Source of the DNA: Treponemataceae bacterium
Lineage (GTDB): Bacteria; Spirochaetota; Spirochaetia; Treponematales; Rectinemataceae
Assembly: GCA_963667725.2 (NCBI GenBank)
Contig: CAXXHO010000005.1
Span: 1,216,001-1,280,000 of the forward strand
Reading direction: 5' to 3'
Length of the DNA: 64,000 nucleotides
A program made the position numbers and the translations under genes. The notes under the pieces were generated by a model. That model was not told where the DNA came from. It was given only the letters and a program-made list of their open reading frames with translations, and did not search any database. Below, one piece after another: positions 1-64,000 of the stretch (within the stretch, counting starts at the first letter, position 1; each line of letters starts with the position of its first letter).

Positions 1-1134
1 CAGGGGAAGGTTGATGATGATCAGGATGATATTGCCGATGATCATTGAGGCAATGACGCCCCAGGCTATCTCGGGGTGGTCGGTGAACAGGGTTGGCCCG
101 GGCCTGACGCCGAGCATCATAAGGGCGCCGAGCATGACGGCCGTGGTTCCCGAGCCAGGGATGCCGAGGGTGAGTAAGGGAACCATGGCGCCGCAGGAAC
201 AGGCATTGTTCGACGCTTCTGGGGCGGCAAGGCCCTCGATGGCACCTTTGCCGAACTCCTCTGGATGCTTGCTCAGGTTCTTCTCGAGGGCGTAGGACAT
301 GAAGGTGGCGATGGAGCCGCCCATGCCGGGGAGGACGCCGATGAGAAAGCCAATGGGGGAGTTGCGGAGCATGGGCTTCCAGCTTCGTTTCCAGTCTTCC
401 TTGGTGATCCAAACCTTGCCGATGGACTTGGAGTCGAATTTATAGACGGCGTTGATGTCCTTGAAATTCTTGTAGACCTCGCAGACCGCGTAGACCCCGA
501 TGATGATGACGAGGAAGTCGATGCCGTCGTTCAGGCTTTCGATGCCGTAGGTAAAGCGGATGATGCCAGTCATCCCGTCGATGCCGACGGTGGCGAGCAT
601 CAGGCCGAAGGCGATGGCGATCAGTCCCTTGAGGAGGTTGCCCTCCGAGAGGGTGATGGTAGCCACCAGGGCGAAAAGGAGGAGGGAGAACATCTCGGCG
701 GGGCCGAATTTCAGGGCCGCTGAGGCTATGGGCTGGGTGAGGAAGACGAGGAAAACCATGCCAATCATGCCACCGATGAAGGAGGCGATGGCGGAAATGG
801 CAAGGGCTGGACCTGCCCTGCCTTGTTTCGTCATTGGGTAGCCGTCGAAACAGGATACGATGGCCGAGGCGTCCCCTGGAACGTTGATCATGATGGATGC
901 GCGTGAGCCGCCGAACATGGCTCCATAGTAAACGGCGCACATCGTGATGAGGGCCGTAGCCGGATTCATGCCGAAGGTTATGGGGATGAGGACGGCCACG
1001 CCAGTAGCCGGCCCGAGGCCGGGGAGCATGCCGATGATGGTGCCCAGGGAGCCGCCAATCACGACCCAGAGGATATTGGTCCAGGTCATCGCGGTCTGCA
1101 TTCCGAGCGCCAAATTGCTGAATATCTCTTGCAT
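1..1134 (-). CDS. tctA: Tripartite tricarboxylate transporter large permease TctA (3' end beyond the window)
   Basis: Manual translation from ATG 1134 (SD AAAGGAG): MQEIFSNLALGMQTAMTWTNILWVVIGGSLGTIIGMLPGLGPATGVAVLIP...YYGAMFGGSRASIMINVPGDASAIVSCFDGYPM, the TctA signature; follows tctB and tctC. Confidence 0.93.
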   Translation of the reverse strand, partial: MQEIFSNLALGMQTAMTWTNILWVVIGGSLGTIIGMLPGLGPATGVAVLIPITFGMNPATALITMCAVYYGAMFGGSRASIMINVPGDASAIVSCFDGYPMTKQGRAGPALAISAIASFIGGMIGMVFLVFLTQPIASAALKFGPAEMFSLLLFALVATITLSEGNLLKGLIAIAFGLMLATVGIDGMTGIIRFTYGIESLNDGIDFLVIIIGVYAVCEVYKNFKDINAVYKFDSKSIGKVWITKEDWKRSWKPMLRNSPIGFLIGVLPGMGGSIATFMSYALEKNLSKHPEEFGKGAIEGLAAPEASNNACSCGAMVPLLTLGIPGSGTTAVMLGALMMLGVRPGPTLFTDHPEIAWGVIASMIIGNIILIIINLPL

Positions 1135-1149
1135 TGGATCAATCTCCTT

Positions 1150-1626
1150 TTAAAAGGGCAGCAACTGCTCTATGAAGCCGCGCGGAAGGCTGAGCTTGAG
1201 CGCCACGGCGAAAACGCCATAGGTGATCACCGAAAAGGCGATGGCAAGTATCAGGTTCTGCACCAGTCTGCCCTTGTTGATGAGGGTCGAGATGAACAGC
1301 ATGAAAAGAGTTGTGGGCAGTAAAAAACCGAGCGGATCCATCAGAAGACCGTAGGCAATGCCGACAGCCGTGGTGAGGAGAATCTTAATCCACACTTCCT
1401 TGTGCTTGACGAAGCCGAAATCGGCCTTCTTGGATCTCTTCCCGGGATTCCTCTCCTCGAGGGCAAGAATTGTCCCCGCGACGATCGCGAGAATCCCCAC
1501 GATAGATGGGAAGAGTTTGGGTCCGAGCTTGTCGCCCATCCGCATTTCCGGAAGCAGCATCGCCGTGACGAGGTAGATGCCTCCGATAGCGATGGCGATG
1601 ATCCCGGTAATAAGATTCATGGTCAC
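1150..1626 (-). CDS. tctB: Tripartite tricarboxylate transporter small permease TctB
   Basis: 158 aa, about 4 TM helices, GPKLFP and C-terminal LPRG motifs; between tctC and tctA. Confidence 0.88.
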   Translation of the reverse strand: MTMNLITGIIAIAIGGIYLVTAMLLPEMRMGDKLGPKLFPSIVGILAIVAGTILALEERNPGKRSKKADFGFVKHKEVWIKILLTTAVGIAYGLLMDPLGFLLPTTLFMLFISTLINKGRLVQNLILAIAFSVITYGVFAVALKLSLPRGFIEQLLPF

Positions 1627-1671
1627 GTTAGCACCTCCTGCGTACGCGCCGAAAAGTATTTCTCACGAAGA

Positions 1672-1701
1672 GAAGGGAGGCGCAGGATCGCGCCTCCCTT
1701 C
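1672..1701 (-). promoter_or_regulatory. Intercistronic stem-loop between tctC and tctB
   Basis: GAAGGGAGGCGC-aggatc-GCGCCTCCCTTC, perfect 12-bp stem downstream of a binding-protein gene. Confidence 0.6.
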
Positions 1702-1723
1702 CGGACATGAAATTGAAGTGGCC

Positions 1724-2704
1724 TTATTTCTTCAGGCCGACCGTGGTGAGGAGTTCGTCGAATATCTTGGTCTGCTCGCCAAGATACTTGGTGTGGGCGG
1801 CCGAATTCTGGTAGAAGTTGGTCCAGCCGAGATTGGCGATCTGATCTTTCCAGGTCTTGGTCTGCACCATTTTCGTGAAGACAGCGTCCCAGTAGGCGAT
1901 CTGCTCGGGCTTGAGTCCGGGAGCCGCGATCAGTCCTCTCCAATGGGGGAATACAAGGTCGGTTCCCTGCTCGACGAAGGGCTTTACGCCGGGAAGGAAG
2001 TCGAGTTCCTTGTCGGCACTGGTGCCGAGAACTCTCATCTTGCCCGCTTTATGCTGCTCGAGAACTTCCGCGAGTCCGATCACCGTGGCCTTGATGTGGC
2101 CGCCGAGAAGGGCGGGGATGATCTCGCCGCCGGCGCCCGGGTAGACGATGAACTTGACTTTCGAAGGATCGATGCCATAAGCCTTGGCCAGCTGGAGGAA
2201 AACGAGGTGGTCATTGTTGCCGAGGGATGGACCGACGCCAACAGGGATCGAGGCGGGATTGGCCTTCATCGCTTCCATGAGGCCCTTGATGTCCTTGTAG
2301 GGGGAATCGGCGGCAACGGTGACGGAGATCCATTCAGCCTGGAGCATGGCGATGGGGGTGAAGTCCTTGTAGGTGAGCTCAGAGGTTCCGAGAAGCTGGT
2401 TGAGCATGATGAGGGTAGAGGTGGCGGCCAGGTATTCGCCCTGTCCCTTCTTTCCCTTCAGGTAGGTCCAACCGACGGAGCCACCGCCGCCCGGTTTGTT
2501 GACGACGATGACGTTCTTCTCGACAAGCTTCTCGTCGATTAGGGATTTCTGCACGACACGCGCCAGCATGTCCCAGCCGCCGCCCGGATTGGCGGGAGCT
2601 ACGAGTTCGATGGTCTTGGTGGGCTTCCAGCTTGGGGCGGCCGCTACGGTCGAGACGACGCCGACCAGGGCGATGATGAGAAACAGCGAAGACAGTTTCT
2701 TCAT
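1724..2704 (-). CDS. tctC: Tripartite tricarboxylate transporter substrate-binding protein TctC (Bug family)
   Basis: Signal peptide MKKLSSLF...; PANPGGGWD and VVNKPGGGG motifs; SD AAGGAGGAG before ATG 2704. Confidence 0.92.
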   Translation of the reverse strand: MKKLSSLFLIIALVGVVSTVAAAPSWKPTKTIELVAPANPGGGWDMLARVVQKSLIDEKLVEKNVIVVNKPGGGGSVGWTYLKGKKGQGEYLAATSTLIMLNQLLGTSELTYKDFTPIAMLQAEWISVTVAADSPYKDIKGLMEAMKANPASIPVGVGPSLGNNDHLVFLQLAKAYGIDPSKVKFIVYPGAGGEIIPALLGGHIKATVIGLAEVLEQHKAGKMRVLGTSADKELDFLPGVKPFVEQGTDLVFPHWRGLIAAPGLKPEQIAYWDAVFTKMVQTKTWKDQIANLGWTNFYQNSAAHTKYLGEQTKIFDELLTTVGLKK

Positions 2705-2766
2705 TACAGTCTCCTCCTTGAAAGATATGCGTTCAACCGCGGGGCCAGGCCCAACGCGGGGAAGGC

Positions 2767-3477
2767 CTAGTAAAACCTGAAATCCTTGAGCTGTTCGGCA
2801 TAGCCGGATTTTTCGCGCCAGATGATGAATGATTCGTCGAGATGTTCGGCCCAAACGCTGCTTGCCGTGTCGGGATCGTGTGCTCGAAAGGCATCGTAGA
2901 GGTCGCGACGTCGCTTAATGCTTTTATCGACGCGGTTGGGGAGCACGAGGCGCATGACGCGGTAACGGTCGAATATTTCGCGCTGCGCCCAGACGGCTTC
3001 TTCGATGCGCGAGGATTTGCAGGCCGCGAAAGCGACTTCGTTGAATTGCTTGATGAGGGGGAAAAGCGATTCCAGGAGTTTTTCGCCGCTTAGGGTGGCG
3101 CGGATAGCGTCGAGCCGATCGAGGATTTCGGCCATTGCGGCGAGTTCTTCTTCCGTGATGCGCGCCGCCGAGTATTTTACGGCCAGCGTCTCAAGAGCCT
3201 TGCGGATAGTGAAGGAATGGGCCAGCTCGTAGGGCGAAATTCCGAGAACTCTGTTGCCCTTCATGGGCACGCGCTCGATATAGCCATTGCTCTCCAGTTT
3301 CTGCAGCGCTTCCCTGGCGGGTGTCCTGCTGACGCTGAATTCTTCGGCAATCTCCGCGTCGGTAAAGTAGGTTTCGGCTTTCAGTTCGCCATAGACGATC
3401 GCTTTTCGCAGATGTTCGTAGATGACATCCCTCATTGGCTGGGCGCGAAGATCGGGCACTTCCTTCAAAAGACTCAC
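2767..3477 (-). CDS. GntR family transcriptional regulator (HTH + FCD)
   Basis: IAEEFSVSRTPAREALQKLESNG winged-HTH and FCD-like C-terminus; divergent from aconitase. Confidence 0.9.
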   Translation of the reverse strand: MSLLKEVPDLRAQPMRDVIYEHLRKAIVYGELKAETYFTDAEIAEEFSVSRTPAREALQKLESNGYIERVPMKGNRVLGISPYELAHSFTIRKALETLAVKYSAARITEEELAAMAEILDRLDAIRATLSGEKLLESLFPLIKQFNEVAFAACKSSRIEEAVWAQREIFDRYRVMRLVLPNRVDKSIKRRRDLYDAFRAHDPDTASSVWAEHLDESFIIWREKSGYAEQLKDFRFY

Positions 3478-3544
3478 GCAAGGCCTCCATGCAACTCATC
3501 TTTGGGATGAAAGGGGACAATAATCTTCAAAAATATTCAAAATC

Positions 3545-3578
3545 CCGTATTCCGTATTCTGTATACAAGGTGTATAAT
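3545..3578. promoter_or_regulatory. Probable GntR operator and -10 region in the divergent spacer
   Basis: CCGTATT-CCGTATT-CTGTATACA 7-bp repeats ending in palindromic TGTATACA, followed by TATAAT. Confidence 0.55.
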
Positions 3579-3634
3579 AGACCAGAGTCGCGAATCTGTA
3601 AAGTGGAAATTTTCCGATTTTATAGGAGGGTGTC

Positions 3635-5578
3635 ATGGCCAGCAAGAATCTCGTGCGGAAGCTGATCGATAGTCACAGGATAACCGGAAAGGGAAGCATG
3701 GATGCTGAAGGCGAGACGCTCGTCAGAATTGACCAGACTTTGACCCAGGATACCACGGGCACGATGGCGTATCTCCAGTTTGAGGCCCTCGGCGTGGAAA
3801 AGGTCAAGACCGAGCGCTCCGTGAGCTATGTCGATCACAACCTCCTCCAGGTGGGGTTCGAGAACGCCGACGACCATAATTTCCTTCAGGACATAGCCGC
3901 CAAGTATGGAATAATTTTTTCCAGACCGGGGAACGGTATTTGCCATCAGGTTCACCTTGAGCGCTTCGGGGTTCCCGGCAAGACGCTTCTCGGCTCGGAT
4001 AGCCACACCCCCACGGCGGGGGCTCTCGGCATGCTGGCCATTGGCGCGGGCGGCCTCGATGTCGCCTTGGCCATGGCTGGTTTCCCTTTTTCCTTTCCGG
4101 AACCCAAGGTCCTTCGCGTAGAGCTTCGCGGGAAGCTGCGGCCCATGGTGAGCGCCAAGGATGTCGTCCTGGGAGTGCTGAGGCGGCTCACGGTCAAAGG
4201 CGGCGTGGGAAAGATCCTCGAATACTCAGGCGAGGGCGTCGCCACGCTCTCCGTGCCGCAGCGAGGCACCATCACCAATATGGGCGCCGAACTGGGCGCC
4301 ACGACCTCGGTTTTCCCGAGCGACGAAGTGACGAGACGCTTTCTTGAGGCGCAGGGGCGAGGAAGCGATTATATTCCGCTCGCCGCCGATCCCGATGCCC
4401 TCTATGACGAGGAAATCATAGTCGACCTTTCGACGCTCGAACCTCTCATCGCCCTGCCTCATATGCCCGACCGCGTCGTTCCCGTACGCGAGGTCGCCGG
4501 CAAGCCGGTGGACCAGTGCTTTATCGGAAGCTGCACGAATTCTTCCTATTATGATCTCGCCGTGAGCGCATCGATCCTCAAGGGGCGCCATGTGGCGGAG
4601 AAGACAAGCCTCGTCATAGGGCCGGGATCGCGCCAGACCCTCCTCATGATAACGAGGGACGGCATTTTGGCCGATTTTGTGGAAGCCGGGGCGCGAATCC
4701 TGGAATGCGCCTGCGGTCCCTGCATAGGGATTGGGCAGGCGCCGCGCACGGACGCGGTTTCCCTGCGCAGCTCCAACAGGAACTTCGAGGGCCGTTCGGG
4801 CACGAAGTCGGCGCTTGTCCATCTCGTAAGCGCCGAGACGGCCGCCGCGTCGGCCATACGCGGCGTCATCACCGACCCGCGCGAGTTCGCTGAATCCGCC
4901 GCGGTTCGCGCTCCCGACCGCTTCGTGGCCGACGATTCCATGTTCGTTTTCCCGAAAGCCTCTGGCAAAGACCTGGCGGTCCGCCGCGGCCCGAACATCG
5001 CGGCGCTGCCCACCTTCGAGCCCATCGCGGACAGCATTAAGGCAGAGGTTCTCCTCGCCATGGGCGACAATATCACCACCGACCACATACTCCCGGCGGG
5101 AAGCAGGATAATGTCCCTGCGCTCTAATCTTCCCGAGATTTCCAAGTACTGTTTCGCCGCTGTCGATCCAAGTTTCCCCGAAAGGTCGCTGGCCGCCGGC
5201 GGCGGCATCCTCGTGGGCGGCGAGAACTACGGGCAAGGCTCAAGCAGGGAACATGCGGCATTGTCGCCCAGGTTTCTCGGCGTGAAAGCCGTCATCGTGC
5301 TGTCCTACGCTCGCATCCATAGGCAGAACCTCGTCAACGCGGGAATCCTGCCCCTGATCTTCGAAAGCAGGAAAGATTACGCCCGCGTTTCCAAGGGGGA
5401 CAGGCTTTCCATCGTGAATATCAGGAAAGGGCTCTCCATGGACAGGTTCGAGATCCTCAACGAAACCACGGGCCTTGCGTTTACGGCGCGCCATGGCTTG
5501 TCAGGGCGGCAGGTCGAACTGCTTCTCGCCGGCGGGGCGCTCAACGCCGCGCGCCGCGAACTCGCCGTAAGCCGATAA
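3635..5578 (+). CDS. Aconitate hydratase (short single-chain aconitase family, [4Fe-4S])
   Basis: TQDTTGT, GICHQ, GSDSHT, IGSCTN, CGPCIG, SSNRNFEGR, ITTDHI, YGQGSSREHAA motifs. Confidence 0.92.
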   Translation: MASKNLVRKLIDSHRITGKGSMDAEGETLVRIDQTLTQDTTGTMAYLQFEALGVEKVKTERSVSYVDHNLLQVGFENADDHNFLQDIAAKYGIIFSRPGNGICHQVHLERFGVPGKTLLGSDSHTPTAGALGMLAIGAGGLDVALAMAGFPFSFPEPKVLRVELRGKLRPMVSAKDVVLGVLRRLTVKGGVGKILEYSGEGVATLSVPQRGTITNMGAELGATTSVFPSDEVTRRFLEAQGRGSDYIPLAADPDALYDEEIIVDLSTLEPLIALPHMPDRVVPVREVAGKPVDQCFIGSCTNSSYYDLAVSASILKGRHVAEKTSLVIGPGSRQTLLMITRDGILADFVEAGARILECACGPCIGIGQAPRTDAVSLRSSNRNFEGRSGTKSALVHLVSAETAAASAIRGVITDPREFAESAAVRAPDRFVADDSMFVFPKASGKDLAVRRGPNIAALPTFEPIADSIKAEVLLAMGDNITTDHILPAGSRIMSLRSNLPEISKYCFAAVDPSFPERSLAAGGGILVGGENYGQGSSREHAALSPRFLGVKAVIVLSYARIHRQNLVNAGILPLIFESRKDYARVSKGDRLSIVNIRKGLSMDRFEILNETTGLAFTARHGLSGRQVELLLAGGALNAARRELAVSR

Positions 5579-5600
5579 GGGCAGGAAAAGAGGAAAGCAG

Positions 5601-6689
5601 ATGGGTGGAGAATCTTTCGGCTGGGAAGAAAGAATCCTCGAAGGCAGCGGCGAGTTCGCGGCGCGGAAGCGCCTCCTCGAATCGCGAGGCCTCTCTGTCC
5701 CCGGCGAAGAGGATGTAGTCCTTGGCCTTTTCGATGATGATGGCCTCGTCGCGACAGGGTCCCTCGTCGGTTCTGTCCTGGAAGGAATAGCCGTGGCCGA
5801 CGCGTACGAAGGAGAGGGCGCCGCCGTCGCTGTCGTTTCCTCGCTCATCAAACGAGCGGTGGAAGGCGGCAGGAAGCAGCTGTTCCTTTTCACGAAGGCT
5901 TCCGAGGCCAGCCGTTTCGAGGCGATGGGCTTTTCCTTCATCGTTTCGACAGGCAGCCAAGGCGTTGCCCTCCTCGAGTGGGGCATGGAAGGAATCGCCT
6001 TCTGGCTGAAAGCGCTGAAGACTCGAACCGAGGGGAAACCTCATGGCGCCGCCGCTGTCGTCGTCAACTGCAATCCCTTTACTCTTGGCCATCGCAAGCT
6101 CATCGAATATGCCGCGTCCAAAGCTCCCTGGCTTTATGTCCTTGTCGTCGAGGAGGACAGGTCCCTCTTTCCCTTCGGGGTAAGGGTGGAACTCGTCAGG
6201 CAGGGCATCGCCGATCTGCCGAATGTGACCGTACTCGAAGGCGGACCTTACGTGATCTCTTCCGCGACTTTCCCGACGTATTTTATCCGCCCGGGCGAAA
6301 AAAACGGCGACGAGGCGGATAGGGCGGTAGAATTCCACGCGGCGCTCGATCTTGCGCTGTTCAGGCGTCATATCGCGCCCGCGCTTCATGTGACCGACCG
6401 TTTCGTGGGCACGGAGCCCTATTGTGCGACCACCTCGACATATAACAGGATAATGAAAGAAATACTCACCGCGAAGGACGGAGGGGGTGAGCCACTCCGC
6501 GTTCACGAAATGCCCCGTTTCGAAAAAGAAGGAGCGCCGGTGAGCGCCTCGAAGGTGCGTGAACTGATAAAGAGAAGTGATATGGATGCTGCAAAAGCAC
6601 TTGTTCCCCCCACGACCTGGGCTTGGCTCATTTCGCCGGAAGCCGTTCCCGTTCTGGAACGGATAAAAAAGAGCGATTCCCGTCACTGA
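5601..6689 (+). CDS. citC: [Citrate (pro-3S)-lyase] ligase
   Basis: GNAT-like N-terminus, then VNCNPFTLGH, GPYVISSATFPTYF, RFVGTEP, VSASKVR. Confidence 0.93.
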   Translation: MGGESFGWEERILEGSGEFAARKRLLESRGLSVPGEEDVVLGLFDDDGLVATGSLVGSVLEGIAVADAYEGEGAAVAVVSSLIKRAVEGGRKQLFLFTKASEASRFEAMGFSFIVSTGSQGVALLEWGMEGIAFWLKALKTRTEGKPHGAAAVVVNCNPFTLGHRKLIEYAASKAPWLYVLVVEEDRSLFPFGVRVELVRQGIADLPNVTVLEGGPYVISSATFPTYFIRPGEKNGDEADRAVEFHAALDLALFRRHIAPALHVTDRFVGTEPYCATTSTYNRIMKEILTAKDGGGEPLRVHEMPRFEKEGAPVSASKVRELIKRSDMDAAKALVPPTTWAWLISPEAVPVLERIKKSDSRH

Positions 6690-6728
6690 ACGGGCGTTCT
6701 CACAGAAAGAAAGCGAGGAGGACTAGAT

Positions 6729-7001
6729 ATGGAAGCAAAAAAAACTGCTACGGCAGGTTCGCTCGAATCGAGCGATGTTCTCGTCACAATATCGCCGGCG
6801 GCCGGTTCGGCCGTGGAACTCAAGATCGAAAGTATCGTGATCAAACAGTTTGGAAAGAGAACCCGAAGCGTGACTGAAGAGGTCGTAGCCGCCTCCGGCA
6901 TCAAGGGAGTAAGCGTGCATGTCCAAGATCGCGGGGCGCTTGAGTGCACCCTTCGGGCAAGACTAGAGACAGCCATCGCCCGCGCCGCCGAGCCCGCATG
7001 A
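6729..7001 (+). CDS. citD: Citrate lyase acyl carrier protein (gamma subunit)
   Basis: 90 aa; AGSLESSD attachment-serine motif and QDRGALECTLRARLETAIARA. Confidence 0.93.
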   Translation: MEAKKTATAGSLESSDVLVTISPAAGSAVELKIESIVIKQFGKRTRSVTEEVVAASGIKGVSVHVQDRGALECTLRARLETAIARAAEPA

Positions 7002-8392
7002 CGGATCCCATCCTCCAGGCCAGGGAGGAACGCTGGACAAAAAAACTCGCTCTCGCGAGATCGCTTAAAGCCCGCTGTCACGGGCAGCCTGCTTCCCTGG
7101 CCGTTCTTACCTTGCGCATGCCTTCCCCGCTCCGGACTTCCGGACAGTTCGATGAGCTTGCCAGAATAGTCTTCCTGTCTTTTGCCGATGAGGTAGTCGA
7201 AAGCGATATCCGGGTTTTAGGCCAGGAGTTCAGGCTTGGAGCCGATGGTCCTGAAGGCTATTTAGCCGCAGAGGCCGATGCTCCGACGCTGAAACGCGCA
7301 GCGGTCGACCTTGAGGCCTGCGACCCCTGGGGAGAGCTTGTCGATATCGATATCATGGATTCGGAGGGAGAACCCTTCGGGCGAAAAGAACTTGGGATGG
7401 GACCGCGCGCCTGTCTCGTTTGCGGAAAAGAAGCGGCGTGTTGTTCGGCCGGCAGGACCCATGATCCTGATCTCGTGGCCGAGCGCGTCCGGGAAATCGC
7501 GAAACGTCCTCGCCTGTCTTTGAAAGGCATGGCTGAGCGCATTGGTCGGCTAGCGCTGACCGCAACACTTCTCGAGGCGGCGGCGGCGCCCAAGCCCGGC
7601 CTTGTCGATCCGCTTTCTCCCGGCGCCCATCGCGACATGGACTATTTTACCTTTCTGTCGAGCGCCGCCGCCCTCGGCCCATGGTTCGCGGAGTTCGCCA
7701 GGCTTGGCACTGGTCATCGCGGCGAACTCTCGGGCCTTCTCCCCATCCTTCGCGAAGCCGGGAAGGCCGCGGAGCGCGACATGTTCGCCGCAACGGGCGG
7801 CATCAATACGCATAAAGGCCTCATCTTCTCGATGGGGCTGCTCTGCGCAGGCGCCGGCCGCCTGGCGGCGGCCGGCGCCTCCCTTGCCCCCCAGACCTGC
7901 GCAGAACCCAGGCTAGTGGCTTCCCGCGCCGCCGACATTGTTCAAGGCATCACGCTCCGTGATTTCAACGGCATCGACAAAGGCAAAGCCACCGCCGGCG
8001 AAAGACTCTACGCGAGCGAAGGCGTTCGCGGCATCCGCGGCGAGGCCGAAGATGGCTTCCCCGCTGTCATCGAGCACGCCCTTCCTCGCCTTCGCGCAGG
8101 TCTCTCGGCCGGTCTCTCCATGAATGATGCCATGATCGACGCGCTTCTTGTCCTTTTCTCGGTGGTCGAGGACACGAATGTCCTTGGTCGCGCGGGCCGC
8201 GAAGGCTTGGACTTTCTCCGCGCCGAGGCGCACCGGGCCCTCGCGGCGGGAGGAATGGCCTCGGCCGGGGGACGCGAGGCCATTCTCGCCATGGACAAGA
8301 CCCTCAGCGCTCGCAATATAAGCCCGGGAGGTTGCGCCGACCTTCTCGCGCTCACCGTCTTCCTCGAGCAGCTTTCGACAGCTGGCAACTAG
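6998..8392 (+). CDS. citXG: CitX-CitG fusion (holo-ACP synthase + triphosphoribosyl-dephospho-CoA synthase)
   Basis: N-part ILQAREER...GELVDIDI...PRACLVC (CitX); C-part [37 protein letters not shown] (CitG); ATG overlaps citD stop. Confidence 0.9.
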
Positions 8393-8412
8393 CTCAATCC
8401 AGGAGGCAAACC

Positions 8413-9657
<1,245 letters not shown>

Positions 9658-9669
9658 GCGCCGGTCTTT

Positions 9670-10617
9670 TTAGGGTATCGGCTTTAGCCTTTCCTCGGCG
9701 GATTTCAGCGCCTCTTCCGCGGCGGGACGCCAGGAATGCCCGGGCGCCCGCTCGATGAATATCCGCAGGTCCGCGACGCATTTCCCAAAGTTTTGGGCAT
9801 AGAAATTCGCCATTCCGCGCAGGCAATAGGCGCTGGGGTCGTTCGGCCTCAGGGCCATATAGACTTCGATGGCTTTGAGGGCTTGCCGCGGCTCTACTTT
9901 CTGCCTGATCTGCGCCTCGAGGTACCTAGTTTCGGGATTGTTCGGCATCGCCCGCACCGCCGCGTCGATATCCCAGGAGGCCTGGTAGAAATATGGATAG
10001 TAGCTCGAGTCGGTTCTGGGGTAGGTCTCGGCGGAAGCATAGTACGCCAAGGCGGAGTAGTAAGAGAAGACCGGCGAAGCGTAGCGCTCTTTGCCGCTTT
10101 CGAGCGCGGTGATCGCGTAGCTAAGAGCCTTCCTGGTACTTTCAGGCGCGCTTTTCGCCACCTGCGGAAAAAGGATGTAATAATTGGCCTGGCCGATCGC
10201 CAGGTAGGCGAGGGCCTGGTCGCGGGGAGAATCGAGTGGCGCCCCTCTCAATTTTTCCTGAAGCTCCATGAAGGAATAGTAGAGTGCGCAGAGCATGAAG
10301 CCATCCATAGCCGAGCAGCTATCCTTCTCGCCTATCATTTGCGCGTAATTGAGAAGTCTGTCCCGAGCCGTCCCCCAGTCTTCCTCTTCCCAAGAGCCCA
10401 CGGCTGAGCCCAGCACTTCCAAAGAGATTTCATATTCCGGGATCGTCGACACCACCGCGGCGAGGTTCTTGAGCACGGGGAGTGGGTCATAAGGTTTCCT
10501 TGCAAAGGATGAGACGAGATAGAGAGGCAGTTGGTCGGCGACCGGTTGCGCTTGGGCGCTCGCCGTCGCCAGGAAAATCCCGATCGCGCAAACGAGGATC
10601 ACGCCGAACTTTTTCAT
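9670..10617 (-). CDS. Secreted helical/TPR-repeat protein, function unknown
   Basis: Signal peptide MKKFGVILVCAIG...AQA; C-terminal TPR-like units (PNDPSAYCLRGMANFY). Confidence 0.65.
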   Translation of the reverse strand: MKKFGVILVCAIGIFLATASAQAQPVADQLPLYLVSSFARKPYDPLPVLKNLAAVVSTIPEYEISLEVLGSAVGSWEEEDWGTARDRLLNYAQMIGEKDSCSAMDGFMLCALYYSFMELQEKLRGAPLDSPRDQALAYLAIGQANYYILFPQVAKSAPESTRKALSYAITALESGKERYASPVFSYYSALAYYASAETYPRTDSSYYPYFYQASWDIDAAVRAMPNNPETRYLEAQIRQKVEPRQALKAIEVYMALRPNDPSAYCLRGMANFYAQNFGKCVADLRIFIERAPGHSWRPAAEEALKSAEERLKPIP

Positions 10618-10854
10618 ATCGAGCCTCCACCGCGTTTTCTATTATGGATACCGCCGCATCCGGCGGTTAATATGCGTTATTTTCTCAGGACCTCGCGGCG
10701 AAGTAAAGCGAAAAGCGCGAAACAGTGGCCGTCTCGTGCCGATCGATGGCGGGGCCGCGCCCGATTCGTACTGGCCTGATTTGCCCCAGTCTGTATTGGC
10801 TCGCCCGTCTTGGCCCGCTTGCCCCTTAGCCCCTCCTCGGGCATACTTTAGGCC

Positions 10855-11295
10855 ATGGAAGAACGATCACCCTATCGCCACAAAGCGCAGTATTACGAAA
10901 CCGACCAGATGGGCGTCGTCCACCACTCGAACTATCTCCGCTGGTTCGAGGAAGCCCGCACCGATTTGCTCGAGCGAGCCGGCCTCGGCTACGACAAGAT
11001 GGAAGAGCGGGGCATCATGGTCCCGGTGCTCGCGGCTTCCTGCGAGTACAAATCAAGCGTTCGCTATGGTGAGAGCGTCGCCATCATCCCGAGGGTGGAG
11101 GCGTATACGGGGCTGCGGATGACTCTATCGTATCGCGTCCTTGACGTTGAGAGCGGCGAGCTGCGCGCCACGGGCGAGACGCGCCACGCTTTTCTCGATC
11201 GCGATTTCAGGCCCTCGTCCCTGAGGCGAAACCATCCCGACGTGGATGAGCTGATGATAAACCTGACCAACGCCGCTTTAGCGCCTATTTCCTGA
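10855..11295 (+). CDS. Acyl-CoA thioesterase, YbgC/4HBT family
   Basis: YYETDQMGVVHHSNYLRWFEEAR hot-dog-fold motif. Confidence 0.9.
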   Translation: MEERSPYRHKAQYYETDQMGVVHHSNYLRWFEEARTDLLERAGLGYDKMEERGIMVPVLAASCEYKSSVRYGESVAIIPRVEAYTGLRMTLSYRVLDVESGELRATGETRHAFLDRDFRPSSLRRNHPDVDELMINLTNAALAPIS

Positions 11296-11869
11296 GAGAC
11301 TGTTCGGATTCCTCAAATTCAGGGCCGCCGTCGAGCATAAGCCCCATCGCGTGCAGGTCGAAAAATCGGCCGTCAATGGATATTTCGGCGTGCAGGGTGC
11401 CCTCGAGCGCGAAACCTTTTTTCCTGTAGAGCGCTATCGCCCTATCGTTATCCACGCGGACATGGAGATCGATCTTGTGAATGACCGACGTCTCCATAGC
11501 CCATTTGATCAGCGTGTCGATCATCGCGCCGCCCGCGCCGAGGCCCCAGAATTCCTTGCGCACCGACAGGCCGAATTCGCCCGCATGCCTCGTCCGCGGC
11601 CGCTTCCCCGCCGCAAAATTGAGCGCCGCCACGATCCTGCCGCCCACGAGTCCCAAAAAGTAGACCTGCCCGGCGGCCGCGGCGGCCCCGCGCAGGAAGG
11701 CTTCCTCCTCCGCCAGCGTCATGCCGAACTCCCCCGGCCCGAAGGTGAGGTTGTCCGACTCGCCGCAGACCTCTTCCACGTAGGCTATGAGGGCACCCGC
11801 GTCCTCAGGCGAGGCTTCGCGAATATCCATGACCTGACCGTTTTTCAGCGCGATGGCGATACCATCCAT
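11285..11869 (-). CDS. GNAT family N-acetyltransferase
   Basis: FGLSVRKEFWGLGAG, VRVDNDRAIALYRKKGF; ATG 11869 with SD GGAGGA. Confidence 0.88.
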   Translation of the reverse strand: MDGIAIALKNGQVMDIREASPEDAGALIAYVEEVCGESDNLTFGPGEFGMTLAEEEAFLRGAAAAAGQVYFLGLVGGRIVAALNFAAGKRPRTRHAGEFGLSVRKEFWGLGAGGAMIDTLIKWAMETSVIHKIDLHVRVDNDRAIALYRKKGFALEGTLHAEISIDGRFFDLHAMGLMLDGGPEFEESEQSLRK

Positions 11870-12155
11870 TAAAGTCCTCCACGACAGTCCGAAATATTGC
11901 ATGCCACTCTCAAAGCTGGTTTGATTAATGTTCGGCAACAATGGCGACAGGCCTTATCTCGCCGATGTTTCCAAGTATACGATTACTGTCATTTCGCGCA
12001 TGGTGCCGGATATCGCCGACCAGTTCAGGAAGCCCTGCCGCCGAGCAAATCGCCTCTTGCGTTGATCGACAAAACAGTATACTCATCTTGAAGAAGTTGA
12101 GGCCAGGCGACAAGCGTCGCCGGCCATAAAGTCGATCTCTTCAGGAGAGCTTTCC

Positions 12156-13442
12156 ATGATGACCTTCGCCATCGTGCTGTTCGCCATCACCTACGTCGCC
12201 CTCCTTGTCCTGCCGAACCTCCGGGCCTACATAGCCCTCGCCTCGGCCGCCGTCTTTGTCATAAGCGGGATTCTGCCCGTCGGCGAGGTATTGGGCGCAG
12301 TGGACTGGAACGTCATCATGATGATCATGGGAACGATGGGGGTGGTCTCGCTTTTCATCAACTCCAGAATGCCATCCCTCCTGGCCGATATCATCATAGA
12401 CAGAATGCCGAACGTCAAATGGGCTGTCATCGCCCTCGCGCTCTTCGCGGGCATCATTTCCGCCTTCGTCGACAACGTGGCCACGGTGCTTATGGTCGCC
12501 CCCGTGGCTATCACCATCTGCAGGAAACTCAAGATTTCTCCCGTCAAATCCATCATCGCGATCGCCATTTCCTCCAACCTCCAGGGGGCGGCGACACTCG
12601 TCGGCGATACGACCTCCATCCTTCTCGGAGGCCACGCCGGCATGAATTTTCTGGACTTCTTCGTCTACCGGGGCAAGCCTGGCCTGTTCTGGGTAGTCCA
12701 GGCGGGGGCTCTCGTTTCCATGGTCGTTCTCCTCGTTCTCTTCCGCAAGGATAAAGCCCTCGTCAACGCCGACGAACGCACTGTCGTGGAGGACTATGTC
12801 CCGACGGCGCTCCTCCTCGGTACGGTCATCCTCCTCATCCTGGCTTCCATCATGCCCAAGGAAGGGATGTCGGCCTTCATCGTCGATCATATCAACGGAC
12901 TTATCTGCGTTGGATTGATGCTTGTCGGTTTCATCTACAATATCATCAAGGAGAAAAACGCGAGGATAGTCGTAGAGATAATAAAGGAAATCGACTACTT
13001 CACCCTTCTCCTTCTGGCTGGCCTCTTCATCGTCATCGCCGGTATCACGGAGGCTGGCGTGGTAGAAGCTATCAGCGAACTCTTCGTAAGAGCCAGCGGC
13101 AACAACGTCTTCCTTATCTACACGCTGATCGTATGGGTATCCGTCCTCCTCTCCGCTTTCATCGACAACATCCCATACGTGGCCACAATGCTGCCCGTGG
13201 CCGGCGGCATAGCGGCGCAGCTCGGCATCGATCCGACCCTGATTTACTTTGGATTGCTGGTGGGGGCGACTTTGGGCGGAAACATGACGCCGATCGGGGC
13301 TTCGGCCAATATCACCGGGCTCGGTATCCTGAGAAAAGAGGGCTACGAGGTCAAACCGGCCCAATTCATGAAGATAAGCATTCCCTTCACTCTTGCCGCC
13401 GTAACGTCCGGATATCTGCTCGTCTGGCTCATCTGGGCCTAA
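12156..13442 (+). CDS. SLC13/ArsB/NhaD family anion or carboxylate permease
   Basis: Multi-TM; duplicated SAFVDNVAT / SAFIDNIPY and GAATLVGD / GGNMTPIGASAN motifs. Confidence 0.85.
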   Translation: MMTFAIVLFAITYVALLVLPNLRAYIALASAAVFVISGILPVGEVLGAVDWNVIMMIMGTMGVVSLFINSRMPSLLADIIIDRMPNVKWAVIALALFAGIISAFVDNVATVLMVAPVAITICRKLKISPVKSIIAIAISSNLQGAATLVGDTTSILLGGHAGMNFLDFFVYRGKPGLFWVVQAGALVSMVVLLVLFRKDKALVNADERTVVEDYVPTALLLGTVILLILASIMPKEGMSAFIVDHINGLICVGLMLVGFIYNIIKEKNARIVVEIIKEIDYFTLLLLAGLFIVIAGITEAGVVEAISELFVRASGNNVFLIYTLIVWVSVLLSAFIDNIPYVATMLPVAGGIAAQLGIDPTLIYFGLLVGATLGGNMTPIGASANITGLGILRKEGYEVKPAQFMKISIPFTLAAVTSGYLLVWLIWA

Positions 13443-13459
13443 GGCGACTGGAGAGGCGG

Positions 13460-15202
13460 TCAGAACCCCGAAATGAGCGCCTTGTACCAATCCCAGTTCT
13501 GCGCCGATGTATAGGTCGCCAGGCTCGCCGCCGGTACCTTGATCGAAGTCAGTTCCCATCGCGGCGGAAAACAGGAACCTCCCATGTTCGGCGGAACGAG
13601 AGCCTTGACGGTAATGGTCTTGAGATTAGGGCAGGGATTGAAGGCGTTGTTCAGCACGCTCCGGATCGTGGACGGAAGCACAAGGGTCGCTATGCCAGCG
13701 TTTTTAAAAGCCTCATCCTCTATCGCCAGCACGCCTTCCGATATCGTCAGGCTTCTCAAGCCCGTGCAGGAGAAGAAAGCGGTTCTCCCCACCGTCGAGA
13801 TATTCCCGGGAATGACGAGGTTGTCGAGCTTCTGACAGAGCCCGAAGGCATATTCGCCGATCAGGGTTCTCGCCTGGCGGGGGAGCCGCAGGCTCGCGAG
13901 GTTGGAACAGCCGCGGAAAGCCCATTCGCCTATGCTCCTGAGCTGATCGGGAAGTACGAGATTGACGAGGGCGATGCAGTTTTCGAAGGCGAAGTCGCCA
14001 ATCGACAGAAGCGTCTGCGGAAGATTGATCAGCCGCAGGGCGCCGCAGTCCTGGAAGGCGTTATCGTCGATGGAGCGGATGCCTTCGCGCAAGGTTACGC
14101 GCTCGAGGGCGGAGCAGCCGTGGAAGGCTCTGAACTGAATGGCGCCTGTCCCCCCGATGGTCACTGCCCGCAGACCCGAGGAATCCCTGCACACGAATTC
14201 CCCGATCGCGACGACGCTATCCGGAATGACCAGGCTTTCGAGACCCGCGCAATCCGCGAAGGCCTCCCGTCCGACGCTGACGAGGCCCATCGGAAGGTCG
14301 ATCGCTATCGGGGCGTCGAGACCCCTGAAGGCGCCCTCATCCAGGTAGCGGAGCGAGGAGGGAAGCTCCAATGTTTCCAGGTTCGAACAGCCTCGGAACG
14401 TTTCCTCCTGTATTCTCGAGACGCCCTCGGGGATGACGACGCGCGCGAGTGAAGCGCAGTCCGCGAAGGCGAAGGGGCCGATGGACGTGACCGATGCCGG
14501 AAGGACCATATCCGTCAGGCTCGAGCAGCCGGCAAAGAGCGATGCTGGGATACTCGTTATCCTCTCGGGCAGATCGATTTCCGATAGGCTTGCGCAGCCC
14601 TCAAAAGCGGCGCTCTCTATGCCGCGAAGCTGGGAAGAAAAGGAAATGGATTCCAGGACGGCACATCCGGAAAAAGCCTCCTGCGGGATGATTTGGCAGC
14701 TTTCGGGCAGCTCAATGGACCTCAGCAGCGAGCAGCCCTGGAAGGCTCGCGCCCCGATCGCGGTGACTAACTCCGGTATGTTTATCGAGGTCAGGCTTGA
14801 GCAGTCTTTGAAAGCTTCCCATCCGATGCTATTTATGGTCTCGGGCAGGACGACCTCTTCGAGGATATCGAGACCTTCGAAGGCCTGGCTGGATATGTAG
14901 CGGACGGGCTTGCCCTCCCATGTCGAGGGGATGACAAGCTTCCTGCATTGCGCGGCGTCTTCTCCCGCGGCGACAGAGTAGGAAGCCCATTGATAGGCAT
15001 AGGTGAAGCTGAGCGCCGTGTCGGGCTGCGCGTCTTCGGGAGCGACCGCGATGCCGGGCTTCTTCATGATGGAAGCTGAGGGAGGGATTTTAGGCTGGAT
15101 TTTTTGTCCTGGCGTGATTTTCGTCTGGCCCGAAAGCGGCATCAAGGAAAAGGCAACGAGGAGCAGAGCGGATACCCGGGAGCTGAGGCTCGTTTTCATC
15201 AT
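13460..15202 (-). CDS. Secreted BspA-type leucine-rich repeat (LRR_5/TpLRR) surface protein
   Basis: Signal peptide, then many 23-aa repeats of the form LxxIxLPxxLxxIgxxAFxGCxx; start codon uncertain (15199 or 15202). Confidence 0.9.
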   Translation of the reverse strand: MMKTSLSSRVSALLLVAFSLMPLSGQTKITPGQKIQPKIPPSASIMKKPGIAVAPEDAQPDTALSFTYAYQWASYSVAAGEDAAQCRKLVIPSTWEGKPVRYISSQAFEGLDILEEVVLPETINSIGWEAFKDCSSLTSINIPELVTAIGARAFQGCSLLRSIELPESCQIIPQEAFSGCAVLESISFSSQLRGIESAAFEGCASLSEIDLPERITSIPASLFAGCSSLTDMVLPASVTSIGPFAFADCASLARVVIPEGVSRIQEETFRGCSNLETLELPSSLRYLDEGAFRGLDAPIAIDLPMGLVSVGREAFADCAGLESLVIPDSVVAIGEFVCRDSSGLRAVTIGGTGAIQFRAFHGCSALERVTLREGIRSIDDNAFQDCGALRLINLPQTLLSIGDFAFENCIALVNLVLPDQLRSIGEWAFRGCSNLASLRLPRQARTLIGEYAFGLCQKLDNLVIPGNISTVGRTAFFSCTGLRSLTISEGVLAIEDEAFKNAGIATLVLPSTIRSVLNNAFNPCPNLKTITVKALVPPNMGGSCFPPRWELTSIKVPAASLATYTSAQNWDWYKALISGF

Positions 15203-15283
15203 GTCATTACCCCGTATTCGCGATGATATCCCATCTTTGCGCGTTTTTCCGCCGATGTAAAGCAAAGAATGCGGCAGTCTTCT

Positions 15284-15790
15284 TTATCCGAGGATTTCCG
15301 CGACGAAGGATTCGACATCCTTTTCGTCCCGGGCGACGCGCAGGTTTTTCCCTTCGGCCCGGAGCCGCTCAACGCAGGCCGAGATCTTCACGATCTGCTT
15401 CCTGTTCCAAGCGAGAAGATCGGTCAGGCTCCTGAGGTTTTCGATTTTATTCTCGCGGTCCATTCCAAGCTTCCTGCGGATGAATCTCGCGACGATCCTC
15501 CTGCGCAGCTCGTTCAGCCCGACATCCAGGTACAGGATAATATCGGCCTCCTCCATTCCTCGTCGCGGCCATTCCACATATGCTCCCTCGATGATCCAGG
15601 AATCGCGCGCGAGCGTCGAATCGAGCAGGGAGTCCCTTTCCGGAGCCGGTCTTTTCACGCCGTAGTTTTTCCCGTTGTTTACCCAGAACAGGTCGTCCAG
15701 GTTGGTCATCTCCATTCCCAGGCCGAGGGCGATGCGCTTCGCCAGCGTCGTCTTGCCCGAGCCCGCCGCGCCGATTATGAAGAGCTTCAT
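15284..15790 (-). CDS. P-loop kinase, adenylate-kinase-like / FlaR (topology modulation) family
   Basis: MKLFIIGAAGSGKTTLA, LDDLFW, WIIEGAY; ATG overlaps the upstream stop. Confidence 0.8.
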   Translation of the reverse strand: MKLFIIGAAGSGKTTLAKRIALGLGMEMTNLDDLFWVNNGKNYGVKRPAPERDSLLDSTLARDSWIIEGAYVEWPRRGMEEADIILYLDVGLNELRRRIVARFIRRKLGMDRENKIENLRSLTDLLAWNRKQIVKISACVERLRAEGKNLRVARDEKDVESFVAEILG

Positions 15791-16878
15791 CTGCGTTCCC
15801 GCCCCTTGGCGGGCGTCAGCGATAGAAGGTCGCCCGCGACCTCGAGACCGGCGAGGGGGGATTCGGTCTCGTAGACCGCGGAGCCGGGGCGGGAATAGCG
15901 GATCGAGAGCCGAGCGTCCACAGCCTCGGCGATGCGGCGGGAGAGCAATCCCGCGACGGGAGCCCGAAGGATCCCCCCGCGCATCTTCGCGCCGCGTATC
16001 GTCGCGCCGCGTATCGTCGCGCCGTGTGACCTTGTCACGCTGATCTCCAGCGATTCGCCGGCACTTTCCCAACCATTAACCTTTATGCCGCATACAGTCG
16101 TGCCACGGATCTCCTTTATGCCTCGAGATATCCTGCACCTGACTTTTTCATCGGTGACCGACAGGTCCATAATTTTTGATCCGTTGTAGGTCGTAAATAA
16201 ATGTTTTTCGTTGTCATGGGAGAATACGCAGAGAAAACCCCTGAAGGATGATCCAAACCAGGGGATTTTAGCCACCGACAGCATCAGCGAATCGCCGCGG
16301 CGGGGAAAATCGTTTGATTGCGTCCAGATCCAGGATTCAGGCATCGAACTGCCCCAGTCCTTTTCGATATAACCCCTGCCGTCGTCGATCGATACCTGGC
16401 GCCCGTCCACTTCGAGGCGGCCGTCCACCCTGTGGTCGAGACTCACGAGACCATGGCAGCACTCCATTCCCGGCATGAAGGTGAAAGGACCCATAACCCC
16501 CGGGCTCCAGAAGGGGAATCGCGGGATCGAAAAGCCGCCGTACGCGAAGGCGCCAGAAATCCGGGAAGTCCCATCGCTCAGATCGAATTCGATGCCTCTG
16601 TCGCTGAACCGATTCTTTCCCACACGTATGTCGAGACCGGCCTCGGATGCATGAAATTCTTCCCTAGAGTACTGGAACCACCAGGATTTTCCCGTCTTGC
16701 CCTCGATGACCTGGACGAAGGCATAGCCTGAACCCTTTTCACTGCCCAAGGCGATTCCGGGGATGAATGACCAGACGCCTTCGGCGATGCCGCCCGAATG
16801 CTTGAAATACCAGCCTTCGAAGTAATCGCGTTTTTTCCTTCCCCCCTGGAATGAAGCGGGCGACCAAAGATTTCTCAT
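15787..16878 (-). CDS. Tocopherol cyclase family (lipocalin-like) protein
   Basis: YFEGWYFK, MGPFTFMPGMECCHG, GRGYIEKDWGSSMPESWIWTQSN motifs. Confidence 0.8.
   Translation of the reverse strand: MRNLWSPASFQGGRKKRDYFEGWYFKHSGGIAEGVWSFIPGIALGSEKGSGYAFVQVIEGKTGKSWWFQYSREEFHASEAGLDIRVGKNRFSDRGIEFDLSDGTSRISGAFAYGGFSIPRFPFWSPGVMGPFTFMPGMECCHGLVSLDHRVDGRLEVDGRQVSIDDGRGYIEKDWGSSMPESWIWTQSNDFPRRGDSLMLSVAKIPWFGSSFRGFLCVFSHDNEKHLFTTYNGSKIMDLSVTDEKVRCRISRGIKEIRGTTVCGIKVNGWESAGESLEISVTRSHGATIRGATIRGAKMRGGILRAPVAGLLSRRIAEAVDARLSIRYSRPGSAVYETESPLAGLEVAGDLLSLTPAKGRERR
15977..16025. repeat. 15-bp tandem repeat, about 3.3 copies, in frame within a CDS
   Basis: ccgcgcatcttcgcg / ccgcgtatcgtcgcg / ccgcgtatcgtcgcg; encodes GATIR-GATIR-GAKMR. 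Confidence 0.85.
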
Positions 16879-17127
16879 CGAAAATGCTCCTTCGACTCCG
16901 CGGAAAAAATGTGCGGTATTGGGCTTGAAACAAAGATAGTCTATCGCCCCCATGGGTTCAATGGCATTGGCGTCCGCCGGATTCCTGAACGGAAACGCAA
17001 GGGGGACGCTTGCTCGTCTTTACTGGAATTTAATGCGCTGCTAACCGCATTTAAAAACTGATCCCGTACACTACGCCCGTCATCGGCGCGCCGCGTTGAT
17101 GACGCAAAACCCAATTTGGAGGAAAGA

Positions 17128-18105
17128 ATGAAGAAGATCGCGTCACTCCTGCTCGTCCTGGCCTTTGTTGCGGCTAGTGCGTTCGCCCAGGTTTCGGGGG
17201 CTATGGTCACCTTCGGACTCATAAGCGACACCCATGTCTGCGACAAGCCCGACCAGTCCACCGCCATCGCGTTGAATGCCTCACCCCGTTACTTCACGGG
17301 AGGGCTCGCCAAGATCGAAGCCTTCTCGGCGGCGATGAATGCGGCCGGCGCCGATTTCGTGGCCGAGCTTGGCGACTTCACCGACAACCCCGCAACGCCT
17401 GGCTTGACTTCAGTCCAGCGCCGAGAGACCGCCATGGGTTTCATGCGCGCGGCCGAGGCCAAGCTCAGCCTCTTCAAAGGTCCCCGTTACCACGTGTTCG
17501 GCAATCACGACACCGACCAGGCCTCCAAGGCGGATTTTCTATCCATCGCGAAAAATACCGATATAGCGCCTGGCGCAAGCTACTACGGCTTTGACAAGGG
17601 CGGCGTCCACTTCATCGTCCTCGATTCCAGCTTCAGGGCGGACGGCGCATCCTACTCCGGCATACCAGGCGAATCCGGAGCCGGATACACATGGGACGAC
17701 GCCAACATCTCAGCCAATGAATTGAAGTGGCTGGCCGCCGACCTCGAGGCCGCCAAGGCTCCTGTAGTGATCCTCTCCCACCAACAGCTCAACAACCAGG
17801 AGCTCATCGACTCCGCCTACGATCCCAAGCACACCGTGCGCAACGCTTCCGTAGTCCGCGGCATTCTCGAGACCAGCGGTAAAGTACTTGCCGTCTTCGG
17901 CGGCCATTACCACGACGGCGGTTACCAGGAAATCAGCGGCATCAAATATATCGTCCTCCAGGCGAACGCCGCCTATGGTAACGATGCTTCCTACCACAAC
18001 CAGTACTCCACCGTGAAAATCTTCTCCGAAGGGAACAAATACACCCTTGCCCTGAGCGGTGCCGGCATTCAGCGAAGCTACGCTTTCTCTAAAATCCTTT
18101 ACTGA
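17128..18105 (+). CDS. Secreted calcineurin-like metallophosphoesterase
   Basis: Signal peptide; SDTH, LGDFTD, FGNHD, LSH and GHYH metal-binding motifs. Confidence 0.88.
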   Translation: MKKIASLLLVLAFVAASAFAQVSGAMVTFGLISDTHVCDKPDQSTAIALNASPRYFTGGLAKIEAFSAAMNAAGADFVAELGDFTDNPATPGLTSVQRRETAMGFMRAAEAKLSLFKGPRYHVFGNHDTDQASKADFLSIAKNTDIAPGASYYGFDKGGVHFIVLDSSFRADGASYSGIPGESGAGYTWDDANISANELKWLAADLEAAKAPVVILSHQQLNNQELIDSAYDPKHTVRNASVVRGILETSGKVLAVFGGHYHDGGYQEISGIKYIVLQANAAYGNDASYHNQYSTVKIFSEGNKYTLALSGAGIQRSYAFSKILY

Positions 18106-18124
18106 TCCAAACAGCATTAGGTTA

Positions 18125-18163
18125 GGGGGGCGCCGGGCAAATCCTGGCGCCCCCTCATTTTTT
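18125..18163 (+). terminator. Rho-independent terminator
   Basis: GGGGGCGCC...GGCGCCCCC stem followed by a T-run. Confidence 0.8.
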
Positions 18164-18324
18164 CAGTCAAGGAGCCGACGTCCCCATCGCGTTCCTTCCA
18201 AATAGTACGCCTTGTGAAAGGGGTATGACAAAAAGTCGAAATATGTTAAATTGTCGAAGTCGGAGAGTTGTCGCCGAGCTGTCTTTAGACCAGCGGCTTG
18301 TCTAGGATATAGAGGAGAAATTCT

Positions 18325-19407
18325 ATGGTAGTCAAAGAGATGCGAAGTCTTGTGATAGGCGATCTTGTGGCAAGAATACCGATAGTTCAGGGCGGTATGG
18401 GCGTGGGGATTTCCCTCTCCAGGCTGGCTTCCGCCGTAGCCAATGCCGGCGGCGTCGGCGTCATAGCGGCGGCGGGCATCGGCCTGCTGGAGCCCGATGG
18501 CTTCAAGGATTTTCTGGGCGCGAACATAAGGGCTCTGCAGCGCGAAATCAGAAATGCCCGAGCGCATACCAAGGGAATTCTCGGCGTCAACATCATGGTG
18601 GCGCTAAGCAATTTCGCCGACCTGGTCAGGACGGCGATCGACGAGAAAATCGACATTATTTTTTCCGGCGCCGGCCTTCCGGTCAATCTGCCCGAGTATC
18701 TGAAGGAAGGGAGCAGGACCAAGCTTGTGCCCATCGTGTCGTCGGGAAGGGCGGCGACCCTCCTCGCCAAACGCTGGCTAGACAAGTACAACTACCTGCC
18801 CGATGCCTTTGTCGTGGAAGGACCCATGGCGGGCGGCCATCTTGGATTCAAGGCCGAACAGCTCGACGATCCCGCCTTCGCCCTCGATAAGATAGTCCCC
18901 GAAGTGATTGCCGCGGTTCGCCCTTTCGAGGAAAAAACCGGAAGGAAAATCCCCGTCATAGCGGGAGGGGGCATCTATACCGGCGCCGATATCCGACGTT
19001 TCCTCGAACTAGGCGCTGCCGGCGTCCAGATGGCCACGCGTTTTGTCGCCACCGATGAATGCGACGCCGATCCGGCTTTCAAGGCTACGTACATGGCGGC
19101 CGGGCAGGGCGACCTGGAGATAATCAAGAGCCCCGTGGGGATGCCCGGCCGCGCCATCCGGAATGGCTTCCTTGACGACGTGGCTCAAGGCAAGAAAAAG
19201 CCCTTCGCTTGCCCCTACCACTGCATCGTCACCTGCGATATCGAAAAAGCGCCCTACTGCATATCTCTTGCCCTTCTCAACGCGCAAAAAGGCAAGCTGG
19301 ACAAAGGCTTTGCCTTCGCCGGCGCCAACGCCTGGAGAACCGAAAAAATCGTTCCGGTGCAGGAACTTGTGGACGAGCTCGTGAGTGAATACGAGGCTAT
19401 AAGCTAA
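18325..19407 (+). CDS. Nitronate monooxygenase / FabK-like flavin oxidoreductase
   Basis: PIVQGGMGVGISLSRLA, VEGPMAGGHLGF, GVQMATRF, SPVGMPGRA, Cys cluster CPYHCIVTC. Confidence 0.88.
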   Translation: MVVKEMRSLVIGDLVARIPIVQGGMGVGISLSRLASAVANAGGVGVIAAAGIGLLEPDGFKDFLGANIRALQREIRNARAHTKGILGVNIMVALSNFADLVRTAIDEKIDIIFSGAGLPVNLPEYLKEGSRTKLVPIVSSGRAATLLAKRWLDKYNYLPDAFVVEGPMAGGHLGFKAEQLDDPAFALDKIVPEVIAAVRPFEEKTGRKIPVIAGGGIYTGADIRRFLELGAAGVQMATRFVATDECDADPAFKATYMAAGQGDLEIIKSPVGMPGRAIRNGFLDDVAQGKKKPFACPYHCIVTCDIEKAPYCISLALLNAQKGKLDKGFAFAGANAWRTEKIVPVQELVDELVSEYEAIS

Positions 19408-20009
19408 ATTTTGTCGCCAGACGGTTGTTTGACGGCATCGCGTATATAATCGAGCGTTTCATCATAGAGAGTCTCATCGGGGCAATATATTCGCATGATC
19501 GTTCCCCTGCGTCCCCGCAGCTGTATTGTCCGGAGAATATCATGCGGCTTGATGCTTCGCACCTCGTTCCAAAGGACAAATTTTATAACGCTCCGCCCCG
19601 AATTCAATGTGGGAGAGACCGGAAAAGGCCTCCAGTGAAGGAAGTCGGCGAGGGGAAACATGGAGCCTCGCATGCTTTCGCAATATATCCCGTCATGCTG
19701 GAGACGATAGAGCGAAACGAATCGATTTCCGAATAGAAGCAGGGCGCCTAACGCGAAAGCGGCGATGATGAAGGCCATCACATATCCCGCCAAGGTCGCC
19801 GTGACCTGGAACATGGCCATTCCGGGCGATACGCCCATGAAAAACTGCGCCAGGGTCACGAAGACCGCGGAACCAAGCCCCAGGAAAAACAAGGTAAGTC
19901 CTAGGTCCTTCAGGAGCAGAGGGTTCGATGTTATCGGCACGCCCGCGAACCAACGCATCGGCGCGCCGTTTTTGCCGGAAGCCTGTCGCTGGGGTTCCAA
20001 CATCGTCAT
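19404..20009 (-). CDS. Hypothetical membrane protein (2 TM) at the end of the opp operon
   Basis: ATG overlaps oppF stop (ATGA); two hydrophobic segments and a soluble C-terminus. Confidence 0.6.
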   Translation of the reverse strand: MTMLEPQRQASGKNGAPMRWFAGVPITSNPLLLKDLGLTLFFLGLGSAVFVTLAQFFMGVSPGMAMFQVTATLAGYVMAFIIAAFALGALLLFGNRFVSLYRLQHDGIYCESMRGSMFPLADFLHWRPFPVSPTLNSGRSVIKFVLWNEVRSIKPHDILRTIQLRGRRGTIMRIYCPDETLYDETLDYIRDAVKQPSGDKI

Positions 20010-20992
20010 CCGTGCCGTTTCAGGCATCCCGCGAAATGACAGGAGACGAAATGCCCTGGCGACAACTCGGAGAGCGCGGGATCCGCGCTCGTGCAGAGTT
20101 CCTGACGATAGGCGCAGCGGCCGGCAAACCTGCATCCCTTCGCCGGATTTATCGGGCTGGGAACATCGCCCTCGAGAAGGATTCTGTCCTTTTTGGCGCC
20201 TAGGCTCGCGATCGGCACGGCGGAAAGCAGGGCTTGCGTGTAAGGGTGAAGCGGTTCCTGAAAGAGCGCAATATTGCTGGCCTTTTCCACGACCTGTCCG
20301 AGGTACATTACGGCAACTTCGTCAGATACATACCGAACAACGCTGAGGTTATGCGATATGAAAAGATAGGTGTAGTTTTTCTTGGTCTTCAGTTCCTGAA
20401 GCATGTTGAGAATCTGCGCCTGGATGCAGACATCGAGCGCGGAAACGGGTTCGTCGAGAACAATGAATTCGGGGTTGAGCGCCAGAGCGCGGGCGACGCC
20501 GATGCGCTGTCGCCTCCCGCCGTCCAGTTCGTGGGGAAACGAGGTAGTGAGACGCTCGGCCAGCCCGACGGTATCCATCAACTCCTTGATCTTAGCGTCG
20601 ATTTCCTTCTTGCCTGAGCATGTTTTATTGATTAAAAGCGGCTCCGCGATCTGCTGTGCCACCGACATTCTCGGATTCAGCGAGGAAAAAGGATCCTGGA
20701 AAACAATCTGTGCGCGTCTGCGGAACTGGCTTCGCTGTTCATTGGAAAACTTCAGCATATCCTGGCCGTCGAACAGCACTTCGCCGCTCGTTGCTTCGAT
20801 CAGCCCTATGACGACTCTGCCGAGGGTAGACTTGCCGCATCCGGATTCTCCCACGAGACCCAGGGTTTTTCCTCTGGAGATGGTCAGCGAAACGTCGTCG
20901 ACCGCGTGCAATTGTCCTTTGCTCACGTTGAAATATTTCTTCAGGTGTCTGATGTCGAGCAGGACATCTGATTTACTTTTCTGTTCGTTCAC
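20006..20992 (-). CDS. oppF: Peptide ABC transporter ATPase (OppF/DppF)
   Basis: GESGCGKST Walker A, FQDPFSSLNPR, LDEPVSALD, C-terminal GCRFAGRC domain. Confidence 0.92.
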   Translation of the reverse strand: MNEQKSKSDVLLDIRHLKKYFNVSKGQLHAVDDVSLTISRGKTLGLVGESGCGKSTLGRVVIGLIEATSGEVLFDGQDMLKFSNEQRSQFRRRAQIVFQDPFSSLNPRMSVAQQIAEPLLINKTCSGKKEIDAKIKELMDTVGLAERLTTSFPHELDGGRRQRIGVARALALNPEFIVLDEPVSALDVCIQAQILNMLQELKTKKNYTYLFISHNLSVVRYVSDEVAVMYLGQVVEKASNIALFQEPLHPYTQALLSAVPIASLGAKKDRILLEGDVPSPINPAKGCRFAGRCAYRQELCTSADPALSELSPGHFVSCHFAGCLKRHG

Positions 20993-21993
20993 GGGTTTCC
21001 TCCCTCCTTGGATCCAAGCGGGAAATAGCAGTTCACGAAATGGCCCGGTTCATGCTCGCGCATGCCGCATTCTTTCTCGAAGCAGATCTCCTTTGCGTTA
21101 GGGCAGCGGGGAGAGAACGCGCAGCCTTTGGGGAGGTCGATCGGATCGGGTGGAAGGCCCTGGATGACGGATAGCTTTCCGCCAAGCGGGCTGTCGAGAC
21201 GCGGTACGGCGTCGAAAAGCCCCTGTGTATAAGGGTGCATGGGGTGATCATAAAGTTGGCGGATATCGGAATACTCCACGATGCGTCCCGCGTACATGAT
21301 GGCCACGTCGTCGCATATTTCGGCTACTATTCCGAGGTCGTGCGTAATCAGGAGAAAAGAAGTATTCACTACCGACTGGAGCTTCTTGATCAGCTCCATC
21401 ACCTGGGCTTGAATGGTTACGTCGAGGGCTGTAGTGGGCTCGTCGGCGATCAGGAGACTCGGTTTGCAGGCGAGTGCGATGGCTATTCCGACGCGCTGGC
21501 GCATGCCGCCGGAAAACTGATGCGGGAAGTCCTTCGATCGCTCGGGCCTGATTCCCACGAGCGCCAGCATTTCAAGCGCTCGCTTCTGGGCATCGGGACC
21601 TTTGAGATCGGAGTGGAGAGAAATCATCTCCACGATCTGGTCTTCGATCGTCATGATAGGGTTGAGCGATGTCATTGGATCCTGGAAGATCATGGAGATG
21701 CGGTTGCCGCGGATATGCCGCTTTTCCGCTTCCGTCATTTTCCGGATGTCCTGGTTTTCGAATATAATCTCGCCGCTCGTAATCTGGCCTGGAGGCGTCT
21801 GAATGAGCTGGAGAATGGATAGGGCCGTCGTTGTCTTGCCGGCGCCGGTTTCGCCGACGAAGCCAAGGGCCTTGCCCTTGTGCAGCGTCAGGTTCAGGTG
21901 ATTGACCGCGTGCACGACGCCCGAGTCCGTATTGAATTGAACGGACAGATCCTTGATGTCGAGAAGGATCGAAGAATTTTCGCTTGTTGTCAT
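20989..21993 (-). CDS. oppD: Peptide ABC transporter ATPase (OppD/DppD)
   Basis: [38 protein letters not shown]. Confidence 0.92.
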
Positions 21994-22003
21994 ATTTGCG
22001 TAC

Positions 22004-22855
22004 CTATCGCTTTTGTTTCGGATCGAGCGCGTCCCTGAGTCCATCGCCGATGCAGTTCAGGGCGACTATCGTGATCATGATGGCAAGGCCGGGGAAAATG
22101 CTCAGATATCCGCTGTTCCTGATGTAAGGACGGGCGGATGAAAGCATCCCGCCCCATTCCGGGAACGGCGGCTGTATGCCCAGGCCGAGGAAGCTCAGCG
22201 TCGCCGTGTAGAGAATCGCGGCTGCGACGCTCAACGTAGATTGAACGATGAGCGGCGCAGCGCAGTTCGGCAATATATACATCAGGATGATGCGCAGGTG
22301 GCTTGCGCCCATCGCCCGCGCCGCTTCGATGAACTCCTGGCCTTTGATGGAAAGTACAGAAGATCGCATGAGGCGAGCGAAACGCGGTATCGACGTTATG
22401 CCTACCGCGACCATAAGGTTGAACAGTCCAGGCCCGAGAGCGGATGAAATGACGATCGCGAGAAGTATCGTCGGGATGGCGAGCTGAATATCCATTATTC
22501 GCATGAGGATGTTGTCCATTCTGCCGCCGAAATAGCCGGCGATCGCTCCGATGGTCCCTCCTATGAGCAGCGAGATGGACACGGCGATCAGTCCGACCTG
22601 AAGCGAAATCTTCGCGCCGAAAATCAGCCTGCTCAGCACGTCGCGTCCGAACTCGTCCGTTCCCAGCAAATGCGTGGCCGAAGGCGGTTTTCGGATCATC
22701 ATATAGTCCTGTTCGGCGTAATCGTATGGAGCGAGCTGATTTGCGAATACAGCGCAGCTGATCAGCACCAGAAGGACCACGAAACCGAGAATGGCGAGAT
22801 AATTTCGCTTGAGTCTTATCAGCGTATATCGCAGCATCGAATTGCTTTTAGCCAT
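22004..22855 (-). CDS. oppC: Peptide ABC transporter permease (OppC/DppC)
   Basis: HLLGTDEFGRDV, EFIEAARAMGA, LSFLGLG, GDGLRDALDP. Confidence 0.92.
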   Translation of the reverse strand: MAKSNSMLRYTLIRLKRNYLAILGFVVLLVLISCAVFANQLAPYDYAEQDYMMIRKPPSATHLLGTDEFGRDVLSRLIFGAKISLQVGLIAVSISLLIGGTIGAIAGYFGGRMDNILMRIMDIQLAIPTILLAIVISSALGPGLFNLMVAVGITSIPRFARLMRSSVLSIKGQEFIEAARAMGASHLRIILMYILPNCAAPLIVQSTLSVAAAILYTATLSFLGLGIQPPFPEWGGMLSSARPYIRNSGYLSIFPGLAIMITIVALNCIGDGLRDALDPKQKR

Positions 22856-22869
22856 AGTTGCCCCCTTTC

Positions 22870-23793
22870 TCATTTGACGTGAATACGAGGGTCAATAAAT
22901 GCGTACAAAATATCGACCAGCAGGTTTATCAAACAGAACGCGACGGATATGAATAGAACCCCGCCTTGTATCACTGGATAGTCGCGCAGGTTGATCGCCT
23001 CAAGCATAAGTCGCCCAACGCCAGAGATCGAGAAAATCGCTTCCGTCACTATCGAGCCCCCGAGGAGGGTGCCGAACTGCATGCTGATCACGGTAAGTAT
23101 GGGGATCATGGCATTGGGCAGGGCATGGCGCATGATGACGATGCTTTCCTTCTGGCCCTTGGCGCGCGCCGTGCGTATGTAATCGGAGCGAATAACTTCC
23201 AGCATGCTCGAGCGAGTCATCCTCGCGATGACGGCGATGGACGATCCTGAAAGCGTCACGATGGGGAGGATCATTTCGCTGACGCTGCCGAAACCCATCG
23301 AGGGCAGCCAGCCCAGGTGCACGGAAAACGCGATTATGAGTAGAAGTCCGGTCCAGAACGTGGGCATCGAAACGCCAAGCAGCGTGATGAGCGTCGCCAG
23401 ACTGTCCAGGAAGGAATACTGGCGGATTGAGCAGAGCACGCCTAGCGGAATGCCAATGAGGGTGCTCACCAGCACGGCCCAGAAAGCCAGCTTCATGGTT
23501 ACCGGAATGCGCGCGGCCAGTTCCATGGAAACCTGACTCTTCATCATGTAGGAATAGCCTAGGTCCAGCTTGAAAATGGCTTTGTAGAGGTATCGGCCCA
23601 ACTGTTCTGGATATGATTTATCCAGCCCGTATTTCGCATGGAAGGCGGCGATGCTCTCTGGATTCGCCTCCTGGCCCAGTGCGCTCTTGGCTGGATCGCC
23701 CGGCGTGAAATAGAGGATCGTGAAGATGATGATCATCACGCTAAGGACGACGAGCAAGAGTAACAACACTCTCCGGAAAATGTACTTGGCCAA
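22870..23793 (-). CDS. oppB: Peptide ABC transporter permease (OppB/DppB)
   Basis: PGDPA, DYIRTARAKG, RHALPNA, RDYPVIQG; TTG start with SD AAAGGAGG. Confidence 0.92.
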   Translation of the reverse strand: MAKYIFRRVLLLLLVVLSVMIIIFTILYFTPGDPAKSALGQEANPESIAAFHAKYGLDKSYPEQLGRYLYKAIFKLDLGYSYMMKSQVSMELAARIPVTMKLAFWAVLVSTLIGIPLGVLCSIRQYSFLDSLATLITLLGVSMPTFWTGLLLIIAFSVHLGWLPSMGFGSVSEMILPIVTLSGSSIAVIARMTRSSMLEVIRSDYIRTARAKGQKESIVIMRHALPNAMIPILTVISMQFGTLLGGSIVTEAIFSISGVGRLMLEAINLRDYPVIQGGVLFISVAFCLINLLVDILYAFIDPRIHVK

Positions 23794-23942
23794 GAATGAT
23801 CCCTCCTTTCATCAGAATTTGATATATCTGCAGCCTCAAGCCAGGTATCTGGACGATACCGCTTAAAATTGACCTGCCATTTCAGTTTATAAGCATTTAG
23901 CTTGTATAATTTTTCTTGTCAAGGTAAAAATATTTCACAAAG

Positions 23943-23957
23943 TGGCACGAAAATTGC
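23943..23957 (+). promoter_or_regulatory. sigma54 (-24/-12) promoter motif
   Basis: TGGCAC-GAAAA-TTGC, exact TGGCAC-N5-TTGC consensus. Confidence 0.65.
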
Positions 23958-24220
23958 CATATGGAAGATACTCGCACCATTCCTGCTGGGATGAATAAAA
24001 GCCGAGAGCCTTCATTTTTCTCATCGACTATAAAGGCGATCGTTTCAATATTGAAAAAGTAACACGATGATATATTATTATATATAAAGTAAATAAAATA
24101 AAATACCTTGTCGGGGGAGCTGGCAATTCATAGAACTGGGCACGATTTCATGACGTATGGGATTTTGATTTTTTTCTGTAAAACACGGAAACAAGAAAAA
24201 AATATGCGAAAGTAGTCATA

Positions 24221-24235
24221 GCAATTAGCGTGCCA
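24221..24235 (-). promoter_or_regulatory. sigma54 (-24/-12) promoter motif
   Basis: Minus strand TGGCAC-GCTAA-TTGC, exact consensus. Confidence 0.65.
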
Positions 24236-24366
24236 AAATTAAATAATTATACAGTATGCTGGAATATGGATTATGGAACATGCTCGAAGGGTCATGAAAG
24301 CTGCATGGGATGAATTTATAGAAATTGTCTATTGACAAGCCGAAAAGCTGTAGTAAACTCTATAGA

Positions 24367-24394
24367 GTGGTATTCTGGTATACCAGCATACCAC
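24367..24394. promoter_or_regulatory. GntR/FadR-type operator (28-bp near-perfect palindrome)
   Basis: GTGGTATTCTGGTATACCAGCATACCAC with core TGGTATACCA; downstream of TTGACA (24332) and upstream of the GntR gene. Confidence 0.75.
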
Positions 24395-24414
24395 AATTCT
24401 TGCATGGAGCCATT

Positions 24415-25161
24415 ATGTTGGATGAAGGGATTCAACCGCTGGAAAGAGACTCGTTTACCGATAGCGGAGCCTTGTCCAACCAGATTTTTAACCGAATTAA
24501 GGAATGGCTTCGGACGGGAAAGCTCAAGGAAGGAGATCCGTTGCCTTCCGAACGCGAATTGGCGCAGACCTTCGACGTAAGCCGGGTGCCGGTGAGAGAG
24601 GCGCTCAAGGTCCTGGAATTCGTCGGCATCGTCCAGCACGTGCGGGGAAAGGGTGTCTTCATCAGAAAAGTCTCGGCGAACAATATTATCGAGACGGTCG
24701 ACTTCGTAATGATGAATCCCGCGTACACCATACGCGAGCTTTTCGAGGTCCGCATGGGCATCGAGACGCAAGCCGCATTCCTCGCGGCATTGCTGCGTAC
24801 GGACGAGGATCTCGCGTTGATGCTGTCCGCCCTGGAAGAAGCCTACAGGGCGCCGACGTCGGTGGAGCCTTTCCTTGGCTTCCACTCCGCGATTATCGTC
24901 GCTTCGCGCAATCCCGCGCTCGTGGAGATAAACAAGTTTCTGGCCGACTGGCTGCGGTTCCTGAGGGCGAAATACATGTATTCGCCGGTGGGAGGAGAGC
25001 ATGGCAACGCCGAACATCGGGAAATTTTCGAGCTGATAAAGGCCGGGGATAGTCTTGGCGCCATGTCCAGAATGCAAGAGCATCTGATGCGGGCCAGGAA
25101 CATGATCGAGGACGTTACCGCCAGCGCGAAGACCGAAGAAAAACGAACACAAGGAGAATGA
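24415..25161 (+). CDS. FadR/GntR family regulator (copy A)
   Basis: GDPLPSERELAQTFDVSRVPVREALKVLE HTH; FCD domain. Confidence 0.92.
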   Translation: MLDEGIQPLERDSFTDSGALSNQIFNRIKEWLRTGKLKEGDPLPSERELAQTFDVSRVPVREALKVLEFVGIVQHVRGKGVFIRKVSANNIIETVDFVMMNPAYTIRELFEVRMGIETQAAFLAALLRTDEDLALMLSALEEAYRAPTSVEPFLGFHSAIIVASRNPALVEINKFLADWLRFLRAKYMYSPVGGEHGNAEHREIFELIKAGDSLGAMSRMQEHLMRARNMIEDVTASAKTEEKRTQGE

Positions 25162-25162
25162 A

Positions 25163-26476
25163 GTGGTTTCATCGATGACAAGTGAAGATTATCTGAGCCT
25201 GCTCAGGCATGAACTCGTACCGGCGCTTGGCTGCACCGAGCCAATCGCGGTGGCGCTTGCCGCCGCCAAGGCGCGCAGGATTCTCGGAAGAGAACCCGAG
25301 GCGGCCGAGATAACCTGTTCGGGCAATATCATCAAGAACGTAAAAGGCGTCACGGTTCCCAGAACCGGCGGCATGAAGGGCATCGAAGCCGCAGCGATAG
25401 CCGGTTTTCTGGCGGGGAATCCGGACATGGAGCTGCAGGTACTCGAGTCCGTCCGTGAAGAGGATTATCCCCGGATACGGCATCTACAAGCGTCGCTCAT
25501 GTGTACGGTTAAGCTGGCCCAGGGCGTCGAAAACCTCTATATCGCCGCCATCCTCAGGGCGGGGAACGATGAGGCGGAAGTACGCATATCCGGCTCTCAC
25601 GCCAATGTTGTTCATATGTCCCTGAATGGCCGCGATTTGTTGGGCGGGAGCGAAGGCGGCTCAATTTCCAAGGGCGAAGACTCATTGGAACCCGCCAAAA
25701 CGGATATATCCGACGTTAAAACCATGAACGTCATGGATATTCTCAACTTTGCGAAAACGGTGCCACTAAAGGACGTGAAGGCTATCATCGCCGATCAGAT
25801 CGCCATGAACACGGCCATTTCCGAAGAAGGACTGAGCAATGTCTACGGAGCCGCGGTAGGCAGGATGCTGCTAAAGTCCCAGGGTTCCAGCCTGCGAACG
25901 CGGGCCAAAGCGAAAGCCGCGGCCGGGAGCGACGCCAGGATGAGCGGCAGCCCGATGCCCGTGGTCATCAACTCAGGGAGCGGCAATCAGGGCATCACCG
26001 TCAGCATCCCCGTCATTGAATTCGCCCGCGAGATGGCAGTCTCCGAGGAAGTCCTGTATAGGGCCCTCGTGCTCGCGAATCTCGTGGCGCTTTACCAGAA
26101 ATCGATGATAGGCAAGCTTTCGGCATTCTGCGGAGCGGTGACGGCCGCCTGCGGGGCCGGCGCCGGCATCGAGTATCTCTGCGGCGGCGGATATGCCGAA
26201 ATCGTGAAGACGATAAAGAACACGCTCGCTAATGTGAGTGGCATTATCTGCGACGGCGCGAAACCATCCTGCGCGGCCAAGATCGCCTCGGCGGTCGACG
26301 CGGCGATAATGGCTCACGACTTGACCAAGAACGGCTATGTCTTCAGCGCCGGCGAGGGACTCATCGAGGAAGACATCGAGAGGACCATGAAAAATATCGG
26401 CCGGGTCGGACGCTTTGGAATGCGCGATACGGACGAAGAGATTCTCAACCTCATGATCGGCGCGACGAACTGTTGA
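25163..26476 (+). CDS. cyuA: L-cysteine desulfidase CyuA/YhaM-like (serine dehydratase alpha family, Fe-S)
   Basis: PALGCTEPIAVA, AAGSDARMSG, INSGSGNQG, GKLSAFCG, GIICDGAKPSCAAK. Confidence 0.82.
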   Translation: MVSSMTSEDYLSLLRHELVPALGCTEPIAVALAAAKARRILGREPEAAEITCSGNIIKNVKGVTVPRTGGMKGIEAAAIAGFLAGNPDMELQVLESVREEDYPRIRHLQASLMCTVKLAQGVENLYIAAILRAGNDEAEVRISGSHANVVHMSLNGRDLLGGSEGGSISKGEDSLEPAKTDISDVKTMNVMDILNFAKTVPLKDVKAIIADQIAMNTAISEEGLSNVYGAAVGRMLLKSQGSSLRTRAKAKAAAGSDARMSGSPMPVVINSGSGNQGITVSIPVIEFAREMAVSEEVLYRALVLANLVALYQKSMIGKLSAFCGAVTAACGAGAGIEYLCGGGYAEIVKTIKNTLANVSGIICDGAKPSCAAKIASAVDAAIMAHDLTKNGYVFSAGEGLIEEDIERTMKNIGRVGRFGMRDTDEEILNLMIGATNC

Positions 26477-26568
26477 TTTAATTCTATTGACTGGATTTCC
26501 GCCTGGTCCTATGCGATGGGATTCCCGGCGCGGATTGTTCAGATAGGTTCAGCAAAGGAGAGTAAGGT

Positions 26569-28086
26569 ATGAAGAAGACGCTCAGGCGGGTACTAGCGGC
26601 GATTGTTCTGTCTCTCGTCGCGGCTTCGGGGTTTGCGCAGGCGAAACCATCATTGAATGTCGGCATCCCTGGCGACGCGAAAAGCCTTGATCCACATCAG
26701 GCAACCGATACGATGTCATTCACCGTCTCGATGCAGATCAACGAACCGCTTGTCACCATGGACGGCAAAACAAAAAAACTGGTCCCGATCCTGGCCGAGC
26801 GCTGGGAAATCGTGGATCCCCAGACCTATAAGTTTTTCCTGAAAAAGGGCGTGAAATTCCATAACGGCGATGAGTTGACGGCCGAGGATGTCGCCTTCTC
26901 CCTGAAGCGCGCCGCTACCGAATCCGTCCATGCCAAATCCTGGGGCAAGTTCATCGATCCAGAAGGCTTTAAGATCATCGATAAGTACACCGTTATCGTC
27001 AAGACGAAAGGCCCCGTCGGCGGATTCCTTCAGTCCATGAAGCATCCTTACGCCAACATCTTCAGCAAGAAAGCCGTGCAGAGCGCGGGCGGCGAATATT
27101 TCCGCAATCCAGTCGGTACTGGTCCCTATACCTTCAAAAAATGGACTAAGGGTGAAACCATTGAATTGGCGGCCTTCGAGGGCTATCACGGCAAAGCGCC
27201 GGCCTTCAAGACCCTGACCTTCTTCATCCTGCCCGACGACAGCAGCCGTGTCATAGCGCTGGAGACGAAGAAAGTCGACATGATCTATGCCGTACCCACG
27301 AGCGACTACGAACGCCTGAACTCTTCCTCGAAGGTCAATGTCGTCATGGGTCAGGGCTTAAGGCTCCTTTTCCTCGGCATGAACACGCAGAAGAAGCCGC
27401 TCAGCGATCCCCGCGTCCGTCTCGCTATCGAATACGCCATCAACAAGGATGCCTATAACCAGGTCGTGTATCAGGGACAGGCCACGGTTCCCGCCGGCCC
27501 ACTCGTCACCGCAAGCGAATTCTCCGCTCCCGGCGCCAAGCCCTATCCTTTCGACCAGGCCAAGGCCAAGGCTCTTCTCGCCGAAGCGGGATACCCTAAC
27601 GGCCTGACCCTCAATCTCTGGACCGGCAACTTCCAGGACCGCGTCAACGGCGCCACTGTCATCCAGTCCATGCTTGGCCAGATCGGCGTCAAGGTCAATA
27701 TCCAGGTATTCGAATCGGCTTCGTTCAATACGAAAATGCTCGGGACCGAGCACGAGCTCTATATCAGCCAGTGGGGAATGCAGACGAACAGGGACGCAGG
27801 CAATTACTGGACTTCCCTCTTCCATTCCGCGAGCGTCGGAAGCAACAACTGGGCGCTTCTCAAAGATTCCCTCATCGACAGCGAGCTCAATACTGTGGCA
27901 CGCGTCGTAAACGATGACGAAAGAACCGCGCATCTGCAGAAAGTCTGGGACAGGCTGGTGGAACTCAATCCGATCGTCCCGCTCTCCATTCCCTTCGAGC
28001 TTTATGGCGCGCAGAAAAATCTCGTCGGCGTCGAAAACCTGAGCGATGGTCAGATCAACTCGCTCCTGAATCTTTCGAAGAAATAA
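26569..28086 (+). CDS. Peptide/glutathione ABC transporter substrate-binding protein (SBP family 5)
   Basis: Signal peptide; SLDPH, LKKGVKFHNGDELTAEDVAFS, PVGTGPY motifs. Confidence 0.92.
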   Translation: MKKTLRRVLAAIVLSLVAASGFAQAKPSLNVGIPGDAKSLDPHQATDTMSFTVSMQINEPLVTMDGKTKKLVPILAERWEIVDPQTYKFFLKKGVKFHNGDELTAEDVAFSLKRAATESVHAKSWGKFIDPEGFKIIDKYTVIVKTKGPVGGFLQSMKHPYANIFSKKAVQSAGGEYFRNPVGTGPYTFKKWTKGETIELAAFEGYHGKAPAFKTLTFFILPDDSSRVIALETKKVDMIYAVPTSDYERLNSSSKVNVVMGQGLRLLFLGMNTQKKPLSDPRVRLAIEYAINKDAYNQVVYQGQATVPAGPLVTASEFSAPGAKPYPFDQAKAKALLAEAGYPNGLTLNLWTGNFQDRVNGATVIQSMLGQIGVKVNIQVFESASFNTKMLGTEHELYISQWGMQTNRDAGNYWTSLFHSASVGSNNWALLKDSLIDSELNTVARVVNDDERTAHLQKVWDRLVELNPIVPLSIPFELYGAQKNLVGVENLSDGQINSLLNLSKK

Positions 28087-28124
28087 TCCAGGCAGCGAGC
28101 TCTAGTATAAGGAAGGAGGAAGAC

Positions 28125-29222
28125 ATGGCGGATCAAAACCGATTCGAACAACTGGTGGAACTACTCAAGCTTAAAGGTTTGGACGCCGTCTTCCTCGCTC
28201 CTTCGTCAGACCTCAAGTACATAACGGATCTGGACATGAAGCCCGATTCGCGGCTGAAAGGCGCCGTCGTGACAAGGGAAGGGAAGAGCTTTTTTCTCTG
28301 CCCCTCGCTGTACAGAGATGAGATGGAAGGTCTTAACCGGGATATGCGGATTATGGAGTGGAAGGACGGCGAAGGTTTCAAGGCCGCCTTCCAGTCGGGA
28401 CTGCGGCAGACCGGCATCGACTTAAGCTCTCCGAGAATCGCTTTTACGCGCGGCATAGAAGCCGGCGACATGCTCGACGCGGTGGATGGACTGGGCGCGA
28501 CCTGCGTCAGCGGCTTTGAGCTTCTCTCCCCCCTGCGATCCGTGAAAAGCCCCAAAGAGCAGGATTGCATGCGCTATGCTTCCCTCATGAACGACAAGAT
28601 GATGGAAGCCGCCAGGAGCTATATCAGGCCAGGGGTATCCGAAACCGACATCATTGCCTTCGTCGTCAATTTCCATGAATCTCATGGCGGCAAGCCGCGC
28701 GTTCCCGGGGTTTCGACAGGACTCAACACCGCCAAGCCCCATTATCCGCGGGACAATAACCGTTTAGTGGAAGCCAACGATATCGTCAGGATCGATTCAG
28801 GCGGGTGGTACGAAGGCTACAGCCATGACATGACGAGAACCTTTTTCGTGGGAAGGCCTACCGACGAACAGCGGAACGTCTACGAGATCGTGCTCAAGGC
28901 CCAGCTAGCCGCCGAGGAACGCGTGCGGATCGGGGCTATCCCCCGCGATCTCGACAGGACGGCGAGGGATATCATCGCCAAGGCCGGCTACGCGGAAGCC
29001 TTCAATCACCGACTAGGGCATGGAATCGGCATGGATGGCCATGAAGCCCCGTATATCTCGGAGGCGAACGACCTGCCTCTTGTCGAAGGAAACTGCTTCA
29101 GCATCGAGCCCGGAATCTATATTAAAGGAAGATTCGGCATTCGAATCGAAGATTTGGTGATGTTGACCAGCGGCGGCAGGGAAATACTGAACCATTTTAC
29201 CAAAGAACTTATCACGCTGTAA
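28125..29222 (+). CDS. Xaa-Pro dipeptidase/aminopeptidase, M24 family
   Basis: Creatinase-like N-domain; DSGG...HDMTRTF, HRLGHGIG, HEAP, FSIEPGIY, IRIED. Confidence 0.9.
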   Translation: MADQNRFEQLVELLKLKGLDAVFLAPSSDLKYITDLDMKPDSRLKGAVVTREGKSFFLCPSLYRDEMEGLNRDMRIMEWKDGEGFKAAFQSGLRQTGIDLSSPRIAFTRGIEAGDMLDAVDGLGATCVSGFELLSPLRSVKSPKEQDCMRYASLMNDKMMEAARSYIRPGVSETDIIAFVVNFHESHGGKPRVPGVSTGLNTAKPHYPRDNNRLVEANDIVRIDSGGWYEGYSHDMTRTFFVGRPTDEQRNVYEIVLKAQLAAEERVRIGAIPRDLDRTARDIIAKAGYAEAFNHRLGHGIGMDGHEAPYISEANDLPLVEGNCFSIEPGIYIKGRFGIRIEDLVMLTSGGREILNHFTKELITL

Positions 29223-29237
29223 TGGAAGGCTGAAAAT

Positions 29238-30425
29238 ATGACATCAGAAATTCTTGAAAGGTCCCTTGCCATTAAGGAATACATTGTCCAAGCCAAGCGG
29301 AGGATTCATAGGGAACCCGAGCTCGCCATGAAGGAATTCAAGACGACCGAATTCGTGAAGTCGGAATTGAAATCCATGGGGATTGAGATGGTTCCCCTCG
29401 AATCCGAAGTTGGGGTGCTGGGCATCATCCGCGGTGAGAAAACCGGGCAAGGGATCGTGTCCGCTCTGCGCGCCGACATGGATGCGCTCCCGATACAGGA
29501 AACCACCGGCCAGTCCGATCGATCGATTGTGCCCGGCGTGATGCACGCATGCGGCCACGATTGCCACACGGCGATGCTGCTTGGCGCGGCCAAGCTCCTC
29601 GCCTCGATGAAGGATAGATTTTCCGGAACGGTCAAGCTGGTTTTTCAGCCGGCCGAGGAAAACCTTAATGGCTCCGCGGCGATGATCCGTCTGGGTGTCA
29701 TGGACAATCCGAAGGTGGACTGTCTCCTCGGTCTTCATGGCCACCCAACCTATGATGTCGGACAGATAGCCATGCGCTCGGGCGCCTATATGGCTTCTTC
29801 CGATTTCTTCACCGTCAGAATGAAGGGCGTAAGCGGCCATGGCGCCTACCCGCACCGCGTGGCTTGCGATCCGATTCTGGCCGCGTCCAATGCCGTGATG
29901 TCGATACAGAGCATAATAACCAGGCAGATCGACGCTCTCGACAGCGTCGTCATTTCCGTATGCCAGATAAGCGGCGGAAGCGCGAAGAACATCATTCCGG
30001 AGACGGTGGAATTCTCGGGATCGGTGCGCTGTCAGAGCCTGGCGACGCGCGACACGATCGAGGGACGAGTCAGACGAGTCGTCGAGAATGTGGCGGAAGT
30101 CTACGGCTGTACTTCGACGCTCGAGTATCATTACGGCGTCCCACCACTTACCAACTCCCCAGAACTCACCGCTCATGTATGGGAGAGCGCGGAAAAGCTC
30201 GTCGGTCCGGAAAATGTCAAGCAGATCGATATCCCCGCGATGGGTTCCGAAGACTTTTCCCGATACAGCGACGTGGTGCCGCAGACGGTATTCGCTCGGC
30301 TTGGCATAAAGACTCCAGGGGGCGAGGCGCCCAAGTATCATAACGGCAGTTTTATCTTCGCTGAAGACGCCTTGCCATATGGCACCGCGCTGTTCACGCA
30401 GTTTGTTCTCGACCTCAACAAGTAA
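29238..30425 (+). CDS. M20D family amidohydrolase (aminoacylase/deacetylase)
   Basis: IHREPEL, LRADMDALPI, MHACGHDCH, FQPAEE, MGSEDF. Confidence 0.9.
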   Translation: MTSEILERSLAIKEYIVQAKRRIHREPELAMKEFKTTEFVKSELKSMGIEMVPLESEVGVLGIIRGEKTGQGIVSALRADMDALPIQETTGQSDRSIVPGVMHACGHDCHTAMLLGAAKLLASMKDRFSGTVKLVFQPAEENLNGSAAMIRLGVMDNPKVDCLLGLHGHPTYDVGQIAMRSGAYMASSDFFTVRMKGVSGHGAYPHRVACDPILAASNAVMSIQSIITRQIDALDSVVISVCQISGGSAKNIIPETVEFSGSVRCQSLATRDTIEGRVRRVVENVAEVYGCTSTLEYHYGVPPLTNSPELTAHVWESAEKLVGPENVKQIDIPAMGSEDFSRYSDVVPQTVFARLGIKTPGGEAPKYHNGSFIFAEDALPYGTALFTQFVLDLNK

Positions 30426-30449
30426 CGGAACGGAAGGAGAATTCTAATA

Positions 30450-31448
30450 ATGACCATGACTCACAGGCAGCGTATCGAGGCGGCATTATCCTTGAGCGCG
30501 ACAGACAGACTCCCCTACAGCATGTGGATGCACTTTCCCAATCGCGACAGGCATCCCCGTCGCCTTGCCGAGTTAAGTCTCGCCAACCAAAAACGTTACG
30601 ATCTGGATTTTATCAAGTTCATGCCTTACGGACTCTTCACCACGGCGGACTTCGGGATCGATCTCGATGTCGTTCCGGGCTTCGATTGCCCTCCCGTTCT
30701 TCATACTCCACTCATTAAAAAAGTGGAAGATTGGGACAAGATCCGTTTCGTATCCGGGACGGAAGGGGAGTATGCCATAGTGCTCGAGGCGCAAAGGATA
30801 CTATTCTCCATGATGGACGAGCGCGTGCCCTTCCTTCAGACCTTGTTCAGTCCGATGACCACAGCCGCGAAGCTATGCAGCTCCGATACCCTCCTGAAGC
30901 ATATAGCGCAGGATCCATGCAGGGTCAGAAGGGCTCTCGAGAACATTACGGCGACCACGATCCAGTTCGCCAAGGCTTCCGTCGCGCTCGGGGCGGACGG
31001 CTTTTTCCTCGCCACGCAGCTTTCCGTATCAAACATCATCGACGCGCCGACGCATGAGAGTTTCGTGAAGAAATACGACCTGCAGATACTCGATGCCGTC
31101 AAGGAATCCACCTGGTTCAACGTGCTGCATGTCCATGGCGCCAACGCCATGCTTCGCGAATCGCAGGATTATCCCGTCCAGGCAATGAGCTGGCACGACA
31201 GGGACGACGGCCCCTCCATGGATGAAGTGCGCGGCTACAGCGACAAAGCGTTTATAGGCGGCATGAGCTGGGGGGAGAACTGGATAGGGAAGACCGATGA
31301 GGCGGTGATTGAAGAGGTTCGGGAAGTCGCGGAGCGCCAGGGTGGAAAGGGAATAATCTTGGGACCGGGCTGCGTCATCGATCCTTCCACTCCGGAGGAA
31401 AGGCTCGCCTTGGTTCACAAGACGGTCCTGGAAACGGCGAAAGGCTAG
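30450..31448 (+). CDS. Uroporphyrinogen decarboxylase-like (URO-D/MtaA superfamily) protein
   Basis: DRLPYSMWMHF, DLDFIKFMP, QTLFSPMT, GADGFFLA, VLHVHG, ILGPGCVI; lacks the canonical HemE W-x-MRQAGR motif. Confidence 0.75.
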   Translation: MTMTHRQRIEAALSLSATDRLPYSMWMHFPNRDRHPRRLAELSLANQKRYDLDFIKFMPYGLFTTADFGIDLDVVPGFDCPPVLHTPLIKKVEDWDKIRFVSGTEGEYAIVLEAQRILFSMMDERVPFLQTLFSPMTTAAKLCSSDTLLKHIAQDPCRVRRALENITATTIQFAKASVALGADGFFLATQLSVSNIIDAPTHESFVKKYDLQILDAVKESTWFNVLHVHGANAMLRESQDYPVQAMSWHDRDDGPSMDEVRGYSDKAFIGGMSWGENWIGKTDEAVIEEVREVAERQGGKGIILGPGCVIDPSTPEERLALVHKTVLETAKG

Positions 31449-31457
31449 CCGCTGAAA

Positions 31458-32192
31458 TCAGGGAAGTTCTTTTGTAATTTCCAGCGCGGCGGTGCCAGCA
31501 ATCGTATTTCTCGCCCTTAAAAGGTGGTCTTGCATGCTGGCCATCGCCGCGGCGCCGCTGCCCGCTTTAATAAGCTCAAAGATTTCTCGGTGCTCAATCT
31601 TGCCTTGCTCGCTTCCGACCGACGCGTACATGTACTTAGCCCGCAGGAAGCGCAGCCAGTCGGCCAGGAATCTGTTGATCTCGATGAGAGCGCTGTTGTG
31701 CGAAGCGGCAATGATCGCGGAATGAAAATCGAGGGGCGGATCCAGCGAGGCAGGTTCGCTGCTCGCGTGATCGAGGGCCAGATACAAAGCCGCAAGATCA
31801 GCTTCCGTATGCTTTTCGGCCGCTAGATAGGCCGCCTGCGTCTCTATTCCCATGCGAACCTCGAAAAGCTCCTGGACCGTAAAGGCTGGATTCATCATCA
31901 CGAAATCGATGGTTTCGATGATATTGTTCGCCGTCACCTTCCGGATAAAGACGCCCTTGCCGCGGACATGCTGGACAATCCCCACGAATTCCAGGACTTT
32001 TAGCGCCTCGCGGACCGGGATTCGGCTGACGTCGAACATTTGCGCCAGTTCTCGCTCGGAGGGCAGGGGATCTCCTTCCTTGAGTTTCCCCGTCCTGAGC
32101 CATTCTCTTATCCTGCCGAAAATCTGATTGTACAAGGCGTTGCTGTCATTGGCGATGATTTTGTCCAGCGGTTGAACTTCCTCACTCAGCAC
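31458..32192 (-). CDS. FadR/GntR family regulator (copy B, close paralog of 24415-25161)
   Basis: GDPLPSERELAQMFDVSRIPVREALKVLEFVGIVQHVRGKGVFIRKV nearly identical to copy A. Confidence 0.92.
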   Translation of the reverse strand: MLSEEVQPLDKIIANDSNALYNQIFGRIREWLRTGKLKEGDPLPSERELAQMFDVSRIPVREALKVLEFVGIVQHVRGKGVFIRKVTANNIIETIDFVMMNPAFTVQELFEVRMGIETQAAYLAAEKHTEADLAALYLALDHASSEPASLDPPLDFHSAIIAASHNSALIEINRFLADWLRFLRAKYMYASVGSEQGKIEHREIFELIKAGSGAAAMASMQDHLLRARNTIAGTAALEITKELP

Positions 32193-32291
32193 ATTTTTCT
32201 CCTGGGTCTATTTTATTATCTCTTCGGCATATCGTCCATCAAGAGTGCTCTGATACTATATCCGCAATTCGAAAAAAAGTAATGCGCCGGT

Positions 32292-33200
32292 TTACGGAAC
32301 TTGCTTCTTGCCGAGTCGGCGACGAAGCCTGGCGGTAAGCTCGTCCACTTCGGCGGAGTATTCGCCGCTGTCGAAAAGCATCGCCTTCGTCTGAAGGATA
32401 GCCCCGCGGATCGACACGCAAATCCTGTACATGGGATCGTTCTTTTCGTCGAGGAAGAGGAGTTCGTCAGGGATTCTTAGCTGATTCCCGTTCCAGAACG
32501 AATCGTCGTCGGGAATCGCGAACTTGGCGACGAGTCTTCTGTTGAAATCCAGTTCATTCTTGTCGTCGTAATTGTCGGTTATATCGGTGGTGCCGGCGAG
32601 AAAACCTTCCTGAAAGTAGGGCCGCAGCGCCAGCGAAGGACAGGCGCTCAATAGCCTGATGTTGACGATCTCCTGCTCGGAGTTGATGGAAATCCCGTTG
32701 GGCATGTAGGGCAGGGCGAGAACATAGACATAGGCTTCGGCGGCTTCCCCGCTGGATTGGGCAAAAGAGCAGGCGACCCTGAGCGATTGGGTCAGGTCCA
32801 AAAGCGGGGTCTCATGTACTTCATAGTGCTGGATGAGCGACCATTGGATGTATTGCTTCCTGCGTATCTCGTCGGCGGCGCGGCGGTCATGCTTTTTCGT
32901 CTCGTCCACAAGAAGCGTGGAAATCTCCCTGAGCAGGGCGAAATCGTAGTCCAGCTTGGTCTTGGAGATAATGTTTTTTCTGTAGAGAGAGGGATAGAGG
33001 CTGCTCGCCCCCGCCTTGTTCCGGTGATCCCTGGCCTGGCCGCGGAAAAAAAGCAGGCAGTCCCTGTTCAGATAGGAGAGCTCCGCCACGATTTTCATCA
33101 GCTCATTGTAGGTTGCCACGGGATAGGCATCGCTTCGCGGCACCGAATCCCTGTAATGTCGCTTCAGCGGTTCCGTCAGTTGGGGCGTAATTTCTTTCAT
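32292..33200 (-). CDS. FRG domain-containing protein
   Basis: LFFRGQ, LYPSLYR, IQHYEVHETPLLDLTQSLRVACSFA. Confidence 0.85.
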   Translation of the reverse strand: MKEITPQLTEPLKRHYRDSVPRSDAYPVATYNELMKIVAELSYLNRDCLLFFRGQARDHRNKAGASSLYPSLYRKNIISKTKLDYDFALLREISTLLVDETKKHDRRAADEIRRKQYIQWSLIQHYEVHETPLLDLTQSLRVACSFAQSSGEAAEAYVYVLALPYMPNGISINSEQEIVNIRLLSACPSLALRPYFQEGFLAGTTDITDNYDDKNELDFNRRLVAKFAIPDDDSFWNGNQLRIPDELLFLDEKNDPMYRICVSIRGAILQTKAMLFDSGEYSAEVDELTARLRRRLGKKQVP

Positions 33201-33308
33201 GATCTTCTCTCTATGATAGGCAGCCGCCGCGTAAAGTCAACCGCGGCGCGACGGCGCCGCGGTTCAGCATCCTAATTACCGCAATAAACGCTCAATATAC
33301 ACGAGTTG

Positions 33309-33344
33309 AAAACGGGGCATCCGGGGCTTGCCTCCGGACGCCCC
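33309..33344 (-). terminator. Probable terminator of the protease operon
   Basis: GGGGCATCCGGGG-cttg-CCTCCGGACGCCCC stem with AAAA (U-run on the minus strand). Confidence 0.6.
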
Positions 33345-33369
33345 TGCCTTCACTCTCTTTGCCCGCTAT

Positions 33370-35541
33370 TTAGGGCATCACAAAATAGAAGTAATCGGCG
33401 TCTCCATGATAGAAACCGTAATCGGTGCCGACCTCGACTAGTTTGGCCGTCGCCAGGGTGTCATTGTCTTCGAATTCATCGTCGAGACCAGCCCCGCGGC
33501 CATTCGTCGTGTCAACTGAATACATCCCTATGAACCCCAGATTGAGGCCGTACTCTCCAGTCGCCCCATCGTACTGCGTGATCCCCACTTTATAGGTTTT
33601 GCCGCTTTCAAGACCTGTAACGCTAATCGTGTCTAGGTAACTATAATCGTAGCTATTCACGAGCACATTATCCGCGTCGTCGTAGAGCGAGATCACGGTG
33701 TCGGCCAAGGTCTCCTCATTCGGATCCTCGGCGAGGTTCGGAACCGTCTGGATAAGCAGCGGCGCGGCTTCATTGAACTCAAGAGTGATCCCTTTGTCGG
33801 TGCTGTTGTCCACGGTGAAGGGTTGCTCGGCCATGGTCCCGAGATAGTTCGTTCTGGCGGTGTAAGTGCCCGGCTTGAGCAGCTTGAATTCCGCGGCTCC
33901 CTCTGAAGCGTTTGTTATTCCGAGACAGACGTACACACCGTCGCTGTCGTAGAGGTAGACGGATTGGCCTACGACCGCGTCGGGATAGCCAGTTATACCA
34001 GATCCGTACTGGGCATTGGTGTTATTCACATAGACGGAGACGGTCTTCGTGCTATAGGTTGCTCCAAGGTTAGGTATAATCCCGCCATTGAGAATCTGCG
34101 CTGCGGCCTTTACGTTGACCAAGCCATATCCGGTATCCTCATCCCAACCCGAAGCGCCGATATCGGTGGCCGTCGATTCGATGATGCTGCGGATCTGATC
34201 AGGCTTGAGCGTCGGGTTGAAGGTTAGCAGGTAGGCTACCGTGCCGGTCACGAAAGGAGCGGCCATCGAAGTGCCGGACATATCCAGGTACGTATCGCTC
34301 GTTCCATTGCCGGTTGAGTAGATGTTGTAGCCTGGCGCGGAGACCGAGATGAAATTTCCGCTGGTAGAGAACGATACCTTGGTGCCATCGGCTTTTGTGG
34401 CGCCGATCGCCAGCACGCCCGTATAAGCGGCCGGGTACTGCGGGGCGTTGTAGCCGCTGTTGCCCATCGAAGCGACCACCATAATATCTTCGTCCAGCGC
34501 CTGGTTGATCATGTCCAGCTCGAAATAGCCGGCATAGGAACTTCCAAGCGACATGTTGACGGGAATGGTTTGCGTAACGCTGTTGGTCTGTTTCCAGGAA
34601 ATGAGGTCCGCGAGACCGCCGTAGACCGCCCAGTCGGAACCTGAGCCGCTGGCAGCCGAGTCAGAGAAGCACTTGTATGAGATAAGCTTCACATTTTTCC
34701 ATGCGACGCCAGCCACGCCCTTGCCGTTGTTGCCTAGGGCCGCGATAGTGCCCGCGGTGTGGGTGCCATGCCCCTCCTCATCCCAGTCTTCATTCTCGGG
34801 CACGTCCACGAGCGCTCCGCCGTTCCCTACGAAAGCGAAGGTGTTGCCTCCATCGGAAGAGGCAAAAGCGCTCTTCGCGTACTCGATTATCTGGTCGCCA
34901 TTGCCGTCGATAAAGTCCTCGTGAATCCGGTTAATGCCCGTATCGATGTCGGCGACATAGACCGTGTTGGCGCCGACGTCATAAGCTTGATAGGCTTCGA
35001 TAGCCTTAGTGGTCTCAAAGTGGCCGAAGCGTCCCCATGTCTCTGGATCGTTGAAGAAGGCGGCGATGGCGGCCGCGTCGCGGCTCGTCGCCTTGTCGAT
35101 AGCAGCCTCCGATGAGCTTTCATCGTCCGGCAATTTGGAGACGAGTTCGTGTTGGGCGTAGACTACCCCGGCGGTGTGCCGGAGGCGGGCGACAAGCTTT
35201 ACCGTTTCGCTCTTTTTATACAGCCTATAGTATTCCGAGCCGTTGAGGCTGAAGTGGCCAGAGACAGCAGCGCCGTAACGCGTGAAACGGTCGGCGTCGA
35301 AGCCCGAGGCTACCTTGACGATAACAAAGTCTGCGTTCACCTCACCCGCGGCGGCGGCTATCGTCAGTTCCGCCTCGTCGGATGGTTCGAACATGACATA
35401 GGGAGTCATGGACCGCGCGGCGGCTGACGTCGAGCCCGAGATCGCGAACAGGCCGCAGCCCGTTAAGACGCTGGCTGCCAATATCGCCGCGAATGTCATT
35501 ATAATAGTAGGTTTCTTGTTCATTGCTTTGCTCCTCGTCAT
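33370..35541 (-). CDS. S8 subtilisin-like lipoprotein serine protease, dentilisin PrtP-like
   Basis: Lipobox LTGC; catalytic triad VADIDTG / GHGTHTAG / SGTSMAAP; GVAWKNVKLISY and PVNMSLG as recalled for Treponema PrtP; start 35541 or 35523. Confidence 0.88.
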   Translation of the reverse strand: MTRSKAMNKKPTIIMTFAAILAASVLTGCGLFAISGSTSAAARSMTPYVMFEPSDEAELTIAAAAGEVNADFVIVKVASGFDADRFTRYGAAVSGHFSLNGSEYYRLYKKSETVKLVARLRHTAGVVYAQHELVSKLPDDESSSEAAIDKATSRDAAAIAAFFNDPETWGRFGHFETTKAIEAYQAYDVGANTVYVADIDTGINRIHEDFIDGNGDQIIEYAKSAFASSDGGNTFAFVGNGGALVDVPENEDWDEEGHGTHTAGTIAALGNNGKGVAGVAWKNVKLISYKCFSDSAASGSGSDWAVYGGLADLISWKQTNSVTQTIPVNMSLGSSYAGYFELDMINQALDEDIMVVASMGNSGYNAPQYPAAYTGVLAIGATKADGTKVSFSTSGNFISVSAPGYNIYSTGNGTSDTYLDMSGTSMAAPFVTGTVAYLLTFNPTLKPDQIRSIIESTATDIGASGWDEDTGYGLVNVKAAAQILNGGIIPNLGATYSTKTVSVYVNNTNAQYGSGITGYPDAVVGQSVYLYDSDGVYVCLGITNASEGAAEFKLLKPGTYTARTNYLGTMAEQPFTVDNSTDKGITLEFNEAAPLLIQTVPNLAEDPNEETLADTVISLYDDADNVLVNSYDYSYLDTISVTGLESGKTYKVGITQYDGATGEYGLNLGFIGMYSVDTTNGRGAGLDDEFEDNDTLATAKLVEVGTDYGFYHGDADYFYFVMP

Positions 35542-37523
35542 TCCACCGTGAACGAGAACCAGCCGTTAAGCGTCTGCTGGCCGTTCTGGTACACGTCGGC
35601 ATACGAGCGGGAGACACAGTTCGTGCCGCTCTTGATAAAATATGCCGCCACATTAGTACTGGCGCTCCCTTCATAATCTCCGAATATGTCCCAGTAGTAG
35701 GTTACGCCAGATTCAAGTTGCAGAGCATCTCCTGTAGCGCGGTTCGTGGCGGCGTTGAAAAGCGCGGGCTTGAGACTGACGATCCCCGTGGCGGAGTCCA
35801 CGGCAATATAATTGGCGACACTCGCCGCAGCATAATATAACCAAGTACTTCCTGACCAATAATAGAGTTTTCCGCTTGAGAAAGCATAGTACATGTACCC
35901 GTAATAAACATGGGTGCCATCGGCCGTTCTGATGACAGGCGAGAAATAGACTCCATCAGCGACTGCGGCATCATAGAGGTCGGGGTTGGAAATCTGCACG
36001 GTAAAGTCCGGCAAAGCAGTCGCATCAATGCTCTTCGTTTTATTTGCGGGACTCACGAGCGAGGCGGTAAATGCGGGCAAAAACTTTATAGGTCCCATAA
36101 CAGCGCTTTCATTTGTATGGGTGTCATCCGTGAAAGCCGTGATTTTATATTCGTACTCCACGCCTTCCTCGAGCTGCGAATCGGCGTCGTAATAGACATG
36201 CGTCCCGCCATAGCCTGTCGATAAGGTTCCGAAATTCTCGGTGCCGATTAAGGTCCAGTCGGCGCCGTTGTTTGATGAACGATACACCCGATAGCCGAGG
36301 ATGGGGACGGCGTTCCCGCCCGATGCGGCGTCTTGGAATGCGAAGGTGATAGCCGCTCTGTAGGAGATTGAGCCGCTTGCGAGTCCAGTGAGGGAGTCGG
36401 TCGTTTTCGTGTTCTTGAAGTAATCCCTAGAAACACCATAGATCCCCAACTCGGCTTTGAGGCTCTGGAAGTAATTAGCGGATATGTCGGCGCCGGTCGT
36501 GTTCGCGCCTGAGTTTGTCACGGCCAGATTCCGCTCAGTACGGTTGTTTGCGCGATCGTAGATGACGAAACTGAGCGTGTGCTCTCCGGGGACGATGTCC
36601 GCCCAAGAGATGCCGAAGTACGCCGTTCCGGTAAAAGTTCCGGCTGCCGAGTCGTAGGTAGAGGTGGAGAGGGTGGCATTCGGGGTATAGCCGCTGAAAA
36701 TGCTCGGCGTCTGGTCAAGGCCCATCTTGATTCCGAAGCCTGACCAGGAAGTTTCGTCCATCTCTGACTTGCCCGACGCTACAAGCTTAATATACTTGAT
36801 CGTCGAGAAATCAACGATGTTCCCGGAGACTATCGAGGTCCAAGCGGCGGTGGCGGGATCGGCGTCTGTCGTATATTGTATCGAGCCGATAATGGGCGAT
36901 TCAGCGGGGAAAGTACTCATGTCGAGCGTCGGGCAGATCATGGTCAGCGAGAGGCCGTTGGCCCCGGTGACGTTCTCTTTGGAGGATTGCGCGCGATTGG
37001 TTGGCGAGGCCTTGACGGTGTAGGTACTCCCCAGGGCGAGCCATAGCGGTTGGGGATTGGCGCTGAACGCGGCATCATATAATAGGCTACCACCTTGATA
37101 AATGTAGACCGTACCGCCGACGGGCAGTTTGCTGCCGTTTACGGAACCGATGATCTCGGTCTCGGCGTTAGCTTTGTAAACCGTTACCGTGTACGCCTTG
37201 ATATTCCCATCCTCAGCGGTGACCGTAGCCGTGAAAACGTTTGGGCCGACGACGAGATCGGTATCGGCAGCGACCTTGTTCCAGGCAAGGATAGCGGCAT
37301 CGTCGTTCACGTTCGCGACGATCGTAATCCTTGTCGTATTCTTATCCACGACAACAGTATACGACGTGGTGGAGCTAGAGAATGCTTTGTTCAACGTCTG
37401 ACCTGTAATGCTCAATGCGCTCAAGGTAGCGTCGGAGGATTTTGGGGCCGTCGGCTGGACGCATCCCGAGGCTATGAGAATAACCGCGACGATGACGGCA
37501 ATTCTCTTTAACGTCTTTTTCAT
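35538..37523 (-). CDS. Large beta-rich lipoprotein (cadherin-like N-domain), PrcA-like protease partner
   Basis: Lipobox ASGC; SSDATLSAL...VTAEDG cadherin-like domain; FnIII-like GYRVYRS; stop overlaps the first possible protease ATG. Confidence 0.7.
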   Translation of the reverse strand: MKKTLKRIAVIVAVILIASGCVQPTAPKSSDATLSALSITGQTLNKAFSSSTTSYTVVVDKNTTRITIVANVNDDAAILAWNKVAADTDLVVGPNVFTATVTAEDGNIKAYTVTVYKANAETEIIGSVNGSKLPVGGTVYIYQGGSLLYDAAFSANPQPLWLALGSTYTVKASPTNRAQSSKENVTGANGLSLTMICPTLDMSTFPAESPIIGSIQYTTDADPATAAWTSIVSGNIVDFSTIKYIKLVASGKSEMDETSWSGFGIKMGLDQTPSIFSGYTPNATLSTSTYDSAAGTFTGTAYFGISWADIVPGEHTLSFVIYDRANNRTERNLAVTNSGANTTGADISANYFQSLKAELGIYGVSRDYFKNTKTTDSLTGLASGSISYRAAITFAFQDAASGGNAVPILGYRVYRSSNNGADWTLIGTENFGTLSTGYGGTHVYYDADSQLEEGVEYEYKITAFTDDTHTNESAVMGPIKFLPAFTASLVSPANKTKSIDATALPDFTVQISNPDLYDAAVADGVYFSPVIRTADGTHVYYGYMYYAFSSGKLYYWSGSTWLYYAAASVANYIAVDSATGIVSLKPALFNAATNRATGDALQLESGVTYYWDIFGDYEGSASTNVAAYFIKSGTNCVSRSYADVYQNGQQTLNGWFSFTVE

Positions 37524-37742
37524 TGTTTTCTCCTGTTTACTATACAAAGGCTCCTATTCGTCATCCGAATCGTTACTTTATTTTTTTATCATAGGTTGAT
37601 TTTGAAGCGCGCCAAAGCTCCTGTCAAGTTTGTTTAGGTTTTTAATCCGGATTCTTATTTTAAAGAAATATTTCCTTTGGCTTAGCATGGCACCTTTCGG
37701 CGATGCGGTGTATCGCCAAAACGTGGTATTTGTTCCCCTTGC

Positions 37743-38426
37743 ATGGGGAACAGGAACAGGAGGTGGCTTACGCGTTACCGAGGACAATCGATTCGGATCG
37801 TCGCGCCGCTGACGACACTGCTTTTCATGGGAACGCTTGTCTTCCCGGCGGGTGCTCAAAGTTCCTTGCCGCCTGATGCGGCGCTCGGCGGAATTGGAGA
37901 AAAGGGTACGGCCCCGTATCCCAAGCCCGGCGTGTTACAAGGCAATGCGCTGAAGTCGGCGCTCATTGCCGCGACAATGCGGGCGATCGGCATGGAAATT
38001 CTGTATTCCGAGAACGAACTGCGCGCGGCCAAGGCGCGGTCCGGGGATTTTGCCGATATCGCTCGTCTTGATGAAAAAATCACGGACTTGAAAAACGAAC
38101 TTGCCAAAACCGCGCTTCTCGAACCTTCCGATTATTCTTTGCCTAAAACCAGGCGCGTTCGCGTCACTCCTAAAAAACCATACAGTTACGGCTCAAGCCT
38201 CGATATCGACGGAAGCGGTAAGAAGAACCCCGTTTATTATGCGGCGGGAATCCAGGGGGACGATTTCTCCATGCTCGAGGTAAGGAATAAATACGCGCTC
38301 ACGATTTATCTTCTGAGGCCAAAGGCTTTCGAGTCGGGTCAAAAAAAGGGCCATTATGTATTCATCATGGCTCCGTCGGGACCCGGTCCGGGCTTCAAGG
38401 CGCCCGATTCCACTAGCCAGCCATAA
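37743..38426 (+). CDS. Hypothetical exported protein with a coiled-coil segment
   Basis: 227-aa ORF, hydrophobic signal-like stretch, heptad region DIARLDEKITDLKNELAK. Confidence 0.55.
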   Translation: MGNRNRRWLTRYRGQSIRIVAPLTTLLFMGTLVFPAGAQSSLPPDAALGGIGEKGTAPYPKPGVLQGNALKSALIAATMRAIGMEILYSENELRAAKARSGDFADIARLDEKITDLKNELAKTALLEPSDYSLPKTRRVRVTPKKPYSYGSSLDIDGSGKKNPVYYAAGIQGDDFSMLEVRNKYALTIYLLRPKAFESGQKKGHYVFIMAPSGPGPGFKAPDSTSQP

Positions 38427-38816
38427 GCGGGCAAGGCGATGGAATCCGCGCACACGAGTTGCGGATATTTTCGGATTACGGCGCAAAGGGGAATGAAGGC
38501 TGTTCACTTGCGGCACTTTTTTGAAATACGGTTAAAGAGTTTTATGGAGTTTCCTTGCCTTTGGCGATAAGCCGAGGCCTATTTCCCCTACGAAAAACAG
38601 CTAAAACTATTTGTTGGTCGTTGACGCGGAGTACCTCTCAGCTGCCATGATTTCCTATTGCGTGACGACAAAAGTCGCGGATTTTAACGAGAAAATAACT
38701 AAAATTATATTGTTCAAATTATATTGATAGTTAATTATAGAAATAATCATGAAGTGGTGGAATTTTCCTATTGCCCTCCTTGACTGATTTTGTAATCGGT
38801 ATTTATCTATAAGTAA

Positions 38817-38832
38817 TGTACTATATAGTACA
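38817..38832. promoter_or_regulatory. Perfect 16-bp palindrome (operator candidate)
   Basis: TGTACTATATAGTACA, downstream of TTGACT (38780) and upstream of the reductase gene. Confidence 0.55.
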
Positions 38833-38880
38833 ACCATTCTGTGCGAATGGGGTATTACTTCAGTCCTTGGAGGAAAGGAA

Positions 38881-40830
38881 TTGAAAAAGACCGTCAAGGG
38901 TTCGCTTCTCCTTCTGGCAGCTATCGTCGCGATGACGATGTTTTCCTGCCAGCAGGTCAAGCAATCCGCAAAGACCGAAACGCCGACACCGTCGGCGGTG
39001 ACATCGATGAAACCGGGCGTCTACAAGCAGACCGTAAAGGGCATGCACGATGGTCTCGTCGTCGAAGTCACGCTCTCCGAAAAGAAAATCGAAAAAGTCG
39101 TCGTCGTCGGGAACAACGACACGCCTGGAATCTCGGCCGGAGCGATCTCGACGCTTCCCGATAAAATCGTCGCAGCCCAGAGCCTGTCCATAGACACGGT
39201 TTCCGGCGCTACCATGACCAGCAGGGGAATTCTCGCCGCGGTCGGTCAAGCCATCGCGGCCGCGGGCGGCAAGGTCGAGGAATTCAAGATCGCGGGCAAA
39301 GAACCCGAAGCGACCACGGCGGCCAGTACAGCCGCTTCCACCGAAGCTATCGCCTCGACAGCGCTTCCCGCCAAATGGGATATGACCTACGACGTTGTCG
39401 TGGTCGGCGGCGGATTCGCCGGTCTCTCCGCTTCTCATAGCGCGGCCACCCACGGCGCGAAAACCGTCCTGGTCGAGAAAATGCCCTTCGTGGGCGGAAA
39501 CTCCCAGATCAACGGCGGCGTCTACGCGGCTTACACGAGCAAGCTCGCGGCCGATTTCCAGAAGAAGTTTAACCTTGTTCCGGACACCGCCGAAGCTCAT
39601 ATCGCCGACACCATGAAGGGCGGCGACTACATGAGCGACATCAAGCTCGTGAAGAACATGGTCTACGGATCTCCTTTCTATCTCGACATGCTTCTCAGCA
39701 ATGGCCTTAAGGTTCGCGAGAGCCTCACCAGGCCGGGCGGGCACTACGGCTACCGCACCTACACCACGATCAATGGCCAGGGCAGCGACATCGTCGAAGT
39801 CCAGAAGAAAATGTGCAAGGAAGCCGGCGTCGAGACGCTCGTAAACTCCAAGATGGTAAAAATCTACCGCGAAGGCGAACTCAAGGGTAAAGTCGTCGGA
39901 ATCGGCGTCGAGACCAAGTCCGGTTATAAAACCATCAAGGCGAACAAGGCGGTCATCCTCACCACCGGCGGATTCGCCGCTAACGTGGAGATGAGGTCCA
40001 AGCAGGTTCCCGCGCTCACCGCGGATCTCCCGACGACCAACCATGTAGGAGCGACCGGTGAAGGCATCACGATCGCTCAGGAAGTTGGCGCGAACACCAT
40101 GCAGATGAGCTATATCCAGCTATACCCTTTCGCCGACCCGAACAACGGCGTTCTCGACGCCTTCGCGGTCATTCCCTTCAGCGGACCTTCGGCCGGCATC
40201 GTCTACGTGAATGAGTACGGCAAGCGTTACGTCAACGAAGGCGAACGCCGCGACGTCTGCGCCAAGGCGGCCCAGGATTCCGGCGGGTTCCCCACCTTCT
40301 CCATCTTCGGCGAGGATATCTGCAAGAAAGGCGGCTTTATCACAGCGGAACAGCTTGCTGCGGGTATTCAGGCCGACCGTATCTTTGTGGCCGATACGCT
40401 TGAGCAGCTCGCCGCCGAGATCAACAAGCGCGCGTACAAGGGCGAGAAGGTCAACATGGATCCCGCGACTCTCGTCGCCACCATCGCCAAGCACAACGAG
40501 TATGTGAAGGCGCTCAAAGATCCCGATTTCGGCAAACGCATCGATAAGGGCGTCATGATGACCAGCGAGAAAGGCCCCTTCTATGCGATTCCGCAGTGGC
40601 CTTCGGTCCATCACACGATGGGCGGCGTCACGATCACCGAAAAGACTGAAGTTCAGGATATTTACGGCAAGGTTATCCCCGGGCTCTTCGCTGCTGGCGA
40701 AGTAACCGGCGGCGTCCATGGCACGAACCGCCTCGGCTCCAACGCCGTAGCCGACTGCGTGGCCAACGGCTACATCGCCGGGCAAATGGCCTCGACCGGC
40801 ACGCTCCCCGATTTTATCAAGGGTAAGTGA
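38881..40830 (+). CDS. Flavocytochrome-c-family FAD reductase lipoprotein with an FMN-binding (flavinylation) domain
   Basis: Lipobox MFSC; DTVSGATMTS flavinylation motif; DVVVVGGGFAG FAD motif; HHTMGG, GEVTGGVHGTNRLGSNA. Confidence 0.9.
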   Translation: MKKTVKGSLLLLAAIVAMTMFSCQQVKQSAKTETPTPSAVTSMKPGVYKQTVKGMHDGLVVEVTLSEKKIEKVVVVGNNDTPGISAGAISTLPDKIVAAQSLSIDTVSGATMTSRGILAAVGQAIAAAGGKVEEFKIAGKEPEATTAASTAASTEAIASTALPAKWDMTYDVVVVGGGFAGLSASHSAATHGAKTVLVEKMPFVGGNSQINGGVYAAYTSKLAADFQKKFNLVPDTAEAHIADTMKGGDYMSDIKLVKNMVYGSPFYLDMLLSNGLKVRESLTRPGGHYGYRTYTTINGQGSDIVEVQKKMCKEAGVETLVNSKMVKIYREGELKGKVVGIGVETKSGYKTIKANKAVILTTGGFAANVEMRSKQVPALTADLPTTNHVGATGEGITIAQEVGANTMQMSYIQLYPFADPNNGVLDAFAVIPFSGPSAGIVYVNEYGKRYVNEGERRDVCAKAAQDSGGFPTFSIFGEDICKKGGFITAEQLAAGIQADRIFVADTLEQLAAEINKRAYKGEKVNMDPATLVATIAKHNEYVKALKDPDFGKRIDKGVMMTSEKGPFYAIPQWPSVHHTMGGVTITEKTEVQDIYGKVIPGLFAAGEVTGGVHGTNRLGSNAVADCVANGYIAGQMASTGTLPDFIKGK

Positions 40831-40891
40831 GCGGTGACGAAGCGATAAAGCTTGCGTCATGGATGCGCCGCTTTATGACGCGGTGCTTATA

Positions 40892-40935
40892 AGGAAGGCC
40901 CGCCCCCCGTATCAGGGGGGCGGGCCTTCCTGTTT
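40892..40935 (+). terminator. Rho-independent terminator (possibly bidirectional)
   Basis: 17-bp stem AGGAAGGCCCGCCCCCC / GGGGGGCGGGCCTTCCT between convergent genes. Confidence 0.85.
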
Positions 40936-41017
40936 GTAGGGCGCGGCGTTTGGCCCTGTCGTCTACGGCTTAGCGTGGCTCACAGCGTCGCGCCACGTCT
41001 CCGAGAAGCGCCTATAC

Positions 41018-42094
41018 CTATAGCTCCATATGCATGGCGGCGCGGACTTCCTGGAGCGTGCCGATGGCCAAGGCTCTCGCGTTCTCGATGCCGTCCAGGA
41101 GCACCGACCTGATGTAGGCGGGGTCGGCCTCGAGCCTTGTGCGCTCGGCGCGCAAGGGGCGCAGGTATTCGTTGAGCGACTCCGTCAGGGTACGCTTGAG
41201 GGCGCCCGATCCCTGGTCTGCGATCCGGGCGGCAATAGCCGCCGGATCGTCGCCCGTGCAGAGCGAGCAGATCAGGAGCAGATTGGAGACTTCGGGGCGC
41301 TTTACGGGGTCATAAGTTATCGTGCGATCCGCGTCCGTCTTGGCTTTTTTGATGAGGGCAGCGGTTTCGTCTTCGGTGGAGCAGAGCATGATGGCGTTGT
41401 TTCGGCTCTTGCTCATTTTTTGGCCGCCGTCGAGGCCGAGAATGGTGGGCGCCGCGCTCAGCAGGGCTTGGGGTTCCGGAAACACGGGCTTGCCGGCGGC
41501 GAAACGCTCGTTGAACCGGCGCGCTATGACGCGGGTCAGCTCGAGGTGGGGCAGCTGATCCTTGCCCACGGGGACGGTATTGCCCTTGCAGAAGAGAATG
41601 TCCGCGGCCTGGTGAACGGGATAGGTGTACATGCCGGCGGTTATGTTCTTCATGCCCGAGGCGGCGATTTCTTCCTTGACCGTTGGATTGCGGTTCAATT
41701 CCGCGTTGGTGACGAGGGTGAGGAAGGGCAGGAGAAGCTGGTTTAGCTCGGGCACGTGGCTGTGCGGGAATATATGCGTTTTCCCGTTTGGGATGAGCCC
41801 CGCCGCGATATAGTCGATGGTCAGCTCGCGCGTGTTTTCGGCGATGGCCTCGAAGGTTTCGCGGTCGGTGAGAACCTGGTAATCGGCGATGACGATATAG
41901 GTGGTGACGCCGAGTCTCGCGAGCCGCACGCGGTTCTGCAGGGAACCGAACAGATGCCCGATATGCAGACGTCCGGTGGGTCTGTCGCCCGTCAGCACCC
42001 TGTATCGTTCGGGGTGCGATGGGATATCTTTTTCCATGGCCGCGCTTTTCGCGGCGGCCGCTTCGAATGACCCATATTCCATTTCGTCGGACAT
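41018..42094 (-). CDS. trpS: Tryptophan--tRNA ligase
   Basis: LTGDRPTGRLHIGH (HIGH), YPVHQAADIL, VPVGKDQ, KMSKS; SD AGGAG before ATG 42094. Confidence 0.95.
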   Translation of the reverse strand: MSDEMEYGSFEAAAAKSAAMEKDIPSHPERYRVLTGDRPTGRLHIGHLFGSLQNRVRLARLGVTTYIVIADYQVLTDRETFEAIAENTRELTIDYIAAGLIPNGKTHIFPHSHVPELNQLLLPFLTLVTNAELNRNPTVKEEIAASGMKNITAGMYTYPVHQAADILFCKGNTVPVGKDQLPHLELTRVIARRFNERFAAGKPVFPEPQALLSAAPTILGLDGGQKMSKSRNNAIMLCSTEDETAALIKKAKTDADRTITYDPVKRPEVSNLLLICSLCTGDDPAAIAARIADQGSGALKRTLTESLNEYLRPLRAERTRLEADPAYIRSVLLDGIENARALAIGTLQEVRAAMHMEL

Positions 42095-42192
42095 TGTGTA
42101 CTCCTGCGAGATTTTGGGGACGCCGCGCGCCCCGGAGCTTCGGTAGCTGCCAGGATAAATCGCTTCAGTGCCTTTTATCAAGGGATCGGAGG

Positions 42193-42238
42193 CGCGGCGT
42201 CGCCATGGAATGGCGCGCCATTCCATGGCGACGCCGCG
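42193..42238. repeat. Perfect 46-bp palindrome with no spacer
   Basis: CGCGGCGTCGCCATGGAATGGCG|CGCCATTCCATGGCGACGCCGCG. Confidence 0.9.
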
Positions 42239-42246
42239 AGGCGGCC

Positions 42247-42690
42247 TCAACGCTGGACGGCGACGCCTCGGGAAGGCCTGGGCTTCCGGATTTCCATCCA
42301 GTCGAGAGGGCGCGATACCACGGAAAAACCGACCTTTTTATAGACTTCATGGGCATCCTTCGTTATGAGGAGCCACTGATAGACTCTCGCCATCGAGGGG
42401 TGGTCCAGCATGCGGCGAATCATGCCCTGGCCGATGCCGCGCCCTCGGTATTCCCCGTCGACGAACACGTCGAGAATATAGGCGAAACGCATTCTATCCG
42501 AGATGGCGCGCGCGTACCCGACTTGCCGGCCAGACTCGTCAAAGGCGCCGATCACGAGCGCCGAATTCTCCGCGCCTTCCCTCACCTCGTCCAGCCCGAT
42601 GCCCGGACACCAGTACGACTGCGCGAGCATTTCGGTCACCCTCGCCAGGTCCATCGCGGCGACGCCGTCTTTATATTGAATATTCGTCAT
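42247..42690 (-). CDS. GNAT family N-acetyltransferase
   Basis: VGYARAISD, AYILDVFVDGEYRGRGIG, DAHEVYKKVGF. Confidence 0.88.
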   Translation of the reverse strand: MTNIQYKDGVAAMDLARVTEMLAQSYWCPGIGLDEVREGAENSALVIGAFDESGRQVGYARAISDRMRFAYILDVFVDGEYRGRGIGQGMIRRMLDHPSMARVYQWLLITKDAHEVYKKVGFSVVSRPLDWMEIRKPRPSRGVAVQR

Positions 42691-42691
42691 G

Positions 42692-44077
42692 CTAGATCCT
42701 TAGTATCATTCTCGCCGTCGTGAAATAGATCAAGAGGCCGGTGATATCCACGATAGTGGTGAGGGCGGGGCTGGCGATGAGAGCCGGATCGGCGCCGAGC
42801 AAGGCGGCCCCGAGCGGCAGAGCCGCGCCTATTATCGTCGAAGCCACAACCTGGATGGCCAGGGCAATGCCTATCGCCAATCCTATGTCCAGGGCCGTGA
42901 TGGCTCCCGAGACCTGCATGTGCGAAGCTGAAGCCGTGAGCAGGACGCGCGCGAAAGCCAAGGCCCCCAACACGATCCCCAAAAGCAGGGCTACCCGCAG
43001 CTCCTTCCAGAGTACCCTGAACCCATCCTTGGTCTGAATTTCCTTCAGGGCCAGCGAACGCACGATGACGGCAGCCGATTGGCTCCCCGTGTTGCCCCCG
43101 GTGCTGGTGAGCATGGGCATATAGAAGGCGAGAATCATGAGGTTCGCGAGCGTCTGCTCGAAGGATTGCATGACGGCGCCGGAAACCAGCCCCAGAAGCG
43201 CCAGGATGACAAGCCAGCCTACCCGGTTCCTGAAATGCGACCAGATGGTCGTGTGCAGATAGGGAATGTTTTCGTGGCTGCCCGTGATGGCCATGAAGCG
43301 TTCTATATCCTCGGTCTGTTCCAGTTCCAGTACGTCGATGATGTCGTCATGGGTGATAAGGCCGATCAAGACATCGTCGGCATCGACGACAGGCAGGGCC
43401 ACGAGATCGTAGCGCGAAAACAAGTAGGCCGCTTGTTCCCTGTCGTTGAGCGCGTTGACGCTCTGAGGCCTGGCGTCCATTATTTCGGAAAGCTTCTTTT
43501 CGGGATTGGCCAGGATGAGGTCCGCGAGGTTTATCGCTCCCTTCAGTTTCCTGGCCTCGTCGATGGCGAAAATCATGAAAATCGAGTGCGCCTCGGCCCC
43601 TTCGAGCCTGATCCGCTCGATGGAGTCCTTCACCGTCAAATCCTGGTTCAGCGCGATATACTCTGAAGTCATCACGGAACCGGCTGTTCCCTCCTCGAAC
43701 TGGGCGAGCCTCTTGATGTCGTCGCGTTCCTTTTTGGCCAGTATGCGCAGGAGGGCTTCGAACTTCTCTCGGGGAATAGCCTTGAGCAAATCGACCCTGT
43801 CGTCCGGGTCCAGCGATTCGACGAGTCTGGCGAGGTCGGTGGTGTCAAGCAGGTCGGAAGCGTCGATCTGGTAGGCGAGGGGAAGCTCGCGGAAAACAGC
43901 CGCCGCCCTGACTTCCCCAAGGATTCCCATCACTTCGAGCGTCTCCGCGGGATCCAGCCCGGTGAGTATTTCCGCTATGGCGGTGGGGTGCAGGTCGCGG
44001 AGGAAGTCGAGGATATCGTCGCTTCTGCCTTCTTCGAGAAGGTTCGCGAGATCGGGGGCGAGCAGTTGATCCAGCAT
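42692..44077 (-). CDS. mgtE: Magnesium transporter MgtE
   Basis: N-domain, TAGSVMT + CBS pair, TM domain with GGNTGSQS and PALTTIVD. Confidence 0.93.
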   Translation of the reverse strand: MLDQLLAPDLANLLEEGRSDDILDFLRDLHPTAIAEILTGLDPAETLEVMGILGEVRAAAVFRELPLAYQIDASDLLDTTDLARLVESLDPDDRVDLLKAIPREKFEALLRILAKKERDDIKRLAQFEEGTAGSVMTSEYIALNQDLTVKDSIERIRLEGAEAHSIFMIFAIDEARKLKGAINLADLILANPEKKLSEIMDARPQSVNALNDREQAAYLFSRYDLVALPVVDADDVLIGLITHDDIIDVLELEQTEDIERFMAITGSHENIPYLHTTIWSHFRNRVGWLVILALLGLVSGAVMQSFEQTLANLMILAFYMPMLTSTGGNTGSQSAAVIVRSLALKEIQTKDGFRVLWKELRVALLLGIVLGALAFARVLLTASASHMQVSGAITALDIGLAIGIALAIQVVASTIIGAALPLGAALLGADPALIASPALTTIVDITGLLIYFTTARMILRI

Positions 44078-44125
44078 GGCAGCCTCCTTGGCCCAACAGG
44101 GCCAAACTCGACCGGATCCAGGAAA

Positions 44126-44719
44126 TCAGGTTCCGGATGCCGATCGGAGGAGCGATTCGAGGACTATGTCGGCTTCGAGATTGGCGACGATGGCTACGCG
44201 CGGGGCGAAAGGCGGCGAGTCGGGCGTCACTTCGTTCTCGAAATCCCCGCAAAGATGAAGCCTGCCGCGGCGCACGATCTTTATGGAATCGAAATGACCT
44301 ATGCCCGCGAGACCAGACGCCGCCACGACCTGGGTTTCGGGGAAGGCGTCGAGGCAGGTTTCGATGAGCATGGCCTTGGCCTCGGCGTCGTCGAAAGCTT
44401 CCACGATCACGTCGCAGCCTGGATAGAGCCGGAGCAGGGACTCCGGGTCCAGGCGGAGCCTGTGGGCGTCGATCTCAAGGCTCGGCTCTATCCTTCTGAG
44501 ATTCACGGCGAGGGCATCGACCTTGTAATCCCCCACTTGGTCCTGGAAGTAGTACTGCCGATCCAGGTTGGCCGCCGAGACCCTGTCGAAGTCGGCCACG
44601 ACGAGCCGGCGGACTCCCGCCCTGACCAGCGCGACGGCGCAGTTGGAGCCGAGTCCGCCGGCTCCGGCGATTCCCACTTTTGCCCGCGAGAATATCTCGC
44701 GCAGTCTGTCGCGTTCCAT
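44126..44719 (-). CDS. thiF: ThiF-family sulfur-carrier adenylyltransferase
   Basis: GIAGAGGLGSN, DFDRVSAANLDRQYY, VEAFDD, APRVAIVAN. Confidence 0.82.
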   Translation of the reverse strand: MERDRLREIFSRAKVGIAGAGGLGSNCAVALVRAGVRRLVVADFDRVSAANLDRQYYFQDQVGDYKVDALAVNLRRIEPSLEIDAHRLRLDPESLLRLYPGCDVIVEAFDDAEAKAMLIETCLDAFPETQVVAASGLAGIGHFDSIKIVRRGRLHLCGDFENEVTPDSPPFAPRVAIVANLEADIVLESLLRSASGT

Positions 44720-44729
44720 AAAGTAAAGA

Positions 44730-45293
44730 CTAACGGACTTTAGACGGCGAAGCAAGGTAAAAGTCGACGGCGATAAGATTTAGGAAAAGGGAAGTCTCGG
44801 CGCTGTCCACGTCGAACATGAGGCCCAGCGAGAACATTCTTTCGCGCCGCCCGTAATAGGGGTTGCCCAGCGCGAAGGGCGTTATGCGCAAGAATATGGC
44901 CCGCGAATATTCCGGCGCGCCGGAAGTCAGGTTGTGCATGCCATAGAGAATCCCCGCGTCCAACAGGGCATTCAGATAGATGGCCGGTCCGCCCGATTTC
45001 CTTACGCGTTCGCCGAAAAGCGATACGCCTACATGCCCTTCCAGAAAGATGTCATCGAGCGGTTCGGGACTCAGGCGGGGCAGGATCGAAAAACCCGCTT
45101 CCGCGTATCGCGTTATGCCGCAGCTGAGGCCGAAGGAAGAAAAAATCCCGGGGGTCCCCGCGGGGTACTTCCCTTCGGCGTTTCTGAAGAAACTCCATCC
45201 GCCGACGGAAAAGGAGAGGTTCTGGGCTCCGGCCGAAATGGCGGCCAGGAGGAGGAGCGAGAAAAGGGTGAGTGAACGGACCGGGTGTTTCAT
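44730..45293 (-). CDS. Hypothetical exported protein, possible small outer-membrane beta-barrel
   Basis: Signal peptide and amphipathic beta-like segments. Confidence 0.55.
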   Translation of the reverse strand: MKHPVRSLTLFSLLLLAAISAGAQNLSFSVGGWSFFRNAEGKYPAGTPGIFSSFGLSCGITRYAEAGFSILPRLSPEPLDDIFLEGHVGVSLFGERVRKSGGPAIYLNALLDAGILYGMHNLTSGAPEYSRAIFLRITPFALGNPYYGRRERMFSLGLMFDVDSAETSLFLNLIAVDFYLASPSKVR

Positions 45294-45304
45294 CGCTGCC
45301 TGCC

Positions 45305-45847
45305 TCAGTATGACATATAGGAAAATTCGAAAAGCTCGATGCCCCAGCCCTTCACGGCGAATGAAGAATCGAAGACGAGGCCGAAGGACCCGACGGAAAA
45401 ATACCCATACCCGGCGAAAAGCCGCAAGGGAGAAAGGCTTACCGTGTAGCGGAGGTCTCTTAAGTTCGCGAATGGGGCGTAGACGGTCGCGCTCGCCATG
45501 GGGGCCAGCGTCGTTTCGCGCGCGGACATCCAGGCGAAAGGGTGTTCCTTTATATGGAAGAGCGTGAGATCGACGCCGAGGCCGGCCAGCGATTCGGTAA
45601 AGGAGAGAGGATTCACGGGAATGAGATAGTGCATGGTAAAGGCCGAACCCAGCACGGGGATATCGGCGATTTTCGCCGAAGCGGAAAAGTCCATGTATTC
45701 CGCATCCGAAAAGAGCGGCGAGGAAAAGCCGCCCATGGAAACCGAGTAATAGAATGAACTCTCGTTCCCGGCGAAGGACGGCGCGGCCGATCGGGCGAAT
45801 AGCGCGAGAAAGAAGAGAATGAGAGCGCGGCGATGTAGTCTCTTCAT
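45305..45847 (-). CDS. Hypothetical exported protein, possible outer-membrane beta-barrel
   Basis: Signal peptide; aromatic-rich alternating pattern ending FEFSYMSY. Confidence 0.55.
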   Translation of the reverse strand: MKRLHRRALILFFLALFARSAAPSFAGNESSFYYSVSMGGFSSPLFSDAEYMDFSASAKIADIPVLGSAFTMHYLIPVNPLSFTESLAGLGVDLTLFHIKEHPFAWMSARETTLAPMASATVYAPFANLRDLRYTVSLSPLRLFAGYGYFSVGSFGLVFDSSFAVKGWGIELFEFSYMSY

Positions 45848-45851
45848 CTTG

Positions 45852-47147
45852 TCAGCCTCCGAACAGCATGCCGAGATAGGATGTCAGATAGCTGAGGCTT
45901 CGATACTGTCTCGCTTCTTCCATCAATACGGGAGTCGCGTATTTCATGATCTCCCGCAGGTTAAGAAGCGTCTGCGCTCCCACCTCCTTATCGGCGCTCA
46001 CCAGCGCGATTTCCCTGGACAGGTACTGGGATCGATAATTGAAGTTGGGGCTTCCGAAGGCTGCCAGGTACCCGTCGGCCAGCATGAGTTTGTAATGGAG
46101 GAAGGAATTGTCGGGCGCGTCGAACATGTAAACCTTCGCGCCCGCTTCCAGGAGGTCCTGGATGCAGTATTTCGAGGCCTCGTCGTAGGCCGCGCGAAAG
46201 GAATTGGCTGAAAGGACGATGTGGACGTCTACGCCTCGTCTCGTCGCGGTCTTGATTTTGCGCACGAGCTCGGGCGTCGAAAAGGTATATGCTTGCAGCA
46301 TCCATATTTCCTTCTCGGCGAAGAGGAAGAAGGCGTCGAAGAGGCTGTCGACCTTAGATGGTTCGCCGGGAACCTGGTCCACGACCCAGACGGAGCTGTC
46401 CGTTTTTTTTTCGGGTATGCCGAATTTTCCCGGCTCGATGGGGTCAGGCGAGTTGCGGTTCCAGGTCCGGCAGAAGGAATCGACCATGTAGGCGAGCGGT
46501 CCCGGGCCTTCGATTTCCGCGAAGGTGTCGATGTTGCTGTATTCGCCCGAGGGCGCGAGGGAATAGTAATTCAGGTTCATGCCGCCCACCGCCAGGTGTT
46601 TTCCGTCTATGATCCAGAATTTTCTGTGATCGCGGTCGAGCAAGGCGGGGAGGGAGAAGAGTCTGAGCCCCGATATCGGATTGTATTCGGCCACGCGCAC
46701 CGGCGTTCCCTGGAAATATTTCAGCGCCGTGGGCAGGTAGGATGCCTGATCGGGCATATAGGTAAAATATGAGGAAGAGTCAAAGATGACATAGACGCGC
46801 ACGCCTTCCCTGGATTTCCGGACGAGGGCTTCCATGATGGCCGAATTCACGGGGTGATAATTGACGAGGAATGAGTCGATCATGATGTAGTCTTTGGCGC
46901 TCTCCACGAGTTCCAGGGCGCGGGCTTTCCATTCGTCGCTGGAGAAGTGGAGTTTCGGAAGCGTGGAGGGGAATTCCGGAATATTCCGCTCGGCAAAATA
47001 TCTGTGCAGGCCCACCCGGAGGCGGTCTTGAGGTTCGCGGGCGGGCGAGCTCGCGCAGGAGACGAGGTTAAGGATCGAGGTAATCGCGAGGATGAGCGCG
47101 ATGCTGGACATGGGCGGGCGCGTTTCGGGCGAATGAATGTGGGACAT
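45852..47147 (-). CDS. Phospholipase D / cardiolipin-synthase-like lipoprotein
   Basis: Two HxKxxxxD motifs (HRKFWIID, HYKLMLAD); lipobox LVSC; start may be the downstream Met (MSSIAL). Confidence 0.87.
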   Translation of the reverse strand: MSHIHSPETRPPMSSIALILAITSILNLVSCASSPAREPQDRLRVGLHRYFAERNIPEFPSTLPKLHFSSDEWKARALELVESAKDYIMIDSFLVNYHPVNSAIMEALVRKSREGVRVYVIFDSSSYFTYMPDQASYLPTALKYFQGTPVRVAEYNPISGLRLFSLPALLDRDHRKFWIIDGKHLAVGGMNLNYYSLAPSGEYSNIDTFAEIEGPGPLAYMVDSFCRTWNRNSPDPIEPGKFGIPEKKTDSSVWVVDQVPGEPSKVDSLFDAFFLFAEKEIWMLQAYTFSTPELVRKIKTATRRGVDVHIVLSANSFRAAYDEASKYCIQDLLEAGAKVYMFDAPDNSFLHYKLMLADGYLAAFGSPNFNYRSQYLSREIALVSADKEVGAQTLLNLREIMKYATPVLMEEARQYRSLSYLTSYLGMLFGG

Positions 47148-47154
47148 GTCGGGT

Positions 47155-48087
47155 TCAACCTTTGAAGAATGGCGCGAGCGCGTCGGCTATGCCTGATTCG
47201 AAATCCACGCGGGGTTTGTAGCCCAAGGCTTCGATGAGGGTGGTATCCATTCTGCAGTCCTTGGGGCGCGGGGCGCCTTTCGAGGGCGCGGCATCGGGCG
47301 CCGCGAAGGATGCGTCCATGCCAAGAGTCTGGGCCATGATCATGAGCATTTCATATTTCGTATAGGCGACGGGGCCAGATAGAAGATAGATCGGCAGCCC
47401 GGACCGATGCTCTGCTGCCTGTCCGCTGGCGGTCGGCCCGCCGGATCGCGGCGCGAGCGCGTCGATGATTTTTTCAATCGCGGCGGCGACATCATTGACA
47501 TGAAGAGGGTATCTGCGAGCCCAATTATCGACCTTGCATGCCTGTCCTTTCTTGAGAAGCGAGGCGAGTTCCGTGACCGCAGATTCGTCGAGTCTTTCGA
47601 CCGTGCCGTAGAGGATGGGCAACCTGAGTATCGCGGCCTTAGCCGCCGTCATGGCGGCGACGCGCGCCTCCCCTTCGAGTTTGAGCCTGCCGTATTCGTT
47701 GAGAGGATTCACGGGCGAATCGGGAAAATAGGGCGGGTTGGATCCGTCGAACACATAGTCGGTGGAAATATACAGCAGAAAGGCTCCGCTCTTGGCGCAG
47801 GCTCGGGCGACCGTCTCCGTGGCGGCGACATTGAGCGCTCTGGCCTGACTGGGGTTCCTGTCGACGATGTCGGGACGGCGTTCCGCAGCGGCGTGAATCA
47901 CGAAATCGGGCTTCGCCGCGGCGAAAAGCGCCGCCACTTCGGCCGAGTCGGTCAGATCAGCCTTGATCACGGGCGTTCGGGCTCTCGAAAAGGCGGTTCC
48001 GGTGAGTTCCATATCTCGACGGCCGCGCAGTCTGGCCAAAATCGCGCGGCCGAGCAGCCCAGAGGCTCCCGTCAGCAATACTCTCAT
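47155..48087 (-). CDS. SDR oxidoreductase, RmlD / MAT2B-like
   Basis: TGASGLLG, HAAAERRPD, YISTDYVFDG, YGRLK, APRPKDC. Confidence 0.85.
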   Translation of the reverse strand: MRVLLTGASGLLGRAILARLRGRRDMELTGTAFSRARTPVIKADLTDSAEVAALFAAAKPDFVIHAAAERRPDIVDRNPSQARALNVAATETVARACAKSGAFLLYISTDYVFDGSNPPYFPDSPVNPLNEYGRLKLEGEARVAAMTAAKAAILRLPILYGTVERLDESAVTELASLLKKGQACKVDNWARRYPLHVNDVAAAIEKIIDALAPRSGGPTASGQAAEHRSGLPIYLLSGPVAYTKYEMLMIMAQTLGMDASFAAPDAAPSKGAPRPKDCRMDTTLIEALGYKPRVDFESGIADALAPFFKG

Positions 48088-48278
48088 AGTGGGGAATATA
48101 CTATCACAGGGAAATGCTGTAGTCTAAGGCCCCTGGAATGTCTGGCCCGCCAGATCGATTTCCTATGTGTCTGAGATCGATTCAGGCACCTCTAGCCGGA
48201 AAACTTGAATAAACGCGTAATTTAATATAGCTTATTAGCAATCTTTAAATTTTTAAATTTCAGGACAAGGAGTCTTAT

Positions 48279-49184
48279 ATGGATACAATGTTCTGGTCAG
48301 CTCGCCAGAGCGCCGAATGGAAAACCAAGGTGGGGCTGGCCGAGATGCTTAAAGGCGGCGTCATCATGGATGTCACGAACGTCGCTCAGGCGAAGATAGC
48401 GGAGGAGGCCGGCGCCGTCGCTGTCATGGCCCTCGAGCGGGTGCCCGCCGATATCCGCGCCCAAGGCGGCGTCGCGCGCATGTCGGATCCTAAGATGATC
48501 AGGGAAATACAGAAGGCGGTATCCATACCCGTCATGGCTAAATGCAGGATCGGACACTTCGTCGAGGCCAGGATTCTCGAATCCCTCGGCGTAGATTTCA
48601 TCGATGAATCCGAAGTGCTTACCCCCGCCGACGACAGATTCCATGTCTACAAACAGGATTTCAAGGTTCCCTTTGTCTGCGGCTGCCGCGATCTGGGCGA
48701 AGCGCTTCGCCGCATCGGCGAAGGCGCCGCCATGATCCGCACCAAGGGCGAACCCGGCACGGGCGACGTCGTCGAGGCGGTAAGACATATGCGCACGGTC
48801 CGCGACGGCATCGCGCGCCTGACAAGGCTCCCCGTGGAAGAATTGATGACGGCGGCCAAGGAATTGGGCGCGCCCTACGAACTGGTCTATGAAATCGCGA
48901 AAACGGGCAAGCTGCCGGTGCCGAACTTTTCGGCGGGCGGGATAGCCACCCCGGCCGACGCCGCCCTCATGATGCAGCTCGGCGCCGAATCCGTCTTTGT
49001 AGGCTCGGGCATATTCAAGTCGGGCGATCCCGCCCGCCGGGCCCGCGCCATAGTGGGGGCGGCTGTCCATTTCCAGGATCCGAAGATGCTTGCCGAACTC
49101 TCTGAGGATCTTGGCGAGGCCATGGTCGGCATCGGCATTTCCGATCTCGGTGAAAACCAGAAGATGGCCGTGAGAGGCTGGTAA
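48279..49184 (+). CDS. pdxS: Pyridoxal 5'-phosphate synthase, lyase subunit
   Basis: [47 protein letters not shown]. Confidence 0.96.
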
Positions 49185-49189
49185 CCTAA

Positions 49190-49810
49190 ATGGTCGCTCC
49201 CGATACTCAACGCTTGCCAGCCGGCCCAGGCGGCCTCAGGGTAGGCGTTCTCGCCCTCCAGGGTGACTATGCAGCCCATATCGCCGCGCTTCGCGAAGTC
49301 GGCGCCGAGGCTTTCGAGATCCGTTCAGCGGCCGACCTCGAATTGGCCGATTCGGTGGTGATTCCCGGCGGCGAAAGCACGGTGATGGGTTCCCTCCTGC
49401 AGCGTTTCGGTTTCATGGACGCTTTCAGGCGTCGAATCCTTGCGGGAATGCCCGTCTTTGGCACCTGCGCCGGTCTCATCCTCCTTTCGAAGGACATCGA
49501 GAACAGGAAGCAGCCGGGACTTGGGCTGCTCGATGTCACGGTCCGCAGGAACGCCTACGGAACCCAGAAGGACAGTTTCCGCGCTCAGGTAAAAACGACG
49601 ATTCCCGGCGTTCCCGAACTTGAAGGCGTTTTCATTAGAGCTCCGAAAATTACGAAGATCGGTCCCGGGGTGGAGGTTCTCGCCGTTCATGAGGGCAGTC
49701 CTGTCCTCGTTCGCGAGGGCTCCATGCTCGGAGCGACGTTCCATCCCGAGCTTGTACCAGGCGCTCTTATCCATAAATGGTTCTTGGGTTTTCCCAAAGA
49801 ACGGAGGTAA
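49190..49810 (+). CDS. pdxT: Pyridoxal 5'-phosphate synthase, glutaminase subunit
   Basis: GVLALQGD, IPGGEST, FGTCAG, RNAYG, FIRAP, FHPEL. Confidence 0.95.
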   Translation: MVAPDTQRLPAGPGGLRVGVLALQGDYAAHIAALREVGAEAFEIRSAADLELADSVVIPGGESTVMGSLLQRFGFMDAFRRRILAGMPVFGTCAGLILLSKDIENRKQPGLGLLDVTVRRNAYGTQKDSFRAQVKTTIPGVPELEGVFIRAPKITKIGPGVEVLAVHEGSPVLVREGSMLGATFHPELVPGALIHKWFLGFPKERR

Positions 49811-49814
49811 TTTC

Positions 49815-50522
49815 ATGATCGCGAAGGAAATAAAGAAAGCGGCCAGCCAGGACGATATCGCGGCCCACGTAAAACGCGTCTTCACAGTCCGCGACAAGCA
49901 GATTCTCGCCAACCATTTTGCCATAGCCGACACGATTGCCCAAACCTTCGGCAAGGGCTGCGAGGTCGTCATTCATTCCCTCGAGGACATTGGCAAGTCC
50001 ATCGTGAAGATCGTGAACGGTGAGGTTACCGGCCGGGTCCTGGGCGCCCCCATAACCGATCTGGGGCTCAAGGTAGCCAACAACGCCTACGATTCCAAGG
50101 AAGATATCGTAGGACCCTATTTTTCCAAGACCAAGGCCGGGAAGCCGCTCAAGTCGACGACGATGATCATACGCAACGACGAGGGCGCGCCCATAGGTTT
50201 CCTCTGCATCAATTTCGACCTTTCCATGCCGCTCACGCAGTTTTTCGCCGATTTTTCGCCCGCGCCCGAAGTCCCGCCATCGGGCGAGAATTTCGCGCCA
50301 GATGTCGACGAACTCGTCGCCCAGGCCGTGGCCGACGAACTGGAAGCTGTCTCCCGCGTCACGGGCGTTTCTCCTACCGAAAAGAACCGCCGCATTGTCG
50401 CCAACCTTGAACTGCGAAGCATCTTCGACATAAAGGGAGCCGTGGAACTCGTCGCCGGCGAACTGGGCGTCACCAAGCACACAATTTACAAATATCTCCG
50501 GGAATTGCGCAACGAACAGTGA
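49815..50522 (+). CDS. YheO/DauR-like PAS + HTH transcriptional regulator
   Basis: CEVVIHSL, GRVLGAPITD, LKSTT, GFLCINFD, IFDIKGAV...TIYKYL; SD GGAGG before ATG 49815. Confidence 0.88.
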   Translation: MIAKEIKKAASQDDIAAHVKRVFTVRDKQILANHFAIADTIAQTFGKGCEVVIHSLEDIGKSIVKIVNGEVTGRVLGAPITDLGLKVANNAYDSKEDIVGPYFSKTKAGKPLKSTTMIIRNDEGAPIGFLCINFDLSMPLTQFFADFSPAPEVPPSGENFAPDVDELVAQAVADELEAVSRVTGVSPTEKNRRIVANLELRSIFDIKGAVELVAGELGVTKHTIYKYLRELRNEQ

Positions 50523-50532
50523 GCGGCATGAG

Positions 50533-50585
50533 TTGAACTCCCGCCTCGGGGACGTCATAATCCTCCTAGCACGTACTAGGAGGAT
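50533..50585 (+). promoter_or_regulatory. Internal sigma70 promoter overlapping an SD-sequestering hairpin
   Basis: TTGAAC-N17-CATAAT; stem ATCCTCCTAG/CTAGGAGGAT contains the ridA SD. Confidence 0.6.
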
Positions 50586-50588
50586 GTC

Positions 50589-51014
50589 ATGTCCAAGCTT
50601 TGTTTCAACGCCAAGATAGCTCCAGCCGCTCTCGGCCCCTATTCGCACGCCGTCGTTTCCGGCGATTTCGTGTTCCTTTCCGGCCAGCTCGGGCTCGATC
50701 CCGCCACCAACGCCCTCGCGCCGGGCGGCGTGGAAGCCGAAACCCGCCAATCCCTCACCAATATTTCCACCATTCTCGCCGAATTGGGGCTCTCGCTCTC
50801 CAATGTGGTCAAGACGACTGTTTTTTTAAGGGATATGGGCGATTTCGCGCGCATGAACGCCGTATACGCCGAGTTTTTTCCGAAGGATTTTCCCGCCCGC
50901 AGCGCCGTCCAAGCCGCGGCCCTTCCCAAAAACGGCGCGGTGGAGATAGAGGTGATCGTCTCGTCCGGCGCGGCGACGGCCGATGCAGTGGCCGCGCGCC
51001 GCGTTTCGGAATGA
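50589..51014 (+). CDS. ridA: RidA family enamine/imine deaminase
   Basis: APAALGPYSHA, SGQLG, VVKTTVFL, FPARSAV, LPKNGAVEIE. Confidence 0.92.
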   Translation: MSKLCFNAKIAPAALGPYSHAVVSGDFVFLSGQLGLDPATNALAPGGVEAETRQSLTNISTILAELGLSLSNVVKTTVFLRDMGDFARMNAVYAEFFPKDFPARSAVQAAALPKNGAVEIEVIVSSGAATADAVAARRVSE

Positions 51015-51023
51015 GCCTCGGCC

Positions 51024-52205
51024 ATGAAATACGATTTTGACCGACTCTATGACAGAGCTTCTTCCGATTCCCTGAAGTGGGCCAATAGAGCCGAGCATTG
51101 CGGCTCCGAGGATGCGATACCGCTCTGGGTGGCCGACATGGATTTTGCCTGTCCGCCCGAAGTCGCCGCCGCGGTGCGGGAGAGGGCGGCCCACCCCATC
51201 TATGGCTATCCCATAAGGAGCGATGCCTACTACCAGGCCGTCATCGGCTGGATGAAGCGGCGCAATGGCTGGAACATCGCCAAAGAGTGGATCTGCTACT
51301 CGCCCGGCGTCGTTCCGGCCCTCAACTTCGCCGTCCAGGCCGTATCCAACCCTGGCGACAAGATCATCATCCAGCCGCCGGGGTACCACCCCTTCGTGAG
51401 CGCGACCCTGTGCAATGGCCGCCAGCTTGTCGAAAACGAGCTCGTTTTCGACGGCGGGCGCTATGTCATGGATTACGAGGCCCTCGAACGATCCATCGAC
51501 GGACGTACCAAGGCTATCATCTTTTGCAGTCCGCACAACCCCGTAGGCAGGGTCTGGGAAAAGATCGAGCTGGAAAAGCTCGTCGATATCTGCCATCGCC
51601 ACGGCATCGTCATTATTTCGGATGAAATTCACTCCGATCTCATTCTGGGCGATATCCGCCACTCGCCCATTGCCTCCCTATCCGAAAAGGCCGCGGCCAT
51701 CACCATCACGCTCACCGCTCCCAACAAGACCTTCAATATGGCCGGGCTTACGATGGGCAATGCCATCATTTCCGACAAAAAGCTTCGCGACGCCTTTCAG
51801 AACGCAGTGGAAGACTCGGGCATCGGCGTGTCGAATGTATTCGGCAACGTCGCCCTCGAGGCGGCCTACAACGAGGGCGAAGCCTGGCTCGAGGAACTGC
51901 TCGTCTACCTGCGGGGGAATTTCGGCCTCGTTTCGGATTTCATCGCCAAGAAGTTGCCCGAACTCAGTATATTACCACTAGAAGGCACCTATCTCGGCTG
52001 GATCGATTGCCGGAGGCTCGGGCTCTCCGATGCCGGGCTCAGGGAATTCTTCACGAAAAAGGCCAGGATATGGCTGGATGAGGGAACAAAGTTCGGCTCC
52101 GGCGGTTCCGGGTTCATGCGCGTAAACCTGGCCTGCCCGAGATCGTATCTGGCGGAAGCGCTCCTCAGGATGGAAAAAGCTCTCGAGGAACGAAGGAGGG
52201 GATGA
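51024..52205 (+). CDS. PLP-dependent C-S lyase / aminotransferase, MalY/PatB family
   Basis: PLWVADMDF, CSPHNPVGRVW, SDEIHSD, APNKTFNMAG, RVNLACP. Confidence 0.92.
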   Translation: MKYDFDRLYDRASSDSLKWANRAEHCGSEDAIPLWVADMDFACPPEVAAAVRERAAHPIYGYPIRSDAYYQAVIGWMKRRNGWNIAKEWICYSPGVVPALNFAVQAVSNPGDKIIIQPPGYHPFVSATLCNGRQLVENELVFDGGRYVMDYEALERSIDGRTKAIIFCSPHNPVGRVWEKIELEKLVDICHRHGIVIISDEIHSDLILGDIRHSPIASLSEKAAAITITLTAPNKTFNMAGLTMGNAIISDKKLRDAFQNAVEDSGIGVSNVFGNVALEAAYNEGEAWLEELLVYLRGNFGLVSDFIAKKLPELSILPLEGTYLGWIDCRRLGLSDAGLREFFTKKARIWLDEGTKFGSGGSGFMRVNLACPRSYLAEALLRMEKALEERRRG

Positions 52206-52206
52206 C

Positions 52207-52737
52207 ATGGATTTTATTCTCGACGAAGTCGCTCAATTCTGGCGGATCATCACGCTCAAGCCGTTCAGGAAAACGGAAGGAGTTTCGTTCGACATCCTGC
52301 CGATGAAGTACCTTCCGAAGATAGACGGCGTGGACCGTGTCGTGCACAAGCACGGAGCCTTGTCGCCGGGCTCGGTGGGAGACGTTAAGCGGCCCTGGTA
52401 CCTTCATCCCCAGCAGGAGGACAATCTTCTCGTGCTTCAGGGCGTCCGCATGGTGGACATATATTCCCTGAAATACAGGCGCCTCGAGCACTTCACCGTG
52501 GAGCCCGAAAGAGTGTTCCACAACGACAAGCTCGTGTATGAAGGACCGGCCATGGTCGTGTGGCCGACCAACGTGTTCCATCGCATAACGTCGGGCGAAA
52601 ATGGCTCCGTGTCCCTCAATTTCGCCGTCAGGCTGCCCGGATTCAATATCGACACCAATTTTTCCGTCTACGATCTCGATACGAAGACGGGGGAATACAA
52701 AGTCATCAGGGAAGGAAAGCTGGATCAGTTCGCGTAA
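52207..52737 (+). CDS. Conserved hypothetical protein, probable cupin fold
   Basis: WYLHPQQEDNLLVLQG...WPTNVFHRI resembles the two His-containing cupin motifs. Confidence 0.6.
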   Translation: MDFILDEVAQFWRIITLKPFRKTEGVSFDILPMKYLPKIDGVDRVVHKHGALSPGSVGDVKRPWYLHPQQEDNLLVLQGVRMVDIYSLKYRRLEHFTVEPERVFHNDKLVYEGPAMVVWPTNVFHRITSGENGSVSLNFAVRLPGFNIDTNFSVYDLDTKTGEYKVIREGKLDQFA

Positions 52738-52770
52738 CGCGTTGCGCAGAGTGCGATTTCGCGCAACGCG
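52738..52770. terminator. Hairpin between convergent genes
   Basis: CGCGTTGCGC...GCGCAACGCG stem. Confidence 0.55.
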
Positions 52771-52776
52771 GGGTTT

Positions 52777-54093
52777 TCATTCCTCTTCCGCGTTGCGGTT
52801 CACTTCGTTGGTTCTGCTCACCATGACCTTGTCTATTCTGTTGCCGTCCATGTCCACTATTTCGATATGAAAGCTGTTCCATTCGCAGGACTCGCCCACT
52901 TTGGGGATCGAGCCCATGCATTCGAGCACGAGGCCGGCCACGGTATCGTAGGCGTTGGCGTCGAATTTTTCCTCGTCCAGCTCCATGGATTCGGCGAACT
53001 CCGCTATGGCGAGGGTGCCGTCCACGAGGAATGAGCCGTCTTCCCGCTCGACGACGCCTGGCACTTCGTCGGAGTCGTTCTGGGCGAGTCCCGCGACGAC
53101 GGATTCCATGAGATCGCTCATCGTTACGAGGCCGGAAACGCCGCCGTATTCGTCGACGATCAAGCCGGTGCTCGCCGCGTTGTCTTTCAGTATGGAGAGA
53201 GCGCGCAAGGCCGATATGGTCTCAGGTATGAGGACGGGCGGGCTCAGGTGGGCCCTGATATCGATGCTGCCTTCGCGCACGAGGGTGGCGAGGGCTTCCC
53301 TGACGTTGAGCATGCCCACGATCCTGTCGAGGTCGCCTTCCATGACGGGCAGGCAGGCGAAGTTGGCGTTCGCCACCAGTTCTTCCTTGGTCGTTTTATT
53401 CCCGTCTTCCAAATCCAGGGCCAGGACGTCGGTGCGCGGCGTCATGAAGGTCGTGACCCGCCTGTCGTCCAGGTTGAGGACGCCCTCCACCATTTCCTTT
53501 TCCGAGTTCTCGAAGATGCCCGATTCCGCGCCCTCGGCTATGAGGATCTTGACTTCATCTTCGGTGACGTCCGGTCCCGGGGCGCGCGCGAAGCCGAGGG
53601 TTCTGACGATGAGCGATGTCGCGCCCGACAGGAATCTGACGAGGGGATCGAAGATGATGCTGATGATGGAGATAGGGCGAATGATGGCCGCGGCGACCTT
53701 CTCGGGGCGAGAGAGGGCAAGGCTTTTCGGCACCAGTTCCCCGAGGATGACAGAGAAGAGCGTGGTGAGGATGACGATGATTACGACCGAAAGCGGTTCG
53801 GCGATGCTGGCGACGAGGGGAAAGCCCGAAAGCCAGAGGCTCATGCTGCGCGATATCGTCGCTCCGCCCACGGCGCCGGTCAGAATGCCGATGAGGGTGA
53901 TCGCCACCTGTATGGCCGACAGATATCTGCCGGGCTGCTCCGCGGCGCGCAGGGCAAGCAGATAGTTTTTTCTGCCCTCGTCCGCCTCGTGGCGGAGTCT
54001 GGCCTTTCGGGAGGATACGATCGCCATTTCCGAGAGAGAAAAAAAGCCGTTGAGGAGAATGAGGGCCAGAATGAGTATGAGTTCAGCGATCAT
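52777..54093 (-). CDS. Hemolysin-family CNNM/CorB protein (DUF21 + CBS + CorC)
   Basis: NGFFSLSEMAIVS, GELVPKSLA, MTPRTD, VDEYGG, DGNRIDKV. Confidence 0.92.
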   Translation of the reverse strand: MIAELILILALILLNGFFSLSEMAIVSSRKARLRHEADEGRKNYLLALRAAEQPGRYLSAIQVAITLIGILTGAVGGATISRSMSLWLSGFPLVASIAEPLSVVIIVILTTLFSVILGELVPKSLALSRPEKVAAAIIRPISIISIIFDPLVRFLSGATSLIVRTLGFARAPGPDVTEDEVKILIAEGAESGIFENSEKEMVEGVLNLDDRRVTTFMTPRTDVLALDLEDGNKTTKEELVANANFACLPVMEGDLDRIVGMLNVREALATLVREGSIDIRAHLSPPVLIPETISALRALSILKDNAASTGLIVDEYGGVSGLVTMSDLMESVVAGLAQNDSDEVPGVVEREDGSFLVDGTLAIAEFAESMELDEEKFDANAYDTVAGLVLECMGSIPKVGESCEWNSFHIEIVDMDGNRIDKVMVSRTNEVNRNAEEE

Positions 54094-54329
54094 GGCAGGC
54101 CTCGAGGCTGTGCTTGGAAGAATATGGCCGGCGCCTCAGCGAGGCGCCGATGTGACTGAAGGGATCGGTTTCCGGAGACGGGGGTTCCGCGGTGTCGGAT
54201 GCGTGTTCGTTCATGGGTCCAGAATACCAAATAATCGAGGCCTCGTCGAGACCGGCTTCGCTATCGACGTCGATAGCGACGACGCTCCCTACCGTAGTGA
54301 AAAATAAAAACTTGTTGTATAGTTCCCGC

Positions 54330-56432
54330 ATGCTGAACCGATTCGCCGTCCTGATCTGCGCCCTGGCCTTCTGCCTGTTGGGCGCATCCGCCCAGAACGT
54401 TGACGCGGCATTTCCCGCTGACGATACCTTCAGGGTCATAGCCGACTCGATCTCCATCGGCAGGGAAGAATTTTCCGCCCGTCTCGACGAGATCCGCGCC
54501 GAAGGACGCGAGCCTCTCGGCCTCGTCCTCGCGGGTGGATCGGCGCGGGCTTACGCTCATATCGGCGTCATCCAGGTGCTTGAAGATGCCGGCATCAGGC
54601 CTGACTTCATCGTCGCCAACTCTATGGGCGCCGTGGTCGGCATGCTTTACGCCGCCGGAGTATCCCCTGGCACGATCGCCCAAATCGTAGGAGCCGTTCC
54701 CCCCGAATTCTATTTCAACCTCGTTCTCCCCACGAAAGGCGGCATAATCAACGCCGATCCCTTTGTCGGCGCCGTAAAGGAAATGGTGGGAGATCTGGAT
54801 CTCTCCGATACTCCGATACCTATCATCGTGACGGGCGAAGACCTGAGGACCAGGCGGCTTGTGGAGCTGTCAGCGGGAGAATTTTCCAAAGCCATGACGA
54901 CAACCTTCGCCATGCCGGCGATTTTCGAACCGGTTCCCTTCGGGGAATTCCTCCTCGTCGACGGCGGATCGACCAACTTGGTGCCGGTCGAGATAGCCGC
55001 GAAGTATTCCTCTCTTCTTATCGTTTCCACCGCCTTCTACAACAAGAGCATGAACTACGGCAATCTTCTGTCCGTGCTCAGCAGGACCTTCGATATCGGG
55101 AAAACGAGATCGGGCATCGAGGCGCTGCTCGCGGTCTCGCCCATCGTCATCAGAAATGATGTCGAAAATATTTCTTACATGCAGTTTTCCAGCCCAGCGG
55201 CCATCATCGAGCGGGGAAGGGAAAGCGCCTTGGCTTCCATCGACGAAATACTCGGCGTACTGCCCGCAACGTCCAAAAATAGGCGGATGCCGCCCGAGCT
55301 GATCGAAGCCAGGGCAAGGTATGACCTCTCAATTCCGCGTACCCTCGCCCGGCTGAGGCGGGGGGCCTTGCCCGACGTTGTTCCTTCGGTGCGATACAAA
55401 CTCAGATACAAGCTTTTTGATATGTTTGAGCGTTCGGCGATGGAGCTGGACAGTCAAATGTACGGCGGGCTGGCGCTGTCGGCGGCGGCCGGCATGGTCA
55501 GAGCTTCGGTTTCCTCGATAATGGGGCTGTCGGGAGACCCCGGGCGGCAGTGGGCGCTTACGATGGGCATGCGGGCCAATCCCCTCGATACCTTTCTCAC
55601 CGAGGCCGAGTTGAGACTTTGGGGCGATTTCAGTTCACTTCCCGCGTTTTTTCTCGAGCCCGACAGCCTCGAATTCCTGGCCGATCTTTCCTGGTCCTCG
55701 AAGGGCGAGGACCTCGTCCTCCGGCCCTCTCTGAGCGCCTCCCTCGATTACGCCCTTGACTCGGGGGCTCTCGGCTGGGAAACAAGGGCCGAAGTGGCTC
55801 TCGACGCGGGACTCGGCGACAGGCCTCTCCTCCAGGGAACCTGGGCGGGGTTTGTGTCGGCAAGAGCGGGCGCCTTTGCCGACACGCTGGCCGAGCCGGC
55901 GGGCTCGCCACGCTATGGTCCCGAAATGACGCTGAAGACGGGCATTGCCTATCTTGGCGGCACCAATTTGGGCGGCGCCGCTTCTGGTAGCGCCAATTCT
56001 GGCGCCGCCAGTCCTGGCGGCGCCGCCTTGAGGGGAAGGGTGACGGGGCGGTTCGATATGTCCGGCAGGGGGCTCTCGCTCGAGCGGGGCGAAGCCTATC
56101 GGGGAAACGCCCTAGCGGGCGCGGCGCCCATCGTCATCGCCGCTAACATGGAACTCGTCTGGCTGGCGAAATCCCTCGAGTTCGACGCGGCCGAGCTATT
56201 CCTCGTCAAGAACATGGAATTGGGTCCATATTTCGACGCCGTCTGGCTTGCGGGCGGCGGCTCCGGTTCAACCCTGAAGCCTGATGCCTTCAGCCTCGGG
56301 CTCAGCTACGGCACTACCCTGAGTTTCGCCGGCTTGACGCCCATCGATCTGTCGCTTTTCCTGGGCTTGGACAATACGGGATATCCGGTTTTCGGCGTCA
56401 GGGCGGGAAGGCTTTTCCCCGCCGTCAAGTGA
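54330..56432 (+). CDS. Exported patatin-like phospholipase with a C-terminal beta-rich domain
   Basis: Signal peptide; LAGGSARAYAHIGV, ANSMGA nucleophile elbow, LVDGG. Confidence 0.82.
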   Translation: MLNRFAVLICALAFCLLGASAQNVDAAFPADDTFRVIADSISIGREEFSARLDEIRAEGREPLGLVLAGGSARAYAHIGVIQVLEDAGIRPDFIVANSMGAVVGMLYAAGVSPGTIAQIVGAVPPEFYFNLVLPTKGGIINADPFVGAVKEMVGDLDLSDTPIPIIVTGEDLRTRRLVELSAGEFSKAMTTTFAMPAIFEPVPFGEFLLVDGGSTNLVPVEIAAKYSSLLIVSTAFYNKSMNYGNLLSVLSRTFDIGKTRSGIEALLAVSPIVIRNDVENISYMQFSSPAAIIERGRESALASIDEILGVLPATSKNRRMPPELIEARARYDLSIPRTLARLRRGALPDVVPSVRYKLRYKLFDMFERSAMELDSQMYGGLALSAAAGMVRASVSSIMGLSGDPGRQWALTMGMRANPLDTFLTEAELRLWGDFSSLPAFFLEPDSLEFLADLSWSSKGEDLVLRPSLSASLDYALDSGALGWETRAEVALDAGLGDRPLLQGTWAGFVSARAGAFADTLAEPAGSPRYGPEMTLKTGIAYLGGTNLGGAASGSANSGAASPGGAALRGRVTGRFDMSGRGLSLERGEAYRGNALAGAAPIVIAANMELVWLAKSLEFDAAELFLVKNMELGPYFDAVWLAGGGSGSTLKPDAFSLGLSYGTTLSFAGLTPIDLSLFLGLDNTGYPVFGVRAGRLFPAVK
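55956..56030 (+). repeat. Degenerate 15-bp tandem repeat, 5 copies, in frame
   Basis: ggcggcaccaatttg/ggcggcgccgcttct/ggtagcgccaattct/ggcgccgccagtcct/ggcggcgccgccttg. Confidence 0.7.
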
Positions 56433-58194
56433 TATTCTCGTCTTCGCCGTAGGCCGCGTCGTTCTGCGTCAGGGGATTCTTGAAGCGCCAGAGCAGAAGG
56501 GCGATAAAGACCAGGTTGATGACGCTGGCCGCCGCGAAAAGGTTCCATTTCGGATTGCCCGAGGCCACCGACCCCACATAGCTGTGAAGCTTCACCCCAA
56601 TGGTGTAAAGCCTGTCGTCGGTGAGAAAAACGAGGGGAACGAGGAAGCCGTTCCAGGCGGAGATGAAGGCCGTCATCATCGCGGCGGCCAGGGCCGGGGC
56701 GCTCAAGGGAGCGATGATCTTCAGCATATAGGCGAGGGGCTTCATGCCCTCGAGCGCGGCTTCCTCCTCATAGCTCGGAGGCAGGCGATCCAGGAAGGCC
56801 TTCAGCGTAAAGAGTGAAAAGGGCAGGGCGTGGAAGATATACACCGTGACGAGCGGGACATAGCCGCCCAGCAAGCCCATAAGCCTGAAGAGAATGAAGA
56901 GCGGAATGAGGGAATGGACGCCGCCCGTCATTCCTAGCGCCTGCAGGAAGGCGAAGGCCTTCGCCGAGCGCCTGGCCGTCGTCCGCGACAGGGCAAGGGC
57001 CGCCGGCAAGGTGAAGATCGGTAACAAGAGGGCTGTGGTCGCCGCTACCAGGAAGGTGTTGAAAAAGTATCGCAGTATTCCCTCTTCACGCAGAATGGTG
57101 GCGTAGGGACGAAGCGAGATGAAACGCGGAAGAAGCCCGTCTATATAGACTGCCGACAGATCCGAGAACGAAAGCCACAGGACAACGTAGATTACGAGAA
57201 CGGCGGAAGCGACGGCGAAAATTCGCGCCGTCCAGCAGGCCGCTTTCCAGGCGAAGGCCGCCGCTTTGCCGCCGATGTTCGGCCGTACCATCCGCTCTTT
57301 CCCTTCCGGCCGCTTTCTGAGGCGAAACCACAGCCCAACCAGCAATATGACGAGCATTCCCACCGCGACGGCGTATGCCGAAGGTATGCCGTAGTCATTT
57401 TCGTTCCTAAAGGCGTCATAGAGAAAAATTTCGAGCGTGGTCGTCGCCCCGACAATATTTTTTTCGGTGATGCCGCCGATAAAGGGCGGTCCTCCGGCCG
57501 TCATCAGGAAGGGCACCTGGAATTCCTTGAACGACCTCACGAAATCGAGAGCCCACATGACGATGAGCGTTGTGCGGGCTTGCGGCGCCCTTATCCATCG
57601 CGCGATCGTCCAGGAATCGGCCCCGTCCATACTGGCGGCTTCTGTCATGCCGCGGTTCACGGCGCGGAGCGACGCGTAGAGGGCAAACACGACAAGGGGA
57701 ATGCTCAGCCATACGTCGACGGCAAGGGCGGCGACAAAACCGGCCGCTGGATCGGTGAGAAGATTCAGCTCTCTCCCCAGCATGACCGAAAGAATCGACT
57801 TTCCGCCGCTGCCGTGGATGATCATCCGCCAGATGGGCACCGAGATGAAGGATGGCACTCCCCAGGGCACGAGAATGGCCGCGAAAACGATCTTGAAAGA
57901 CTTTCCCGCGTCCAGGAGGACGGAAGCCAGGATGAATCCGATGAGAACGGAGAGGCTGGCCGAGAGGAGGGCCCATCCCAGCGTTATGCCCAGGGAAAGA
58001 ACGAATGCCCTGTCCTCGACGAGGGCTCTGAAATTTTCGAGACCGGCCCAGGCGGCCTGGCCGTAGCTGTCGTGGTAGAGGGAACTGACCGCGGCGGTAA
58101 AGAAGGGTAGTATGCCCGCGGCCAGAACGAGAAAGGCGAGAGGAAGGATGGCCAGTTTCGCCGCCCTGGATCCGCCGAGGATGGACGCCTTCAT
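56425..58194 (-). CDS. Fused double ABC permease (MalF-like + MalG-like, CUT1 family)
   Basis: Two EAA loops (TEAASMDGA and EEEAALEG), GLENFRAL, AWNGFL in one 589-aa ORF. Confidence 0.88.
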   Translation of the reverse strand: MKASILGGSRAAKLAILPLAFLVLAAGILPFFTAAVSSLYHDSYGQAAWAGLENFRALVEDRAFVLSLGITLGWALLSASLSVLIGFILASVLLDAGKSFKIVFAAILVPWGVPSFISVPIWRMIIHGSGGKSILSVMLGRELNLLTDPAAGFVAALAVDVWLSIPLVVFALYASLRAVNRGMTEAASMDGADSWTIARWIRAPQARTTLIVMWALDFVRSFKEFQVPFLMTAGGPPFIGGITEKNIVGATTTLEIFLYDAFRNENDYGIPSAYAVAVGMLVILLVGLWFRLRKRPEGKERMVRPNIGGKAAAFAWKAACWTARIFAVASAVLVIYVVLWLSFSDLSAVYIDGLLPRFISLRPYATILREEGILRYFFNTFLVAATTALLLPIFTLPAALALSRTTARRSAKAFAFLQALGMTGGVHSLIPLFILFRLMGLLGGYVPLVTVYIFHALPFSLFTLKAFLDRLPPSYEEEAALEGMKPLAYMLKIIAPLSAPALAAAMMTAFISAWNGFLVPLVFLTDDRLYTIGVKLHSYVGSVASGNPKWNLFAAASVINLVFIALLLWRFKNPLTQNDAAYGEDENIT

Positions 58195-58201
58195 TCCTTC
58201 C

Positions 58202-59629
58202 CTAGAAAACGAGATTGATAGACTGGATCTGCTTTACGTTCTTGATCCCTTCGGGCAACCTGGCGATGTTCTTGTCCCAGACGAGGACGAGGGGGAATTC
58301 GCTGGGATCGAGGCCAGCCCCATCCTTGTACATGGCGAGTATGACTTCGTCGTTGGCGTCCAGTTCGCGCGAATCGAGGGTGATCTTGTAGCCGTCGACG
58401 GCGGTTACCTCGACTTTGTAGCCGGCCTTGGCCGCCGCGCTGTCATAAGCATGGATGCTCGTGTCCTGCTTGTGCGGCTGGTAAGCGGGGTCGTCGGCGT
58501 AGCCCAGCAGAAGGTGGAGGGGGAAGCCGGTGTAGCTGCCGCTTATTCCCTTGCGCTCGAAAACGACTTCCTTCTTGTGGCAGCTCACGCAGGACTGCAC
58601 CGTGGCGCGATCCATCGTTCCGTTCATTTTCCCCCCGTAGGAGACGGCGAAATCCTTGAAGTCCTTCTGTTTCACGATGATGCGCTTGATCATCTTGACC
58701 GAGGTGTGGCCGTCGATGTTGGGATCGTTGGGACCGATTTTCACCGTCCTTATGTAGCCCGGATCCTTGGGGAGCCAGTCGCCGTCCATCCTGAAGGCCA
58801 GTATCCAGGTGCCGTCCGCCTCGTCGAGCACTTGCTTGCCGGAATAGGTCATCTCATAGCCGTCGGTGGCCGCGAAGGTTATGGAATCGTCAGCGGAAAG
58901 ACTCATGAAACGGGCCAGGATAGCCCTGAGGCCCACCCCGCCATAGACATTGGAGTACTTTGTCCCGGCGCTGGTCGTGAAGCTTCCCTTGTTTTCCATA
59001 TATGCCTGATCTTTTTCCAGGTCGGCGAGGGTGTAGGAGGCTTTCACTCCGTTTATATCCAGCTCGAGCGCGAAGGAGGCGGCTTCCGAAACCGCCTTGG
59101 ACGCTGCGAGGCTCGTGGTTATGGAGGCGATCTGCTTGACCCAAAGGCCCTTGGCCGTGTCGCCGACGACCATGGGTCTGTCGAGGGGCTTGCCGGCTTC
59201 GGTATCGGCGAGGATCAGCGCGTCCTGGGCGACATCCTTCGTGGAGAAGGTGGCGGAAAAACCGTCGGCCGCCGAGAGGGTGACTTCATAGCCCTTGGCC
59301 CAGAGTCCGGCGTCGAAGGCATAGGGATGGGAGGAGTCGGAACCGTCGATCATGGCGATAGCGAGGCGGAGGGGAATGCCTGAATAGGTTGTCGCCACGC
59401 CTTTTTTATCCACCGTTTTCTGGACATAATCCTTGCCCGCGGCCTTTATCTTCTGGTAATAGGACTGGGACAGGCTGTCCTTCCTCGCGCCCGCCAGTTC
59501 GATGCTCCAGCCCGTCTCCGCCGCCGAGGCGGCCGATGTCGAGTCCGCCGCTTTCCGCGATACGCATCCGGCGAGAACGAACGCGATGGCGACCGTGATG
59601 GCGAGAATGGTCCTCATTCGTCTAGGCAT
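58202..59629 (-). CDS. Lipoprotein with three molybdopterin-oxidoreductase-like (sulfite oxidase fold) repeats
   Basis: Lipobox LAGC; three repeats YxGxxLxxxx...AxDG[FY]...ILA...G..L...VKxIxxI; CVSCH motif in repeat 3. Confidence 0.75.
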   Translation of the reverse strand: MPRRMRTILAITVAIAFVLAGCVSRKAADSTSAASAAETGWSIELAGARKDSLSQSYYQKIKAAGKDYVQKTVDKKGVATTYSGIPLRLAIAMIDGSDSSHPYAFDAGLWAKGYEVTLSAADGFSATFSTKDVAQDALILADTEAGKPLDRPMVVGDTAKGLWVKQIASITTSLAASKAVSEAASFALELDINGVKASYTLADLEKDQAYMENKGSFTTSAGTKYSNVYGGVGLRAILARFMSLSADDSITFAATDGYEMTYSGKQVLDEADGTWILAFRMDGDWLPKDPGYIRTVKIGPNDPNIDGHTSVKMIKRIIVKQKDFKDFAVSYGGKMNGTMDRATVQSCVSCHKKEVVFERKGISGSYTGFPLHLLLGYADDPAYQPHKQDTSIHAYDSAAAKAGYKVEVTAVDGYKITLDSRELDANDEVILAMYKDGAGLDPSEFPLVLVWDKNIARLPEGIKNVKQIQSINLVF

Positions 59630-59656
59630 GGTGTTGCTCCTTTCGCATATTCATGA

Positions 59657-61189
59657 TTACGGCTTCGAGCCGCCGCTTATGGTTCCCAGGTTGGCGTCGA
59701 TGAGACGGCGCGCTTCCGCGAGGGCCGCGTCCGGCTTCATGCTGCCCGCGAGTATGAATCGAAGAATTTTCCACATAGTGTTTTTATAGGTGCTATAGCC
59801 TGAGCTTGGGGGTATGACGGCGCCTATCTCCGCGCTTCTTGCCAAGATGGCGTGATAGGGGCCGTCGCCTTCCGTTACCTCCCAAGCGTCTGAATTCGCC
59901 GGGAGTTTGGAGAGGGCGGTCGAAAAGCGCTGCTGAACCCCGATGCCGGACAGGTGCTCGAGGAGCCTTCGCGCGGTGACCGGGGATTGGGTGGAGCGCG
60001 TCATCGCGAAGCCTTTGAAATCGAGGAGGGGCGCCATGGGCTTGCCCGTGGACGAAACCACCGGATAGGGCGCGACGCCGAAGTCCAGGCCTATCCGTTC
60101 GAACTCGGGGATGGAATAGGACCCGCTCAGGATCATGGCGATTTTGCCCGAAGCGAAACGCGCCACCATGGCGTCGCGCTCAAGGGGCTCCAGGTAGCCT
60201 CGGTCGATCATCGAGAGAATCCAGGATATGGCCTGTCTGGTTCCACGATCGTCGGGACGGACCCCGCCGTCGGCATCGGCGATGGAAGGTTTTCCGAAGC
60301 CCATGGCTATGGGTAAAAGCCAATACGCAGAATAGACATTCCAGGAAATCGGCGTTCCGCCGCTCCGGCTTATCCGCGCGGCCATGGCTTCCAGATCGTC
60401 GGTCGTCCAGGTCAGGGCGGGCGGAACGGGGACTTGCTTTCTGTCGTAGAAAACCAGCTGCGCATCGAAATAGAAGGGAATCGCCCAACGTCGGCTTTCG
60501 GCGCTGAAGGCTGTCGCCCCATTCTCCACGATATGAGAGACGTCGATTCGATCCAGGGGCTGGAGGGTCTGCGCCGCCACGAGGTCAGGAACGTTGTCCG
60601 ATTGGATCATGAGGAGATCGGGCGTGCGCCCGCCGCCGCGCTGGACGGCCAGAAGCTTGGACCTCGTATCCGGTATGTCCACCGCTCTGACTTTCGCGCC
60701 GGAGAGCGTCGCCCAACGTTGGATTTCCGCCTTGAGTTCGGGGACGCCCTCCCAGGAGAGCCAGATTTCCAGTTCCCGCTCGCTGGCCCGGTCTCCGCTG
60801 ATGCTCACGGAACTGATGGAGGCCACCCTGGCATCCGGCGCGAGCAGGTCCCATCCTCCGGAGGACGATTCGACGATATAGAATCCGGAGAGTCTGTCCG
60901 CGAGGTTGTCTCCTATCCATATTTTTGCCCCGGCCGAGCCGGCGCACTCGATCCTCCAGGCTTCCACGAGGGGGGGAAGCAATTCGGAGATGGCGAGGCC
61001 GCGTTCCATGGAGTTCTTCGAGGGGATGGAATATGAAAGCGCGCGTAGCGCGGCGTCTGAGGGTATGGTTTTTGAGCTGCCGTTAAGGCGCAGATCGAAC
61101 GCCCAGGCAGAGGCGTGAAGCGCGAAGGCGAGGCCTAGGGAGAGAACAACCGTCCGGAAACCAGGTCCCGGCGGGTTTGAGCGAGTCAT
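59657..61189 (-). CDS. Sugar-type (CUT1/MalE-like) ABC substrate-binding protein with an extra N-terminal domain
   Basis: Signal peptide; PDLLMIQSD, LQPLD, WAIPFYFDAQLVFYD, FASGKIAMILSG, DFGVAPYP. Confidence 0.85.
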   Translation of the reverse strand: MTRSNPPGPGFRTVVLSLGLAFALHASAWAFDLRLNGSSKTIPSDAALRALSYSIPSKNSMERGLAISELLPPLVEAWRIECAGSAGAKIWIGDNLADRLSGFYIVESSSGGWDLLAPDARVASISSVSISGDRASERELEIWLSWEGVPELKAEIQRWATLSGAKVRAVDIPDTRSKLLAVQRGGGRTPDLLMIQSDNVPDLVAAQTLQPLDRIDVSHIVENGATAFSAESRRWAIPFYFDAQLVFYDRKQVPVPPALTWTTDDLEAMAARISRSGGTPISWNVYSAYWLLPIAMGFGKPSIADADGGVRPDDRGTRQAISWILSMIDRGYLEPLERDAMVARFASGKIAMILSGSYSIPEFERIGLDFGVAPYPVVSSTGKPMAPLLDFKGFAMTRSTQSPVTARRLLEHLSGIGVQQRFSTALSKLPANSDAWEVTEGDGPYHAILARSAEIGAVIPPSSGYSTYKNTMWKILRFILAGSMKPDAALAEARRLIDANLGTISGGSKP

Positions 61190-61190
61190 T

Positions 61191-61316
61191 ATTCCCCCTT
61201 TTCAAGCATGGAAGGCTGAACCGTTTCCGGCGCAACCCGATGGCTTTTAGTCCATGGACTTCCGAGGCTCATTGTCATGATGCCGCGTATCTTTAGGAGC
61301 TAAGGCTCGAAGGAAT
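61191..61316 (-). ncRNA. Putative molybdenum-cofactor (Moco/Tuco) riboswitch
   Basis: Minus strand AUUCCUUCGAGC...CCUAAAGAU...AUCAUG...GGGUUGCGCCG-GAAA-CGGUUCAGCCUUCCAUGCUUGAAAAGGGGGAAU; the 5' end pairs with the SD, and the 3' block resembles the Moco RNA CCUCCCGUAUUUGGAAAGG element; recognised by eye only. Confidence 0.75.
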
Positions 61317-61326
61317 TCTATGGCTG

Positions 61327-61355
61327 ATTCTATGGCGCCCATTCGCAGGCGTCAA
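61327..61355 (-). promoter_or_regulatory. sigma70 promoter for the riboswitch-ABC operon
   Basis: Minus strand TTGACG-N17-TAGAAT, placing the start site near 61320, just before the RNA motif. Confidence 0.75.
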
Positions 61356-61397
61356 GCGGATGAACCTGTCTTGACGGACAGACCCGAGCGCGGGGCG

Positions 61398-61428
61398 AAA
61401 AAAAAAGGCGCCCCGGATGGGCGCCTTT
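61398..61428 (-). terminator. Rho-independent terminator after the outer-membrane protein gene
   Basis: GGCGCCC-cggat-GGGCGCC stem with A9 (U-run on the minus strand). Confidence 0.85.
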
Positions 61429-61461
61429 CGTATCCGATCCGAATCCGATCGGGATCCGACG

Positions 61462-61962
61462 CTACAGTTTCAGGAGGACGCCGATATAGGAGGCCTCGAG
61501 GCCGGTTTCGGCGTTGATGGCGAAGTTCTCCGAAAGGAAATAGCTCGTGCCGCCGATCGTGTTGAAGCCGACGCTGGGAAGGATCGAAAGACCAAGACCA
61601 AAGTACGAATCGAAGTTGCCGATCCAGGCGAGTTCGCTGGGCAGGTCGAGGGCGCCCCAGTTGAAGTGGAGGGTGCCTACCGCGCCTACCGCGACGTCCA
61701 GGGTGCTGCCGATATAGAGTCCGGCGCGGCCGGCTACGCCATAGGTGAAGGGAAGTTTTTCGGCGATCGTGAACTTGCCGATGGCGTATTCAACGCCGCC
61801 GCCGACCGAAAGGCCGTACCAATAGCCAAAACCGATGCCGACATTCGCGTTTATAGAACCGGGATTAATGAGCATGCCATTTTTGGAATAGTTAGTGGTT
61901 TCCGCGGACGCGAAACCAACGACGACGCAGAGAAGCGCGACAAGCACCGTGAACTTCTTCAT
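61462..61962 (-). CDS. Small outer-membrane beta-barrel protein (about 8 strands), function unknown
   Basis: Signal peptide MKKFTVLVALL...FASA; alternating Gly/aromatic strands; SD AAGGAG. Confidence 0.7.
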   Translation of the reverse strand: MKKFTVLVALLCVVVGFASAETTNYSKNGMLINPGSINANVGIGFGYWYGLSVGGGVEYAIGKFTIAEKLPFTYGVAGRAGLYIGSTLDVAVGAVGTLHFNWGALDLPSELAWIGNFDSYFGLGLSILPSVGFNTIGGTSYFLSENFAINAETGLEASYIGVLLKL

Positions 61963-62235
61963 TTCCCTCTCCTTTTGCGTGAGACGATCAGGTTGATGCT
62001 TCGTCCGGAATGTATCGAAGAATCATACGATTCAAGCCGGGCAGGATAATATCCATTCATAATTGTATAGATGATTCCCGAAATTTGCAAATAATAATTA
62101 ACTTGATTCATATGGTTTTTACCCAATCGCCGTGCCGCCGAACTGTCGCTATGTATAAAAATACCAATAGCATGCGGCTTTTATGTCTTGACATTGCGAC
62201 GCCCCCTGTTGTACCGTCCCGTAAAGGATATTCAC

Positions 62236-62313
62236 ATGAGTTATATTAAAGATTCCTTATGTTTCATGCGAAGCGGCCGGAACAGGCCGCATTACTCAAC
62301 CCTCTCGTACTAG
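62236..62313 (+). CDS. Candidate leader peptide MSYIKDSLCFMRSGRNRPHYSTLSY upstream of metNIQ
   Basis: SD AAAGGA at 62223, TTGACA at 62188, 25 codons containing Cys-Phe-Met, internal hairpin GCGGCC/GGCCGC. Confidence 0.4.
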   Translation: MSYIKDSLCFMRSGRNRPHYSTLSY

Positions 62314-62330
62314 TCCAGACTATTCCCCAT

Positions 62331-63095
62331 TTGACATCGCCAGTTCCTCCCACTAATTCCCCGGCTTTAGCCATAAGGGATATCAGTAAAAGATTCGGTC
62401 CTCACGCGGTTCTGGACGGCGTTTCGCTCTCCATCCCGGCTGGAAGAATTTACGGCATCATCGGACGGAGCGGAGCGGGCAAGACCACCCTCATCAGGAT
62501 CGCCTCGCTGCTCGAGCGCGCCGACGGCGGCGAGATTTTCTATTCCGGGGTTTCAGTATCCGGAGCCAAGGGAAAGGAACTGATAGAGGCGCGCAGAAAA
62601 GCTGGGTTCGTGTTCCAGAACTTCAACCTTTTCTCCTCGAGAACCGTCGCGGGCAATGTGGCTTTTCCCCTGGAAGCGGCCGGCTGGAATAAAACGGCCA
62701 TTCGCGAAAGGGTGGAGGAGCTCGTGGAGCTCGTCGGGCTCTCTGACAAGGCGGACAGGCCGGCCGGCCGGCTTTCGGGAGGCGAGCGTCAGCGCGTCGC
62801 CATCGCCAGGGCTCTCGCTAACAGACCGCAGATACTCTTCTGCGACGAAGCTACCAGCGCTCTGGACCCCGAAACAACGAGGTCCATCCTGGATCTGATC
62901 CAGTCCCTGCGCCAGCGTTTCGGTCTCACCGTCATGATGGTTACTCACCAGATGGAAGTGGTCAGGAGAATCTGCGACGATGTCGCGATCATCTCCGACG
63001 GCTTGATCGTGGAGAGCGGCCCCGTGGCTTCCGTTTTTTCCCGTCCAAGCAGCGAAACCGGACGCCGTCTCGTGGCGGAGGTCAATCATGCGTGA
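62331..63095 (+). CDS. metN: Methionine ABC transporter ATPase (short, no C-terminal NIL domain); start uncertain (62259 or 62331)
   Basis: GIIGRSGAGKTT, FQNFNLFSSRTV, LSGGERQRVAIARAL, CDEATSALDPETT. Confidence 0.88.
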   Translation: MTSPVPPTNSPALAIRDISKRFGPHAVLDGVSLSIPAGRIYGIIGRSGAGKTTLIRIASLLERADGGEIFYSGVSVSGAKGKELIEARRKAGFVFQNFNLFSSRTVAGNVAFPLEAAGWNKTAIRERVEELVELVGLSDKADRPAGRLSGGERQRVAIARALANRPQILFCDEATSALDPETTRSILDLIQSLRQRFGLTVMMVTHQMEVVRRICDDVAIISDGLIVESGPVASVFSRPSSETGRRLVAEVNHA

Positions 63096-63753
63096 AATCT
63101 TTGACCTCATCGCCAGGCCGGTTCTGGAAACCATCCTCATGGTGATCGCGTCCACGACGATCGCTGGACTGTTCGGCGGTTCCATCGGTCTCGCGCTCTA
63201 CTTCATGTCGAACGAAAGGCTTTCCGAACATTCGGGTCAGCTTTCGATCGTGAAGAAAGTCGCCGACCGGGTGATCAACACCCTGCGGTCGTTTCCCTTC
63301 GTCATTCTCATGGTCCTTGTGCTTCCTCTTTCACGCCTCATCGTGGGGACGAGCCTTGGGACGGTGGCGGCCATCGTGCCTCTTTCCATCGCGGCTATGC
63401 CCTTTGTGGCGCGCATCGTCGAATCGTCGTTGGCCGAAATCGATGGCGGCATCCTCGACGCGGCTCTCTCTTCGGGAGCCACGAAGGCCAGAATTCTCTT
63501 CGCCATTCTCGTGCCTGAAGCCCTCCCTTCGCTTATCGCCGGTCTCACGCTCACGATGATCAACCTGGTGGGTTATTCCGCCATGGCAGGGGTCATCGGA
63601 GGGGGCGGTCTCGGCGATCTGGCCATCAGATACGGCTACCAGCGTTTCAGGACCGACATCATGATCGCATCGGTGCTCTCGATCATCATACTCGTCGAGG
63701 GAATCCAGATGACGGGCAACAGGATCACGAGGAATCTGAAGCTCAAGCGCTGA
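63088..63753 (+). CDS. metI: Methionine ABC transporter permease
   Basis: RSFPFVILMV, PFVARIVE, GYSAMAGVIGGGGLGDLAIRYGYQRF. Confidence 0.94.
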   Translation: MREIFDLIARPVLETILMVIASTTIAGLFGGSIGLALYFMSNERLSEHSGQLSIVKKVADRVINTLRSFPFVILMVLVLPLSRLIVGTSLGTVAAIVPLSIAAMPFVARIVESSLAEIDGGILDAALSSGATKARILFAILVPEALPSLIAGLTLTMINLVGYSAMAGVIGGGGLGDLAIRYGYQRFRTDIMIASVLSIIILVEGIQMTGNRITRNLKLKR

Positions 63754-63809
63754 TCAGACAGTCCCCAATGCCCCCTATGGCGGCATAATCTCATCGCAGG
63801 AGGTTCGCT

Positions 63810-64000
63810 ATGAACCGGAACAACCGTACTGTATCCTTTATCCTGGCGACGGCATTGGCAATCGCCGCCGTCTCCGTCCCGGCCTTCGCCCAGACCGCTC
63901 AGAAGCCCGTGACGCTCAAAGTCGGCGCCAATCCCATTCCCCACGCCGATCTGCTCAACCTGGTGAAGGCGGATCTTCTCGCCCAGGGCATCAAGCTCGA
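63810..64000 (+). CDS. metQ: Methionine ABC substrate-binding protein MetQ/NlpA (partial, runs off the window)
   Basis: Manual translation MNRNNRTVSFILATALAIAAVSVPAFAQTAQKPVTLKVGANPIPHADLLNLVK...GIKL; SD AGGAGG. Confidence 0.85.
   Translation, partial: MNRNNRTVSFILATALAIAAVSVPAFAQTAQKPVTLKVGANPIPHADLLNLVKADLLAQGIKL

Follow-up and report, generated by a model that had tools for sequence, protein, structure and literature searches.

Why should an RNA of the molybdenum cofactor (Moco) family precede an ABC importer of the sugar-carrying type? The question is raised by a minus-strand operon within the window, i.e. the whole 64-kb stretch of Treponemataceae DNA that was analyzed here. The original prediction, made from sequence alone, placed in this operon a candidate uptake system for molybdenum or tungsten pterin cofactors.

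Operon layout and the Moco RNA leader

All the elements proposed for the unit are located in the window, namely an upstream terminator, a TTGACG-N17-TAGAAT promoter, a structured leader resembling the Moco motif, a MalE-like binding protein, a lipoprotein with three predicted sulfite-oxidase-fold-like repeats and a fused MalF/MalG-like permease (Table 1). The hairpin and its T-run end the upstream gene and set the unit apart; the ctRNA and Phe-leader families of Rfam also give weak, below-threshold matches at this hairpin. Only one promoter-like site is found between 56200 and 61600, and as shuffled sequences average 1.5, the consensus match alone is at chance level. It is the position of the site, with 3 nt between its end and the aptamer, that carries weight, and this is suggestive. 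The permease gene shares its final 8 nt with a convergent patatin-like gene (54192–56432), and there is no ATPase gene within the cassette formed by the RNA, substrate-binding protein (SBP), lipoprotein, and permease.

Table 1. Features of the operon and its upstream region, with positions in the window.
Feature	Position	Strand	Characteristics
Intrinsic-terminator-like hairpin with T-run	61403..61429	-	11-bp stem, 7 GC pairs, loop 5
Sigma-70-like promoter TTGACG-N17-TAGAAT	61327..61355	-	10/12 consensus matches
Moco RNA aptamer RF01055, P3-less class	61179..61324	-	54.1 bits, gathering score (GA) 36
SBP, 510 aa	59657..61189	-	SBP_bac_8/SBP_bac_1, weak MalE
Lipoprotein, 475 aa, three predicted SUOX/PruR-fold repeats	58202..59629	-	Lipobox LAGC, PF00174, Foldseek
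Fused MalF-like/MalG-like ABC permease, 589 aa	56425..58194	-	Two BPD_transp_1 domains

The resemblance of the leader to the Moco motif is borne out by a significant covariance-model match that covers the full model (1–135; E = 3.7e-10 for the whole window), RF01055 being the sole Rfam family above threshold across the 64 kb. With the class model R1, the leader scores 113.4 bits, and its RF01055 alignment lacks the P3 hairpin. The first stem does cover the Shine–Dalgarno sequence as predicted: the 3′ strand of P1, GGGGGAA, lies 9 nt upstream of the ATG at 61189 and is the ribosome-binding site of the SBP gene, which would make the leader a translational OFF platform, like the E. coli moaA switch.

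The same leader recurs with the cassette. The Rfam model detects a Moco RNA in 11/11 diverse loci tested and R1 detects it in 50 of 64; the loci missed are two unrelated archaeal ones and 12 bacterial ones on contigs that stop short of the SBP start, so that the RNA is present in 50/50 loci with a sufficiently long contig. In an alignment fitted to the model, compensatory changes affect 18 of 27 pairs, paired cells reach 90.7% vs 38–49% in slid registers, and none of 500 shuffles matches the observed values. P3 is absent in 49/50 leaders, the P2–P4 linker measures 4–5 nt, and 47/49 leaders have GGRGG or a similar sequence as the 3′ strand of P1, 6–15 nt upstream of the start codon.

According to Regulski et al. 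(2008; PMC2408646), P3-less Moco RNAs go with tungsten-cofactor metabolism (17/19 organisms), and the window leader resembles this "Tuco" subclass in its full-length match above the gathering score and its missing P3. What differs is the target, as known members precede oxyanion transporters (mod/tup/wtp), moa/moe genes, or genes for enzymes that use the cofactor, and a CUT1-type importer is not known to be among these targets.

Lipoprotein, binding protein and permease

The lipoprotein carries a signal peptide with an LAGC lipobox and three internal repeats (residues about 40–175, 186–325, and 326–475). Repeats 1 and 3 are the most similar (E = 3.4e-12 over 150 aa), followed by 2 and 3 (E = 7.5e-4) and 1 and 2 (E = 1e-3), and Pfam PF00174 matches once (residues 209–326, 47.5 bits). 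The predicted structure (pLDDT 85) places the repeats in the SUOX/pterin-binding-type fold. Specifically, Foldseek searches give top E-values of about 1e-7 to sulfite oxidases and dehydrogenases, and single repeats align with PruR structures at TM scores of 0.64–0.74 (e.g. 7kom, 0.74; 7kp2, 0.70; 7kos, 0.68; 7rkb, which contains neopterin, 0.66). The best PDB match of the repeat-2 profile is also a PruR (7kos, E = 0.22). As modelled, single repeats come structurally closest to PruR proteins, which are nonenzymatic pterin binders.

In an alignment of 24 lipoproteins, the lipobox Cys is present in 12 and, lipobox aside, C350 is the sole Cys kept across the family. C350/H351 are near-invariant and belong to a CxxCH-like string in 16/24 sequences, the first Cys of which is replaced by Gly in 7/24. 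The hairpin loops that bear the Mo ligand in SUOX enzymes contain no conserved Cys in this alignment, and the signal peptide has just one conserved Arg. Each repeat shares with PruR (Agrobacterium, Vibrio, and Klebsiella; 7kom, 7kp2, 7kos/7kou, and 7rkb) a predicted degenerate SUOX fold of ~140 residues, the missing Mo-ligating Cys and an extracytoplasmic location. PruR is, however, a single domain, whereas the lipoprotein has three in tandem and is lipid-anchored. Furthermore, PruR is encoded in a pruR-dcpA operon and controls a c-di-GMP enzyme, unlike the lipoprotein of this Moco-RNA-controlled importer operon, and it binds small pterins in a pocket that its authors call too short for Moco (PMC11194511).

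The SBP has a signal peptide, a conserved beta-rich N-terminal extension of ~100 residues, and a two-lobe MalE-type fold (model pLDDT 91.7; Foldseek TM 0.81–0.85 to MalE/GacH). The N-terminal half of the permease scores best to MalF and the C-terminal half to MalG/GlcU. None of the SBP and permease family scores comes near its equivalog cut-off (e.g. 61.7 vs 291 for MalE). A UgpC/MalK-type ATPase is encoded apart from the cassette or, in five loci, divergently adjoining it (3/5 typed). As such, the cassette resembles MalEFGK2/CUT1 importers in its SBP fold, its permease halves, and its separately encoded ATPase, and differs from them by the fusion of these halves, the SBP extension, the added lipoprotein, and the lack of sugar-use genes nearby.

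A complex between the lipoprotein and the SBP is predicted with a score of 0.74 (best control, 0.00), a value reached by 116/157 solved complexes and 2/215 mismatched pairs, these counts being approximate because our own alignments were used. The runs share at least 39% of contacts, with partner pLDDT of at least 84. Conservation of the predicted interface shows no excess for the SBP (0.58 vs 0.57 elsewhere) and is marginal for the lipoprotein (0.75 vs 0.66; 632/10000 random sets).

Distribution of the cassette and of cofactor genes

The genomes of 62 bacterial species share the cassette (57 labelled as spirochaetes, four as Thermotogota, and one without a label), and this recurrence of the RNA and gene order exceeds chance. 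No glycoside hydrolase, sugar-catabolic, or other gene family recurs beside it in the 62 loci.

The survey of carriers agrees with the expected link to cofactor biosynthesis, i.e. most lack moaC and moeA and have cofactor-dependent enzymes. Among 50 operon genomes of unstated completeness, in which related carriers do not count as independent, AOR is found in 49, compared with 14 for MoaC and 15 for MoeA_N; both MoaC and MoeA are missing in 34 (the EF-Ts marker is found in 48/50). By comparison, MoaC is present in 72 of 73 operon-free, AOR-positive spirochaete genomes with completeness of at least 90%. Biosynthesis genes are kept in 14–16 of the 50 carriers, so the operon is not limited to auxotrophs; for example, G025 has both the import and biosynthesis routes, with a Moco RNA before the operon and also in its moaA cluster. 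Others keep MoeA without MoaC (G028 and G030) or the reverse (G021). Along the lipoprotein tree, the MoaC label switches 10 times or more, with disagreement between some close pairs that MAG gaps may in part explain.

The source genome (97% complete, eight contigs) encodes six AOR-family (AFOR_N) and two bis-PGD-family (PF00384) proteins. Profile searches of this genome for MoaA_C, MoaC, MoeA_N, MoaE, and MoCF_biosynth give no matches, with controls positive in 11–13 of 14 genomes. Similarly, tblastn with spirochaete MoeA, MoaB, MOSC, and MoaC finds no match, and with MoaA only matches at radical-SAM level. MoaA, MoaC, MoaE, MogA/MoaB, and MoeA are therefore absent by two methods, while MobA-like and MocA-like genes are kept, with scores under curated cut-offs. 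No tungstate/molybdate binding protein is recognized among the top candidates classified, as the sole PBP_like_2 match is PstS and the best SBP_bac_11 match is PhnS2-like.

A candidate importer of metal-bound cofactor

The RNA, the modelled repeat fold, the operon survey, and the moaC/moeA pattern together support the pterin-cofactor reading. We find it probable (roughly 65%) that the operon encodes a riboswitch-repressed salvage importer of a metal-bound tungsten or molybdenum pyranopterin cofactor, likeliest W-MPT/Mo-MPT or a close derivative. The original prediction had allowed for intact Moco/Wco or a precursor; the first is favoured, and neither cPMP nor molybdopterin without its metal is a likely substrate in the source genome given that MoaE, MogA/MoaB, and MoeA are absent. 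Several points count against salvage: the pocket of PruR is described as too short for Moco, the SBP and permease come from sugar-carrying families, some carriers keep biosynthesis genes, the predicted interface is hardly more conserved than its surroundings, the cassette lacks an ATPase gene, W-bis-MPT would have to be assembled without MoeA, and the free cofactor is described as very labile in one review, which gives the protein-bound cofactor as the stable form (PMC9026282); the latter fits a capturing or shielding protein.

Import of a different pterin is unlikely in our view; this could be cPMP, molybdopterin without its metal, a degradation product, or a simple pterin such as neopterin/monapterin, and other enzymes would then have to supply the metal or the later steps. 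PruR, the closest single-domain structural match, does bind simple pterins, and the partial pathways of G028, G030, and G021 could use precursors. However, no known route finishes cPMP or metal-free MPT in the source genome, both MoaC and MoeA are missing from most carriers, and operon presence complements Moco genes specifically. The RNA is also a member of the Moco/Tuco family, and the one in E. coli requires the pathway up to finished Mo-MPT, with MobA dispensable (Regulski et al. 2008, PMC2408646). A role of the lipoprotein as a periplasmic SUOX-type redox enzyme (MsrP/SorA-like), with the transporter serving its substrate or product, would explain the PF00174 match, the top Foldseek E-values, and the near-invariant C350/H351 with its CxxCH-like string. 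We regard this as very improbable, as conserved Cys are missing from the Mo-ligand loops, the first Cys of the string is Gly in part of the family, the signal peptide has just one conserved Arg, and the host cannot make the needed cofactor. To our knowledge, no enzyme is built from three cofactor domains in a row with no redox domain as partner.

We give hardly any credence to an ordinary CUT1 sugar or oligosaccharide importer, in which the lipoprotein would help to bind glycans and the RNA would reflect regulatory cross-talk. The SBP core resembles maltodextrin and acarbose binders, MalF/MalG/GlcU are the top-scoring families for the two halves of the permease, and an own ATPase is missing as in many CUT1 cassettes, but family scores fall far below the equivalog cut-offs, the loci lack recurrent glycoside hydrolases or sugar-catabolic genes, and the Moco RNA is found in every assessable locus across two phyla. 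Moreover, the lipoprotein has a predicted pterin-cofactor fold and cassette presence follows loss of Moco synthesis. Uptake of tungstate or molybdate, free or chelator-bound, for cofactor synthesis is just as improbable. Moco RNAs commonly precede mod/tup/wtp transporters (PMC2408646), and with no TupA/ModA-type binder recognized among the top matches the metal route is otherwise missing. ModABC/TupABC/WtpABC are likewise ABC importers, often under Moco RNA control and supplying the same enzymes, but they have binding proteins of a different class from the MalE-type SBP, and small permeases that are not fused. Their type of import would be useless in a source genome without MoeA, and no oxyanion use is known for a genome also lacking MogA/MoaB, MoaA, MoaC, and MoaE. 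Oxyanion uptake also leaves the three pterin-fold domains unexplained.

For the salvage importer, we envision that the lipoprotein, outside the cytoplasm, would use its three PruR-like domains to capture and shield labile cofactor from neighbouring or dead cells. Its repeat 1 is predicted to dock on the MalE-fold SBP and may pass the ligand on to the fused permease, which would import it with energy from a UgpC/MalK-type ATPase that is shared and encoded at another locus. The cofactor would then be inserted into AOR-family enzymes or, alternatively, tailored by MobA-like/MocA-like nucleotidyltransferases for bis-PGD-type enzymes. When plentiful, it would bind the P3-less RNA, so that P1 forms, the Shine–Dalgarno sequence is buried, and translation of the operon stops; the architecture of this switch is observed, and its ligand and direction are proposed on the model of the moaA RNA of E. 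coli.

A comparable logic governs cobalamin salvage, where a costly, complex cofactor is sensed by a riboswitch that shuts off a BtuFCD-type, SBP-dependent ABC importer. That importer is found in auxotrophs and producers, and importer and biosynthesis may share a regulon; in G025, Moco RNAs likewise precede both the cassette and the moaA cluster. The cassette differs by being of the CUT1 MalEFG type rather than BtuCD type II, by its other RNA and cofactor, and by the additional lipoprotein with three predicted pterin-fold domains.

As anticipated, literature searches turned up no described importer of this type from bacteria. An animal, Caenorhabditis elegans, takes up ready-made Moco from its diet, i.e. 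from other organisms (Warnhoff et al., PMC7849362), and a review describes this as the one case known to depart from the rule that Moco must be made de novo, by a mechanism that is not understood (PMC9026282). If the salvage reading is correct, this bacterium would take up ready-made cofactor, which has been thought impossible for bacteria.

Organization of the operon and its Moco RNA leader

The minus-strand unit singled out by the original prediction, in which a terminator, a promoter and a structured leader precede genes for a MalE-like binding protein (SBP), a lipoprotein and a fused permease, is laid out in the table below; its three genes are separated by gaps of 8 and 28 nt. The terminator-like hairpin upstream of the unit is present, and so is the proposed promoter sequence. 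However, the match of the latter to the consensus is at chance level (1 found vs. 1.5 expected from shuffles), and it is the location of this site, 3 nt before the RNA, that makes it a suggestive promoter candidate. Contigs from library X6, which we guessed to be cDNA, span the operon and both flanks alike and are thus uninformative on transcription. The genes on either side are unrelated: a methionine ABC transporter diverges from the unit, and a patatin-like gene and a CNNM/CorC transporter lie on the permease side, where the patatin-like gene and the permease gene share 8 nt at their ends.

Features of the operon and of related loci (G000, genome of the window, with contigs C3, C5 and C7; G025, another operon-bearing genome; L numbers, extracted loci)
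Feature	Position	Strand	Remarks
Terminator-like hairpin	window 61429–61403	−	Strong; ends upstream gene
Promoter-like site	window 61355–61327	−	TTGACG-N17-TAGAAT
Moco RNA of the operon	window 61179–61324	−	RF01055, 54.1 bits (gathering score 36)
SBP gene	window 59657–61189	−	510 aa; SBP_bac_8/SBP_bac_1, weak MalE
SBP N-terminal extension	window 60779–61102		Residues about 30–137
Lipoprotein gene	window 58202–59629	−	475 aa; lipobox LAGC; single PF00174 match (residues 209–326)
Lipoprotein residues 347–351	window 58572–58586		C347, C350 and H351
Permease gene	window 56425–58194	−	589 aa; two BPD_transp_1 domains
Patatin-like phospholipase and CNNM/CorC transporter	window 52777–56432		Unrelated
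MetN/MetI-type methionine ABC transporter	window 62259–63753	+	Unrelated
P3-bearing Moco RNA	L014:12707–12867 = G000:C5:974706–974866	−	52.6 bits
Ferredoxin-like 4Fe-4S protein gene	L014:11957–12670	−
YdhV-type AOR gene	L014:9818–11938	−
Weak P3-less Moco-like RNA	L015:9133–9269 = G000:C3:227131–227269	−	Rfam 32.1 bits (below threshold); class model 32.6 bits, E 1e-7
NAD-dependent aldehyde dehydrogenase gene	L015:7358–9208	−	PF00171; putative start codon
MobA-like gene	L108:3690–4655	+	G000 contig C3
MocA/YgfJ-like gene	L109:3845–4642	+	G000 contig C3
SUOX-like gene	L016:3851–4471	+	G000 contig C7; 206 aa; PF00174 121.7 bits
Divergent MalK-sized ATPase genes	L032:3080–4201, L033:2866–3981, L037:3045–4160, L070:2881–4119, L071:1–1017	−	Five loci, one subclade
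Moco RNA of G025	L090:4346–4467	−	68.2 bits

A total of 152 lipoprotein relatives are found at E ≤ 0.001 among the 8000 candidates scored; where a name is given, it is either "molybdopterin-dependent oxidoreductase" or hypothetical, and the source is spirochaete MAGs. With one genome per species, the set comprises 64 loci, of which 57 are labeled as spirochaete, 4 as Thermotogota and 2 as Bathyarchaeota, with 1 unlabeled. Within the reach of its contig, each of the 62 bacterial loci keeps the order RNA-SBP-lipoprotein-permease. The two Bathyarchaeota loci (L079 and L080; 23% identity in the repeat-2/3 region) have no SBP, permease or RNA and represent a different system. Beyond the cassette, no gene family is widely recurrent; the commonest neighbor families are opposite-strand ABC ATPases (16 loci), patatin (10) and CNNM (7), and no moa genes occur near the operon in these loci. 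Flanking patatin, CNNM, methionine-ABC and MCP genes were rejected as functional partners, as they reflect local synteny only.

The leader had been said to resemble the Moco RNA motif, and the RF01055 covariance model agrees: the match is complete (model 1–135) and is the sole Rfam family above threshold in the 64 kb. The same model scores 52–87 bits in 11 of 11 related loci. A covariance model of this RNA class (R1), built from the window RNA and 11 Rfam-confirmed relatives, finds the RNA in 50 of the 64 loci, the 14 misses being 12 bacterial loci whose contig ends inside or before the SBP gene and the two unrelated archaeal loci, i.e. every assessable bacterial locus (50/50) carries the RNA, on the same strand as the SBP gene and directly ahead of it. 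Across the 50 sequences, both partners vary in 18 of 27 base pairs, and pairing holds in 90.7% of cells compared with 38–49% in slid registers, with 0 of 500 shuffles reaching the observed values; these results are favored by an alignment fitted to the model.

The Rfam alignment of the window RNA has deletions at the P3 positions, and 49 of 50 operon leaders have a P2–P4 linker of only 4–5 nt, so that none of these 49 has a P3. Moco RNAs without P3 (58 of 176) have been reported, with tungsten-cofactor genes in 17 of 19 organisms that carry P3-less RNAs, a correlation only (Regulski et al. 2008, PMC2408646). The tungsten cofactor is the putative ligand of the P3-less class. In the window leader, the 3′ strand of P1 (GGGGGAA) lies 9 nt ahead of the ATG, and the first stem does cover the SD as anticipated. 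The P1 3′ strand is rich in purines (GGRGG or close variants) and starts 6–15 nt before the start codon in 47 of the 49 leaders with an identifiable start. Because this strand is the ribosome-binding site in nearly all leaders, its design reads as a conserved translational OFF platform, in which ligand-stabilized P1 would bury the ribosome-binding site.

Lipoprotein, binding protein and permease

The lipoprotein carries an internal triplication, clearest between repeats 1 and 3 (24% identity over 150 aa, E 3.4e-12) and weaker between repeats 2 and 3 (E 7.5e-4) and repeats 1 and 2 (E 1e-3); the PF00174 match to repeat 2 scores 47.5 bits. Its predicted structure is confident (mean pLDDT 85) and matches sulfite oxidases and dehydrogenases in Foldseek at E of about 1e-7 (including 2a9a, 2blf, 1sox, and 1xdq). 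Triplication and model together uphold the proposed three sulfite-oxidase-fold-like repeats, and the Foldseek matches point to a molybdopterin-binding-type (SUOX) fold in the predicted repeats.

Compared repeat by repeat, the model also aligns with PruR (7kom, TM 0.74; 7kp2, 0.70; 7kos, 0.68; and the neopterin complex 7rkb, 0.66), with TM values spanning 0.64–0.74 over about 150 aligned columns in these structures. PruR 7kos is the best PDB sequence match of the repeat-2 profile as well, a weak one (E 0.22). PruR is described as a periplasmic, non-enzymatic, degenerate SUOX fold with Trp in place of the Mo-ligating Cys (PMC11194511). The lipoprotein resembles it in having a small degenerate SUOX fold without the Mo-Cys that is secreted, here with a lipoprotein signal. 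By contrast, it has three tandem domains and lies inside an ABC operon, whereas PruR is a single domain encoded in the pruR-dcpA operon; no GGDEF/EAL gene recurs among the neighbors of the operon-bearing loci.

In an alignment of 24 sequences, Cys columns present in at least 6 are limited to the lipobox Cys, C347 (16/24), and C350 (23/24), and a conserved Mo-ligating Cys on the beta-hairpin was not found. C347 and C350 sit in helix 341–350 of repeat 3, off the hairpin loops, which read DKKGVA, TTSAGT, and ERKGIS; the position of these loops relative to the enzymes' Cys is presumed, with weak PDB sequence alignments. Mapping the SUOX Mo-Cys by sequence was abandoned because whole-protein and repeat-2 profiles reach only E 0.08–1.8 against the PDB. 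The canonical SUOX active site is absent from this family. Directly after C350 comes a near-invariant H351, and one may ask whether C350/H351 is a metal or cofactor ligand. A heme-c site, suggested by the CxxCH-like "CVSCH" of repeat 3, was rejected as a trait of the whole family, as its first Cys (C347) is Gly in 7 of 24 sequences.

The SBP is MalE-like, as proposed, in its predicted structure too (pLDDT 91.7). Its core has the MalE-type (cluster B) fold, with Foldseek E of about 1e-27 and TM 0.81–0.85 (3jzj, 6ffl, 2gha, and 6dts), and its structural matches include T. maritima MalE, GacH, and E. coli MBP. N-terminal to this core, the SBP is extended by about 100 conserved, beta-rich residues that have no usable match in the protein atlas; alignment with the lipoprotein profile (hhalign E 0.063, probability <1%) suggests only weakly that they resemble the first part of a repeat.

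A predicted SBP–lipoprotein complex scores 0.74 vs. 0.00 for the best control. Of 157 solved complexes, 116 score as high, as do 2 of 215 mismatched pairs; since our own alignments were used, both counts are approximate. The runs share at least 39% of contacts, with a partner pLDDT of at least 84, and place SBP residues 75–78, 131–137, 210–214, and 398–404, with a contribution from the N-terminal extension, against repeat 1 residues 76, 115–129, and 159–161. Interface conservation is not above the rest for the SBP (0.58 vs. 0.57) and marginally higher for the lipoprotein (0.75 vs. 0.66; 632 of 10,000 random sets). The model suggests that the SBP docks on repeat 1.

The permease proves to be a MalF/MalG-like fusion, as first described: the best NCBIfam matches of its halves are MalF (44–288) and GlcU/MalG (334–567), all below the equivalog cut-offs. 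None of the 62 bacterial loci has an ATPase gene within the cassette; CUT1 cassettes usually rely on a shared ATPase. The genome of the window encodes a stand-alone UgpC-subfamily ATPase (486 bits) with no adjoining permease genes. In addition, the MalK-sized ATPase of five loci is transcribed divergently, just upstream of the riboswitch, and the three that were typed belong to the UgpC/MalK subfamily (about 499 bits). We regard this divergent MalK-sized protein as a candidate for the cognate ATPase of the importer.

Cofactor genes and AOR enzymes in operon-bearing genomes

The assembly of the window's genome (4.22 Mb, 8 contigs, 97% complete, and 6.3% contamination) has 0 matches to the Pfam models MoaA_C, MoaC, MoeA_N, MoaE, and MoCF_biosynth (MogA/MoaB/MoeA), which match in 11–13 of 14 control genomes. 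PF06463 was dropped as a MoaA test, since spirochaete MoaA proteins score under its cut-off, and tblastn was used instead, with MoeA, MoaB, MOSC, MoaC, and MoaA queries from two operon-bearing spirochaetes that have the pathway. The first four find nothing in this genome at E ≤ 0.01, and MoaA finds only 24–30% matches to radical SAM cores. The best MoaA candidate, a 492-aa radical SAM/SPASM protein, was rejected at 76–82 bits vs. MoaA cut-offs of 284–325.

The same genome encodes six proteins of the AOR family of tungsten/molybdenum enzymes, one of them YdhV-type (PRK09849, 1054.9 bits), and two bis-PGD-family enzymes, one DmsA/BisC-like and the other Fdh/PhsA-like with a DmsB-like partner. 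It also has a MobA-like protein, whose six NCBIfam matches are without exception to MobA models (at most 76 bits, against a cut-off of 152), and a MocA/YgfJ-like protein (120 bits, cut-off 186). Orthologues of both occur in MoaC-negative operon-bearing genomes ("carriers"), at 70% (G001) and 35% (G019) for the former and 65% (G003), 59% (G002), and 37% (G005) for the latter. Import at the level of the metal-pterin predicts that only the last tailoring steps are kept, as in this genome. A tungstate or molybdate binder is probably missing here, judging from the classified top matches: the sole PBP_like_2 protein is PstS, and the best SBP_bac_11 match is PhnS2-like. Separately, a SUOX-like gene (SoxC/SorA/MsrP-like, 60–73 bits) is found on a contig of 123 kb, amid numerous short ORFs of the same strand.

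We extended the search to 50 operon genomes taken from the 62 bacterial loci; the other 12, mostly short contigs, were left out. AFOR_N is found in 49 of the 50, with 1–11 matches each, while MoaC and MoeA_N exceed the cut-off in 14 and 15, respectively. Most carriers thus have no such synthesis genes: both are missing in 34 of 50, and 33 of these 34 have an AOR. EF-Ts, a universal marker, turns up in 48 of the 50, which means that assembly gaps cannot explain the losses overall. As a control, we used an even sample of 300 Spirochaetota genomes of at least 90% completeness, none of which carries the operon, so that it serves as a negative set only. Within it, 73 operon-free genomes have AFOR_N and 72 of these have MoaC; in the remaining one, AFOR_N itself matches only weakly. 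Having AOR while lacking Moco synthesis is therefore frequent among operon-bearing genomes and almost never seen in operon-free ones, in a comparison where related genomes are non-independent and carrier completeness is not given.

On the lipoprotein tree, the MoaC label changes at least 10 times and does not cluster, and a few close pairs disagree; such disagreement may reflect repeated loss or assembly gaps. Some groups are MoaC-negative throughout, i.e. the clade of the window (12/12), Thermotogota (4/4), and two spirochaete trios (3/3 each). The pathway is kept in 14–16 carriers, so the operon also serves producers. B12 importers likewise serve producers.

The window's genome has two further RF01055 matches, and carries both P3-bearing and P3-less RNA classes. 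The P3-bearing RNA stands ahead of the genes for the ferredoxin-like protein and the YdhV-type AOR, with about 35 nt between the aptamer and its SD; the platform of this leader therefore differs from that of the importer. The cofactor of E. coli YdhV is Mo-bis-MPT, and this would agree with the P3/Moco RNA class of the AOR leader. The weak P3-less RNA lies before an aldehyde dehydrogenase gene, and this leader may spare cofactor by switching between AOR and an enzyme that needs none. In G025, a carrier that keeps the pathway, a Moco RNA precedes moaA-moaC-MOSC-moaB-moeA; no Moco RNA is over threshold in the corresponding stretch (L091) of genome G027.

Candidate substrates and biological meaning

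Given the observed RNA, platform, folds, conservation and gene content, we infer binding and transport of finished cofactor, and its salvage is the best-supported role of the operon. The lipoprotein would capture the cofactor and pass it to the MalE-fold SBP, and the fused permease, powered by a shared ATPase, would import it. The cofactor would then enter AOR-type enzymes directly or after MobA/MocA tailoring, and would repress the operon via the Moco RNA.

The main rival, import of another pterin or of a precursor, may apply in carriers with partial pathways (G021, G028, and G030); the window's genome disfavors it, having no known enzyme to complete cPMP or metal-free MPT. Three further explanations each leave most observations unexplained. 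A sugar importer would share the CUT1 (MalEFGK-type) features of the operon, namely the MalE-type SBP fold and the MalF-like and MalG-like permease domains; no glycoside hydrolases or recurrent sugar-use genes occur near the operon in the carrier loci, and homologues accompanied by glycoside hydrolases and lacking the Moco RNA, which the original prediction had named as counterevidence to itself, are not seen among the assessable bacterial loci, in either respect. An oxyanion importer would be expected to use a binder like ModA, TupA, or WtpA; these are of the SBP_bac_11/PBP_like_2 class, whereas the SBP of the operon is SBP_bac_8/SBP_bac_1 with a MalE fold. A periplasmic SUOX enzyme would share the fold of the repeats, in a family without the canonical active site.

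Salvage of finished cofactor can be placed in a wider frame, to which we give slightly better than even odds (about 0.55): finished W/Mo pyranopterin cofactor is traded like a vitamin in anoxic communities, the cassette is its first dedicated bacterial importer, the lipoprotein is a SUOX pocket turned reversible carrier, and Spirochaetota and Thermotogota lineages thereby drop MoaA-to-MoeA and keep up to eleven AOR-family matches per genome, plus only the MobA/MocA tailoring steps. The logic is the same as in B12 salvage. The parts of the operon belong to known families; if the cofactor is confirmed as its substrate, this would be a novelty in bacterial physiology. We found no bacterial Moco/Wco importer described in open-access literature and bioRxiv, and a 2021 review states that de novo synthesis is required in all Moco-using cells, with C. 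elegans as the sole known exception (PMC9026282). If true, a bacterial importer would overturn this de novo-only rule for prokaryotes, and Moco/Wco would join traded cofactors such as B12 and thiamine. The lipoprotein would be a natural cofactor carrier, useful for stabilizing or delivering Moco, and the operon a test bed for the putative specificity of P3-less Moco RNAs for their ligand.

Annotation places relatives of the window's organism in the Rectinemataceae, of which a cultured member reportedly recycles dead biomass in anoxic groundwater, in a paper whose available part mentions molybdate as an inhibitor only (PMC6052044). Such a lifestyle would suit cofactor scavenging. If the reading is true, metabolic reconstructions in which such genomes count as having no active molybdo- or tungstoenzymes would need correction, and it would be clear how fermenters of groundwater, sediments and digesters can operate numerous tungsten enzymes although they lack the pathway.

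Follow-up and report, generated by a model that had tools for sequence, protein, structure and literature searches.

Cofactor salvage through riboswitch-repressed ABC importers is represented by BtuFCD for cobalamin and ThiBPQ for thiamine, systems that are enriched in auxotrophs and in which a cofactor-sensing RNA shuts uptake off when the cofactor is plentiful. The RNA closest to the one described here is the Moco RNA motif (RF01055). In the study of that class by Regulski et al. (2008), 58 of 176 RNAs lacked P3 and were linked to tungsten by gene context; direct ligand binding could not be shown, and a selective response to Wco over Moco was likewise deduced from gene context (PMC2408646). 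The SUOX enzymes carry a Mo-ligating cysteine on a beta-hairpin, which PruR (PDB 7kp2, 7rkb and 7kou) lacks; PruR, a single-domain protein of about 170 aa, has a Pro-Trp motif at the site of this cysteine and a DcpA-type regulator as its partner, and binds small pterins (PMC11194511). In a 2018 survey, Peng et al. counted 292 bacteria (without nitrogenase) in which Moco-dependent enzymes occur although biosynthesis is not complete; the explanations given are pseudogenes, incomplete assembly, new biosynthesis parts and metal-free forms, and import is not raised among them (PMC6147048). We found no bacterial Moco/Wco importer described in the open-access literature, where the Moco-uptake papers listed concern nematodes and mitochondria.

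Here we describe a locus in a 64,000-nucleotide stretch of spirochaete DNA (the window, by which we mean the whole stretch analysed) in which a P3-lacking Moco/Wco RNA is likely to gate a three-gene ABC operon for the probable import of ready-made Mo/W-pyranopterin, in a host without detectable genes for its synthesis. The analysis shows that the RNA belongs to the family, that it has a covarying P1-P2-P4 architecture from which P3 is missing, that its coupling to the operon is conserved, and that the many cofactor-dependent enzymes are accompanied by no matches to biosynthesis or tungstate-uptake genes. The arrangement would share its logic with BtuFCD and ThiBPQ. It differs from them in the cofactor concerned, in its MalE/F/G-like parts, in having no ATPase in the operon and in having an extra, putative capture lipoprotein. 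Taken together, RNA and operon make a good candidate for an importer that salvages the cofactor and has so far gone undescribed.

Structure of the leader RNA

When the window was scanned with cmscan, the leader matched RF01055 at 54.1 bits (E 3.7e-10) against a gathering score of 36, over model positions 1-135 of 135, and this was the sole Rfam match in the whole 64 kb. The match agrees with an earlier note on this DNA, which had assigned the RNA to the Moco/Tuco riboswitch family. All motifs quoted there occur at 61316-61191 of the minus strand, and P1, which closes over the purine run that precedes the AUG, the GAAA-capped arm (which is P4) and the P5 region were recovered as it had described them (Table 1).

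Table 1. Coordinates (window positions) of the leader RNA, its flanking signals and the operon genes
Feature	Position	Strand	Remarks
Sigma-70-like promoter	61327..61355	-	10/12 matches, 17-nt spacer
Intrinsic-terminator-like hairpin	61403..61429	-	11 pairs, 7 G-C, T tail
Moco/Wco RNA motif (RF01055), P3-lacking form	61179..61324	-	P1-to-P1 core 61316-61191
P1	61316-61309 with 61198-61191	-	8 pairs, two G-U; covers ribosome-binding site
P2	61306-61289 with 61259-61243	-	Helices 2 and 3; two-sided change in 9/13 pairs
Tetraloop-receptor-like internal loop of P2	61297-61292 / 61256-61252	-	
Variable insertion at P2 tip	61260..61288	-	29 nt; hairpin 61284-61266, GNRA-type loop
P2/P4 junction replacing P3	61239..61242	-	4 nt in 17/17 orthologous leaders
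P4	61213..61238	-	GAAA tetraloop 61227-61224; 91% paired, 4 pairs with two-sided change
P5	61202..61212	-	2 pairs, 7-nt loop; outer pair U-A, that of the family C-G
Gene 1, 510-aa secreted solute-binding protein	59657..61189	-	Pfam SBP_bac_8, E 8e-19
Gene 2, 475-aa lipoprotein	58202..59629	-	Pfam Oxidored_molyb, E 2e-12; lipobox Cys22
Gene 3, 589-aa fused MalF/MalG-like ABC permease	56425..58194	-	Two BPD_transp_1 stretches

Considered alone, the leader is not unusual: it belongs to a known family, in the form that has no P3. With the P3-lacking ('Tuco/Wco') subclass of RF01055 it shares a P1 that holds the ribosome-binding site, a tetraloop receptor in P2, a GAAA-capped P4, a short P5 and an AAA junction, as well as the missing P3. 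In contrast to the subclass as described (PMC2408646), it belongs to a spirochaete, a host outside the groups named in the abstract of that paper; its P1 is longer, and its P2 ends in a variable hairpin; its junction reads C-A-Y-N rather than C-G/A-A-N, and the outer pair of its P5 is changed; and the genes under its control are not moa, mod, tup or an enzyme gene but those of an apparent importer that includes a pterin-fold lipoprotein.

The middle arm had been described in the earlier note as atypical, with a separate palindromic arm at 61260-61249 and the 5' half of the receptor paired with a stretch near 61281-61276. Neither pairing was confirmed; the RNA simply lacks P3, as the described subclass does, and has a variable hairpin at the P2 tip in addition. 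Both parses of the middle arm were tested on one alignment of 17 orthologous leaders. The palindrome parse gave 54.9% paired cells, a value reached by 297 of 500 shuffles, whereas the Rfam-type parse without P3 gave 89.6%, a value reached by 0 of 500; these counts are not probabilities, because the leader sequences are related, and the contrast uses the same alignment. Two-sided changes were found in 16 of the 34 pairs of the Rfam-type parse, while slid partners gave 38-54%. P1, P2 and P4 thus covary around a junction that has no P3 (for P1, helix 1 of the alignment, 89% paired and three pairs with two-sided change), and no covariation was found for a palindromic arm in the same 17 leaders. 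RNAalifold, which was not given P2, predicted the same P2 through the disputed bases and no helix at the P2/P4 junction; it departed from Rfam at the junction, where it paired the 5' bases of P5 with the purine run and cut P1 to four pairs. The covariance model also read the palindrome as the 3' strand of P2; it placed an insertion of 29 nt at the tip of this helix and found no P3. Neither the length nor the sequence of this insertion is conserved among the orthologues.

The palindrome hairpin is formed by minimum-free-energy folding of the single sequence (z -2.1, with 6 of 200 shuffles equally good), in which it beats a fold constrained to the Rfam-type P2 by 2.6 kcal/mol. However, its bases form covarying P2 pairs in the orthologues, and the palindrome is broken in a genome of the same genus (G002) and lost also in G001 and G005. 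We therefore rejected a separate middle arm, and it is highly improbable that such an arm replaces P3 and sets the metal preference. On comparative sequence evidence, the palindrome is the 3' strand of P2, carrying half of the tetraloop receptor, and it is an accident of the self-complementary receptor core. In this single sequence the palindrome hairpin may be a ligand-free misfold. A GAAA loop caps P4 in 16 of the 17 leaders and the receptor-like strands are present in P2; we infer that the loop docks in this receptor.

The purine run at 61198-61194 is the 3' strand of P1 and ends 4 nt before the AUG at 61189, and no terminator was found between the RNA and the AUG. This architecture fits translational repression, which is the mode that had been proposed. 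Since P1 covers the ribosome-binding site, the leader is likely to be a translational OFF switch, as predicted from its structure. The E. coli moaA leader has the same arrangement and represses via a P1 that holds the ribosome-binding site (PMC2408646). In the ensemble computed without ligand, the ribosome-binding site of the leader stays closed (unpaired probability 0.01-0.16, with an opening cost of 6.4 kcal/mol), so that the basal level of expression may be low, or may depend on the kinetics of folding.

A transcription start is predicted near 61320, directly before P1. By count, one sigma-70-like promoter was found against 1.3 expected by chance, and the fit is positional; a TTGAC-type -35 box, read by eye, stands at an equal distance in most of the orthologous leaders. 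Further upstream, the terminator-like hairpin ends a gene for a 166-aa protein and separates it from the leader, an assignment that rests on position because 7 such sites occur in 56000-61600 against 5.8 in shuffles. The 166-aa protein (61462-61962, minus strand) is secreted, has no Pfam or NCBIfam match and has three paralogues in the genome; its gene often adjoins the leader, in either orientation. We rejected it as a part of the operon on account of this varying orientation and of the terminator that cuts it off from the leader.

P3, metal preference and the genes behind related RNAs

A search for RF01055 in 101 genomes gave 89 matches, distributed over 55 of them. The genes that follow these matches are TupA-like in 33 cases (a label given at a score of 196 against a cut-off of 400), an L-glutamate gamma-semialdehyde dehydrogenase gene in 21, the importer operon in 17, a ferredoxin-like gene in 12, AOR in 1 and others in 5. 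P3 was called from minimum-energy folds of the P1-P4 stretch, which left 8 of the 89 matches unparsed. By these calls, P3 is present in 24 of the 28 parsed RNAs before TupA-like/Moco-biosynthesis operons and in all 12 parsed RNAs before the ferredoxin-like gene, and is missing from 19 of the 20 parsed RNAs before the dehydrogenase gene. The rule that a missing P3 means tungsten has the support of the gene contexts in PMC2408646 but holds poorly in this order. Because P3-bearing RNAs usually precede tungstate-transporter-like operons, a missing P3 does not settle the metal here, and for this order we rejected it as proof of tungsten preference. The earlier note had left Mo versus W open, and rightly so, as the missing P3 cannot tell the metal. 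In the genome that carries the window, a possible tungsten link consists of six AFOR matches; there is no TupA, and five matches belong to the xanthine-dehydrogenase family.

The leaders of the importer operon share a signature. All 17 have the junction C-A-Y-N, and 16 of the 17 have the U-A outer P5 pair, which recurs in 2 of the 69 other parsed matches, 64 of which have C-G. The junction of the other P3-less RNAs is mostly C-G-A-U or C-A-A-U. These changes may mark an importer-linked RNA subtype tuned to the imported form, but since the 17 leaders share one origin, drift explains the signature as well as ligand tuning does. One P3-less RNA with a U-A P5 pair lies elsewhere, before a short ORF and near an XdhC match (L070/L019, G023:C4:47131-47277, minus strand).

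Two further RF01055 RNAs were found in the same genome as the window. The first, which is without P3 (L003:1501-1639, minus strand, equal to G000:C3:227131-227269), precedes a PruA/RocA-like gene for L-glutamate gamma-semialdehyde dehydrogenase, as do 20 further matches in relatives. This dehydrogenase needs no Mo/W cofactor, yet it follows 21 of the 89 RNAs, and our literature search on the pairing of RF01055 with the dehydrogenase found nothing related. By analogy with metE under a B12 switch, the dehydrogenase may be repressed when loaded AOR can do the job. The second RNA (L002:1501-1661, minus strand, equal to G000:C5:974706-974866; 52.6 bits) has P3 and a long P5 insertion, and stands 36 nt before a ferredoxin-like gene that is followed by a YdhV-like AOR. 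In most of the 12 ferredoxin-like loci P1 is separated from the start codon by a gap, which could mean an ON switch.

The three-gene operon and its distribution

The operon downstream of the leader combines an Oxidored_molyb-domain gene with an ABC system and holds no described Moco gene. The earlier note had left the regulated genes aside, and it is the operon, not the RNA, that is the unusual part of the locus. The product of gene 1 has a MalE-type fold over residues about 135-508; its structure aligned with that of Thermotoga maritima MalE2 with a VIA Z of 39.5 (rmsd 2.8, 360 residues aligned), at 19-24% identity to MalE structures. In front of this fold lies an additional domain, about 105 aa long (window 60782-61105, minus strand), which was modelled with high confidence and has no Pfam match. 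In a fold search with the whole protein, the matches were filled by the MalE domain. Homology between the N-terminal domain and the pterin-fold repeats of gene 2 was not found (hhalign probability under 1%).

The lipoprotein encoded by gene 2 consists of three tandem sulfite-oxidase/PruR-like folds, in a structure model built from 92 sequences with a pLDDT of 90, and the repeats are homologous to each other (hhalign probabilities 79-99%). The best VIA match of repeat 2 was PruR 7kp2 (Z 15.8, rmsd 2.6, 133 aligned), tied within 1 Z with sulfite dehydrogenase 2blf (14.9). Together with Z values of 10-15 against SorA, SoxC, sulfite oxidase and YedY, this places repeat 2 in the SUOX Moco-binding fold, to which repeats 1 and 3 are connected through hhalign to repeat 2. 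Foldseek ranked sulfite oxidases first, and profiles of the lipoprotein gave just matches of E 0.09-1.8 (sulfite oxidases and PruR) against PDB sequences. Databases call the protein 'molybdopterin-dependent oxidoreductase'. Its only cysteines are Cys22, Cys347 and Cys350, with none in repeats 1 and 2. The Mo-ligating cysteine of the beta-hairpin is absent from the lipoprotein, as Cys347 and Cys350 belong to repeat 3 and align ahead of its hairpin; Cys350-His351 is conserved in 89 of 92 sequences. In repeat 2, the hairpin has T-T-S-A-G at its end, invariant in 92 of 92 sequences; a weak profile alignment suggests that this hairpin occupies the position of the SUOX cysteine hairpin. The lipoprotein is therefore like PruR in being a secreted SUOX-type fold without the Mo-ligating cysteine. 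It is unlike PruR in having three repeats, an ABC operon, and T-T-S-A-G with no Trp at the hairpin.

For the permease encoded by gene 3, the best NCBIfam matches were MalF and MalG, below cut-off, and all sugar-transporter scores for the operon lay far under their cut-offs. The gene order is kept in every locus that is long enough, with the lipoprotein gene between those for the binding protein and the permease. No ATPase gene or other fourth gene was found in the operon, including five distant loci. An orphan gene for a UgpC/MalK-like ATPase lies elsewhere in the genome (L118:5730-6848, minus strand, equal to G000:C3:1489729-1490847) and is a candidate for a shared motor. A MalK-like gene near mobA was set aside as the motor, as its neighbours read as a polyamine-type transporter operon. 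The system thus resembles MalEFG-K and UgpBAEC in its binding-protein fold and its two permease domains, and possibly in its ATPase, if the UgpC-like protein encoded elsewhere is its partner. In contrast to these systems, it scores far below the equivalog cut-offs, has the extra N-terminal domain and has no sugar-catabolism neighbour; neither a sugar-catabolism gene nor a regulator was seen beside the operon. A gene for a patatin-like protein of 746 aa, which is extended at length beyond its C-terminal end (54192-56432, plus strand), adjoins the operon in the closer relatives only. It was rejected as an operon member because it is convergent and missing from the five distant loci that could be read beyond the permease.

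The genome that carries the window is a draft in 8 contigs with 97.0% completeness and 6.3% contamination. It has six AFOR_C, five MoCoBD_1 and two Molybdopterin matches, as well as XdhC, TatC, and MobA-like and MocA-like genes that score below cut-off. In this 97% complete draft, MoaC, Mob_synth_C, MoeA_N and MoCF_biosynth gave no match. When the Moco clusters of three relatives were compared with it by tblastn, only a radical-SAM match of 31-32%, generic ABC ATPases and flanking genes were hit. Four TupA-like queries had no tblastn match, which led us to reject a PF12849 match as TupA. A frameshifted, modA-like 5' fragment is present at the start of contig C7 (L120:4-239, minus strand), beside an XdhC-like region, and runs off the contig edge; the genome has no whole ModA, and none of four relatives tested had modA over cut-off. 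Contig C7 may be co-binned, since a gene that it carries is also found on C1 (91%) and C5 (72%).

We analyzed the distribution of the operon among the 101 genomes. The binding-protein gene is present in 19 of them and the lipoprotein gene in 18, the contig of G003 ending before the lipoprotein. In 17 of the 19, the binding-protein gene is immediately preceded by RF01055, once per genome; the other two, G025 and G035, have a contig end within or ahead of the leader. AFOR and XdhC matches are kept in all 19 operon genomes. All three biosynthesis markers are missing from 15 of the 19, but from just 3 of the 42 genomes that are AFOR-positive and lack the operon, and Fisher's p of 3e-8 overstates this contrast because the 15 genomes fall in only 6 genera and kin are not independent. 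One assembly gap removes all three markers, since they lie in one cluster, and all compared genomes are draft assemblies; in two of the three marker-less genomes without the operon, the tupA-like operon runs off the contig end. Most Mob_synth_C matches score below the family cut-off, and nearly all adjoin moaC. The markers are missing also from 9 of 60 AFOR- or XdhC-positive genomes without the operon. Biosynthesis is kept in 4 of the 19 operon genomes (G019, G040, G041 and G086), and the three of these that were checked already have a TupA-like operon or cluster. The contrast is repeated inside one genus, in which G022 has the operon and no markers and G036 the reverse.

Over the whole family (69 genomes), the lipoprotein is present in 18, of which 15 are without MoeA. 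In a phylum-wide sample it was found in 0 of 300 other genomes, so that its distribution is narrow among the genomes examined. Genus g17 (G018, G043, G052, G383-G388 and others) lacks MoeA in 11 of 13 genomes and has the operon in none; the seven of its genomes that were tested have XdhC-like matches. This genus may be another orphan lineage, one that is supplied by a different route or has lost the enzymes.

Candidate import of a ready-made cofactor

Since we could detect no pterin synthesis and no metal insertion in this genome, the import of metal-loaded pyranopterin would be the simplest supply for its enzymes. We hypothesize that when cytoplasmic cofactor is available, it would stabilize the junction and P1, with the GAAA loop of P4 docked in the P2 receptor, and that the stabilized P1 would block translation of gene 1 and, by coupling, of genes 2 and 3. 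At low cofactor, the lipoprotein would capture and shield the cofactor in its pterin-type folds and pass it to the MalE-fold protein, and then to the fused permease, with import driven by the shared UgpC/MsmX-like ATPase encoded elsewhere. The retained MobA-, MocA- and XdhC-like proteins could then mature and insert the imported cofactor, and the RNA would shut import off once the cytoplasmic pool is full. Several points weigh against cofactor import: the binding protein and the permease resemble parts of sugar transporters, and the pocket of PruR is described as too short for Moco (PMC11194511). To these are added the four operon genomes that keep biosynthesis, the genomes that lack the markers and the operon alike, the modA-like fragment, and the ribosome-binding site that is computed as closed even in the ligand-free leader.

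A cofactor-sensing OFF switch could instead control the import of free molybdate or tungstate, or of a metal-free precursor (cPMP or MPT). RF01055 matches in relatives mostly precede oxyanion transporters (33 of the 89 standing before TupA-like genes), the genome has neither TupA nor a whole ModA, and the invariant TTS(AG) of repeat 2 resembles the Thr-Ser motif of TupA. The binding of small pterins by PruR (PMC11194511) would fit a precursor. However, without MoaA, MoaC, Mog and MoeA there is no known route from the metal or the pterin to the cofactor, and the genomes that have both the operon and biosynthesis would already be served by their TupA-like operon or cluster. We consider this alternative unlikely.

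It is less likely again that the operon encodes an ordinary sugar or polyol importer for a breakdown that is independent of the cofactor, while the orphan enzymes are supplied otherwise or the missing genes are assembly gaps. MalE, MalF and MalG are indeed the nearest families, P3-lacking RNAs also precede the cofactor-independent PruA in 21 of the 89 matches, and, all genomes being drafts, incomplete assembly is an explanation that Peng et al. raised for orphan molybdoproteins (PMC6147048). However, a pterin-fold lipoprotein gene stands between the binding-protein and permease genes in every long-enough locus, and every NCBIfam sugar-transporter score is far under cut-off. Assembly gaps should strike both groups of genomes alike, yet the markers are missing from 15 of 19 against 3 of 42.

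More doubtful than either is that the operon encodes a Mo/W redox enzyme, exported and related to the sulfite oxidases, together with an importer of its substrate or product, and that the RNA ties their expression to cofactor status. The database name and the Foldseek ranking of the lipoprotein suggest such an enzyme, and P3-lacking RNAs precede putative sulfite oxidases in S. wolfei (PMC2408646). TatC is present in the genome, so that missing Tat export fails as an argument against it, and Cys350-His351 of repeat 3 is conserved (89 of 92). In contrast, repeats 1 and 2 are free of cysteine, and what appears by position to be the Mo-ligating hairpin ends in T-T-S-A-G. An OFF switch would moreover silence a user of the cofactor just when the cofactor is available; the anti-correlation with biosynthesis genes would be left unexplained; and G021 has the operon and no TatC match.

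Among these readings, the import of ready-made cofactor is the one we prefer and hold to be probable. We lean slightly towards a dedicated bacterial importer of metal-loaded pyranopterin, in which a triple pterin-fold lipoprotein would capture the labile cofactor and a repurposed sugar-type ABC system would carry it inward, so that these spirochaete lineages would be cofactor auxotrophs with a dozen Mo/W enzymes that feed on their neighbours. As to the RNA class, P3 is no predictor of tungsten among these spirochaetes, and a rule that is often repeated is weakened by this. If the reading is true, the cofactor-stabilizing protein would be useful for testing what Moco/Wco riboswitches bind. It would also explain a part of the orphan-molybdoprotein gap, and it would imply that a labile cofactor is cross-fed in anaerobic communities.
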